A program made the translations under genes and the position numbers. The notes under the pieces were generated by a model. The model saw only the letters and a program-made list of their open reading frames with translations. It was not told where the DNA came from and ran no database searches. A stretch of DNA of 64,000 nt from positions 50,592,001-50,656,000 of the forward strand of contig NC_043001.1 in NCBI RefSeq assembly GCF_006345805.1, read 5' to 3'. The first letter of the stretch is position 1; the number at the start of each line of letters is the position of its first letter. Below, piece after piece: positions 1 to 64,000 of this stretch. Source of the stretch: Octopus sinensis (lineage: Eukaryota).

Positions 1-270
1 GAGAGAGAGAGCATGACATGCACGCGCGTTATTTATGCTGAGTGACCTCTCTTGCAGTGCACAGTTAAAATTGTAGAAAGCTAGGCTGATAATTAGAGTA
101 ACAGTAGAACATGTCTGGAGACGTCTCCCGTCTTTTGTTAGATAGATTAAAACAACAGCAGTCACTGGCTACATTAACCTTTTTTTTTTAATGCTCCGTA
201 TCTGAAATATGTTAACATTAACTTAAAAGTATGTCAATTTCTTTATTCACCATATAAGGTTAAGATAAAG

Positions 271-880
271 AGTATTTCGTCTGCCGTTACGTTCTGAGTT
301 CAAATTCCGCCGAGGTCGACTTTGTCTTTCGGGGTCGATAAATTAAGTACCAGTTACGCACTGGGGTCGATGTAATCGACTTAATCCGTTTGTCTGTCCT
401 TGTTTGAGATCTTTTCGGTTTGAACGGCAGTTTTTAAAAATAATTTCCACGTAACTAAACACTTTTAAACTTCGTATACTGGTAGAATGTGTTTATAAAA
501 CATCTTTTTCTCTTGGCTTTATTGAGAAAATTCTATAGTTTGTAAGATATTTGTTGTTGTTTTTTCTTCAATTTCTGCAATTTCAACCAGTCAATGACGT
601 CTATTGAGGTGAAAACATTCTGTGCCGTATGAATATGTCCCTCGTTTAAGAAACAGATTGGGTTTATTTACATTTCTGAAGAAAAAAAGATACCCTTCCC
701 CCCACCTCTAACTCTAACTAACCCTAACCCTAAAACAGATTGAAATGCAATAGATCGATACTAGGGTCATAATTATGGGAGACAATTTCATATGAAACCG
801 CTAAAAAAACTGCCGTTCAAACCAAAAAGATCCTTTGTTTGTCCCCTCTGTGTTTAGCCCCTTGTGGGTAGTAAAGAAAT
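271..880 (+). mobile_element. tRNA-derived SINE family A (5'-truncated), split by MITE at 407-833
   Basis: Matches uninterrupted copies at 24750-24980 and 43856-44097 (gttctgagttcaaattc...ggggtcgataaattaagtaccag...ttagccccttgtggg); sequence resumes after the MITE. Confidence 0.85.
407..833. mobile_element. Non-autonomous DNA transposon (MITE), Merlin-like termini, contains telomere-like TAACCC repeats
   Basis: TIR (a/g)gatcttttcggtttgaacggcag / ctgccgttcaaaccaaaaagatcc; 8-bp TSD cttgtttg/tttgtttg; same family at 32171-32444; Merlin assignment inferred from GG..CC termini and 8-bp TSD. Confidence 0.8.
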
Positions 881-1625
881 ACATATAAGGTTAAGAAAAA
901 GAGAGGATGATACGAGGACAGACAAAACAAATATTGGGGTCAAGGAGATCGAATGGGACGAACGTATGAATAAACAATTTTTAATATATACAATAAAATG
1001 CGAATGAATGATTAACAAAAGATGAAGCAGAGGACACGGTCGACCCCACAAACAACATTCTCACACTGAAGACCTTGTTTTTTTTCATTTTTTTTTTGTT
1101 CTTGCTTAAACAGGTTCTTTCACTCGCAACATACTTGTTACGGACTTCCATCTTTCATGAAACACCCTTTGCGATAGGCATTTCTTCTCCAACTTTATTT
1201 TTCGTTTCATGCGGAAAACGAAAAAGTCAATTAACCCGAGGCTGGAGCAGAAAATGCCTGTTGCAATTCCTTTCACTCTCGTCTTCCATACTACCTCCTT
1301 TGCAACAGCAACTACTGAGAAAAAACAAATCCCGCTCCTCCCTATTCAGGGAGGGCGACGGAACGATTTTAATTACAGATTCGCTCGACAGTTGTACTCT
1401 TCTCGAATGCGACAGCAGGTATTCGACATAAGCCCAGAGTTCAATGGGCTTAGCGAGCAGTCTTGAACTACCAGTTCACTATCTCAAGTTCGAAGCTTTG
1501 GGATGAATTACACTGTGTTTTATGATATTTTTAATACGATACATGTTGTTGGGAATAATATACTAGTTGTGTATGTAGCGGGAGAAGGTAAAGGGGAAAC
1601 CACTCCAACATTTCCTTTCTTAGAA

Positions 1626-1657
<32 letters not shown>

Positions 1658-1896
1658 TGAGAGTGACATGTGACTAAGTTGTTAGGGTTTTGTACTCATG
1701 ACCGTAGAATTATAATTTCGATTTATAGACTGGGCGGTGCGTTCTGTTCCTGAGTAAAACGCTTCATTTCACGTTCCTCCACTCGACTCAGCTGACACAA
1801 ATGAAAAAATCCTGCGACGGACCTGTGTCTGGTTAAGTGAAGGAATACATAAACCACAAAATCCGGGAAACCGACCTTATGATCCAATGATCCGGG

Positions 1897-1938
<42 letters not shown>

Positions 1939-1939
1939 T

Positions 1940-2285
1940 ATCTTTTACTTGTTTCAGTCACATGAGGAAATCTAGTCGAATGAATCAATCACAATACTTT
2001 GGAAATTTGTACTTATTCTATCACTCTTTGTTTTTGTTTATTTTTATCCGGGAGGTGGGGGGGTTGTCTGACAGCTAAATTACGGGGGCGTAACTTACAC
2101 AAACACCGGTTGTTAAGCAGTGTGGTGGGACAAATACAGACTCGAAGACGCGCGCACACACACGTATAATACAACGTGCTTCTTTCAGTTACCGTCTACC
2201 AAATCCCATCACAAGGTGTTTTGTAGGCCCGAGGCTGTAGTAGAAGACACTTGCCAAAAGTACCAAGTGCTGGGACTGAAACCGG
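1940..2285 (-). mobile_element. SINE family B (CORE-like), diverged
   Basis: Reverse complement of family B (tttcagttaccgtctaccaaatc...gtagaagacacttgcc). Confidence 0.75.
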
Positions 2286-2427
2286 AATCGTATGTGTGTG
2301 TGTGTGTCTCTCTACAACTTGACAACCGGTCTTGGTGTATTACGTTCCTGTAACCTAGCGGTTCAGCTAAAAGTGACCGATAATATAAGGACCAGGCTTT
2401 TAAAAAAAGTTCTGGGGTCTATTCATT

Positions 2428-3548
2428 TATAGCAAAAGCGACCGTACGTAAAGGAGTTGGTGAAAGAAATGTCTCCTTTTAAACACCGCACAGTCGCCCT
2501 TACAAAGAGTAAGTCAAATACATGGTATAAAAGAATAAGTACCAAAAGGAATAAAGAGAGACGACACAACCGGTCTACTGTTTGAGAGAAGAAAGACTTT
2601 TATTTACAGATGTGTACAATAAGAGTGTGTATGGGTGCTAGCAGAGTGTAGTGTCTGAGTGCATGCGACAAGTGTGTCTGTGTCTGTGTGTTCATGTGTG
2701 CGACAGAAGTACAAACAAGGTGTATGCATGTGAGACAGAATACAATACAGAGCATAGAATAAGTCTCTCAGAATATTTCAGATAAGATGGAGTTAATTCA
2801 CCAGTTCGTAGTGAGGTTACACAATAGTTTTCGTTCTGTAACAGGATGTTGGGGTCACAAATGCAGAATGCCAGTTGAACAATGTCATGTAGCGGTTGTA
2901 GCTTCAATGCTGTGCTGAGATTGCATTGGTACAGAAGATCTCGCAGGTAGTGCTGTGCTGTTAACCTTGGTGAATATCACAACAGCGTGTAAGCTAAACC
3001 TGAGTGAGTTGCTGTGTACGTATCGGTGTTGCTGGAGAGGAAAGCAACGGAGATGGAGATGACGTGAAGTTGAAAGACGACGATGGTGATGGTGACGGCA
3101 GAGAAAGGTGTCGTTGAGATGAAGGTGACGGTGGTGGAGAACGGTAATGGTTGAGATGATGTCGGCACTGCTGGAGCAGGAACATTGCTGGTTTGCTGGA
3201 ACTAGCTGGTCTGGTCATCGCTGGAACATGGAACTGGCTGAGTCACTCTGTGGTCAGAGGTTAGTCCTTAGAAGGACTAGAACCTAAGACGAGAAATAGT
3301 GATTTGCTAGCATGTTTTATAACAGAAGGTGGGCTCCAGGGAAAACTCAAAAATACTGTCATGGGACCTTATCTGAAGGCCGTGCTTGGTTGGCTTACAC
3401 ACTGGCGGTAAATAAGACTGCACCAAAACCAGCCAATCAGAGTAGCGGACACAACAGGGTCCTAATAGCTGAAGATGGTTGCTATCTAACACAAGATCAT
3501 TTCAAATATATCTCTCAAACAGTGAGGATATCACCAAGCCACGCTACA
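2428..3548 (-). mobile_element. Probable solo LTR (Gypsy-like) inserted in a SINE B 3' part
   Basis: Termini tatagc...gctaca (TGTAGC/GCTACA with one change); 4-bp TSD catt (2424-2427 / 3549-3552); host SINE continues on both sides; minus-strand TATA-like motif ~3320 and AATAAA ~2600. Confidence 0.7.
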
Positions 3549-3641
3549 CATTCAACTAAAAGTTCTTCAAGGCAGTGCTCCAGAATGGCTACAGTCTATT
3601 GACTGAAACAAATAAAATATATTTATATCTATATCTATATA

Positions 3642-3803
3642 CTGTATTTTAACGTGTATAAGGAACCCTTTTTTGTCAAAAATTAGCTGAAAAACATATG
3701 GGAGCTTCTTAGACATGGATAGTATTATAATACCTTACAAAACCTATTTTCAAAATTTTAAGCCCCCCAAATTGGAGGGTTCCTTTAACATGTTAAAATA
3801 CAG
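3642..3803. mobile_element. Small TA-flanked MITE (Tc1/mariner-type)
   Basis: TIR ctgtattttaacgtgtataaggaaccc / gggttcctttaacatgttaaaatacag, TA on both sides. Confidence 0.75.
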
Positions 3804-3836
<33 letters not shown>

Positions 3837-4138
3837 TTATATATATATCAGTAATAATATAGGGTGAAATTAATTAATTTGGAATAATCATTAGTTACAT
3901 CAAGTAGATTTTGGCATGTAAAAGCCTCATTCGAGGAAAGTTTAAGTAATACTAAGTAATTAAGGGTTTAGCAACGAATTGCCTCACCACACACCGTATT
4001 TAGAAATAGCAGTCAAAGAGTTATAGCTATTCTTTCTACTAAAAGGGAGATCTCAGTAAAAACACAGCACTTGAAAGGCAAACACAGACAGGTAAGAGAG
4101 AATGAAATGACGGCAATCTATCATACAATTTTAAGTCA

Positions 4139-4229
4139 CCTACGGACGTATGTTTCGAAATTAAGTTTTAGGAAAGCATAAGAATTAGATAATTATATCT
4201 TACCCAACTTCTTTTCTCATCAGCGTAGG
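4139..4229 (-). ncRNA. Type I hammerhead ribozyme motif (inverted copy)
   Basis: Minus strand: cctacg CTGATGA g...c GAAAC ATAC GTC cgtagg; 6-bp stem I. Confidence 0.75.
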
Positions 4230-4414
4230 ACACTACAATTACGAATAATTGTATATTAAATTTCGCTGGTGGGAAGGGGTTGGTGACACAAACTTTCATT
4301 CACACTTTGAATTTGGTGATACTGGTAACGGCTTTAGCTCGCTCTGATACTGAGTTGAGATGATGCCTTCTAGTATCTCGAAATTTAATATACAATTATT
4401 CGTAATTGTAGTGT

Positions 4415-4505
4415 CCTACGCTGATGAGAAAAGAAGTTGGGTAAGATATAATTATCTAATTCTTATGCTTTCCTAAAACTTAATTTCGAAACGTACGTCT
4501 GTAGG
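4415..4505 (+). ncRNA. Type I hammerhead ribozyme motif
   Basis: cctacg CTGATGA gaaaagaagtt...aacttaatttc GAAAC GTAC GTC tgtagg; palindromic minimal stem III; predicted cleavage after 4499. Confidence 0.8.
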
Positions 4506-4879
4506 TGACTTAAAATTGTATGATAGATTGCCGTCATTTCATTCTCTCTTACCTGTCTGTGTTTGCCTTTCAAGTGCTGTGTTTTTACTGAGATCTCCCT
4601 TTTAGTAGAAAGAATAGCTATAACTCTTTGACTGCTATTTCTAAATTCGGTGTGTGGTGAGGCAATTCGTTGCTAAACCCTTAATTACTTAGTATTTATA
4701 TATATATATATATATATATATAAATTAGAAAAAAACCCACCTTTTATCAATTCAATAATGAAAAATTAAATTATACCATTTAGAAAAATTGCATATTATA
4801 GAAAGATTAAATATAAGATAAGACATATAACAATGATTAAATAATGTGCAAAATAATAAATAAAACATATTTGGTAGAA

Positions 4880-4983
4880 TAACGACACGTGTTTCGTGGC
4901 TATATTTAAGAAATGATAATAGTAATAATAATAGTAGTAGTAGTAAAATCACTTCAATATAAATATAGCCACTCTTCAGGTTA
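4880..4983 (-). ncRNA. Type I hammerhead ribozyme motif, second family
   Basis: Minus strand: taac CTGAAGA gtggctatattta...taaatatagccac GAAAC ACGT GTC gtta; 13-bp stem II, 4-bp stem I. Confidence 0.8.
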
Positions 4984-5657
4984 AAGATAACAACAATAAA
5001 ATAATTAATTAGATAAATTAATAAATATGCATAAATAATCTTGTAAAATACAAAATATCTTAACAAATATATTCTTGTTTAAAAAATAAGATACAATTAA
5101 TTAAAATATTTAAAGCAAATATATATATATATACAAGATACAAAATATACATTATGTGAAAACTAAATGCTATAATTTAAACTATTTACATTAAATTAAA
5201 TTATTAATTAATTAATTTATTTATTTAATAAACATCTAAATAAAATCTTATACTCATTAAGTAATTTATATTAAAAACCTTAATGTTAAGTAATATACAT
5301 AATGTTAGTACAAGCTATAAATATTTGAATTAAAAATAGGAAATGGTCCAAATATATACACACCTATTAGATAAACTAACTATATCATTAATATACATGT
5401 AGTTAATATTTTACTCAATAACATAGTTGACCAAAATACCAATTAATATTAAACTAATTTACTTAAATGTAATACTACGTAATAAATAGGCCACCTAATT
5501 ATTAAATAATGTATTGTCTTACAAAACTAATTCTCAAATTAGATTATATGTAATATGTTAATTCACATTATAAAAATAATAATAAAGCATAATAAATAGA
5601 TAGATATACATATCATAACTAATAATTATCAAGAAATTATATATAAATTAATATTTT

Positions 5658-5690
<33 letters not shown>

Positions 5691-5714
5691 AATAATGATA
5701 ATAATAATAATAAT

Positions 5715-6152
5715 TTGCTTGTCAGTTGTTTGACCTTAACCAGTTGAGCATGCCCCTTAGTGGCTGACGATATGTGGATCTCTGATCACGAGCAGAAGTA
5801 GTGGGGGAGCATCATAGCCATGTGTTGAGAGGGATTCTTTGGGGTTTGAATAATTCACCTCTAGAAACATGGGTGGTTCTTTCAACATCCTTAAACAACC
5901 CTTATTCAGGGACCGTTTGAGCGGGATGGGCTACTCAACCTGAAGAAAATTCTAACTGGGCCTCACCTGCAAGGTCATGTGCTGTTTATCTTGATATGAG
6001 ATCACCATGTCGCGCACATATGGTTGTGATGCATGTGCCTGGTGTACCCTTATCAGACGGGTAGTCATGATGGGTATATTGGGCTTCGTATATTTTACCC
6101 CAGTGTCACTTTGATGGCATGAACTGCTCTCTCACTCAATAATAATAATAAA
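5715..6152 (+). mobile_element. Non-autonomous retroelement with (AAT)n tail, inserted in AAC/AAT microsatellite
   Basis: Homologous diverged copy near 54640-54780; ends ctcactcaataataataat. Confidence 0.55.
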
Positions 6153-6154
6153 AA

Positions 6155-6380
6155 GCTTTCTGCAGGTTGACAAAAACCAAGTACAGTGGTTTACTTTTGA
6201 CCAGTTACTTTTCTTGCATTTGTCTCACAAGGAAGATGGCATCTGTGGTACTCTTCCCAGATGCGAAACCAAGCTGCATCTTATCTAGTTTAATTCTATT
6301 CCTAATCAATTGAACTGTAACTTTCATGATCTGGTCCAACAGTTTGATACTTCTGTAGTTGTTTCTCTCTAAGGCATCAC
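6155..6380 (-). pseudogene. RTE LINE RT fragment
   Basis: NYRSIKLLDQIMK...QLGFASGKSTTDAIFLVRQMQEK. Confidence 0.85.
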
Positions 6381-6396
6381 ATACAAACACACACAC

Positions 6397-6456
<60 letters not shown>

Positions 6457-7328
6457 AATAGATAGATAGAGAGATAGATAGACAGAAAGAGAGGAAGAGA
6501 GATTAAACATGATTAGATAATGAAACTGTCATGGAAAATAAGTTAATTTAATGTTGATTAATTTAGTATTAATGAGCATTAGATACTTAGAAGGGAATAG
6601 AAAGACAACATTAACTCAATGACTAATATCTTTTTAATCATTTCAGCAAATATGTACTTGCCGAGATAGAGATGAGATAATCACTAAATTTGCTCGCATG
6701 TAGTGGAAGGATGTTTAAAAAAGAAGAATATTATTGCCGTTTATTACACATAAATGCCATACATTTTCTCATACCTGAAAGATTGTGCCTGATGACTGAG
6801 TGAAAGCTGATAGGAACTAAGTACTAGCAGTCAGGCAAATCAAAGAAGGGTAAGGAAGAGTATCAAGGTTTGTCTTGAACAGATGGTTATTCAATTATCT
6901 ACCAAGAGCCAACAAAATTGGTAAATTCATATATTATGATTCAAAGAAAATGTTTAAGTGTGTGTGTTGTGGGTGTTTGTTTATTTATTGATTTATATTA
7001 CTTTTTATGTGTGTGTGTTGTTATGATTTTTATCATTAAACTTCCGAAATGCATTTTTCTTTACTTTTTTAAGTACATTCATTCACAAAATGAACAATCC
7101 ATTAAAATTATGTAATGGTCAGACATTTGCCGTCTTCTTGAATCTATTTTACATATATATATCTGTAAATGTAATATGTGACAATTATTCAGTAGCCATG
7201 ATAAAACTACAAGTTTCGGATGTCAGGGTGAAAATCCATGCCGCCATCTCTTCAGTTATCTGGCCAAATTCCTTTATTTACATAATATTGAGGTCTCATT
7301 CATTCTTTTGTTGTCTTACCATTTCTAT

Positions 7329-7364
<36 letters not shown>

Positions 7365-7482
7365 GAAACCCCCTTCAGTCATGACACAGACCTAGAAAGT
7401 TACCCTCCCTGGCACAAGTCCGGGCATGATAGATCGTTAGCCACTACACACATTTTTTTCTCTCCTTGTTTTTTCTGTGTAC

Positions 7483-7518
7483 CTTTCTGTAGAAGAGTGT
7501 AGGCTCGAAACATAAAAG
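7483..7518 (+). ncRNA. Minimal HHR-like motif with CUGUNGA core variant
   Basis: cttt CTGTAGA A GAGT GTAG GCTC GAAAC ATA aaag; paralog of 17059-17096. Confidence 0.45.
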
Positions 7519-7600
7519 AAAAACATGCAGAAAACAAGGTAAAACACAAAAAGAATGGGTCATGCTCAATCACTCATCAGTTATCAACCAAAAAATCCTC

Positions 7601-7634
<34 letters not shown>

Positions 7635-7969
7635 ATGTTACCAGTCCACCACAACAGAATTCAGATCCTAAAACCAAGGTGTCACATAAAAAGCATTGGT
7701 GTAGGTGTTGGTACCACATAAAAAAAGCATTAGTGATCATTGGTATTAGGAAGGGCATCCAGCCATAGGAACCAAGCCAAAGAGACTATGAAACCTGGTG
7801 TGACCCCTGGCCTTGCCAGTTCATGTTAAGTTGTCCAAATTATGTCAGCATGGAAAAACAGGCATTAAATATTGATAATGATGGTGATATATCTATATAT
7901 AGAATATATGTGAAGTTTTTGTCAAATGACGCAATGTAATATGTATGTACTGTCAGTGCTCAGTTTAGT

Positions 7970-9290
7970 TTACTACTAAACCTCTAGCTTGAACTGCAAC
8001 TGAAATATGTGGTGTTGAGACTGCCAATCAAAGGTGGCTAGAAGTGATTTTTCCTTGAACTGATGGATATATCTTGAAATAAAAAATGGAAAAGCACAAC
8101 ATTTGGCATCACTTGAAAAAGATCCAATTAGTTTAGAGAGAGAATACAGACATATAGAGTCTCCTACAGCTGTTTCTAGAAAAGCAAAGCATGTGAATCG
8201 TGATATTGAGTAAGGATTCCGTAATCTGAATATTCCATCCTCAGAGAGGGAGAAGTCAGAGAAATGTAAAAATGAAGAAATATCTCCAATCATGGATATC
8301 AGTATAGTCCAGTTTGTCAAAAATGAAGGAAGGATCAGAGTAAAATAGTTATATGTTATGCAGTTCCGTGATCAAATAAATAATGAAGTTACAGGTAAGA
8401 TCCATTATCGGTTTCAAATGAGAATGTTCCAATGATAATCCATAGCAAGGAATAGTGGAAGTTATCAGTTTCATTTTTGAACAAAGAGTGAATGAGAGTT
8501 GAGCAGGAATAGTTAACTATAATGTGGAGGAAAGACAGAATGATAGATATACTGAAGTATATATATATATATATATGCTTGTGGAAACAGGTCAGGGGCT
8601 GCATATCATAGACAGATAGATAAAGGGATGAGGAATAGCAAATATCAGATACTTTCATCCTGTAGCTGGCTACTAGCGCTGGCCACAGTAAGGTGGCAAG
8701 AGTTGGAGGGAAGGGATTAGGATAGTAATATAGTGGCTGTAAAAGATAATGAAGATCTCAAATTATAGTGAGCATGATATTACTAGAGTTGAGTGGGGAT
8801 TTAGGATTCATTTGGTTATAATGGTGCTAGAAATAGATACCTATAATATTAATCAAAATTTTAAAATTTGTAGTGTTAATGAACGTGTATACTCGTAGGG
8901 AATTGAAAAATATTAAAAAAAAATTTAAAGATGAAAAAAAAAACAAAACAAAATACAAGTTATTTATTTATTATGTTTAAGTTTGATGAAATTATAGCCT
9001 CCAGGAATGAAGGATGTATAGTGCTAAATGGACAATGGAAACTAGATATCATATAAGTAAAGTAGAGATAAAGATCTGGAAAGTTAAATTAATTGTATAC
9101 ATTTTATTACTCAGTGTATAACTGCAAACCATAAGAAAGAAGGCTTATTGATGTTATATTAATAATGAGAGTGTTGTAACTGAAAGGATATTCGATTAGT
9201 TATAATCCATGTGGGACACGTTAAATATGAATTAATGGAAAGAATGAAGATCTATAAAAAAGTGGTAAAAGGATATGATGATACTGTAGG
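7970..9290 (-). pseudogene. Highly decayed LINE-like (L1/Tx1?) relic; 8760-9290 has an inverted diverged paralog at ~13690-14230
   Basis: Faint RT-like spacing in minus frames; direct similarity gatctggaaagttaaattaatt...gaaaggatattc to the reverse complement of the 13.7-13.9 kb region. Confidence 0.35.
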
Positions 9291-9295
9291 TATCT

Positions 9296-9708
9296 CTCTT
9301 TTATTTCTCTTTTACTTGTTTCAGTCATTTGACTGCGGCCATGCTGGAGCACCGCCTTTAATCGAGCAACTCGACCCCGGGACTTATTCTTTGTAAGCCC
9401 AGTACTTATTCTATCGGTCTCTTTTTTGCCGAACCGCAAAGTGACGGGGACGTAAACACACCAGCATCGGTTGTCAAGCGATGCTAGGGGGACAAACACA
9501 GACACACAAACACACACATATATATATATATATATACATATATACGACAGGCTTCTTTCAGTTTCCGTCTACCAAATCCACTCACAAGGCATTGGTCGGC
9601 CCGGGGCTTTAGCAGAAGACACTTGCCCAAGATGCCACGCAGTGGGACTGAACCCGGAACCATGTGGTTGGTTAGCAAGCTACTTACCACACAGGCACTC
9701 CTGCGCCT
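9296..9708 (-). mobile_element. SINE family B, full length
   Basis: tRNA-like head (ggagtgcctgtgtggtaag...gggttcagtccc), cttgggcaagt core, internal TA/CA tract, gaaacaagtaaaagag tail. Confidence 0.9.
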
Positions 9709-9714
9709 ATTATT

Positions 9715-10330
9715 AGAATTTCTAATCTGTCCCCAAAGGAGGAAATATTCAATAACCATGCAATGTATTATAATCAAACACTTACTGCAAGTTACTTCTT
9801 GCAAAAAGTAAAATTCTTGCCTAATATTAAGCTTAAGAACTATCTAGCTCACTTACATCCTAATTCTACACATCCCAAGACCACGAATAAGACATTCCCA
9901 ACAGTAAATAGGAACAATGCACCTATTGCTCTAAACCTTAAAAAGCAACAAATCTAACTGTCTTTCCCACACCCCAAAAATATTCATACAAAATATATTC
10001 CTATACATAGAATGGTGTCCCTAATACTCACTAAACTCTGCATGTCCCAGATTACCTAATAAAAGTCGAGGGAAAACACTACTTTGGTTTACCATCCACC
10101 TTTACCTTAAATGTTAAGGGCCTACCTACCTGAGGAATTCTTTGCCCTTATCAAATTTAATTTCCCACCCCACCACAAGTACCACTCTATCTTTAATTGA
10201 TCTACCCATAAATTATTCTATTCCTTAGTACTTAACATAGAATCCATCATAACCATATCTAAAAAGCACAAGCTTTATAGACATCACCCACCAAACACTA
10301 CTAAGAAGTATCATAAATATAATAATAATA
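9715..10330 (+). pseudogene. Penelope-like element RT-thumb/linker relic
   Basis: RISNLSPKEEIFNNHAMYYNQTLTASY and EFFALIKFNFPPHHKYHSIFN*STHKLFYSLVLNIESII match the PLE pattern RIS.LS....F......YN.AL..SG ... F..L....FP..HK.H.IFN..T.K.SYS...N...II. Confidence 0.7.
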
Positions 10331-10485
10331 GGGCTGATTACAATAAGGACAATAGTAATGATTATAGTAATAATAATAGTAATAATAATAATAATGATGA
10401 TGATGATGATGATGATGATAATAATAATAATGATGATGATGATGATGATGATGATAAAAAAAACATAACTTTCGGTTTTTTTTTT

Positions 10486-10677
10486 TTAGGCATTCACTAG
10501 TACAACACTAAATACAAAACCAAATATATGGCACACTAGACATAACAACAATACGAACTTCCAACCTGTTGCCTCTTGAGGTCTCTGGGTGAGACTTGGA
10601 GCCAACTTGTACAAATATAAAGCAAAAGTCAAACATAGAATATTAATAATAATAATGATAATAATAATGATAATAAT

Positions 10678-10730
<53 letters not shown>
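10486..10730 (+). mobile_element. 3' end of (AAT)n-tailed non-LTR element in an AAT/GAT microsatellite
   Basis: Short unique segment flanked by trinucleotide tracts and ending in long (AAT)n, as for R4/Dong-type elements. Confidence 0.45.
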
Positions 10731-10733
<3 letters not shown>

Positions 10734-10789
10734 AAACGTTCAGAAAAATACATAGCAAAAACACTAGGACTTACAAGTATGTATTGGGG

Positions 10790-11102
10790 AACCATGGGAT
10801 TGCACCTATAAAATTACCCTTTGAGGCACAAGTCTGGGCAAGGTTGTTTATGGAAGACTAGCAATCACCCATGCATATCAGCCTCCCCTCTTCATGCCAC
10901 CGATGTCATCCAAGGGAAAGGCAAAGGCCGATACAGCTTGGCATCAGTGATGTCACAACCCATTTCTGCAGCTGAGTGAACTGAAGCAATGTGAAATAAA
11001 GTGTCTTGCTCAAGAACACAACAAGCAGCCCAGTCCAGGATTTGAACTCCCAACCTCACAGTCAAGTTCAACGCGCTAACCACTGAGCCATGTGCCTTCA
11101 CT
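10790..11102 (-). mobile_element. tRNA-derived SINE family C
   Basis: gtgaaggcacatggctcagtggttag...cttgagcaagacactttatttcac; other copies near 25925-26172, 27350-27675, 51430-51750, 52530-52875, 56922-57180, 58445-58752, 59095-59340, 62420-62635. Confidence 0.85.
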
Positions 11103-11304
11103 ATACAAGTATATATAACATACAGAAATTAGCAATACTAGGCACCGCACACATCTTATGTAAAACTCTTTCAATACAGTGAAAATAAGAATACCACAAA
11201 AAACCACAGCACATTCCCAAGACACACAGAGCTGCGCTTGGTAGAGCAGTGTAAGCATGGGATAAAAATAAAATTACTAAATAATAATAATAATAAAAAT
11301 AACA

Positions 11305-11505
11305 ACAATCCTTTCTAATTTGAGGGAAGGGATTAAGTCGATTGCATCGGTCCCAGTACACAACTGGTACTTAATTTATCAACCCCGAAAGAATGAAAGG
11401 CAAAGTCGACCTCGGTGGAATTTGAACTCAGAATGTAGCTATGGGCGAAGTACCGCTAAGTATTTCGTCCAGTGCGCTAACAATTCTGCCAGCTTGCCGC
11501 CTTAG
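11305..11505 (-). mobile_element. SINE family A followed by AAT/GTA low-complexity tract (to ~11830)
   Basis: Reverse complement of the family A head and central domain. Confidence 0.8.
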
Positions 11506-11758
11506 CAATAATAATGATAATAATAATAATAATAGTAATAATAATAATAATAATAATAATATAATAATAATAATAATAATAATTACAACAGATATAATTA
11601 AAATATTACTATTAATCCTAATAACAGAAATGATAATAACAATTAGAATACAAACATTAATGAGAATACTACAGGCAATGGTGCTACTATTAATACTAAT
11701 AGCTGTCATGATAATAATAATAGTAATAATAGCATGAATAATAGCACTAATAATATTT

Positions 11759-11797
<39 letters not shown>

Positions 11798-12227
11798 ACA
11801 ACATCAGTAGTACCAATTATGATAATACCACAAACCGCTAGAATAACACTGCACTTACTCTCTCCCATGAGTCAGGAAGATCTATGCTTTCAATTTCCAA
11901 TACCTACAATAACAGCACAAATGATATTGAAAACGATGAATATGTGGAGATCAGACTGAATTCACTTAGTGGAAAAACTCCTAAAGCAAATAGATCCAAA
12001 TGCAACTCCAAAGTTAGGAATAAATGGCTACTGCAGAAGGTTTAATGTGGTTTATAAGTGCATGGTCCTTAATAAACTGCAAAACTCTACCAAGACTTAT
12101 ATTGGAGCTACTATTAATTTTAAATGATACTCTGTGCTATTATACTCTGTGCATTTAAGCTCATTTAAATATGAAAAACATAGCAGATCTCTCACAGAGC
12201 ATATACACTATTTAAGGAAAAAGAACA

Positions 12228-12480
12228 TCTATTATATAAAATCCGTTCTGTCTGTCTGTGTGTGTTTCTTCTAGGATCTTGAGCATCCTCCATTCAATTG
12301 AATTCAAATTTGATATGTAGATACCAACAGTATCAGAGTGTGTATAAGTCTTGAAAAAATTACAAAAATCGATTGCAGGTGAGAATGCGATCGATAAAGC
12401 CGTGGGAACATGCATTTGTATGCCCAAGTACATCAGCTGTTGCGATCAATACTACGCGTATGCAAGAAAAATGCACGTGC
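12228..12480 (+). mobile_element. Possible non-autonomous Helitron 5' portion
   Basis: A|TCTATTATATAAAATCCGTTCTGTCTGTCTG start typical of invertebrate Helitron relics; 3' hairpin/CTRR not located. Confidence 0.4.
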
Positions 12481-15155
12481 AGTTTGCACAAAAAAAGCCG
12501 GCTGGTTTGAAATAATGCCACAAAATGCGGTATATTTAAGAGACCAAAAAAGATACAAAAGAGATATTTTCTTCAAACTTGGCATGAAGGAAGGAAAGAC
12601 TATTTGGTTTCTCAAGAAGTTTTTTTGCCTTAACTTCGTTTAACAAAACCAAAAATTTTATTGAAATAAAGGCATGCTTAATTATTTTTTAATGAAAAGA
12701 AAACACTAATTGCTTTTTATTCAAGGAAGAAAATACTATTTTCTTGCTAATAAATGATTTGTGTTGCCTTATAGCTTTAAACCCAAAAAAGTGTTTTTTA
12801 GTGAAAGAAAACCATTATTGTGTTCAATCAAGATTGTTTGAGCTTTATTTCAAGGTGACTGTAGTCAAAATACTTCAGTTTTAGAAACAAAAGACTATTT
12901 GCTTGCATCTTAATTGTGCAATATTTGCATTTTCTAAACATATACAATTAACCTACAATTGACCAGTTACGTTCTCATAAATTCATCATGCTTTTCCATC
13001 TAGATTTACCTCCAGCTAACCCATTTGCCTGCTTCGTTTTTGTCCTGCTTTTCTTCCGTCAACCTGTATATAACTGCACACTCCATTCTTTGTTGCTTTT
13101 GTACTGCTTAAAGGCACGTTTCTTTCCTGCCAAGCTTACTGTTTAAACCATGTTTGTGTTCTCCCAGTCAACAACCTTATCATTACTGGTATTTTAAACT
13201 CTTCGGTTGTATATATGTGTAAATAAAATCGTTTTTTCTTTGGAATAGAAAAAAGTCTATCTTTATTTCTTGTTTTGCTGGTGTCTCAAATTTAGGTTAA
13301 ATCAGTGTTTCTCAAAGGGGAGGCCTATGGGACGGTCAGACAAGTTGTGTTGAGAAAATTTGGTTTAAATGTTTGACAACTCAGCACCATCCATTGGACG
13401 GGGGTGGGCGTTTTGCTCGTACTAAATAACATAGCTTGGTTTATCATTGACTCAGGTTATCTATACCAAGGACAAAATGCCCCCTGCTGGTTATGTTTAA
13501 GGGAATCTATACAAAAACATATCACATAAGCCCAAATAATTATTAACCAAGCAACATGAAGACTTCTCTGTATGTGTCCATAAATTTTTTAAATCATTCA
13601 AGTTTTACTACAGGTTTAATCGCAGTAAAACTTCTCACTAATGCATAGTTTAGACATTATATGAACTCAATTAATTAAATAAGTATATCTACAGTTATAT
13701 CATATCCTTTTATCCTTTATTTTATAGATCCTCATTCTTTCCATTAATTCATATTTAACCTGTCCCACCTAGATTATAACTAATTGAATATCCTTTCTGT
13801 TATAGCACTCTCATTATTAAAAGAGCACCACTCAGCCTTCTCTTTTCATGGTTTGGAGTTATATGCTGAGTAATGAAATATATATAATTAATTTAACTTT
13901 CCAGATCTTTATCTCTAACTTACTTATATGATATGTTTTTCATTGTCCATTATCATTATATATTTTCTTCATCCCTGGGCACCATAATTTCACTAAACTT
14001 AAACTTAATAAATAAATGCCTCATATTTATTTTTAATTTGTCATCTTTGGGTTTTTTTTTTATTCTTCAATTCCCAACTGGTATCATTAGTACAACAAAT
14101 TTTTAAATTTTAGTTAATGTTATAGGCATCTATTTCTAGTACCATTGTAACCAAATGAGCCCTAAATCTCCCCTCATCTCTAGTAGTATCAGGTTCCCTA
14201 TAATTCGAGATCTTCATTATCTTTTACAACCACTATATTACTAAGACAGCAGCAATGGTAACAAGAACAGCACTGGTAATAGCAGTGGCAGTGGTAGTAC
14301 ATCAGGCAGCAAAGGCAAAAATACTAACAGTTACAATGGCAGCAGCAACACCAATATTGTGGCTGGAAATGTCTGCTATGCCAGCAACAATGGAACCATC
14401 AGGATCATACCCAGCACTGGCAGTGACTCGAACAACACCTGCGGCAACAACAACTACATCAAACCCAGAGTTAATGAATGAATCATCAGCAGTGGTAGCA
14501 TATCCAATACACAGACGTGAAAATATTTTGATTCAACCAGGCACTCCTTTAGGAAACGTCTGAACAACCACAGGTCCCCTTTTAGGATAGTGGAAAGGTG
14601 CAACACCTTGTCCCTGGCCAGCTACATATAACACTTAAATGAGGAAGGAACTCCATGTATAATTAAAAAGAAGCTCCTTCAAGAACCTGGGACTTATATA
14701 AATGGGAGTAAACAATGTAAGCTAGATTGGCAGAGAAAGCAAGAATCCTAAAAATCTCGCTTGATCTGAAGACTTTTTAAACTCCAGGTAAGAAATATTT
14801 AGTCAATGTCCTTGTCCATAATGTTTCCTGCTTTTCCTGCATTGAATAGACCTGTGTCAGCATCTTTGAATATCATTACTGCCAGAACCAATGTAAGTTG
14901 GATCACCCCATCCTGCCTGCATCATCTCCTGCATGGACAAATATATTTTTGTTTACAAAACAAACTGACCATGACATAATTCTTCTTCTACTTGTAGAGA
15001 GGTTATGCTCTATCAGCCATTTGAGTTTGATGAGTCACCTATATAGCTAAGTACTTCAGAGGTGCAAAACCAATGGTGATTCTCTGATTGGTCATAACAA
15101 TGAACTTCCTAAAAATATATTACTGCTCTAATGTTTTAGAGTGTGCTTCTTTCCA

Positions 15156-15191
<36 letters not shown>

Positions 15192-15516
15192 ACTGTGCTA
15201 ATTATGACTGAGGATGCAGATTAGCACCAACATTGCTAGAAATACGAGTTAAAAACACAGACACAAATAAGCACATGTCTATGCACTGACAGGGGAGATA
15301 GCCATCCCACAGCTAACAAGATTAACATACTAGTCTAGTTCCACTCATATATATATATATGTATATATATATATACATATCCTGGAAAACCATATTGTGG
15401 TTAACAGATTGCGGTTAATCATTTAAGCTTATATTGTTTCCTCCATGATGTTGTTTTGCATTTATAATTAAATAAATATATATAACTATAAAAATAATAA
15501 AAAAAGATATACAGTA

Positions 15517-15930
15517 GGTGTAGGAGTGGCTGTGTGGTAAGTAGCTTGCTTACCAACCACATGGTTCCAGGTTCATTCCCACTCTGTGGCACCTTGGGCA
15601 AGAGCCTTCTACTATAGCCTTGGCCCGACCAAAGCCTTGTGAGTGGATTTGGTAGACGGAAACTGAAAGAAGCCCGTCGTATATATGTATATATATCTGT
15701 ATGTGTGTCTGTGTGTTTGTGTGTCTGTGTTTGTCCCCAAACATCACTTGACAACAAATGGTGGTGTGTTTACGTCCCCGTAACTTAGCAGTGCGGCAAA
15801 AGAGCCCAATAGAATAAGTACTAGGCTTCCAAAGAATAAGTCCTGGGGTCGATTTGCTCGACTAAAGGCGGTGCTCCAACATGGCCACAGTCAAATGACT
15901 GAAAGAAGTAAAAGAGTAAAGAGTAAAAAG
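15517..15930 (+). mobile_element. SINE family B, full length
   Basis: Near-identical to 31260-31650, 36896-37310, 51855-52206 and 62027-62422(-). Confidence 0.9.
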
Positions 15931-17058
15931 AGCACAGTACTGTTTCTACTTTGGGAAATTTCACCTATCACATGGGGTTTGGGAAGGGAACACCCGCGAT
16001 ATTTGAGAGATTACTGTGTGTGTGTGTTTGTGAATCTATGTGTATATGTCTTTGTGTTTGTCCCCCAGTCACAGCCTGACAACTGGTGTTGGTGTGTTTA
16101 CATCTCCATAACTTAGTGGTTCAACAAAAGAGATCAGTAAAAAAAGTCCTATGTTTGATTTGTTCAATTAACACCAGTCAAGGCAGTGCTCCAGCATGGC
16201 TGCAGTCAACTGACTGAAACAATAAAAGGAATATAACTACTTATACACACATACAATAAATACAGACACACACACATTAGTCAGACATATAGCCACATAT
16301 ACACACACACGTGTGTATGATTGGTGTATGTGATCGCGGTGGTGGTGGTCATTTGTGCAGATTTGGTGTGATTTCTTTTTTAAAAACAATAATGAATAAT
16401 GCAAGAATATATTTATTTATAAAGTTTAAACAGAACATGGAATGAAATGTATTTATTTATAAACTTTAAACTGAACTTCAATTGTTTTATAAACCTAACA
16501 GTGTGGTGGTACGTAAATAAACGGCGTAAATTAACAAAGGTATAAACCTGACGGAAATACACGAAGTTGACTACTTTCACTTCTGACAACCAAAGGCATG
16601 ACAGTGCCATAAAAGAATATATCTATCTTTGGATATGAAGGTGTATAGAAGAATATTGCAGGTTGCATATGCAATTACACATTCTCTATGCAGCAGAAAT
16701 GTGTCAGTCATGTTAACCAATTATGCTGTATAATTAACTGTTAAAATTAAAAGAAATTTGAAGATGTAGCAGTCTCCGTATTCTTAGTAATTACTTTGGA
16801 CTTAAACCCCTACAAATATTCATAATTGACTGAAGTGAACCTAGGGTTTACCCATCTGAAGAATTACGGTGGGATTGCTCAATCTAAGCAAATCTGTGTG
16901 CGTCTTACTACTTGATACTGTTAGTCAGAATCTGGACTGTACCTGAGAGCTCTTACAGTACCCACTTGCGTAATTTGCCCTTATATACTCATTGTATCTA
17001 TATCTGGACCGTTAGCTCCTACATGCATTTTTTTCTCTCTTTGTTTTTTTTCTGTGTA

Positions 17059-17096
17059 TCTTTCTGTCGAAGAGCGTAGGCTCGAAACGTAAAAGA
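17059..17096 (+). ncRNA. Minimal HHR-like motif with CUGUNGA core variant, in an element ending at (TA)n
   Basis: tcttt CTGTCGA A GAGC GTAG GCTC GAAAC GTA aaaga: 5-bp stem I, 4-bp stem II with tetraloop, palindromic ACGT. Confidence 0.55.
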
Positions 17097-17193
17097 CTTG
17101 TTCTATTTCTATTCCTGAGTGCCATACTAATACATTTGTTGGTTTGTACTCCACCTGCCTTCGTCTTTTGTTTATTTTCGTAAACCTTCCCGT

Positions 17194-17224
<31 letters not shown>

Positions 17225-17390
17225 ATTTATTTATATATTTTTATATACATATACATATATATATAAATATATATTTTATATATATATATTTTATTTCATT
17301 GTTGAATTGCTAAAAGGTGGTTCTTCTCTAATTTATATACATATATTTATAGATATATACATATATATTTACACATATATATATACATAT

Positions 17391-18743
17391 ATGGTCCGAC
17401 AACTGCAGGAGAAGTACCTAGCTAAAGATAAACCCCTCTACATAGCTTTTGTGGACTTGGAGAAAGCCTTTGACAGGGTTCCCCGATCCCTTATCTGGTG
17501 GTCGATGCGGAAACTGGAGATTGACGAATGGCTAATAAGGGCTGTACAGGCTCTATACAGAGAGGCTGTCAGCAAGGTTAGGATTGGCAACGAATATAGT
17601 GAAGAATTCCGGGTAGAAGTAGGTGTACACCAGGGCTCAGCCCTCAGTCCCCTTTTATTCATCATAGTCCTCCAGTCAATAACAGAGGAATTCAAAACAG
17701 GTTGCCCCTGGGAGCTCCTCTATGCTGATGACCTGGCCCTCATAGCAGAATCACTACCGGAACTAAAAAAGAAATTCCGGGTGTGGAAACAAGGGTTAGA
17801 ATCAAAGGGCCTTAGAGTAAATGTAGTAAAGACCAAAGTTATAGTATGCAGAAAGGCGAACTCAGCACACACCCCATCAGGCAGGTGGCCCTGCTCGAGC
17901 TGTAGGAAAGGTGTAGGTAGAAACTCCATAAGATGCACCCAGTGTAAGCTATGGACGCATAAGAGGTGCAGCAACATCAAAGGGAAATTAACTGATAAGA
18001 TAGCTTTCATGTGTGGCAGATGCACAGGGACAATAGACACCACAAATACTCAGAAAACAGATTCCATCACACTCCAGGGGGAGAAACTAGAAGTAGTTGA
18101 TAGTTTCCGCTACCTGGGTGACCAAGTTAGTAGTGGGGGTGGATGCTCAGAGAGTGTCACCACTAGAATACGAATAGCCTGGGCAAAGTTTAGAAAGTTC
18201 CTACCCCTACTGGCGACAAAGGGTGTCTCACTCAGAGTGAAAGGTAGATTGTATGATGCATGTGTGCGAACTGCCATGCTTCACGGCAGTGAAACATGGG
18301 CCGTGACTGCAGAGGACATGCGTAGACTTGAAAGAAATGAAGCTAGCATGATCCGCTGGATGTGTAATGTCAGTGTGAATGCACGACAGAGTGTAAGCAC
18401 CCTGAGAGAAATGCTAGGCATAAGAAGCATCAGATGCGGTGTGCAAGAGCGACGCTTGCGATGGTATGGTCATGTACTGCGGATGGATGAGGAGAGATGT
18501 GTGAAGAATTGCCACTCCCGAACAGTTGAAGGAATCAGGGGGAGAGATAGACCCAGGAAGACATGGGATGAGGTAGTCAAGCATGACCTCAGAGCGTTGG
18601 GCCTCACTGAGGCAATGGTGAAGGACCGAGATCTCTGGAGATGTGCTGTGACTACTAAGACCCAAGATGCTTCTGGCACCAGTTCCGCATACCCCCTGCC
18701 CATTCAAAGTACCTTGGATCCCGGAACATCTCAGTGTGCTTGA
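17391..18743 (+). CDS. 5'-truncated RTE-clade LINE reverse transcriptase ORF (uninterrupted) with embedded C4HC3 zinc finger
   Basis: FVDLEKAFDRVP, GVHQGSALSPLLF, LLYADDL, FRYLG, LRWYGHV, RPRKTW motifs; upstream part of the ORF-track entry is TA-repeat read-through. Confidence 0.93.
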   Translation: MVRQLQEKYLAKDKPLYIAFVDLEKAFDRVPRSLIWWSMRKLEIDEWLIRAVQALYREAVSKVRIGNEYSEEFRVEVGVHQGSALSPLLFIIVLQSITEEFKTGCPWELLYADDLALIAESLPELKKKFRVWKQGLESKGLRVNVVKTKVIVCRKANSAHTPSGRWPCSSCRKGVGRNSIRCTQCKLWTHKRCSNIKGKLTDKIAFMCGRCTGTIDTTNTQKTDSITLQGEKLEVVDSFRYLGDQVSSGGGCSESVTTRIRIAWAKFRKFLPLLATKGVSLRVKGRLYDACVRTAMLHGSETWAVTAEDMRRLERNEASMIRWMCNVSVNARQSVSTLREMLGIRSIRCGVQERRLRWYGHVLRMDEERCVKNCHSRTVEGIRGRDRPRKTWDEVVKHDLRALGLTEAMVKDRDLWRCAVTTKTQDASGTSSAYPLPIQSTLDPGTSQCA

Positions 18744-19200
18744 GGAGACCTGTTGAGTCAAGTGCATGTACATGAACATCGAACCAAATATCAATGGAAA
18801 CAGTAGTTGTGATACCTGTGCCGGTGACACATAAAAAGCACCATCCGAACGTGACCAATGCCAACCCCGCCTCGAATGGCTTCTGTGCCGGTGGCACATA
18901 AAAAGCACCATCCGAACGTGGCCGATGCCAGCACCGCCTCGACTGGCTTCTGTGCCGGTGGCACATAAAAAGCACCAACCGATCGTGGCCGATGCCAGAC
19001 CCCTCTGGCACCTGTGCAGGTGGCACGTAAAAAGCACCCACTACACTCGCGGAGTGGTTGGCGTTAGGAAGGGCATCCAGCTGTAGAAACACTGCCAGAT
19101 CAGACTGGAGCCTGGAGCAGCCCCTGGCTCCCCAGACCCCGGTTGAACTGTCCAACCCGTGTTAGCGCGGAAAACGGACGTTAAACGATGATGATGATGA
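17391..19200 (+). mobile_element. RTE LINE 3' portion with ~60-bp tandem-repeat 3'UTR and (GAT)n tail
   Basis: ORF, then 4 units of tgtgccggtggcacataaaaagcacc... (18817-19040), then ggcgttaggaagggcatccagc...gacgttaaacgatgatgatg; same 3'UTR alone at 29200-29610. Confidence 0.9.
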
Positions 19201-19367
19201 TAGCCATCTACTCGCAATACCAACGCACACTCTCCTACCTTGATGTAATCTCCAGGGATACAGGCATCCAGCAACAGGACCTCCGTAATGCCATGATGGA
19301 CCGTGAAGTCTGGCATAGCATGGTAAATTCCATTGTCTCGACCACGGTCGAACAATGATGATGATGA

Positions 19368-19370
<3 letters not shown>
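19201..19370 (+). mobile_element. RTE-X-like LINE 3' end fragment
   Basis: TLSYLDVISRDTGIQQQDLRNAMMDREVWHSMV...* followed by (GAT)n. Confidence 0.7.
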
Positions 19371-19412
<42 letters not shown>

Positions 19413-19413
19413 C

Positions 19414-19459
<46 letters not shown>

Positions 19460-19992
19460 CATATATATATATTATATATATATTTATTTATATATTTTAT
19501 ATACATATATATATTTTATATATATATTTTATTTCATTGTTGAATTGCTAAAAGGTGGTTCTTCTCTAATTTATATACATATATTTATATTATATATATA
19601 TATATACGTTTATATATTTGTTGTGCAAAATTTTTTATGTGAAGTCGTGTGTTGGAACAGATATTGTTGTATTTCGGAATGGTCATTTTGCCAATTTAGC
19701 AAATATTTTTAAAATGTACTTACTCTGTCAGCTTCTTCAGATAATGTCAACTCAATTAGGGAATAAATGAATACATACCAGAGTTTCAAGAAACTGGAAA
19801 GAATAATAAAGTATTATACGGTTTATGTCCTGAAACAATGACATGTAGTATTTCCTTCATAAAGTGGCATTGCAAAAAGTGAGTAAGAACATATATATTT
19901 GCGTGTGTGAATATGTGTATGTATGGCTGAAATAAGATTAAGTTTAATGTAAAAAATAAATAACACTGAAGCAAAGTAACACCAAATATATA

Positions 19993-20531
19993 CACTTGCG
20001 TCGGAAATTAATTAGCACTTCTCAAATTTCTACATTTTCTTACATTTTCTTAATTTAATTAACTTATTATCAGAAATGAACTCGTTTTTAATCAAAAATG
20101 TATTAAAACATATCCCAGCACACCACATAATTGTGAAATTATTAATCGTGAAATTTAGTCAATATCTTGTTGCTCCTCCTTTGGCAGCAATGACAGCTGC
20201 TACGCGGGTCGGCATGCTGTCTATGAGTGCCTGCAGAAGTGCCCCAAACAGCTCGTGTCGGTTCCTGTATTGCTGCACATTCAAATCCCTACCCAATCGA
20301 CTCCAGAGGTTCTCAATAGGGTTCAGGTCAGGTGACTGCCCAGCACGTACTCCTCGCCACCAAAGAGGTATCCCGTACTATCTCAACGTACTTTGTTGCG
20401 TTGATGTTGCCTTCGACGGCATAGAGCCGCCCAACACCACTGTAGCTGAATGCCCCTCACACCATCAGACCACCCCCACCATGGTTCATGGTGAGCAAAT
20501 CAAGGGTGCTAATTAATTTCTGACGGTAGTG
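19993..20531 (-). mobile_element. Internally deleted Tc1 transposon
   Basis: 26-bp TIRs cacttgcgtcggaaattaattagcac / gtgctaattaatttctgacggtagtg; TA TSD; minus-strand QSPDLNPIENLW and LIDSMPTRVAAVIAAKGGATRY*. Confidence 0.9.
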
Positions 20532-20581
20532 TAGTGCGTGTGATTTTATTGGCTAAACTGGCAAAATGACCATTCCGAAAT

Positions 20582-20689
<108 letters not shown>

Positions 20690-21565
20690 TACATATACAT
20701 ACACATATTCACACACGCAAATATATATGTTCTTACTCACTTTTTGCAATGCCACTTTATGAAGGAAATACTACATGTCATTGTTTCAGAACATAAACCG
20801 TATAATACTTCATTATTCATTCCAGTTTCTTGAAACTCTGGTATGTATTCATTTATTCACTAATTGAGCTGACATTATCTGAAGAAGCTGACAGAGTAAG
20901 TACATTTTAAAAATATTTCAACAATAAACTTAAAATGATACAACTTATTGTAACATTCTATTCAAAATTCACTTCTGAGAACTACTTTATCATAATTGCA
21001 CATGTTCATTTAATAGATTTAAAGTAACAATTAGCAACAATTAATTAACAAATAACCCAAGCAGAATACTCTTGAACATTAAGAGTTCACAATTTTTATG
21101 GTCTGCAGAGAATTTGACAAAACTCCAGTGTAGGATAGGTCCAAATATTATGTTATAATACATCAGAAAATAATATGCTAGCATTTCATGTGTGTATACT
21201 GACATTAAGGTGTATATGTTCTAGAACACTCCATAATTTATAAAGAAAACATTATTGATATTTTAGATTCCTGTAATTCACTGTGCTTCAAACTTATCTT
21301 ATAGTAACAGAAGACTTTTACAATGCTTAACAGAATTTATTTACAATACTTAACAGATATGAAAAATTGTGTAGATAAATTAAACAGGCATTATAAAAAT
21401 TATGTCAATTGCATGTAGTGGTTATGGTCCTCACCTCATGCAAATGTAAGTATTAAATTAGGAAAATTTGTGACAAATGATACATGAAATATGAAAAAAA
21501 TTTATGAGAAGACACACCTTAGATAAAAGAAGGAAGGATACAGACAAAAAAACATGACAAACAGA

Positions 21566-21602
<37 letters not shown>

Positions 21603-21834
21603 ATATAAATATATATATATTATATGACGAAAGAAGAATGAATTTTTTAGGTTGTTCAATTTTTCTTAACCAACCAATGAGCCAGTTGAGTAAATCCATC
21701 AATAACAAACCTATAATGATTTCTGAAAACAGTTGTAAGCCAAATTGACTACAATAAAGATAAATATCTAATGATGATTATTTATACTTTGTCTTATATA
21801 TATATATATATTTATTTATTTATTTATATATATA

Positions 21835-22220
21835 AAAAATACAAAAATGGGACAAGAATGCAAAACATCCAGACAATTAGGTGATACAAAAAGAAGACAA
21901 CAAAACATCCAGACAGACGATACAAAGAAAATAAGGACGAGTCATTCAGAGTTTTCTATCCTCAGTCGAGTTCCAGATTATCTTTGCAATTTTGGTTGGT
22001 TATATTGGAGATTGCTCCCCTTGAGGCTGGCCAGATTGGAGCAATCTTGAGTATAATCAGCCGAAATTGCAAAGATAATGTGGAACTCGACTGAGGATAG
22101 AAAACTCCGAATGACTCGTCCTTGTTTTCTTTGTATCATCTGTCTGGATGTTTTGTTGTCCCTTTTTTGTATCACCTGTCTGGATGTTTTGCGTTCTTGT
22201 CCCATTTTTGTATTTTTTCT
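21835..22220. repeat. TA-flanked palindromic element (~185-bp arms, ~19-nt loop)
   Basis: aaaatacaaaaatgggacaagaa...gagattgctcc / ggagcaatct...ttcttgtcccatttttgtatttt. Confidence 0.85.
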
Positions 22221-22251
<31 letters not shown>

Positions 22252-22424
22252 ATAAAAAAAAAATAAATATATATATATATAAGACAAAGTATAAATAATC
22301 ATCATTAGATATTTATCTTTATTGTAGTAAATTTGGCTTACAGCTGTTTCCTGTAATCATTATAGGTTTGTTATTGATGGATTTACTCAACTGGCTTAAA
22401 ATAATACAACTTATTGTAACATTG

Positions 22425-22509
<85 letters not shown>

Positions 22510-22580
22510 TATATATATATACACATATGGACAAAAACGTCTAGATAGAAAATGCTAAAATAATTTTATAAAAATCATTT

Positions 22581-22616
22581 CAGTACCAGTTTCAGTCATT
22601 GAGACTTTTTCAACTG
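22581..22616 (-). ncRNA. Minimal HHR-like motif, UUGAAAA core variant
   Basis: Minus strand: cag TTGAAAA AGTC TCAAT GACT GAAAC TG GTA ctg. Confidence 0.55.
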
Positions 22617-22783
22617 TAAGTATGGAAAACAATTAAATTTTGGAAAAATTAAAAGAAAAGTCTTTTTAAAAGAATATTTGCATATTGTTCAAATACAAGT
22701 GGCATTTTCCTTGTTTCTTCCTGTCTCTGTCTCTCTTGTTTATTCTTGTGGGTTCAAGGTCATTGTGAATTCTTGGTAGGGAA

Positions 22784-22897
22784 GAAAAGAAGAAGAAGAA
22801 GAAGAAGAAGAAGAAGAAGAAGAAGAAGAAGAAGAAGAAGAAGAAGAAGAAGAAGAAGAAGAAGAAAAGAAGAAGAAGAAGAAGAAGAAGAAGAAGA
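22784..22897. repeat. (GAA)n microsatellite, ~38 units
   Basis: Seen directly. Confidence 0.95.
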
Positions 22898-23060
22898 ATT
22901 TTGATCTGGGATGCGTGCAGAGCCATTCTTTTATGTAGACTGTTTTTTGTTTGGCCTAATGTATTGCTCTTGAAACCCAGATGTATATATGGAGTAGAAA
23001 TGAAAATACATATTGTTGTGAATGTCAACAGATTAGCAAATGAACAAGAGAAAGTTGTTC
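22898..23060 (-). pseudogene. PLE GIY-YIG endonuclease relic
   Basis: ...TLGQTKNSLHKRMALHASQIK resembles the YIGQT...L..R...H motif; lies upstream of the HHR at 22581 on the same strand. Confidence 0.6.
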
Positions 23061-23796
23061 TGTTATTCAGTTGTGTCAGTGCTCACAGCCAACCTGTGAC
23101 CACAGCACTATCTATTGAAAGCATCACATGTTGAAGTGTCTGACGACAGTATTGAGTTGACTCCTACTATTCACTTAGAAAATTTCAACCAATCAGAAAC
23201 TCACTCATACACGGAAATTTTCAGATGTCTAGCTTCTGAAGATCATGTTCACTAGTATCAAGTGACTACTTCTGGTTATTATCACGTATCCTTCTCCAAA
23301 TATGAATATGATTTTTTTTACCAGGTCAAGTTGTAACTGCACCTCTTGCATGTCTCATCAAGGGGTTTTAGTCTATAATTTTACAGTGACTGCCACCTAG
23401 AACTACCAACTTTTAATTGAGATATTTAACTAATATGCCTTTCTGAAAGAAATTCCATAACTTTAGTTAAAATAACTGTGTAATTAATATAGGTTGTTCA
23501 AAGTTTTAAATTACTTATCTTTGTACATCAAAATTATTGTTTGATTTAATAAGCATCTCTACATTATATTCTCTTTATGTTTTATAAAATAAAAAACATT
23601 AAAAAATATTCATTATTTTGAATCATCATCATCGTTTGAACTGTCTTTTTTCTTTTTTCATGCTAGCATGGGTTAGAAAAAACCACACATGTAATACATG
23701 CATACATACATACCTAATACACACACACACATATATATATTATGTATGTATGTGTGCTAGTGCATGCGTGTGTGTATGCATATATGCATTTATGTA

Positions 23797-23838
<42 letters not shown>

Positions 23839-24749
23839 CACATACCAACTACTCTGCCTGTATATCTGTGCACACCTTTCAATGTCATGTATGCCATTAG
23901 GTCTGCAAATCTAATGGAGGCCTCTAGAGACATTTTAAGATTCATAAAGTTCAGAACTTAACTACAGCTCTTGGTGGTCCAAATCAGATATGCAATCTAT
24001 GTGGGTGTATTTTCAATACATTGGTTTAAAAAGCCATATCAAATGCTATGATGGATCTAAGGTGAAAGAGGTGGTAAGACTCTGCATAAGGAGTAGACAA
24101 CCACCATACACACACAGGCACACACACACACACATATTAATATATACATACATATGTATACAACAGACTTCTTACAGTTTCCATCTAGCAAATCCCTCAC
24201 AAGACATTGACTGGCCAGGGACTAAGGCAGAAGGCATTTACAGGAGGTGCCATGAAGTGAGACAGAACCTCAAACCTCAAGGTAATGAAACAAACTGCTT
24301 AATCACATTTCCTAAACTGAAGGTGTTACCAAGGTGCTATTTTTTAATAATTTCATAAAATAACCGAATTAGAAAATACTAGATCAGAGTGCCCCTTCCC
24401 CAACCAAGACCCTTGTAAACCATTTGTGCAAATATAGGGAGTCGACTTCCAAGTGGTGTCTTTTATGACACTGCTGCTAATCACAGGTAATACTTGTAAA
24501 CTCAGAGACTGAAGTACTACATACAGTGCCATCTTAACCTGATAGTCACTTGTTACTTACAACCTTACCATTTAAAAAAAAAAATAGTGTATCACTGATC
24601 CTCACCCCCTCATCACACAGACTTATTTCTCAGGTAATGGCTGATAAATTATAAGTTACCCTGTTTCTTTATATGTTTTTTTCGTATATAAAATCGCTGA
24701 TAAAAAATTATATCACCTGCATACCAATAAAATACTTTAGATATGTGGT

Positions 24750-24980
24750 TGGTGAGCTGGCAGAAACGTTAGCATGCCGGGAAAAATGCTTAGCGGTATT
24801 TTGTCAGCCGTTATGTTCTGAGTTCAAATTCTGCTGAGGTCGACTTTGCCTTTCATCCTTTCGGGGTCGATAAATTAAGTACCAGTTACACACTGGTGTC
24901 AATGTAATCGACTTAATCCCTTTGTCTGTCTTTGTTTGTCCCCTCTATGTTTAGCCCCTTGTGGGCAATAAAGAAATAAT
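24750..24980 (+). mobile_element. SINE family A, full length
   Basis: ggtgagctggcagaaacgttagca head to gtgggcaataaagaaata; other copies at 41205-41415, 41672-41903(-), 43856-44097, 54915-55300(-), 56200-56425, 57640-57837. Confidence 0.9.
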
Positions 24981-27900
24981 ATATGTGAGCTATAGTTTTT
25001 TTTCCACCCCTGACACAGAGCCTTCATTGACCTGATACATATAAGTAGTTGATGTTAAGAGTTAGTTATATTCAATTTGAACTGTTGCAAAATAGGAATA
25101 TGGTAGTGCAGAAGGTAAAAAGTGAGAGAACCAAGGGGGCAAAGTGTGTAATTTGGTTTCTTGCTAGATGATGCAGACTGGGGATCAGAAAAGAATGAAA
25201 CATCAATGTACTGAGTGGGGTTTTAAAGGGCAGGGTATAGAGTTATCAAGTTCAGATAGGCAAACACAATACTCCTAATTTAGCAAACCCATGATCAAAG
25301 TTGTTCCAGCTATGAACATCCTATACCTGTTGATGGGATTTGACAGATTCAAGCAAACCTCACAAAAGCTCCCAGCAAATGTGGTGTTTTGTTTGTTTTT
25401 GTTATTTTTCTTTTGAGTGACATGTAGTTCAATTTTGAGTTTTATGCAAATTAGACAACTAATGATGGTCAGGTCAGGTACTGGGGCATGTGCTATTGCA
25501 ACATACTACTGCATCCAACAGTTATTAGTATCTGCTTGGGTCATCCTTGGCAACCCTCCAAGCAGTATCCTAGTCAGTTCCCATCTCCACAAGATACTTT
25601 CTCATCCACTGTGACTATGACATATGTGGCCAACCAACACACACCATCACCACTCCGGACATGTCCTCTAAGATGGGTATACAGGATTTAAATCAGAAAA
25701 TTGAAGGCAATGACCTGTCAAAAATGATGGTTCTGAATCATAGATGCACCAGGATGCATCCCAGTTTCCGAGAATAGTTGTTGTTTGGATGCAAAATGTG
25801 ACCAATGATAGTCCATAATCTTCTGAAGTATAGTGGTACTAATGAAATTCACGCTTTTTCTAAGGGACCTGAACAGTGTCCATATCTCACAACTGTAGAG
25901 TAAGATAGGGAAGTAAAGTGAAGGTAAAATTACTTTCTCGAGTCATGTTGACTCATAGGGGCTGGTTTGCTGGTTTTATGGCATGTAAATTCCTTGCCTG
26001 GATGGGACGCCAGTCCATCATAGGATTACACATTTTTACCAGCTGAGTGAACTAGAGCAGCATGTAGTGAAGTATTTTGCTCAAGAAAAGAACATGTTGC
26101 CCAGTCCAGGAATCAAACCACAATCTTATGATCATGAGTATAACACCCTAACCACTAAGCCATGCACCTTCATAAAGACGGGGAAGACCAAAGATCAGAA
26201 GACCAAAACCTTTGTAATCTTGCTCTAATGGCAACATGATGGTCCCATTTTAATATCTGAGAATCCCTTCACTTAAAATCCTGGCTAGGTACATGCATCA
26301 TAGTATTCTTTTTTTCTTTAGAGATAGTGTATCTAATCCAGATACTTTCAATAACTGAATCATGCTACACTTGTAGGCTGTTGATGTGTTGCAAGCTTTT
26401 GAAGTGAGTTTGAACATGTCAAGATATTTAGAAAACTTAATGCACCATACTTGTTCAGCAAAGTGCAATGTATGCACTCTATTTCAATGGAACTTGAATA
26501 CTCATGTTTTATAAGATGAAATTTCAAATTGTTTACAAAGCAGATGTGCCTTAACACCTTTAGTGCCTTATTCAATATGCCCTACATCAAAGAAGTTGAA
26601 AATCACAAGTCTAAGATTATATTATCAAATGTGTCCTTCTTATTTTTAAGATACTAAATTGGGATTTAAGAAAATTGTTATTTCTAGTAGGTCAAGTGGT
26701 CATTTAGAGATTCTTTTTTAGCTCGCATAAAGGCTCTTTCCTTTATGCCTTAGTTGATGAAAGGTTGAAGAAGGATGCAACTCAATAGTGAGCAAATGTC
26801 TTCACAGAGCTGCAGAGTAAAAGCTTCTCTGGACTTTTATTTTAGTTGCTTTTGTTATTGTTGCTTAGCTCCGGATCATCCCTGACTAAGCTGACCTGTA
26901 ATCATAAACATATTCCAACTATGACTTCTCTGCTCTTCTTTCAAGCCATATAGCCATATAATCCTCTCTAGGACTATATTGCCCACTGTGTTTTCCATTT
27001 TTCAAGACAGTAAGATGTAACTTAAAGGAGATTTGGCTGCTATTTACAGCAGATCAAGCAACTAGATGACTGATGGAGTCATGTTGTGAACCCTGTTCCA
27101 GGTATGCTATTTCTTTCTTTGTTTTATATCTCAACTTGTGAAGAAGAGCATTGTTGCTTAAAAGTTTCCAATGAGCTAATCACTGGTTCATTGCATATCT
27201 TAAGATAGGAGTGACAAATGTATGTCTAACTAGACTAAAAAAATCCCTTCTTTTCTGTATCATTATTTATTCAGAGATTGGGATAAAGGATAAAGACCCT
27301 TAAAACCCTTCTATAATTATCTGAGAAATCATCTTACAGATTTCAGCACACAGTCATGAATGACCATGGGATTGTAGCTAGAAAGTTGCCCTCTGAGGCA
27401 CAAGTCTGAGCAAGGCTGTTTATGGAAGATCACAAGTTGCCCATGTTTACCAGCCTCCCCTCTCATGCTGCTAATGTTATCCAGAGGAAAGGCAAAGGCT
27501 GATACAGTTTGGCCCCAGTGATATCACAACTCACTGCTGCAGCTGAGTAAACTAGAGCAATGTGAAATAAAGTGTCTTGCTCAAGAACACAACACACAGC
27601 CCAGTCTGGGGTTTTGAACTCACTACCTCATGATTATAAGCCCAACACTTTAACCACTGAGCCATGTGCCTTCACTATTCAGAGATACAGTCTTTCTAAA
27701 TTGATTGCCTGTGAGAGATGAATGGATGGCTGGACAGACAAACAGACAGATGGACGAGCAGATGGATGTATATGTTAAGACTTGTCTAAAGATCCTGTGC
27801 ATCCACAGTTGAAACTCAGAATGGCAAGTGACTGATTCAACCAAAATAAAAAATATTTGTTTTGAATTTTGGCACTTTTGACAAAAATAAAATGCATTCT

Positions 27901-28077
27901 TAATCTCTACTATGGTCTTGATACTTTTTTTTTCCAATAGTCAACGCTAAACAAATGGATGAACAGACATAAGTGTATCTTTTTCTTACACTCCACTGAC
28001 AGAATAATCATGATAATAATAATAATAATAATAATAATATTAATAATAATAGTAATAATAAAGTACCAGAAAGTAAG

Positions 28078-28521
28078 AAATATAAGATGTGGGACTTTAA
28101 CATTCAGACTGACAGAGTAACAGAAGCTAGAAGGCCTGATTTAGTAGTAGTAAATAAAGATAATAGAAAATACCAGATAATTGACTTTACAGTCCCAAAT
28201 GATGAAAGCATTAATATGAGAGGTGTAGAAAAAATAGCACAGAATCAGGACCTAGCCATTGAATTACATAGACTATGGAAAGTGTGGGTAAACTGTATCC
28301 CAGTAGTTATAGGTGCACAACGAACTATCCATAAAGATTTGAACTGATGGATAGACAAAATAGGCATAAAACCCAGTTCAGTACAGCTCCAGAAAACAGT
28401 GTTGTTAGGAGCAGCTAGGATACTTAGGAGGGTTCTTGGCACCTAAGGTTACTTGTTGTAGCCCAATGTTAGAAATTTTTCTTATCCAACAATCTAATCT
28501 ATTGTGTGAATAATAATAATA

Positions 28522-28576
<55 letters not shown>

Positions 28577-28580
28577 TTAT
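28078..28580 (+). mobile_element. R4/Dong-like non-LTR retrotransposon 3' end (restriction-like endonuclease) in (AAT)n
   Basis: WDFNIQTDRVTEARRPDLVVV...IIDFTVP...EK....DLAIEL.RLW....IPVVIGA...LQKTVLLGAARILRRVL*; (AAT)n on both sides. Confidence 0.88.
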
Positions 28581-29199
28581 AAAGATTGATGTAACCCTTC
28601 ATGATTACACGTAATTTCACTGCCATCAATTCATCATAGCAGACGTTCACCACCATCAATTCCCCATGAAGAAAGTTGACTGTGAGGAAAGTTTACCGAG
28701 AAAATATAACCATAGTATCTCAACATTAATTGCTAAGACCTATTTTATTGAAAATAAGAAAAAAAAACTAGAGAAAAATTGAAGTTGAAAAATTATGTCA
28801 AAAAATTTGTATGGTGGACTTTCTCTGCAATGAACTTACTGGACATGACCCTGACCCTTCATGAAATGTAAATAAACAATAATGTGTGTATGTGTGTGTG
28901 TGCGCACGTATGCATATAAGTGTATAGATAACTGTGCACTTAAAACCCTTCTATAATTATCTGAGAAATCATCTTACAGATTTCAGCACACAGTTACCTA
29001 TATATACACACAAACACAAAAAAGATATGTATACACTTTCATACTCAAGTTCATACTTGTTTAATCTTATCAGTTCTATTCATGTTTGCTGTTTATCAAT
29101 GCTACTTTTATATTTAAACCAACACTCTAACCTTTTGCCCTAGAATGGAAACTTTTCTTTGGTTATGGACAGGTGATAATATTATATCTACATAATATA

Positions 29200-29610
29200 T
29201 TATAAACATCAATGGAAATTGTAGCTGTGATACCAGTGCCGGTGGCACATAAGCAAACCATCCAAACGTGGCTGTTGCTAGCGCCACCCTGACGGGCCTT
29301 CGTGCCGGTGGCACATGAAAGGCACCATCCGATCATGGCCGTTACCCGTGTCGCCTGGCCCCCGTGCCGGTGGCACGTAAAATGCACCATCTGACCGTGG
29401 CCGTTTGCCAGCCCCGTCTGGCAACTGTGCCAGTGGCACATAAAAAGCACCCACTACACTCACGGAGTGGTTGGCGTTAGGAAGGGCATCCAGCCATAGA
29501 AACATTGCTAGATCAAACAGGGCCTGGTGCAGCCTTCTGGCTTCCCAGACCCCAGTTGAACCGTCCAACCCATGCTAGCATGGAAAGCGGACGCTAAATG
29601 ATGATGATGA
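29200..29610 (+). mobile_element. RTE LINE 3'UTR copy with ~60-bp tandem units
   Basis: Homologous to 18790-19200. Confidence 0.85.
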
Positions 29611-29699
29611 TAAAACTTGTACTTAATTTAAAATACTTGAGCAACTCTAGTGGCCTTTGAAAATTGTTTTCATTACCAGCTTATTCTTGATGTTGAGCT

Positions 29700-29905
29700 G
29701 GCTAAAACCGGCTCTGGCTTTGAGTACAAATGTCTTGTTTTTATAAGTTTGGAATTAAAATCTTCCACCAAACCTTAGTCACAATTTATGTTCCTAACAT
29801 TAGCTTAATGATAACTAAGTTATTTTACTAAATTCTTTGTTATATTTAAAATTAATTGAAAGAAACACAGAGCATTTCAAAATAAATTTGGTGACAAAGG
29901 GTTAA
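29700..29905. mobile_element. TTAA-type MITE fragment
   Basis: Ends ...gacaaagggttaa (piggyBac-like terminus); left terminus not found. Confidence 0.4.
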
Positions 29906-30175
29906 GAAGTTTACTTCATAACCATATTAAGGGTATGCTGCTCCCTTACCTTAGATCCTTGTCTCCACCTTCCATCTACCTATTGCTCAACCCACTCCTC
30001 ACCCATCACTAATAGCCCTCTCTCTTGCTCTTTCTCATCTCATCTCCCTGCCACCTATGCTGACTGCACCATCCTTGTCACTTTACTTGCTTGCCCTTTG
30101 GCAGATCTGTATATAGGAAACTGCATTAGGCCACTATCATCATCACCCCACCCCATCCAATATATATATGTATAT

Positions 30176-30475
30176 GGTGGAGGCGCAATGGCCCAGTGGT
30201 TAGGGCAGCAGACTCGCGGTTGTAGGATTGCGGTTTCGATTCCCAGACCGGGCATTGTGTGTGTTTATTGAGCGAAAACATCTAAAAGCTCCACGAGGCT
30301 CCGGCAGGGGGTGGTGATCCTTGCTGTACTCTTTCTCTCACTCTTTCTTCCGTTGGCCTGCTCGCTTAGCCAGCGGGGTGGCGTCATTCGAAGGCTAAAA
30401 CAATGCGAACGCATTGTGACCAGCGATGTGTAACAACATCTGATAGCCTGGTCGGTCACGGTGATCACGGTGATA
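30176..30475 (+). mobile_element. tRNA-derived SINE (distinct subfamily)
   Basis: A-box tggcccagtgg, B-box-like gtttcgattccc, tail cacggtgatcacggtgat. Confidence 0.75.
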
Positions 30476-30705
30476 TATGTATATTTGGATTAATTGAAAA
30501 AAATAATACTGAATTTATACAATATAATTTTTTTCAATGCGAAAATTGCTGGTCTGAGACAGGACATTTTAAAATGAGTTTTAAAAAGTTAATAAGGTCA
30601 AGGCATGGCTGTGTGGTTAAGAAGCTTACTTTGCAACTATGTAGTTTCAGGTTCAGGCCTACTGCACGACATCTTGGAATAAATGTCTTCTGATATAGTG
30701 CCAGG

Positions 30706-30861
30706 CAGGGGCAGACTGAGAGTATTAAGGGCCCTCAGGCATAACTGTTTACTAGGCCTCTTAGCATTGATATCAGTAGAGTTAATATGTAGAGTGCAAG
30801 CCTGCCAGAGCTCTGGGCCCTTGGGCAGTGCCCGATTGACTGGTGGCTCAGTCCGCCCCTG
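30706..30861. mobile_element. hAT-like MITE inserted in SINE B (30600-31180)
   Basis: TIR caggggcagactgag / ctcagtccgcccctg; imperfect 8-bp TSD gtgccagg/gccccagg. Confidence 0.75.
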
Positions 30862-30925
30862 GCCCCAGGCCAACCAGAGCCTTGTGAGTGAAATTGATAG
30901 CTAGAAACTGTGTGACAGGCCTTCA

Positions 30926-30958
<33 letters not shown>

Positions 30959-31844
30959 GAGAGTCTTTGTGCTTGTGTTTGTTCCACACTCAAGCACACA
31001 ACTCGACAACTGGTGTTGGTTTGTTTACATCCCCGTAAGTTAGCTCTTTGGTAAAAGAAACTGATAGAATAAGTACCAGACTTTAAAAAATATAAATATT
31101 AGGGTCAATCCCTTTGGCTAAAACCATTCAAGGCAGAGCACCAATACAGCAGCAGTCCAATGACTGAAACATGTAAGAGATAAGGTTGAAGGTGAAATTT
31201 ATTTTCAGGAATTCGCTAATTATTAATGGAATCTACAAAAAGATTTAAAATCGAAAACAGGCCTAGTAGTGGATGTGTGGTAAGTGGCTTGGTTACGAAC
31301 CACATGGTTCTGGGTTCAGTCCCACTGTGTGGTATTTTGGGCAAGTGTCTTCTACTATAGCCTCGGGCCAACCAAAGCCTTGTGAGTGGATTTGGCAGAC
31401 GGAAACTGAAAGAAGCCCGTCGTATATATGTATATGTATATATATGCATGTGTTTGTCCCCCCAACATCGCTTGACAACTGATGCTGGTGTGTTTACGTC
31501 CCCGTAACTTAGCGGTGCGGCAAAAGAGCCCAGTAGAATAAGTACTAGGCTTCCAAAGAATAAGTCCTGGGGTCGATTTGCTCGACTAAAGGCGGTGCTC
31601 CAGCATGGCCACAGTCAAACGACTGAAACAAGTAAAAGAGAGTAAAGAGTATTTAAGTGTATTTGTATTCGTTTTCCTTCTTGTTAGTTTCTTCTTTCTT
31701 TTCTCGTTATGTATAAGAAGTATTATTTATGAATCATTCTCAGTCTGTCATTGCTTACCAGTATTACACAGACTCTTAAAGTGGTTAAATCAATTTGTTT
31801 ATGGGACGCACACACACAGTATAAGTATCGGGACTTGTCAGTGA

Positions 31845-32016
31845 ACCATTTCTTCCGTTTGAGATGTTTGGGCCGCTAACGGCGACGTTCTTGTCATCGC
31901 TGGCACCTCGCCTTACCTAGGTGTCAAGCGATACCAGAGACGGAGTTTGGCTGTTCCAACACCTTAGCAATCGGCCGCGATTTATGCCGCGTGATTGTTG
32001 GCATGCTTCAGTAAGT
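31845..32016 (+). promoter_or_regulatory. CpG-rich putative promoter/first exon ending at a GTAAGT donor
   Basis: Non-repetitive CpG-rich patch, ETS-like CTTCCG near 31850, donor-like ca|gtaagt at 32011. Confidence 0.4.
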
Positions 32017-32170
32017 TCTGTTGAACCTTATAGTGTGCGACTAGTGGAAGCAATTGGTGTTGAATTGATATCTTTTCTTTCTTTCTTCGCTCATGTTTGT
32101 TTTCTTCGGTTTTGGATTTGTATTTTAAATTACAAATTTCATTACATATATAATACGTATGTGTATATAC

Positions 32171-32444
32171 GGATCTTTTCGGTTTGAACGGCAGCTTTTT
32201 CTAGTGGTGTCATATGAAATTGTCACCCATAATTATGACCCTAGTATCGATCTATTGCATTTCAATCTATTTTAAGGTTAGGGGTGGGGGAAGGGTATCT
32301 TCTTTTCTTCACAAATGTAAATAAACCCAATCTGTTTCTTAAACGAGGGACATATTTATACGGCACAGAATGTTGTTTACCTCAATGGACGTCAGTGATT
32401 GGTTGAAATTGAAGAAAAAATTGTCGTTCAAACCGAAAAGATCC
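32171..32444. mobile_element. Merlin-like MITE (deleted derivative of the 407-833 family)
   Basis: TIR ggatcttttcggtttgaacg / cgttcaaaccgaaaagatcc; perfect 8-bp TSD gtatatac. Confidence 0.88.
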
Positions 32445-33877
32445 GTATATACTTATTGAATACAAAAGACAAAAAAAAAATGAGAAAAAAACGTGGTTTT
32501 GTATTATATATGTATTGTATACATACGTGTTATACTTCAATAAAAATCTTTTAGATAAAGCTACAGAGAGAGTGAGGGAGGTGTGACAACAGACGGCTTG
32601 GAATTTAATGGAAATAATAAGTGTTTGAATTGCTTTCACAAGGTGACCCACTCCTTTGTATTTTGTTACAACCAATCAGTGAGTTTATACATATTATGTC
32701 TTCCTAGTTCTTATTGTATGTACGTTTTTATTTTTCTTGTTGCATGGCAAGTGAAAATATACAATAGTTACGACAGATATCTGAAGATATCTAACCCTAA
32801 TATTTAATGTAATATTTTGATGACTATCTCAAGCTTAGATTTTTTTTTTACTGACTCGGGAGCTTCTCCATGTTCGTGGGACCTATACGTTTGAAATTGA
32901 TGTCTGATTCCAATCAAGCGCAAAGCTTGGATTAAATTATATAGTTCCTGAGGCTGCTAGTCGTTCTGTGAATTTTGTATTATAATTCCATTCGCGTCTA
33001 GGTTGCTAGATGTAAGGATCTCATTAAAATTCTCCCAGCCACTTGAAGTATTTACAGTTTTCGTCAGAATATTTTTTTTAATGTATTTCTGATGCAATTT
33101 TGTATGCTGATGACAAAAATCGTATTCATTTGCTTTTCTTTTCCTATAGAACTTATTTATAAGGAAGTTAACACTTTGAATGGTTGGAGAAAATTTTAAA
33201 AGGTCTTTACATCGCTGTTAAATCAGTGGTACTCGATTTTATTATATCAACTCCAAAAGTAGGAAAGTTGAAGCTGATATTGGAGGAATTTGAATTGAGA
33301 ACATAAAAGCCGCAAGCATTTCATTAGATGCCCTTCACCAGTCCTACTTAAAGTGGTGATCCGCGAGCCATCAGCTGCCAGTACGCGGTGAGTTTCCAGA
33401 AAAGAAACATTATAGAATGCTTATACAATGCTTATGTAATATTGTATTATTTGTTTACGAAATAAATACAAGATAAAAAATTGTCAACTTTTATTATATT
33501 CATTATATATATATCGTTTCCGATATAAATTAGTATTGCTAATATTTCCTGTCTACGCCCTACACAATTTTGCAATCCACTGCTTCTTGTTAGTTTTCAG
33601 ATGAAGGAATAGTTTCACTCCACTATTTTGAAGTTTGACGTAAAGTTTTTTTGCTGTCTTGAATGATATATGTACGTGCATGTGTATGGACGCATTGAAT
33701 TATATGTACACTTCCTTTATTACTCTTTTCTGTTTTACTTGTTTCAGTCATTGGATTGCGGTTTTGGGAGGGGCACCGACTTGAAGTGTTTAGTCGAACA
33801 GATCGACTACAGTACTTAGGAAACATAAAAAAATCCGGTACTTTTTGGTTATCTCACTCCCATTAAAAAATTGGGCA

Positions 33878-34895
33878 GATCTTTAACTTTTGACCGACAG
33901 AATGTGTCATATAAAATATCTTCCACTCTTAGCGTTTTTGAGAAAAGCTTATATTTAGGAAGTTATTTCACGTTAAAGATGTAGTATTTTGGTAATTTCA
34001 ACCAATCAATGACGTGTATTCAGCTGAATAAAATTACTGCTGTTGTTTGTCAACAACTATAGGCAGTGTATTTTTCGTTTGTCACTGTAATTTATATCGT
34101 TCGTGCGTTTGTACTGGTTTTAGGGTTAGGGTTGTCATAAATAACGGTGACAAACGAAATATACACCCCCGGAAGTTCTTGTTGACAAACAACAGCAGTA
34201 ATTTTATTCAGCTGAATACACGTCATTGATTGGTTGAAATTACCGAAATACTACATCTTTAACGTGAAATAACTTCCTAAATATAAGCTTTTCTCAAAAA
34301 CGCTAAGAGTAAAAGATGTTTTTTATATGACACATTCTACTAGTGTCCAAAGTTTGAAAGTGTTTAGTTACAAAAAATTATTTTTAAAATCTGTCGGTCA
34401 AAAGGAAAAATATCGGTACCTTTGGTCATCTCCACCAACTAAAAAAATTGTTCAACCCTCAATAAAACAAAGAAAATAATAAACATGAAAACGGAAAAAA
34501 TAAAAAGGAAAACTGGGCAAGTTCTGCCCGCCCCCCTCCCAACCACCCTTTAAAAATTTTTTGGATCTTTACATTTTGACTTACAGATTTAAAAAATAAT
34601 TTTTTGTAACTAAAGACTTTCAAACTGCAGACACTGGTAGAATGTGTCACATAAAACATCTTTTACTCTTAGTGTTGTTGAGAAAATTCTGTATTTTGGA
34701 AGCTATTTTTTTGTTAAAGTTGTCGTATTTCTGTAATTTCAACCAATCAATGATATGTATTCAGCTGAATAAAATTACGGCTGTTGTTTGTCAACAACTA
34801 TTGGCGGTGTATATTTTGTTTGTCACTGTTATTCATGACATCGTTTGTGTGTTTGTACTGGTTTTAGCTTTAAGGGGTTAGGGTTAGGGCTAGGG
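33878..34895. mobile_element. Cluster of related Merlin-like MITEs; first copy is fold-back (arms 33899-34056 / 34179-34338)
   Basis: Terminal gatctt...tttgaccgacag / ctgtcggtcaaaag; second copy from 34563 ends in ttagggttagggctaggg. Confidence 0.7.
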
Positions 34896-35888
34896 TTTTA
34901 CCAAGTATTGCATTATCTTGTAGCTTTGAGATTTTGATTTTGGGATCATTTACTTTTAGTAAGACATTATAGTTTACATGTAAGAGACTGTATTTGGCTA
35001 GTTTGAACATAAAACAAATACAATATTTTGGCTGGATATGGTTGGCTTAAATGCTAAAGCATTAAAACCCTGTAAATATCCAACTAAAGTCACATCATAC
35101 AAATCTATCACTACCCTATGCCCTTCTTCAAAAATTCAAGAAAATGTCATATTACTCATTACCAATCTATGCATTCTTCCCTCCAACACTCACCATACAT
35201 TCAAACCATTGATCTTTTAAACACCACATTTCACAAATCTTATGCAAAATATCCTTCATGACTTCAGGCGAAAAAACTCATCCATTATACTCATTATCAT
35301 TGACATCAAAGCTTTTAACCTCATTTCTCACAACATACTTATACTTAAAATACTCAATACCTCTTTAAGAAACAATGCTAACTTCTTGCTAGGAAACTAT
35401 ATTTCAAGTTGATAATGCCATATATAAATATATAGAAACATCACATCCAGGAACTGTAATTTCCTGAAATTAATTTTCACATCCTCTCTCCAATTCATCT
35501 TTTTGTTTTTTTGTTTGCTTTTGATCTGCATCTACATGACCTTCCCACACCTCCACAAAACATACACTTCTTCACATGCAGATGAGATTACATTCATATC
35601 CTCCCACCATCATCTAGAACCTAGCTCCGAAACAACACAATACCTGCTCAGTCCTCCATTTCCCTTCTTACCACAAACACAAGAGAAGGTTAAATACAAT
35701 CGACCATAACATTCTATACATGTCATCTGCTAAAAATAACAGCTAAATTTCACTCAAATCACTCTTAAGTAAAAGGATACGTTAGATAATGTAGCTCTAC
35801 ACAGTCCTGAAACAAAAATGATCATAGTTGGGACATCCTATATCATTAATTTTTACAATTAGGTTGATCTGAGTTAAACAACAACATA

Positions 35889-37066
35889 AGAGGTGGTATC
35901 AAAAAGTTCCTGGACTAGTTCTGTAGTATGCCAACAGATGGCAGCACATGGTTGCAGTCGCAGTGAGAGCTAGCAGTGACCTTCATTAGCAAATGTGCTG
36001 AGGGTCATCACAGGGTTTACTTCACAAGTTTTGAAATTTTGTGTTTTTTTGTGATTACCTGTATGTTGTAGTCTGCAATTTTGTCATGGACAGGAACAAA
36101 GTGCCAGTGCAAACTTTTGTGTTAAACTTGAGAGGTCTGCTACAGAGACACTGAACAATGAGGTAATGGGTCGTACACAATGTTTCAAGTGGCATGGGCT
36201 CTTCAAAAATGGAAGAATGTCCCTCGAAGACAATGAACAATCTGGAAAACCTGCCACAAGTGTCACAACTGGAAATGTGGGATTCTGCATCAAGAATTCA
36301 TTCCCCAGGGCCAGAGTACCAATCAAGACTTCTACAGCGATATTTTGGAGAGTTTGAGAGAGGATATTCAGCTGAAGTGATGGTATCTAAGGAGAGCAAA
36401 GAATTAGATTCTTCACTGAGCATTCCTCACTCATTAATTTCTTGCCCCAAACAACGTGATATCACTTCTGAACCTACCCTATACACCAAATTTAGCACTT
36501 GCAGGCTTCCATCTCTTCCCCAAGATGAAAATGCAGCTCAAAGGTCACCGTTTAAACACCATTGTCAAGATCCAGAGTGAATTGCAGTAGGTCATTTGAT
36601 TCAGTTATGGAAAACAACTTCTTGGCCACATTCTAAAAGTGACAGGAAAACTGGGTCTGGTGCATTGCTGTACAAGGTGACTATTTCAAAGGAGATGATA
36701 TTAAAACTTACGGCTGTGTGGTAAGTAGCTTGTTTACCAACCACATGGTTCTGGGATCAGTCCCATTGCGTGACACCTTGGGCAAGTGTCTTCTACTATA
36801 GCCTCGGGTCAACCAAAGCCTTGTGAGTGGATTTGGTAGACGGAAACTGAAAGAAGCCCATCATATATATGTATATATATATGTGTGTGTATATAGGCAC
36901 AGGAGTGGCTGTGTGATAAGTAGCTTGCTAACCAACCACATGGTTCCGGGTTCAGTCCCACTGCATGGCATCTTGGGCAAGTGTCTTCTGCTATAGCCCC
37001 GGGCCGACCAATGCCTTATGAGTGGATTTGGTAGACGGAAACTGAAAGAAGCCCGTCGTATATATG

Positions 37067-37097
<31 letters not shown>

Positions 37098-37554
37098 TTA
37101 TGTGTCTGTGTCCCCCTAGCATTGCTTGACAACCGATGCTGGTGTGTTTACGTCCCCGTAACTTAGCGGTTCGGCAAAAGAGACTGATAGAATAAGTACT
37201 GGGCTTACAAAGAATAAGTCCCGGGGTCAATTTGCTCGACTAAAGGCTGTGCTCCAGCATGGCCACAGTCAAATGACTGAAACAAGTAAAAAAGTAAAAA
37301 GAGTAAAGAGTATATGTTTGTGTTTGTCCCCCCCCCCGCCAACATCGCTTGACAACCGATGGTGGTGTGTTTATGTCACCATAACTTAGTGGTTCAGCAA
37401 AAGAGACCGATAGAATAAGTGCTAGGCTTACAAAGAATAAGTCCTGGGGTCGATTTGCTCAACTAAAAGCGATGCTCCAGCAAGTAAAAAGAGTAAAAAT
37501 AGGTTATTTTTATTAAGCATAACTAGTCCTGGAACATTTTTTGATAGCATCTCG
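35889..37554 (+). mobile_element. Decayed mariner element with three nested SINE B copies (36712-37500)
   Basis: TIR ta|agaggtggtatcaaaaagttcctggactagt / actagtcctggaacattttttgatagcatctcg|ta; MGRTQCFKWHGLFKNGRMSLEDNEQSGKP and degenerate PYTPNLA..FHLFPKMKMQLKG. Confidence 0.85.
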
Positions 37555-38580
37555 TAAACGTACAACAACAAATAGAAAAAAAAAAGAATTACATACATGT
37601 AACAATACAAAATTTACAGGACATATAGAAGAGACTAAAGAAACCAAAATACTGTCCAAATATACAGAGAGAATTCTCATATACCAAATATGGCCAATAG
37701 TAACCAGGACAACAGTAGTGTGCAAACAAGACATTAATTCTATCAGACATTAGAATAGCCCTGTCTGGACTCCTAATTGCTCCACAATAAACTACAAAGT
37801 ACGTAAATTGTGTATTATGCATCATCAGAAGTTGCACACAAACCACACCCATAGATCATTATTTATGCATCATTGTCTTGTCATTTTACATCCACCTTTC
37901 ATGCTAGTGTGAGTTGGCTGGGTTCTCACAACTGAAATCATTTCATATTGAGAACTACTTCCCTCATAGACAAGTTAGAGGATCATACATTTTTCTTTTG
38001 GATTGGTTTTTTTTTTTTAAGGCTGGATGCCTTTCTTATTATCAACCACCTTACACTCAAGGCAACATAATTAAGGAAGAGATAGCAGAGAATGCTATGA
38101 CAGAAGAAGGTCCAAGATGGATGGGGAAAAAGAGCAAAAGTATGATTGTAGAGACAAAGTGAACGAAGAGAGAGTATGTATGATGACTGGTACTGCAGAA
38201 AGGGTGAAAGTAAAGTTTATTGCATACAGCAGGACTTATACATAGATTTTGTGATCAGCAAGAGAAGTATAGTGATGAGGATAGTGGTAATGAGGAAGTT
38301 GAATGTGAGTGGATCCCACACCACTTGTCATTATATGAATAGAACAAGTGATAGGAAGATGAGAGGACGTCAAAGATATGTGTGTGTGTGTAAGGGTGTG
38401 GGTGTGCATGTGTGAAAGAGAGATGATAAAGGAAGCTAATGAAGTTCAAAAGATAATCATTTATTCCTTTATCATCTTTCTTTCATATTACTGATCTATT
38501 CTCAGCCAATACTTTGTTCTGAAACATGCGTATATCAAGTTCTGCATTGAGTTATTGGTCTTGCAATATCTAAGCATTAC

Positions 38581-38632
<52 letters not shown>

Positions 38633-38670
38633 GCATTAGAGTATATAAATATAGATATGGCTTGTCTATG

Positions 38671-38729
38671 GGGTTACACTGGTTTTCACATCCATAAAGT
38701 ACTTAACTTTACTGCATTCCTTCAGACCC
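38671..38729 (-). ncRNA. Degenerate HHR motif downstream of PLE GIY-YIG relic
   Basis: Minus strand: gggt CTGAAGGA ...taaagt/acttta... GAAA accagt GTA accc. Confidence 0.45.
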
Positions 38730-38880
38730 TAAGCCTATGGTCTCTTTAGCAAGTGATCTCTCTAGAAAATGGAGGAGGAAAAGACTTTGTTACTCTTTCA
38801 ACAACAGGGGATTGTCTCTCTTTGATCACTACTCATAATTAACTTTTACTGACCCTGTTATCGTGTGGATCCTAGGATGT

Positions 38881-39099
38881 CATTAGGAATTTCCTGAAGT
38901 GCAAGCAAGGTCTGAAGACTTCTGTCCTGGAGTTAAGTTGTTCCCCAGATTGAGGGAGTCCTTTAATATACTTGTCCGTTCAGCTATGCAACTTGCAATG
39001 CATGGACCCATTTATGTAGGGGCCAAAATTTTCTAGGATCTTCCATGATATTATGTGTGGAGTTCTGTCATCCTTCAGTCGCCAAACATGGCTGGCTAA
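38881..39099 (-). pseudogene. PLE GIY-YIG endonuclease C-terminal relic
   Basis: LASHVWRLKDDRTPHIISWKILENFGPYINGSMHCKLHS*TDKYIKGLPQSGEQLNSRTEVFRPCLHFRKFL; whole block (38580-39180) is TA-flanked. Confidence 0.8.
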
Positions 39100-39117
39100 G
39101 TACATAACATATCTCCT

Positions 39118-39157
<40 letters not shown>

Positions 39158-39579
39158 TTATATATATATATATATATATATCATCATTGTTTAATGTCTG
39201 CTTTACATGCTAGCCTGATTTGGATGATTTGACTGAGGACTGGCAAGCCAGGAGGCTGCACCAGGCCCCAATCTGATCTGGCAAGGTTTCTGCAGCTGGA
39301 AGCCCTTCCTAATGCCAACCACTCTAAGAATGTTGTGGGTGCTTTTTACATGTCACCAGTATGGGTGCCAACCAGGCAGCATCTTCCTATTACTTGTCCA
39401 TTCATATAATGACAGGTGGTATGGGATCCACTCACATTATATACACACAGACACACACATTGTACAATCTGTTTTTCACTCTGAGGGAGAAGCCCTTTGT
39501 TTCTAACAGAGATAATAGATATCTGAACATTTTCTAACCCATTCTTACACCAGCTGCTATGCTTTTGGAACTTCTCTGC

Positions 39580-40260
39580 CATCACTACCATTACTAATTA
39601 GACCACCCAGATAGCAAAAGCTGTCAACTATTTCTGGGCATTCTTAGTTATTACTGAGCTATCTTAGTTATTACTGTCCTTGTTCACCTGCTGCATATGA
39701 AGTCTATCTTTTCTGTTAGCCTGTCTGTGATCTTACTGCAGCTACTGTGTATCCATGATTTGTAGTGGGTACACCATATGGAATTTCTACTTGTGTTTTT
39801 TTTCTGCATATTGAGCATGGTCATTTCTCTGGTGGTAGCATGGTCCTAACTTTATTCCAGCTGGTTAATACTTTAATGTGTGCTAAATTAACATTGATGC
39901 CTCTTAACTCTAAAATTTGTTTCTACATCTGGAACTTCTTCAAGTATACTACCGATTCAGCTTATGCATTGCTGAATGCATTACTGACTCTTGGCTTGCT
40001 GACTGCACTTCTGTACATAGCTTGCACAGCTCTTACAACCATTCATATTATCCTAGCTTCCTCAGAAACCACCATTCCATAGTGCATTGAAACTTGTTAA
40101 AGGTCTTTTTTAGGTTGGCAACTGCCAGTTATAGAGGGTTATTCCTGGCTAAGTAATTCTGCATTTACTTTAATAGGAAAATAGCATCAGTAGGTACAAA
40201 ATTAACTGCACTTCATCTTGGTTAATTATCAATTATCAACTGATAACTTCCACAGCCTAG
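39580..40260 (-). pseudogene. Decayed RTE RT fragment
   Basis: DAIFLLK*MQNYLARNNPL*LAVANLKKTFNK...VVRAVQAMYRSAVSK. Confidence 0.7.
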
Positions 40261-40540
40261 TTCAACAGTTAGATACCTCTGTAATTAACTCTCTCTCCAA
40301 TGCATCTCCTTTGCTTCTGTAGCAGCCAGCATTGATACTGTTACTCAGGCCATTCGGATGGCTTCTTCCTAAACTCCTGACTAAATATGTAGGTGGTTAG
40401 TTTGTGGCCTTCTTCATCAGACATCATAAGCATCTCAGCAGTTATTTCTGGTGGTGCTGATACTTTCTCTGTCTTGACTTCTTTAATCTCTCTATCTGCC
40501 ATACCACAGGAAACTTGAATAACTCGTCCCTCTGTACAGT

Positions 40541-42100
40541 ATACATGGGGATATGGTTATGAAACATGGAATAAAGAGGTTGGGGGGGCCAAGGTTCTTT
40601 GAGTTCTATGATGTAAACAACTAAAACATTTGCAATATCAACTGCAGGAAATTGGCAAGTCACCTGATTACCTACCAATTAGGTGAACACAAGCTGCATG
40701 AAAGTTTCCTTCATCAGAAAAAGAGATAGATAGATGGTTGTGAATATCAAGTCTTTCCTTGATGGAGGGTGTACAACCCAATTTAGACTAGTGGTTAGCA
40801 ACACCAGAATAAGAAGTAAGAACTAGACAGACTCTGAGATAAAGACAATTTTGAAAAGGAAAATATATAAGGCCCTCTTTTTCCTCTACATTCTTTGTAT
40901 TCAGCAACTTCTCATAATAACTCTTCTACACTCTTACTCCAGTATTGGTAGGAGTTGCTGCACCACTACTATTTCTGCTTTGTAGTCTTGAATACCTCAT
41001 GCCTCTGAACTCCATGCATTAGAATATTGACTAACTTCTTTCTTTAGGTTTCGCACCTAGCTAAATATACTTGATGTCAAGCTTTTCTTGCTGCTTCCTT
41101 TTTTCCAGTCTTCTTTCTTAACCCTATGGTTCTTATCTACAGAGCTGTTTCAGCATCAAGTCCATTGGGACCTTGCTTCAGCCACAGATCAGTTAAGTTG
41201 CCATTGGCGAGCTGGCAGAAACGTTAGCACACTGGCGAAATGCTTAGCAGTATTTCGTCTGTCTTTACATTCTGAGTTCAAATTCTGCTGAGGTCAACTT
41301 TGCCTTTCGTCCTTTCGGGATCGATAAATTAAGTACCAGTTGTGTACTGGAGTCGACCTAATAGACAGGTCCCGTCCCCTAAAATTTTGGGCCTTGTGCC
41401 TAGAATAGAAAAGAATATGTTACCACACACAAACTCTTAATTGTCTTCTAAGCTATAACTTTCTACCTCCTCCTCTATCTCATCAACCAATACCGATCCA
41501 AACCTATTACTAACTGAAGGTTCCTACAACTTATATATTTTCCTTCTCAAAATTGTCTTTATCTCAGAGTCTGTCTAGTTCTTACTTCTTATTCTGGTGT
41601 TGCTAACCACTAGTCTATATTGGGTTGTACACCCTCCATCAAGGAAAGACTTGATATTCACAATCTCTTTTTCTTATTTCTTGATTGCCCACAAGGGGCT
41701 AAACATAGAGGGGACAAACAAGGACAGACAAAGGGATTAAGTTGATTAGATCGACCCCAGTGCATAACTGGTACTTAATTTATTGACCCTGAAAGGATGA
41801 AAGGCAAAGTCGACCTCGGCAGAATTTGAACTCAGAACATAGCGGCAGACGAAATACCACCAAGTATTTCGCCCGGCATGCTAACATTGCTAGTTCGCCA
41901 CCTTCATCCATCTATCTCTTTTTCTGATGAAGAAAACTTTCATGCAGCTTCTGTGTACACCTAATTGGTAGGTAATCAGGTGACTTGCCAATTTCCTGCA
42001 GTTGATATTGCAAATGTTTTAGTTGTTTACATCATAGAACTCAAAGAACCTTGGCCCCCAACCTCTTTATTCCATGTTTCATAACCATATCCCCATGTAT
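40541..42100. repeat. Long inverted repeat (~330-bp arms 40541-40871 and 41530-42100; right arm split by SINE A)
   Basis: atacatggggatatggttatg...ggaaaatatataag versus cttatatattttcc...cataaccatatccccatgtat. Confidence 0.85.
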
Positions 42101-43539
42101 GCCTGATAAGCCCTTGTAATGTTGTCCAATATGTTTGTTAAAGTCACTGGCCCATGTTAATGAGATCATTGTCACTTGTCTCAGATATAATCTGAAGGCA
42201 TGTGGCTAAGAGGTTAGGGTATCTAGCACAGAACTGTAATGTTATGAGTTCAAAAACCGGTGTATTATGTCCATGAGCAAGACACTTAATTTCACATTGC
42301 TCCAGTCCACACAGAGCCAGCCTTATCACATTCTGTGTAAAGCTGAATCTCTTTGAGAACTGCTCTAAAGGTATGTGTGTTTGTGGAGTGCTCAACCACT
42401 TGCATGTTAACTTCATAACCAGGCTGTTCTGTTGATCAGATCAACTGGAACCCTTGTCATCATAACTGACAAAGTGCCAGAATCTGCAGAATGGTTTTGT
42501 TAAAGCCGACATTCTGTTCAGCTTGCAGTCCTGAGTATGGTGCATATGCTGAGATAAATATCACTGTCATCTTAGCTTAAACTTATATTGGCTAAAAATA
42601 TATATGTCTGGGATGCTTTGATTAATAAAAGAGACACAATGGCCAGTAAAAATATATATTATGAATGTGTGTAAGAATGGGACAACTGAGGATAGATGTA
42701 TGGAGACATGAGGCCTCAAAATGCATTTCTTAAGTGAAGCTAATGAGATGGCAATGGTTTTCAATGGAACATATTTTGAAAGGCTTATCAGAATTAGTGA
42801 TGGTAGAAGTCGGGCAGGTAGATGCATTGTGGATGAGATGGGGGTGGGAGGAAGCAAAAGAATCAAATTGATAAAAATTTGAATGGATGTACATTAAAGA
42901 AGAATAAATCAAAGAGGGTAACACAGTGAATAAAGATTTCATTGAAACTTACAGTAGAAACTATGAACAAATAAGGTTTATAAGTAGATGTATGTTAAAT
43001 AGACAGAGATGGAGACAGAAATAAAGAAAAATCTTTAGCAGAGAAATGTTTAACCAACATTTAAAACAGAGACTAGTTGTATAATAGACAGTGGATTGTT
43101 AAGAAGCAGAGAAAATAGCAAAAGATAATTAAAAAAAAAGCTGAAAGACATATTTTTATGCTTTAACAGCAACTGAATGTTAAAATGTTAAAATGTTAAA
43201 ATGACCAAGAATGAAAGAGGGGAAAAAGGCAGATGGTAGGGTAGTGAAGAGGTGTAAATCATTTTCATCTTCTTGAATGCAAGAGGAATATTTCTAATAT
43301 CACAGAACCATAAAGAATTAAGTGAATGAAAGTTTGAGTAGGTGAGTGTTAAACAGGAATAAACCAAAGTTTATATGTAAGTATACATTAAATTTGAAAG
43401 ACAGAAAGAAAGATTTTATGAGAACTCTTAGTAGAGAATAAGAATAAACTAAGTTTATACATAGAGCTAAAGATAAAGGCCATCTGGACATGCAAAAGAT
43501 TGAATTGTCATTTTCATTTACGATGGAGAAAAGATAGTA

Positions 43540-43850
43540 CAAAGAGCATTCTAGAAGTTTGCGGAGTTTTTCAGTATAGTCATTTATTAATTTCTAAGTA
43601 TAAAACTCTTTTAAAATAGGATCTTCTGACTTCATTGCATTTGTTGTAGTACTCCAGTTACTTTGTGAGGGCCCTATAGAATGCCTCTAAAGTGTAGATA
43701 TCTAGGGCCCTTCTTACAGCTTCCATCATCATCAAAACGACTGCCCCTTGAGGTTTTCCTTCAGCATGGGGAACGACCAAAAGTCAAAGGACATAAGTCT
43801 GGACTGTAGGGAGGGTAGTTGGTTACCAGAAGCTTGTCAATGGTAACCAA
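43540..43850 (-). mobile_element. Mariner 3' fragment
   Basis: Degenerate PPYSPDL..FDFWSFPMLKENLKG on the minus strand. Confidence 0.65.
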
Positions 43851-44100
43851 CTAAAAGCTGGCGAGATGGCAGAAACGTTAGCATGCCGGGTGAAATGCTT
43901 AGCGGTATTTCGTCTGCCGTTACGTTCTGAGTTCAAATTCTGCCGAGGTTGACTTTGGCCTTTCATCCTTTCGGGGTCGATTAAATAAGTACCAGTTATG
44001 CACTGGGGTTGATATAATAGACTTAATCCATTTGTCTGTCCTTGTTTGTCCTCTCTGTGTTTAGCCCCTTGTGGATAGTAAAGAAATAGGTATTTCGTTA

Positions 44101-44383
44101 TCTTTTTTTCTTCACAAATGTAAATAAACCCAATCTGTATCTTAAACGAGGGACATATTCATACAGCACAGAATGTTGTTTACGTCAATGGAGGTAATCG
44201 ATTGGTTAAAATTGCCGAAATGCTTGAAATTTCAGACGAAATATCTTACAAACTATAAAATTTTCTCAATAAAGCCAAGAGAAAATGATGTTTTATAAAC
44301 GCATTCTACCAGTATATGAAGTTTAAAACTTTTTAGTTACCTAGAAATTATGTTACAAAGTGCCGTTCAAAAGGAAAAGATCC
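44101..44383. mobile_element. Partial Merlin-like MITE abutting SINE A
   Basis: Homologous to 407-833; ends gccgttcaaaaggaaaagatcc. Confidence 0.75.
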
Positions 44384-44404
44384 TATATATGCATACACAC
44401 ACAC

Positions 44405-44468
<64 letters not shown>

Positions 44469-44469
44469 C

Positions 44470-45507
44470 TTGGAGAACAGAAAAGAAACGAAACGACACG
44501 AGGTCGCTCAGTCATGCATTAAATTAATAAATAAAATATATGCATACATACATATATGTACGTACCTACATCTACATGTATATATACATGCATATATAAA
44601 TATATATATATGTGAGTACAGGACACCACAAATAGACGTAGAACTCAACGAGAAGCGAAAACGTAAAAACAAACATGGAAACGGACTTTTTTTAACAACG
44701 ACAAAACAGAGTAGAAGACAAACAATACAAGGAAAATTCCCCTTCATCAGCTGTCCCTAGTTCGACTATATGCGTGTTTCGAGGGTAAGGACAGAACACG
44801 ATGCGTCGAACTAGCCCTTCCTGCGAAAGAATTAAATAAAATTCCTTTGCAGAGGGGTAAAAACAAGGAAAGAAAAAAATGTGACAAAAACAGGGCGTAA
44901 AAACATTACAAATAAAAAAAAATACAAATACAAAAAAATAGTACAAGTAAAGAATAAAAACAGGACAAGGAAACAAACATTGAGGGCTTTTTTTTTGGCC
45001 TAGACGATGGAAAAATTCAAGAGCGCAGGAAAAAAGCATGTTCACTCGTAGGAGGCCGCCAGCGAAAGGAAGTGGTCGACTCGGCTGTGTGAGAGATGAG
45101 GAGGAGTAAGAGAGAGAGAGATAGAGAGGAAAGGAAACCAGAAAGGGTGAAAAATAAAGAGAGAGACAGGCAAAGAGGAAGACAGATAGGAAGGTAGGGA
45201 AGGTCAAGCAAAGGGTTACAGAGTTTCATGTCATAATTATATATAAAAACTTACTTAGAGAACAGAAAAGAAACGAAACGACGCGAGGGCGCTCAGTCAT
45301 GCAATAAATTAATAAATAAAATATACGCATACATACATACATATATGTACGCATCCATCGTCTAGGCCAAAAAAAGGCCCTCAATGTTTGTTTCCTTGTC
45401 CTGTTTTTATTCTTTACTTGTACTGTATTTATATATGCATGTTTATATACATGTAGATGTAGGTACGTACATATATGTATGTATGTATGCATATATTTTA
45501 TTTATTA

Positions 45508-45512
<5 letters not shown>
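44470..45512. mobile_element. TA-flanked element with direct plus inverted terminal segments (PLE pLTR-like)
   Basis: 44473-44565 repeated directly at 45257-45350; 44940-45011 and 44520-44605 inverted at 45355-45510. Confidence 0.7.
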
Positions 45513-45544
<32 letters not shown>

Positions 45545-45559
45545 TATATACATATACAT

Positions 45560-45942
45560 CTATATATGGGGAGTTGCAGTATGGTAAATGTTTGAGACAT
45601 AGACCTAATAAACGTTTTAGGGATGCTGTCAAAAGCAACCTTAAGGCTCTTAATGTGAAAGCTGAAGACCGGGAGCATACGACGCAAGATCGATCGATTT
45701 GGAAACAAATGATCTACAATAGATATAAAGCATTTAAAGCTCAAAGAATTGAACAATCTATCTTGAAACAAGCACTTTGCACATAGGACTTAACAACAAT
45801 CCCAGACACTTAACTGCTTAAAAATATTTGTAAAGTCTACAGTAGAGTTTGTCAAGAGCAGGATTTGCTAGTCATATAAGATCTCATTTATTAATTGAAG
45901 AGATGGCCCTCTTCTGTAAAGAAGTGGCAATCATCATCATCA
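45560..45942 (+). pseudogene. RTE (BovB-like) 3' fragment with (CAT)n tail
   Basis: YGELQYGKCLRHRPNKRFRDAVKSNLK...DRSIWKQ. Confidence 0.8.
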
Positions 45943-46277
45943 TATATGTATATATATATATATATATATATACATACATATATATATATATTATATATAT
46001 ATATATAATATATATATATATATAATATATACACACACATATATATACATACATTATATATACACACATATATAAATATATATATATATATACTTATATA
46101 TAAACATATATATATGCATATATATTTACATATATATATATATATTGCAATAAGGGTTATAGCTATTTCTTCTACTAAAAAGGGAGATCTCAGTAAAAAA
46201 ACAGCATTTGGAAGGCAGAGACACAACAGGTAAGAGAGAATGAATTGACTGCAATCTATCATACATTTTTTTAGTTA

Positions 46278-46384
46278 TCTACGGACGTACGTTTCGAAAT
46301 CAAGTTTTTAGGAAAGCATAAGAATTAAATATTAAATATTAAATAATTCTATCTTACCGAAACTTCTTTTCTCTTCAGCGTAGA
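46278..46384 (-). ncRNA. Type I hammerhead ribozyme (inverted copy)
   Basis: tctacg CTGAAGA g...c GAAAC GTAC GTC cgtaga on the minus strand. Confidence 0.82.
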
Positions 46385-46706
46385 ATACTATAATCATAAA
46401 TGATTATATATTGAATTTTGAGATACCAGAAGGCACCAACTCAACTCAGTATCAGAGCGAGCTAGAATCCGCAACTGGTATCACCGAATTCAATTTGTGA
46501 ATGAAACGATTGTGTCAACATCCCCTTCCCACCCGCGTGTAGCCAAAACAAGATGCTGTGGTCATCTACTGAGATAAATAATCGTTTCATTCACAAATTG
46601 AATTCGGTGATACCAGTTGCGGATTCTAGCTCGCTCTGATACTGAGTTGAGTTGGTGCCTTCTGGTATCTCAAAATTCAATATATAATCATTTATGATTA
46701 TAGTAT

Positions 46707-46811
46707 TCTACGCTGAAGAGAAAAGAAGTTTCGGTAAGATAGAATTATTTAATTTAATATTTAATTCTTATGCTTTCCTAAAAACTTGATTTCGAAACGT
46801 ACGTCCGTAGA
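46707..46811 (+). ncRNA. Type I hammerhead ribozyme, unit 1
   Basis: tctacg CTGAAGA gaaaagaagttt...aaacttgatttc GAAAC GTAC GTC cgtaga; predicted cleavage after 46805. Confidence 0.85.
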
Positions 46812-47303
46812 TAACTAAAAAATGTATGATAGATTGCAGTCAATTCATTCTCTCTTACCTGTTTGTGTCTGCCTTCCAAATGCTGTTTTTACTGAGATCT
46901 CCCTTTTTAGTAGAAGAAATAGCTATAACCCTTTGACTGCTATTTCTAAATTCGGTATGTGGTAAGGCAATTCGTTGCTAAACCCTTATTGCTTAGTATT
47001 ACTTAAATTTTCCTCGAATGAGGCTTTTACATGCCGAAGACTACTTGGTGTAATTGATAATTTTTCCAAATTAATTAATTTCACCCTTCATTATTACGGA
47101 TAACCATATTTTATCTCAGTAGATGACCACAGCATCTTGTTTTGGCTACACGCGGGTGGGAAGGGGATGTTGACACAATCGTTTCATTCACAAATTGAAT
47201 TCGGTGATACCAGTTGCGGATTCTAGCTCGCTCTGATACTGAGTTGAGTTGGTGCCTTCTGGTATCTCAAAATTCAATATATAATCATTTATGATTATAG
47301 TAT

Positions 47304-47410
47304 TCTACGCTGAAGAGAAAAGAAGTTTCGGTAAGATAGAATTATTTAATATTTAATATTTAATTCTTATGCTTTCCTAAAAACTTGATTTCGAAACGTA
47401 CGTCCGTAGA
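47304..47410 (+). ncRNA. Type I hammerhead ribozyme, unit 2
   Basis: Same motif; predicted cleavage after 47404. Confidence 0.85.
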
Positions 47411-47906
47411 TAACTAAAAAAATGTATGATAGATTGCAGTCAATTCATTCTCTTACCTGTTTGTGTCTGCCTTCCAAATGCTGTTTTTACTGAGATCTCC
47501 CTTTTTAGTAGAAGAAATAGCTATAACCCTTTGACTGCTATTTCTAAATTCGGTATGTGGTAAGGCAATTCGTTGCTAAACCCTTATTGCTTAGTATTAC
47601 TTAAATTTTCCTCGAATGAGGCTTTTACATGCCGAAGACTACTTGGTGTAATTGATAATTTTTCCAAATTATTAATTAATTTCACCCTTCATTATTACGG
47701 ATAACCATATTTTATCTCAGTAGATGACCACACAGCATCTTGTTTTGGCTACACGCGGGTGGAAAGGGGATGTTGACACAATCGTTTCATTCACAAATTG
47801 AATTCGGTGATACCAGTTGCGGATTCTAGCTCGCTCTGATACTGAGTTGAGTTGGTGCCTTCTGGTATCTCAAAATTCAATATATAATCATTTATGATTA
47901 TAGTAT

Positions 47907-48013
47907 TCTACGCTGAAGAGAAAAGAAGTTTCGGTAAGATAGAATTATTTAATATTTAATATTTAATTCTTATGCTTTCCTAAAAACTTGATTTCGAAAC
48001 GTACGTCCGTAGA
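47907..48013 (+). ncRNA. Type I hammerhead ribozyme, unit 3
   Basis: Same motif; predicted cleavage after 48007. Confidence 0.85.
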
Positions 48014-50299
48014 TAACTAAAAAAATGTATGATAGATTGCAGTCAATTCATTCTCTCTTACCTGTTTGTGTCTGCCTTCCAAATGCTGTTTTTACTGAGA
48101 TCTCCCTTTTTAGTAGAAGAAATAGCTATAACCCTTTGACTGCTATTTCTAAATTCGGTATGTGGTAAGGCAATTCGTTGCTAAACCCTTATTGCTTAGT
48201 ATATATATATATATATATATATACACTCACACATACACACACACACCACACACACACACACACCACACACACACACATATATATATATATCTATATATAT
48301 ATATGTATGTATGTATACATACATATATCTTTAGTTAAATATATTCAATGAGAATATTATATACTGAATTTATATTGAGTGCGCTATTGTATTAAAGTAT
48401 TTATGTATTTAATATGAGCGATTATATATATTTTATATAATATATTATTATTAATATCAGGAAACCAATATTAGAAAATTCTTCAGAATGATATATACAT
48501 GTGTAAAATAACAGTTGTATTAAAATTATAAATATATATAAATATATGTAAATATGTATATGTATAAATATATAATAATAAATATGATAGTTTAAAAGTT
48601 TCGGATTACACTGTTTGTCAAGCAGTAAGATAGGGGACAAACACAGACTCAAAGACACACACACACATAGATATACATATAAAATCCACTCACATGGCTT
48701 TGGTCAGCCTGAGGCTATAGCAGAAGACACCCGCCCAAGGTACCACACAGTTAGACTGAACCCAGAACCATGTGGTTAAAAAGAGAGTGGGAGGGAGAGA
48801 GAGAAACAGACAGAAAGACAGAGGTTTGCTTAATCAGAACTGACATGGAGTTACACAACAACAAACAAAAATAAGAAACCCTTTTCATGGCCACTTGATC
48901 TCAGCAAACATCCACAAACTGAATAATTATCTATTGTTGTCTAATTTAAAATCACATGTAAAATACCTTATCTTTTAAATTAACAAAACAAATGTTTCCT
49001 CTGTTACAAGAATAGATAACAAAATGGAAATCAGAGCCAATGGAAAATAAAAAAAAATTCAAATATGTCCTCATTGTGAACCTCAGCTTTGACCCTAAAC
49101 CTAACCCTAATCCTAATTTAACTAAGAGCAACTCCTTATGTAAGTAAATTTTAACTCTTTTATATCTATGAAAAATCTTCTTTGTTACAAGAATAGATAC
49201 TAGAATGAAAACCTTGGGTCAGTGGAAGGTACAAATGAGTCAACTATTGACTTTATTACCATTGAGAAACATACTTTGACTCAAAAATGATATCTTATCA
49301 AGTCCAAACTTTTATATTAGATTTATGAGAATTCCTACTGAGAGTTTAAACTAAATTATTTTAATGCTCATGTTACGTGCAATAATATTCTTTACAACAA
49401 TCAAATTACAAGATTAGGGACAGATGTGTATGGAGAAGAACACTGATATCTGTTGCAATTTTTGATAACAAAACTTTTATTCTTTTTGTACACAAAAAAC
49501 AAATACTGTTCTTATTACAAATGGAAAAATATCAAGAGAGTTTGGCTGTTATTGTTCTTGGTGTAATTGTAACAGCAATCTAAAAGTTAGCTGCTGGTTG
49601 TTGTGTTGCTGTGGCTGGTCATTCATTGTGCCTGTTGTCAGCTTGGGTCAGTATCTGTCTGCATCTTTGTAATGTTTGTCTGCCATCTTGTCTCTGCTAC
49701 CTCTCAATGCTCTCTCCAAGCCTTCTGTCAAAAGTCAAGGTGTGTTAAATTTATACTAATGGTTAGGCTCAGAAGGAAGTGCACCAAACAATGAAATCAT
49801 TGCTGGAACCTATTCCATACAAAGTTGTGATTGATCAGATTTTGTTGATCATGTGAGTAATATTCTAGCAAATTGTGACATCAGGTGTAGTGATCTGACT
49901 GCTGAACATTCCCGCTACAGATGTAAGACTTTGCTGTACACTTTGTGTGACACTATTCACAGGTACACCAATAATTTATAATTATTTCTTACTGCTAGAT
50001 CTGTAACTTGCATTCTAAATAGAGTTGTAGGATTGTCTGGGATAATTTCTGTAGGCTGGGAATCATAGGTAATTGCTTACAAGCAGTCATTTCATATTTC
50101 ATCGAAGTGATGAATCAACAGAAATGTTAGAGTGTAGATAAACAGCCATTATGTATATATGTATATATGGATGGATTTGGGTGGGTAGGTAGGCGGGTAT
50201 GTATGATCTTCTCTCTCTTTTCAATTTAGAGTAAATTTTGAGCAACCACCCACTTGGTAGCAAGGTTGCGAAGGAAAGCATCTTTTGTTCATCATCCTT

Positions 50300-50640
50300 T
50301 AAGTTTTAAGAAGGTCTTGCAAACTTTTATAGTCCCAAATATCATGATCATTTGTATAGTATGAATTAAGGATTTACATTCTGTATTCTGTTGCTCTAAT
50401 AATAATAGGTCTGAAACCGAAAGTTTATCTTAAGTACTGGATTTGCAAATTCCTTATAAATGGTCCATAGATGTCCTCTTTCTCTTGTATTTTTCAAACT
50501 ACATTGGTGTCCAGAGGGCAGCTGATTTCTATAACAGAACATATCTTTTCCTTGTGGTCCTACACAAGAATATCTGGTCAGTTGTGTTTTAACTTGGTAG
50601 TTGTTGTAATTTTTAAGTGCCACCTATATTTTTTTTGACC
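50300..50640 (-). pseudogene. RLE-domain non-LTR retrotransposon relic (R4/NeSL/CRE-type)
   Basis: TTTKLKHN*PDILV*DHKEKICSVIEISCPLDTNVV*KIQEKEDIYG...FRPIII and terminal CKTFL. Confidence 0.72.
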
Positions 50641-51758
50641 CATCAATCTCAATATAGTCAACTTTGTCTTATGTTTGTATGTATGTATGCATGTATGTCA
50701 TTGCTCAATTTTATAAAAAAATTTCTTGCCAACTGATTTCTAACCTAGATCCAAGGCTTCCTCATTGGAATTTCACCAATGACGGCAGGGTATTTTTGCA
50801 TGTATGTGTGTATGTATGTATGAAGTCAGTACATGTGTAGATTTGTGTTTATTCTCATGCATATGTGTGCGTGTGTGTGTGTGTGAATGTATGTATGTAT
50901 GTATGTATGTATGTATGTATGTATGTATGTATGTATGTATGTGTGTATGTGTGCATGTCTGTTCTGTATAGAAATATACAACACTATTATGAAAGAAAAC
51001 TGAAGGTTATATCACTTCTTATAATATTAAATAAGTATTTATACATATATATGTGTGTGAGTGTATGTATGTATGTATGTATGTATGTATGTATGTATGT
51101 ATGTATGTGCCTGTGAGTGTATTTGTGTAAATAAATTTATATTTCCCCTCATCTTCACGTGAGTAACAGCCAGTGTTCATTGCTGGCAGTCAACCATATA
51201 ACTAAGTTTGGGATGGTTGTTGCTTGATAAATATATGGTTTATTATTTTGCTTAGAAACAGGTGAAAATTGGTGAATGGAAGAGCACCCATGTAGAAAAC
51301 CTGCTTCAATGAATTCCGTCTGCTCTTAGCAAGACGGAAAAGTAGACATTAAAATGATCACACACACACACACACACATATATAAAACAAAATAAACATT
51401 AAATGATGTTGATGATGATGATGATAACTGGCACTTGGTTGCTTACGACAATGAGGGCTCCAGTTGATCCAGTCAACAGAACAGCCTGTTCATGAAATTA
51501 ACATTCAAGTGGCTGAGCACTCCACAGACATGTGTACCCTTAATGTAGTTCTCAGGGAGATTCAGCATGACACAGAGTGTGACAAGGCTGGCCCTTTGAA
51601 ATACAAGTACTACTCATTTTTGCCAGCTGAGTAGACTGGAGCAACTTGAAATAAAGTGTCTTGCTCGAGGACACAGCATGTCACCAGGAATTGAACTCAT
51701 GGCCTTACAATCATGAGCTGATTACTCCTAACCACTAAACCATGCACTTAGTGGTTAT

Positions 51759-51798
51759 ATGATGAAGGCTGGAGGGTATATCAAGCTGAAACGTTGTG
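51759..51798 (+). ncRNA. Degenerate minimal HHR-like motif between two SINEs
   Basis: ATGATGA A GGCT...AGCT GAAAC GTT; C3 mutated, weak stem I. Confidence 0.3.
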
Positions 51799-51941
51799 TT
51801 AACAACAAACAAGATGAGGACAAATATCCGTCAAATGTAAATAATGTAAATAATTGGGCAAACGTCTTCTACTATAGCTTTGGGCCAACAAAAGCCTTGT
51901 GAGTGGATTTGGCAGACAGAAACTGAAAGAAGAACGTTGTA

Positions 51942-51984
<43 letters not shown>

Positions 51985-54225
51985 GTATGTGTGTATATGT
52001 TTGTGTGTCTGTGTTTGTCCCCCCAACATCGCTTGACAACCTATGCTGGTGTGTTTATGTCCCTGTAACTTAGCAGTTCAGCAAAAGAACAGACAGAATA
52101 AGTACTAGGCTTACAAAGAATAAGTCCTGGGGTCGATTTGCTCGACTAAAGCTGGTGCTTCAGCATGGCCACAGTCAAATGACTGAAACAAGTAAAAGAG
52201 TAAAAGAGAGTATATATATATATATATATATATGTATATAATTTTTAAGTAATTTATTTTTAAGAGGTGGATGTGACAGAAACTCCTGAATATACAATGT
52301 TTCGATTGTGGAGCATATAAAAAGCAAAAATCTTTGTAAGAGTCAAAGAATTTTAATATTTCTTTAGTGGTTACAGCTGTTTTATAATGTACTCCAAGTT
52401 CCATTATTGATTATATATAATACATACATACATACACACATACATGCATACATATATGAGTATATATATTTCTGCATCAAAGTTAATGAGTAGATTATGA
52501 AACATAAATTCTTAGCTTCTCACATCTCGTTTGGTTGGCTCATTGGTTAGAGCATTGGGTTTACAATTATGAAGTTGTGAGTTCGAAACCTGGACCACAC
52601 TGTGTTCATTATGTTCTTGAGCAAGGCACTTTATTTCACACTGCTTCAGTTCACTCAACCATGGAAATGAATTGCAATGTCACTGGTAGCAAGCTGTATT
52701 AGCCTTTGCTGTTGTCTTGGACAACATTGGTGGCACAGAGAAGGGAGCCTGGTATACATGGGCAACTGCTAGTCTTCCACAAACAACCTTGCCTAGACTT
52801 GTACCTTAGAAAGGAACTTTCTAGGTGCAATCCCATGGTCATTCACGACCAAAAGAATTCTTTACTCCCCTTTACCTTTTTGCAAGAACATTTGATGCAT
52901 ACACATCCTGTAACATAACTACTATGCCACTTTCCTTAAAACTATGATATGGAATATATTACAGTTCTCCATTTGAATCATTCGCAAAAATACCATTCCC
53001 TCTCTTCTTGACCATGTTTTTACATTATACAAATTTTTTTCTGAATTTCTGCTTTGCCATGTTAAGCTAAATTGCTTTGTGTTTATATTTCTTTTTTTTT
53101 TTATAAAATATGACATGTCAGGTTTTAAGTCCATAGAGGCATGAAATCAAAACTAATAGCTTACAGTTGTAGTAAAGCTAATGTTTTATAGACATGGAGA
53201 TCATGCCAAACCATTGTATGATAAGAAGTTTTCTGTTTTGTATAGAAATATTCAACACTGTTATGAAAGAAAACTGAAGGTTATATCACTCTTCTTATAA
53301 CATTGTATAAGTATTTATATCATTTAAACACACTCAAAGGTATGTGAGTGTGTGGGCATGAGTGCTTGTAAATGTGTATGACTGCCTTTTTTTTCATTTG
53401 ACGGCCAAGATAAAAAGCAACATCCGTGAGAAAGTTTGTCAAAATACACCCCCATCCTCTCTCTCTCTCTCCTTCTCTCTCTCCTTCTCTCTCACTTCTA
53501 CTCTCCTTCTATCTCACTCTCTCCCCCTCTCTCTCTCATGCACACATCCGCACACACATACACGCACACTTACACAACACAGAAGATCTTGCAAACATTT
53601 GTACATACAAATGCAGCTTTATACATCATGTCCCAATTTTTTTATTAATTGTTGGTCTGCTATTGTTGTGTATTTATTTAGCTACACTAAAACTTATAAC
53701 ACTTGGTACTATAATAAAGGTTTTTAAAAACAGTGGCTTAGCTGCAGTAGTTTGGCAAAAGGCCAGTGAATTTGAAGAACTGTTAAGGTGTTTAAAAAAT
53801 GCCTTGTGGTACATACTTATATCACGAAGCCTAACAACATAGCAACTAATGAGCAGGTAGGTAGAAAAAAAGTGGATTAAGGGACAGTTTTAATCTGTGA
53901 AGCTGTACTATCTGATATAAAAAAAAATAATTATAATATGCTGAAACTCTGTAGCATTATAGCTTGATTATAGAAATGTTTGAATTCATATCCTGCTCAT
54001 GATTACTGGAAATCATTGCATTTGGCAAAAATGCCTATTGCCCTGCTTTGCAACTCCACACAAAGAGCTGGTCAATGACCCTCGTGTTTGTAATTAAAAG
54101 CAAAATGATAATCTGATTTTATCAATTTTTTCAACTGACTAAGGAAACAGTATGTCTCTGCTGCTGTGTATTTTGGCACTAACTCTGTAATCATTTCTTT
54201 TACAAAAAAAAAATTCAAATCATTG

Positions 54226-54282
<57 letters not shown>

Positions 54283-54355
54283 CAAATGCCTGCATGTAGC
54301 AGTTGATGTGTGCTTGTTCAAGTGGTGTGTGCATGTGTGTGTTAGTGCATATGTA

Positions 54356-54389
<34 letters not shown>

Positions 54390-57300
54390 TGTGACTCAAT
54401 AGTGTGCAGGTGTAACAAAATTTTTATTTATTTTTTGTCATTGGTCAGTAAGTGTTATTTCCTATTTGCTTCTATCTAGAAATCAAAGGAAATGACTACT
54501 ATTCCCTTCAAACTTTGCTTTTGTGACCTTGACATCAATGTTTTGAAACTGACCTATTTTCATTACATTTCAGACAGATTCAGTGCTGAGTTGCTGAAGC
54601 AGAAATATCATTATAGCAAATATTCTGCTCAATATCACAGATTTGTTTGTCACTTGTTTGACCATAACCACTTGAGCTTGCCCCTTAGTGGCTGACAATA
54701 TCTGCAATTCTGATCATGAGTAGGAGTAGTGAGGGAGCATTGTAGCTATGTGTTGAGAGATTCTTTGTGGTTTGAATAAATGTAACAGAAGCAAAGTTTG
54801 AAAGAAATATTAACCATTTTTCAAACTTTCTAGGTGTAAGCAAATCAGAAATAAAAGTAGCTACCCAAGGACAAAAATCATGCTACACAGTGTTATGTAT
54901 AACAACATACATTAATCCTTTCTACTATAGGCACAAGCCCTGAAATTTGCAGGGGAGGGGTTAAGTCGATTACATCGACCCCAGTACTCAACTGGTACTT
55001 AATTTATCGATCCCCAAAAGATGAAAAGTAAAGTTGACCTCGGCAGAATTTGAACTCAGAGCATAGCGACAGGCAAAATACTGCTAAGCATTCCACCCAG
55101 CGTGCCAACAATTCTGCTAGCTCACTGACTTATATAACAGCATACATCAATGTAATCCTTAATTTCTTTCTTAATTTATCGATCCCAAAAAGATGTAAAG
55201 TAAAGTTGACCTCGGCAGAATTTGAACTCAGAGCATTGCGACAGGCAAAATACTGCTAGCATTCCACCCAGCGTGCCAACAATTCTGCCAGCTCACTGAC
55301 TATAATGTAATCCTTAATTTCTTTGTTATTGATGACAGCCTGAGAATCAAAACTGTAAGTATTAACAATGCAGAGAATCAGCTTGACTTGATAACATAAA
55401 AGACTCAGGAAATCTGTTAAATTGATCTCAGTACTTGTTAGTACTTTATTTCATTGAACCCAGAAGGATAAAAATCAAAGAGTTGTCCTCAGAAGTATTT
55501 GAACTCAGAATTCTAGAACAAATACTGCAATGCAAAAAGCAGTGTTCTTATTCTTTTATATTTATTCTTTTACTTGTTTCTGTCATTTGACTCCGGTCAT
55601 ACTGGGGCATAGCCATGAATTTTTAGTTGAATGAATCGACTCCAGTACTTATTTTTTTAAAGCTGGTACCGCTAAATTACAGGGATGCAAACATACTAAC
55701 ACCAGTTGTCAAGTGGTGGTGGTAGGGGGTACAAACACAGACACAAAGATGCACACACATAGATATACATACATATATATATATGATGGGCTTCTTTCAG
55801 TTTCCATCTACCAAATCCACTCACAAGGCTTTGCTCAGCCTGAGGGTATAGTAGAAGATACTTGCCCAAGGTGCCATGAAGTGGGACTGAACTTGGAACC
55901 ATGTGGTTGGGAAGCAAGCTTCTTACCACACAGCCATGCCTTACTTGAGAATTGATGAAAACTGCTTTCCAAACTGAAAAAAAAGAGAGAAAATACCTAA
56001 AAATCCCCTTACATTAATGGTTTCCTTACCTCTCCTATTCCATTCAAAGACTACAATAAATATATAATATATAGGTACTCTTTACAAGGAATAACCAAAG
56101 TGTATTATGACAGACTTTAACTCGCTGCTTTCTTCTTACAACAAAACAATAATATGCAATGCATTTGAATTACTTGTACCAACCAATATTTGGGAGACCT
56201 CAAGGCAGCGAACTAGTGGAATCGTTAGCACACTGGGCAAAATACTTGGTGGTATTTTGTCCATCTCTATGTTCTGAGTTTCAATTTCACCAAAGTCAAC
56301 TTTGGCTTTCATTCTTTCAGGGTAGATAAAATAAGTACCAATTGTGTACTGGGAGGGGGGGATCTACTCAATCTATCCCTTCCCCAAAATTGCTGGCCTT
56401 GTGCCAAAACTTGAAACCAATATTTGGGAATACCTAACTGGATATAGAGGAAATATACTCCTTTAATATTAAAACCTGTGAAATCCTGACATAAATTGCA
56501 AGCTTCCACAGCAAGAAATATTAACATATTCTATTTCAGCCAAGATAACCTTTGGTTAGTTTATCTTATTACACTGACATCTACTAAATAACAGCAGCAA
56601 AAACAAATATATAAACTAAGTACTTAACACGGGAAGGAACAACATTAATCATCATTGTTGCTGCTGCCTCTGCCACTGCCACCACCATTGTCATTTTTAC
56701 ATCCGCTTTTCCATGTTTGCATGGGTCAGACAGAATTCATCGAGGCAGATTTTCCTGCCCCAACCCTCACCAGTTTCCAAGCCAAGCAGCATTTTCCAAT
56801 GACAAAACATGTTTACATAGAAGATTGGAAATGGGGGACACTGCTTGAATGGCAGTGGCACTCATAATTATTACAAGATGTCAGGACTAGGTGAGACAGA
56901 GACATCCACATCCATGAACACTGGAGACATGTGGCTTTGTGGTTAGGGTGTTGGATTCATGATCATAAGATTATGGTTTCGATTCCTGGACTGGGCGATG
57001 TGTTATGTTCTTGAGTAAAACACTTCATTTTACGTTGCTCCAGCCCACTCAGCTGGCTAAAGTAAGTAATCCTGTGATGGACTGGCAACCCATCCAGGTG
57101 GGGAATTTATACTCCTTGGAAACTGGGAAACTGGCCCTTATGAGTCATCATGACTTGAGAAAGTAACTTTACCTTTTTACTTTTTTTACACCCATGCACA
57201 CACCTAAACACACACACAGACACGCACACACACACACTTGCACAAACAAGTACACACATATATAAAATGGATATCTTTCAGTTTCCATCTACCAAATCTA

Positions 57301-59579
57301 CTCACAATGATTTGGTTGACCCAGTGCTCTAGCCAAAGATACTTGTCCAAAGAGTCACACAGTGGGGTTAAACTCAAAACTAGGCAGTTTGAAAACAAAC
57401 TTCTTAAATACAGCAATGCTCACACTTATATTAATAAAATTCCTAATTTATTTGCAGTTTTCTAACAATGTATCCCAGCAAAGACTGACGAAAAAAACAT
57501 TCTATAAATCAATAAAAGTGTATGTATTGTTTGTTATGTTTCACATATACAGCAATCTAATATTGGTTTCACATTTTGGCACAATGCCAGCAATTTTGAG
57601 GCAGGGTAAATCGATTACATCAACTCCAGTGCTCAGCAAAAATGCTTAGCGGTATTTCGTCTGCCGTTATGTTCTGAGTTCAAATTCCGTTGAGGTCGAC
57701 TTTGCCTTTCATCCTTTCAGGGTTGATTAAATAAGTACCAGTTATGCACTAGGGTCGATATAATTGGACTTAATCCGTTTGTCTGTCCTTGTTTGTCTCC
57801 TCTGTGTTTAGCCCCTTGTGGGTAGTAAAGAAATAAGTATTTATTTTATCAACCCTGTGAGGATAAAAGGCACCTTGACCTTGGTGGAATTTGAATTCAG
57901 AATGAAAGGATGGATGAAATGCCACTAAGCATTTTGCTTGGTTAGCTAATGATTCTATCAGCTTCCTGCCTTACTGGAAGCTAAAATTGATCTCAAATTT
58001 TGACACAAGACCAGCAGTTTTGGGGAAGTAGGTAAGCCAGTTACATCAACTCCAGTGGTCAACTGGTACTTATTTTATCAACCCCGAGAGGATGAAAGGC
58101 AAAGTTGACCTCAGTGGCACATTTGAACTCAGAACATAAAGATGGATGAAATGCTGCTAAGGATTTTACCTGGTGTGCTAATGACTCTGCCTGCTTGCCA
58201 CCTTACTGAAAGCTAACACTGATAAGTGTACCCTCTCTTGAACTTACAGCTATAACACTGTATCGCATTTTGAAGGCTATAAATTTGCAATCCATGACCA
58301 GAAGATAGCTACAAAATATCTCTTAAAGACGGCAAAACATTTAAACCACTAAGATATGTCAGAAAATATAGACTTTGCCAGAAATCTGCGTTAGATGCTA
58401 GACACGATCAGCAACTTCCTCAAAATATCACCGAGTTGCTACAATTTATTGTTTGTTCCTTCTCGAGCCATGTCTGGCTCATAAGGGCCGGTTTCCCGGT
58501 TTCCTTGGTGTATAGGTTCCCACCTGGATGGGACGCCGGTCCATCGCAGGTGAGCTGCAAGATGCAGGAGGAAAGAATGAGAGAAAGTTGTGGCGAAAGA
58601 GTCAGCAGAAGTTTGCCATTACCTTCTGCCGGAGCCACGTGGAGCTTAGGTGTTTTGCTCATAAACACACACATCGCCCGGTCTGAGATTCGAACCCATG
58701 ATCCTTCGACCGTGAGTCTGCTGCTCTAACCACTAGGCCATGTGCCTCCACCTACAATTTGATGAGGTATGATGTTCTTTGCAAAGCAAGATCCAATGAT
58801 ATCCATAAAAAAAGGCTCTCCCGAGACAAATATAGAAAATACTTCTGATATTTATGTTTCAATATAAGAAATATCAGATGAACATTTCCATCAAAATTAC
58901 TGCCAAATATAAACATAACAATAGGCCTGGTATAATTTTTATGCTGCTTGTCCAACTATTTTTAACTAGCTGATGTATTTCTTTCAAAATCAGTGAGAAA
59001 GAGAACATATATATACAACTAATTTGAAATTCATAACTTCTCTACTCAGGTTATTAATTTACATTTATATACATTCAAACTTATGGTTATTGGTGGGTCA
59101 TTTAGTTAGTAGTCAGGGTGTTGAACTTATGACTATAACATTGTGGTTTCAATTCCTGGACCAGGTGATGTGTTCTTGAGCAAGACACTTAATTTCACAT
59201 TACTCCATTCCACTCAGCTGGCAAAAATGTGTAATGCTGTGATGGACTAGCATCCTCTCCGGGTGGGGAGTATATATGCCATGGAAACCTGGAAACTGGC
59301 CCTTATGAGCAGGTATGGCTTGGGAAGGAACTTTACTTTTTCCTATTTAGCTATGTTATTAACTCAATAGCTCTCAATCTTTTTTTAATCAAGAGGTGTG
59401 CTGGAAATTAAATAAAAAAATTAATGGTGCACTTTACACAGGAATAAAGAAACTATATTTCTAAAGTTTAAAAAAACTGAGAAAAAAATTATAAGAAATC
59501 TATTGCTTTCTTGTTTTATTAATCATATATGTGTGTGCAACAAAATCATGAATAACATGCTTTTTAAGCCCCTCATATA

Positions 59580-59765
59580 GCACCGCCACTACCATCACCA
59601 CCACCACCACCACCATCATCACCACCACCACCATCACCACCACCACAACCATGACCATGACCACGACCACCAACACCACCACCACCACCACCATCACTGC
59701 CGCCGCTACCACCACTGCCGCCGCCTCCACCACTACTGCTGCCACCACCACCACCACCACCATCA
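59580..59765. repeat. (CAC)n-rich trinucleotide tract
   Basis: Seen directly. Confidence 0.9.
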
Positions 59766-60001
59766 GTTTTATGCCCACTTTTTCATGCTAGAATAGGCTG
59801 GATAGAATTTTGCTTCTAAGTAATGTAATATTTCCCCATGATCAGACATGTTTTCCATGGAAAATTGGGAATGAAGGACACAGCTTGCATGATGATGACA
59901 CCTGTTTACAACTACCGTGTGAAGTTAAGACAAGGAGACATAACACACAAACTCACACACATACATATGTACAGACACTCACATACACATATACACATAT
60001 A

Positions 60002-60832
60002 CTAGGGTAAGGAAAAAAACTCTTGTTTCTATAGTTTATTAAAACAAAAGCAAGAGTTGAACAATTACATTATTTTTCAACATAGCCTCCTTGCTTTTTA
60101 GTGCACTTCTTCCAGTGATCCGCAAGCTTACTTATTCCATCAGAGAAAGTTTGTGGCTGGTCATGCAACCATTTGTTAACCATTTCCTGTGCTTCTTCAT
60201 CTGTAGCAAACTGACAAGCTCGTAAAGGATGTTTGAGTAGTCCAAAGAGGTAATAGTGAAAAGAAGCAAGACATGGATTGTATGCAGGGCATTCCAGCAA
60301 TTCTATACCCAATTTTTCAATGGTTTCAATGGTATGGGCAGCCATATGTGGGCATCCATTTTCATGCCACAATAACACTTGTTTTAACAATTGACATCAG
60401 CTTTTGGCGCAAATTGGTGTTTTCAGTTTGTTAGCCAGCATTTTTCTATAGTCTACACTGATGACTGTATACCCTTTTCCAGGTAATGTTCCAATATAGG
60501 CCATTTTGCATCCCCCAAAACAGTTAGCACCACTGAATCTTCAGATCAGTGGTGGAGGTTGATGGGCATCCTACTCTCTCTTCATGCATCATGCTTGTCC
60601 AACTATTAAATTTCTCGATTCACTCATACACACTTCTACATGGTAGACCACTGTTCCTGAATTGTGTTGAAAGGCTGCAATGAATTTCAGCTCCTGACTC
60701 ACTTTCAGACCAATAAAATCACTTATCTCTGTTCTTCCTTGTTGCACGCTGCTAGCTGAGTAACCATGTTTACCCTGTAGTACAAGGAAGAAAACTGGAG
60801 AAACCAAGATCTATTTTTAACTTTACCCTCAC
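60002..60832 (-). mobile_element. Decayed mariner element
   Basis: LLWHENGCPH...LLECPAYNPCLAS.HYYLFG.LK...W.KC....GGYVEK*; degenerate TIRs agggtaaggaaaaa / tttttaactttaccct. Confidence 0.85.
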
Positions 60833-60834
60833 TA

Positions 60835-61100
60835 TCTACTAATAAAGATTTAGCCAACCAATATGTTGAATATTACAATTGTGTCCTACAACGTGCTGGA
60901 TATAAATACTCAATTGAACATATCCCCATGTAGGATATTCCTCTCTCCACTAAACCCAGAACAGAAACCAGTTCCGTATTCCCATATAATGAACGTAAAA
61001 TCCTCCCTATCCTACCCTTCCAATACCTGTTCAATTTTTAAAATAGCAGATAACCTAACAAACAACCCCACCAAGCTGAACACACCAAGTTGCCACAGGA
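60835..61100 (+). pseudogene. PLE RT C-terminal relic
   Basis: STNKDLANQYVEYYNCVLQRAGYKYSIEHI resembles the same PLE segment seen at 9715. Confidence 0.5.
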
Positions 61101-62707
61101 GAAGGCATCACAGCATGTAGCATCCTAGATGAAGAGCCTATCACCACAGAACAGGAAAATTGTCATACCATCAGGTTTTTTACTGTCCCCTCAGTCTGGT
61201 TTGACCTGGGAAAGGAAGCCTGCAGCATCTAGGCCATGCTTTATGATTTTGTTAAGGGTGGCATGGTATGGAAGGTAACCATGGAAGGATTATGCAGCAG
61301 CATTCAAGAGGTTTATAGATCTGGAGGTCAAGCCTCAGGAAAACGCTGATGCACACAGTCACTAACAAACCGAGTGCCAGTCAAGTGATGGCACCGCATT
61401 GAGCCAAGCTCCACTGTGAGGCTCGGAGGCTGAGCAGAAACATGCCAGATGGTGCTGGTCAGGTTGGCTGGCCTAGGCATGGCTGTGTAGTCAAGTTTTC
61501 TTTGCAACTACATGGTTTTGAGATCAATCCCATCAGAAGGAATCTTGGATAAGTGTCTTCTATTGTAACCTTTGGCTGAGCAATATCTTTTGAGGATATT
61601 TGGCAGATAGTGATTATATAAAGCCTATTATATACATGTGTATACATATTATGTGGTGTGGGAGTATATGCAAGTGTGTGTGTAGTATGTACATACACTG
61701 TACATACAGTAGAAGAAACTTGTCCAAAGTGCTACGCGGTGGGACTTAATTTGGAACTGTGTGGTTAGGAAGCAAACTTCTTACTATGTGACCAGTCTAT
61801 CCCTACATGAATAAATATTCAATATTCATGATTGCATTTTTAGGCCAATAATTTCTCATGAATGGCCAGCCTGTTGGGAAAGAGAACATTTATTTCAGAC
61901 ATTCCAGGTTCTCAATAAAAACTGATATTCTGTCAGTTATGACAACAAAGGTTCCAGTTGATCTGATTAACAGAACAGCCTGCTAGTGAAATTAACATGT
62001 AAGTGGCTGAATACTCCACAAACATACTCTCTTTTACTCTTTTATTTGTTTCAGTCATTTGACTGCGGCCATGCTGGAACACTGCCTTTAGTCGAGCAAA
62101 TCGACCCAAAGACTTATTCTTTGTAAGCCTAGTACTTATTCTATCGTTTCTTTTGCCGAACTGCTAAGTTACGGAGACATAAACACACCAGGATCGGTTG
62201 TCAAGCGATGTTGGGTGGGGCAAACACACACACACACACACACATACATATATATATACATACAACAGGCTTCTTTCAGTTTCCGTCTACCAAATCCACT
62301 CACAAGGCTTTGGTCGGCCCAAGGCTATAGTAGAAACCACTTGCCCAAGGTGCCACGCAGTAGGATTGAACCCGGAACCATGTGGTTGGTAAGCAAGCTA
62401 CTTACCACACAGCCACTCCTGTGTACTCTTAACATAGTTCTCAGGGAGATTCAGCATGACATAGAGTGTGAAAAGGGCTGACCCTTTGAAATACTGGTAC
62501 TACTCATTTTTGCCAGCTGAGTGGACTGTAGCAACGTGTAATAAAGTGTCTTGCTCAAGGACGCAACGCATTGCCAGGAATTGAACTCATGATCTTACGA
62601 TAGTGAGCAGAATGCCTTAACCACTAAGCCACACATTTTCACGGGTTCTCAATAGATTAACTAATACTGCAATGTAAAGAACACAATCAATTCTGGTTGT
62701 GCAATAT

Positions 62708-62900
62708 ATGAGGAAGTGCTGAAAAGTTCCTGGCTTTGGGTAAAAGAAAATACAGGAGGATCAGTTAATTATGACTTTATTTAACATGTTCCCCTCTCAG
62801 ATTCACACAGATATTGCAGCAACACATCAGATTTTCTAAGCCCTGTAAAAGAACTCGGAAGTTTGGGTCTCCAACCAGGCCTTTTGCGATACCCTTAAAG
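62708..62900 (-). mobile_element. Mariner 3'/TIR fragment
   Basis: gaggaagtgctgaaaagttcctggc terminus followed by an antisense transposase C-terminus remnant. Confidence 0.55.
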
Positions 62901-62969
62901 TTAGAAACTTTTCTCTAATCCCATATATGGGTGTCAAAACCATGAGATTATAATCCATTAATAGAATAA

Positions 62970-63000
62970 ACACATGCACACACACATGCACACACACATG

Positions 63001-63031
<31 letters not shown>

Positions 63032-63172
63032 ACACACACACACACATACACACACACACACACAGAGGCAGGCTCAGGCACAGACAGACAGACAGGCAGG
63101 CAGACACAGACAGACAGACAGGCAGGCAGACACAGACAGACAGACAGACAGACACACACACACACACACACT
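62970..63172. repeat. Compound (CA)n/(CAGA)n microsatellite
   Basis: Seen directly. Confidence 0.95.
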
Positions 63173-63559
63173 TACATTTTATGTAGTATACCTTGAGTAA
63201 ATTAGCTATAGTTCAGTACAGTCAAGAAGGTTGTAACTAACTTGACATTGTAGAGAAAGAGAGAGAGGGTGCATATGTGATCTTGCATCAATGTTTATAT
63301 TTCTTTCTTGGTCACCACTTAGTTGAAGTGGTACTGATGTTGATACTTCTTGTTGACATTATGACCAGCCAGCCACCCATTCTATGATTTTGCAGAGATC
63401 ATTACTTGAAAAACATGTAAGCGTTGGCAACAGGAAAAGCATCCAGCTGTAAAAATTCCTGCCTCAAATAACCCACCATCCAAAACTATGCTAGCATGGG
63501 AAAAATGGATGTTAAATCAACAAATGAATATTGTTTAAACTTGAACAGAGTACAAAATA

Positions 63560-63811
63560 TACTTATTTTAGTCATCAGCCTGCAGCCATGCTGGAGCACC
63601 TCCTAGAAGGGTTTTAGGTGAACAAATCGACCCCCAGTACTATTTTAAGCCTGGTACTTGCTTTATTGGTCTCTATTTTGTCAAACTGTTAAAGTAGGGG
63701 ATCTTAAACAAACCAACACTAGTTGTCAAGTGGTGGTGTGGAACAAACACCAACACAAAGGCACACACACACACATGCACACAACAGACACATAAACACA
63801 CATGCATGTAT

Positions 63812-63849
<38 letters not shown>

Positions 63850-64000
63850 ACATACACATACTCACAAACACACACACACACTCACACAAACACACACACA
63901 CACTCACACACACACACAATTATATGATGGGGTTCTTTCAGTTTCTGTTTACCAAATCTACTTACAAGGCTTTGTTGGGCCTGGAGTTATAGCAGAAGAC
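63560..64000 (-). mobile_element. SINE B with expanded internal CA tract, running off the window
   Basis: gccatgctggagcacc...gttgtcaag...ttctttcagtttc...accaaatc. Confidence 0.75.

What the first reader, a model, noticed from the sequence alone, without database searches (positions are those of the whole stretch)
3849..4696. Diverged sister element as a fold-back with sense and antisense hammerheads, showing stem I covariation
Seen: same family as the 46-48 kb unit but clearly diverged. The HHR core is retained (CUGAUGA versus CUGAAGA differ only at variable N7), and stem I co-varies (cctacg/cgtagg versus tctacg/cgtaga). Both elements end at the same point (...cttagt followed by TA repeat). 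The 318-bp arms form a long hairpin. Inference: covariation supports selection on the RNA fold; the shared terminus implies a defined, TA-targeted integration mechanism; fold-back transcripts are candidate ADAR or siRNA substrates.
Basis: partly seen in the sequence, partly recalled or inferred. Interest (0 to 1): 0.72.

Follow-up and report, generated by a model that had tools for sequence, protein, structure and literature searches.

The report
Two-armed hammerhead retrozyme insertion
This hairpin is one young copy of a protein-free jumping repeat, present in thousands of copies, that carries a predicted self-cutting RNA motif; its two back-to-back arms end at two different fixed points, which likely records a borrowed Penelope-type enzyme copying one RNA from both sides of a DNA break.

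Summary
Window 3846-4694 is a head-to-head pair of partial copies of a 584-nt non-coding unit with a type I hammerhead motif, between (TA)n tracts. It belongs to a young subfamily (98% to 45 other copies); the 46-48 kb array is a sister subfamily (84%). One covarying pair between two copies is weak, but across five families 5 of 6 stem I pairs change on both sides and 11 of 11 core positions are invariant. There are two fixed ends, not one: a short end S and a tailed end T about 105 nt downstream. Two-armed insertions pair S with T in 19 of 21 and 26 of 27 loci (two samples). This fits a non-LTR retrozyme mobilised by a Penelope-like enzyme that likely primes both nicked strands on one, probably circular, RNA. 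The hairpin is likely a by-product that would bury its own ribozyme; no editing or small-RNA evidence was found. Cleavage, circles and the partner enzyme are not shown. The scan noted the same end pairing before on other DNA.

The parts
3804..3848 (.). Left (TA)n tract, target site
3846..4265 (-). Arm T: 420 nt of the unit (unit positions 464-584, 1-299; position 1 = first base after the predicted cut), ending at the tailed end T
3846..3947 (-). Tail, about 102 nt between end S and end T; present on this arm only
4139..4229 (-). Type I hammerhead motif of arm T; stem I intact, loop 3 palindrome broken by one change
4264..4265 (.). Head-to-head junction of the two arms, 2-nt overlap, no TA between them
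4264..4694 (+). Arm S: about 431 nt of the unit, ending at the short end S; reaches 113 nt further 5' than arm T
4415..4505 (+). Type I hammerhead motif of arm S: stem I, CUGAUGA, 60-nt helix II domain, GAAA, 2-bp stem III with palindromic loop, GUC; predicted cut after 4499
4609..4694 (+). 5' half of the conserved multi-stem domain that holds end S; likely binding and start region for the reverse transcriptase (inferred)
4693..4722 (.). Right (TA)n tract, target site
46152..48202 (+). Sister subfamily B insertion: one inverted partial unit plus about 2.7 tandem units of 597-603 nt, three sense hammerheads

Best explanation
This is one young, likely inactive copy of a non-coding 584-nt hammerhead repeat (a non-LTR retrozyme), and its fold-back likely arose when a borrowed Penelope-type enzyme primed both nicked strands of a (TA)n tract on one, probably circular, RNA at two fixed start sites. 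Steps: (1) tandem source arrays are transcribed (inferred); (2) the hammerhead cuts out unit-length RNA, which is circularised (predicted; known for other retrozymes); (3) a Penelope-like RT/GIY-YIG protein binds the conserved multi-stem domain 90-290 nt downstream of the cut site (inferred from conservation); (4) one nick primes at S (unit position about 195), the opposite nick at T (about 299-306), each at a TA-like spot of the RNA (end positions shown, priming inferred); (5) both cDNAs run through the ribozyme site, round and round in long arrays, and are joined head to head by microhomology (junctions shown, order of events inferred). With less than one unit per arm and the antisense arm first in either read-through direction, this locus would bury its own ribozyme in a 318-bp duplex and could not release a unit RNA (predicted).
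For: Copy number: 2,576 exact matches to a 16-nt core motif vs 1 in the control; 12,367 to the 3' domain motif vs 0. Ends, sample 1 (39 loci behind the first 100 matches): 22 two-armed; of 21 with both ends visible 19 pair a short end (152-202) with a long end (291-306); 14 of 16 one-armed loci end at S, 1 at T (binomial p 1.1e-4, Fisher p 2e-7). Sample 2 (20 loci picked by a T end, 20 by an S end): 16 of 20 T ends have an inverted S arm, 10 of 20 S ends have an inverted T arm, 26 of 27 two-armed loci are S+T. Families C and others show the same two ends about 100 nt apart. One template: both arms here share G at 4402 where 43 of 43 other copies have A; neither arm is contained in the other. 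No stop at the cut site: 2 of 76 inner breakpoints within 10 nt of it. L170: about 15 units share 17 non-majority variants, 2 in a subset, 2 private. Fold: 11 of 11 core columns invariant in five families of 55-89% identity against 38% background; stem I 5 of 6 pairs with two-sided changes, all slid controls lower; 3' domain 98% paired, 5 two-sided changes; circular fold z -4.7 to -8.9 sense vs -0.3 to -3.6 antisense. RT+GIY-YIG elements that end at (TA)n, some with a short tail, exist in the genome. Literature: inverted copy, one-sided tail, TA targets (PMC8557442, PMC3846280); tail = span between two internal RT start sites, both strands nicked and extended, predicted dimer (PMC11167929).
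Against: No cleavage, circle or transcript is shown. No sequence match links units A-D to the UTR of an autonomous element: the hits in 40 loci around GIY-YIG matches were neighbouring retrozyme insertions, where viewed separated from the element by TA tracts, and only 150 of 5,029 candidates were scored. In vitro, the anole element showed no difference in start site between the two strands and did not need ribozyme cleavage (PMC11167929); 8 of 9 frog dimers did not cleave (bioRxiv 10.64898/2026.07.22.740005). Exceptions to the pairing: L171 (S/S), L183 (202/246), L266 (T/T), and the sister array in this window, whose left end looks S-like after an internal deletion. The tail is about 105 nt, not the 30-40 nt described. 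Arm lengths correlate only weakly in the unbiased set (rho 0.41, p 0.07, n 21, crude arm calls). The hammerhead fold lies 1-4 kcal/mol above the local minimum. Covarying cells are few independent events and related sequences inflate the shuffle control. One of 20 T-picked loci (L268) does begin exactly at the cut site.
Confidence: 0.62

Rival explanations
1. Same element and same two start sites, but the template is an uncut linear multimer transcript of a tandem array, not a circle; the ribozyme is weak or works at another step.
For: cDNAs cross the cut site either way. Ribozyme mutants did not change insertion by the anole element in vitro and no reads ended at its cut site (PMC11167929). 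Short stem III and a 60-nt helix II could make cleavage slow.
Against: Arrays up to about 15 units are homogeneous for locus-specific variants, also across both arms (L170, L182), as repeated passes over one unit predict. Core and stem I are kept across five families, and 12 of 13 hammerheads reached in loci picked by the 3' domain alone have an intact CUGANGA.
Confidence: 0.22
2. The second arm is a DNA-level copy of the first (snap-back or template switch of the cDNA), or is primed later by host repair, so no second enzyme start is needed.
For: Junctions show 0-3 nt overlaps or short fillers; palindromic junctions were read as self-priming in rotifer elements (PMC3846280). In roughly half of loci arm S lies inside arm T.
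Against: At this locus arm T has a tail missing from arm S and arm S has 113 nt missing from arm T, so neither can be copied from the other. By my reading about 8 of 19 S+T loci have an S arm that reaches beyond the T arm. Snap-back does not give a fixed second end at T.
Confidence: 0.08
3. The fold-back is kept by the host as a source of double-stranded RNA for ADAR editing or small RNAs.
For: If transcribed it folds into a near-perfect duplex (-598 kcal/mol). Contigs of runs guessed to be RNA hold family sequence.
Against: The shape is the default for 22 of 39 loci; the arms carry private changes inside the ribozyme; no A>G excess in inherited variants; no host coding exon is evident nearby.
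Confidence: 0.05
4. A MITE or fold-back DNA transposon with long terminal inverted repeats, two separate insertions into one TA tract, or an assembly artefact.
For: Inverted arms between TA repeats resemble a TA-inserting MITE.
Against: Ends are asymmetric, junctions vary, units are tandem; arms are joined without TA and share a private variant; arms differ at 3 sites; head-to-head joints of other copies appear in contigs of independent runs.
Confidence: 0.03

Closest known systems
Metazoan non-LTR retrozymes (coral, mussel, axolotl: PMC7229834, seen: abstract, passages, sections 14 and 17; vertebrate survey: bioRxiv 10.64898/2026.07.22.740005, seen: parts 1-3 of 5)
   Same: Non-coding, AT-rich tandem units, one type I hammerhead per unit, thousands of dispersed copies, strongly folded unit, short stem III with palindromic loop as in amphibian repeats, proposed mobilisation by Penelope-like elements.
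   Different: Units of 557-603 nt (170-400 nt in PMC7229834; 51-972 in the preprint); helix II domain of 25-76 nt; (TA)n targeting and two-armed insertions with paired S and T ends are not described in the parts read. Expression and cleavage are not shown here.
Insertion units of endonuclease-bearing Penelope-like elements (PMC8557442 and PMC3846280, seen: passages)
   Same: Partial tandems, inverted 5'-truncated copy, tail on one end, (TA)n targets (Naiad, Hydra), hammerhead in the repeated part.
   Different: No ORF; tail about 105 nt rather than 30-40; no homology to a sampled autonomous element.
Poseidon element of Anolis carolinensis in vitro (PMC11167929, seen: parts 1-2 of 4)
   Same: Two internal RT start sites in a stem-loop downstream of the hammerhead define the tail; AT-rich target nicked and extended on both strands.
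   Different: No strand bias in start site in vitro, whereas the genomic copies here pair S with T almost always; template here is non-coding and probably circular.
Non-autonomous Chlamys elements such as MRC1 (PMC8557442, passage)
   Same: Non-coding head-to-tail multimers mobilised by Penelope-like enzymes.
   Different: Those resemble their autonomous partners at the 3' end and that clade lacks canonical hammerheads; here a hammerhead is present and no partner was found.

Membership tests
Metazoan non-LTR retrozymes | Tandem units, each with a type I hammerhead | tested here: met
   Met by the family: three sense hammerheads in the window's B array, arrays up to about 15 units.
Metazoan non-LTR retrozymes | [quoted passage not shown] | tested here: not met
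   This locus has about 0.7 unit per arm, one hammerhead each, in opposite directions.
Metazoan non-LTR retrozymes | Non-coding, GC below 45% | tested here: met
   No stop-to-stop frame of 120 aa or more at 3846-4694; GC 34-36%.
Metazoan non-LTR retrozymes | Small unit size | tested here: inconclusive
   584 nt: above the 170-400 nt of PMC7229834, inside the 51-972 range of the preprint.
Metazoan non-LTR retrozymes | Expressed as linear and circular unit RNA | not testable with these tools
   Only contigs of runs guessed to be RNA; indirect signs.
Type I hammerhead ribozyme | Core CUGANGA, GAAA, NUH with stems I-III, stem I open | tested here: met
   Families C, D, E have A-A at the base of stem II.
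Type I hammerhead ribozyme | Loop 1-loop 2 tertiary contact | not tested
   Not examined.
Type I hammerhead ribozyme | Self-cleavage | not testable with these tools
   Needs an in vitro assay.
Penelope-like element insertion footprint | Inverted 5'-truncated copy adjoining the direct copy | tested here: met
   22 of 39 loci.
Penelope-like element insertion footprint | Tail at one end only | tested here: met
   19 of 21 and 26 of 27 two-armed loci; length about 105 nt, longer than described.
Penelope-like element insertion footprint | (TA)n target | tested here: met
   59 of 59 visible 3' ends.
Autonomous Penelope-like element | ORF with RT and GIY-YIG | tested here: not met
   No ORF in the unit.
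Non-autonomous derivative of a named Penelope-like family | Sequence shared with the partner's pseudo-LTR | tested here: inconclusive
   None in 40 loci around GIY-YIG matches or six UTRs; most families were not sampled.

The most novel reading that the evidence does not exclude
A Penelope-type enzyme dimer docks on a conserved, covarying multi-stem domain of one circular retrozyme RNA and primes the two nicked strands of a (TA)n tract at two fixed sites about 105 nt apart; both active sites roll round the circle and the cDNAs are joined head to head. The inverted repeats and one-sided tails of Penelope-like elements would then be the direct print of coordinated double priming, and this 12,000-copy superfamily supplies a compact natural template to test it.
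Probability: 0.45. Interest if true: 0.72.

Novelty: new member of a known kind. Interest (0 to 1): 0.48.

Why it matters
How Penelope-like elements build their tandem and inverted ends is named as open in PMC8557442, and mobilisation of animal retrozymes by these enzymes is proposed but not shown (PMC7229834, 2026 preprint). The copies here give a counted rule (one S end plus one T end per two-armed insertion), mapped start sites and a covarying RNA domain, which makes both questions testable with a 584-nt template. The locus itself is an ordinary dead copy. Thousands of such near-perfect hairpins could be a genome-wide source of double-stranded RNA, but that is untested.

Tried and rejected
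Rfam scan: no ribozyme match; the motif was found by reading, and my first motif script missed it because helix II exceeded its length limit. RNA evidence: no RNA holder on record; contigs of four runs guessed to be RNA hold family pieces, none of the listed pieces bridges the locus junction, lists were cut: no verdict on expression, editing or small RNAs. Editing imprint in inherited variants: none (13 A>G vs 15 T>C among 52 locus-unique shared variants). Core decay vs flanks within families: core 0-0.5% vs rest 0.9-2.0%, but those copies were partly picked by an intact core, so I do not count it. Partner search: no homology to sampled Penelope-like UTRs; retrozymes beside such elements (L106, L193, L234 viewed) are separated from them by TA tracts, so shared targeting explains them. 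Metagenome scan: 15 motif matches, 0 of 15 with similarity to the units. One search used a mistyped pattern and is uninformative. One search counts are inflated on the minus strand by the variable gap, so only its places were used. Arm-length correlation was weak. Literature searches listed no paper describing this family or the S+T pairing; Repbase/Dfam entries, subscription papers and supplements (for example supplementary file S1 of PMC8557442) were not seen and could hold it.

Full report
What is there. The window lies in G000, a 2.72-Gb animal assembly. I guessed an octopus from recalled repeat content and earlier notes say so; I did not test it. Between (TA)n tracts at 3804-3848 and 4693-4722 sit two partial copies of one unit, joined head to head at 4264/4265. 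The overlap of the copies is the 318-nt inverted repeat, with three mismatches. Each arm has a type I hammerhead motif: stem I CCUACG/CGUAGG, CUGAUGA, a 60-nt helix II domain, GAAA, a 2-bp stem III closed by a palindromic loop, and GUC. The + copy has C to U next to the cut site and the - copy has G to A in loop 3; both changes are essentially private to this locus.

The family. Searches of G000 gave tandem units of 584 nt (subfamily A, this locus) and 597-603 nt (B, the 46-48 kb array). Related families C (557 nt), D (561 nt) and E turned up as neighbours through similarity in the 3' part, not through the ribozyme. A 16-nt core motif of A and B occurs 2,576 times against 1 in the control; a motif of the shared 3' domain 12,367 times against 0. 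The locus is young: a median 98.4% identity to 45 other A copies.

Is the fold under selection? With one copy from each of five families (55-89% identical), 11 of 11 core columns are invariant against 38% elsewhere. On a 16-sequence alignment stem I has two-sided changes at 5 of 6 pairs, stem II at 2, and all six slid controls score lower. Within B one stem I pair goes U-A, U-G, C-G (the C-G form comes from one array). A second domain, 90-290 nt downstream of the cut site, is the most conserved part (60% invariant), 98% paired with 5 two-sided changes. Units fold better than shuffles in the sense strand (z -4.7 to -8.9) than in antisense (-0.3 to -3.6; 25 shuffles each). Of 30 hits picked by the 3' domain alone, 13 reach the ribozyme and 12 of these have an intact CUGANGA. 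Caveat: these are few independent changes among relatives, and the tool warns that its shuffle control is inflated by kinship. The constraint acts between source lineages; it says nothing about a host function of this copy.

Ends. Counting from the predicted cut, 3' ends fall at S (about 193-202) or T (291-306), never at the cut. In an unbiased sample (the 39 loci behind the first 100 matches), 59 of 59 visible 3' ends abut TA runs of 8 nt or more; 22 loci are two-armed; 19 of the 21 with both ends visible pair a short end with a T end; 14 of 16 one-armed loci with a visible end stop at S and 1 at T. Independent choice of ends cannot give more than 50% mixed pairs (p 1.1e-4). A second sample, 20 loci picked by a T end and 20 by an S end, gave 27 two-armed loci, 26 of them S+T and one T+T (three were read by eye from flanks). 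Genome-wide, 931 exact S/TA junctions match one pattern, control 0. This locus is a typical S+T pair. The sister array in the window is an exception: its left end looks S-like after an internal deletion.

One template, crossed at the cut site. Both arms carry G at 4402 where 43 of 43 other copies have A, and neither arm is contained in the other, so both were likely copied from the same RNA rather than from each other. Inner breakpoints are spread over the unit; 2 of 76 lie within 10 nt of the cut, about the chance share, so a linear cut monomer is not the main template. Long arrays are homogeneous: L170 has 17 non-majority variants in all units, 2 in a subset and 2 private; L182 shares 11 across both arms. 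This fits repeated passes over a circle, but an uncut multimer from a homogeneous parent array is not excluded.

Enzyme. G000 holds RT plus GIY-YIG elements that end at (TA)n, one family with a tail of about 35 nt in one of three copies viewed. None of 40 loci or six UTRs shares sequence with units A-D beyond neighbouring insertions; only 150 of 5,029 candidates were scored. The partner is inferred from the footprint, not identified.

Comparison. Non-coding tandem units with type I hammerheads are non-LTR retrozymes, shown in coral, mussel and axolotl to give circles and proposed to use Penelope-like enzymes (PMC7229834: abstract, passages, sections 14, 17; preprint 10.64898/2026.07.22.740005: parts 1-3 of 5). 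Inverted copies, one-sided 30-40 nt tails and TA targets are known for Penelope-like elements (PMC8557442 and PMC3846280: passages). The tail equals the span between two internal RT start sites, and the enzyme nicks and extends both strands (PMC11167929: parts 1-2 of 4). That study saw no strand difference in start site and no need for cleavage, which counts against the strongest form of my reading. Seven paper searches listed no description of this family or of the S+T rule; repeat databases and supplements were not seen. I had noted the S+T rule before looking at earlier scan notes; several of them report the same pattern in other families. They are not independent support.

The hairpin. A read-through transcript from either side meets the antisense arm first and folds into a near-perfect duplex that would bury the ribozyme; the locus has no two consecutive units. 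It is likely a dead copy. The ADAR and small-RNA idea could not be tested, and inherited variants show no A>G bias.

Verdict. Observation confirmed, interpretation partly supported. New member of a known kind, with a well-counted footprint of likely paired priming; interest 0.48.

Noticed in passing
window 21680-22396: Another nested fold-back between TA tracts; its centre holds a minimal hammerhead-like motif (CUGAGGA, two bases, GAAA) in both orientations, likely a head-to-head pair of Penelope-like ends.
   Followed up: no
L109 1174-4874, L111, L107, L108, L112, L116, L123: An abundant RT+GIY-YIG element has an upstream frame of up to 479 aa overlapping the 781-aa frame, with the same break in at least seven copies; looks like a true two-frame or frameshift design.
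   Followed up: no
L064, L107, L108, L114, L125: Further unrelated type I hammerheads with long helix II (39-61 nt) and mostly palindromic loop 3; the design recurs across the genome.
   Followed up: no
L193; L106, L234: A 6-kb retrozyme array sits in a TA tract between two converging Penelope-like 3' ends; retrozymes and these elements often stack in the same TA tracts.
   Followed up: partly
L103, L053, L206 (families C, E, D): A-A mismatch at the base of stem II, and GUU or GUA cut triplets in some subfamilies; could change cleavage rates.
   Followed up: no
L268: One insertion begins exactly at the predicted cut site, a possible trace of a linear cut template.
   Followed up: no
window 3610-3803: A short element with terminal inverted repeats abuts the left TA tract; MITE-like and repeated in other runs.
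   Followed up: no
window 17184-18743: 519-aa frame whose translation looks like a LINE reverse transcriptase, by eye.
   Followed up: no
window 33909-34326 and 19701-20918: Two more long inverted repeats (148 nt, 97%; 224 nt, 98%) without an obvious hammerhead.
   Followed up: no
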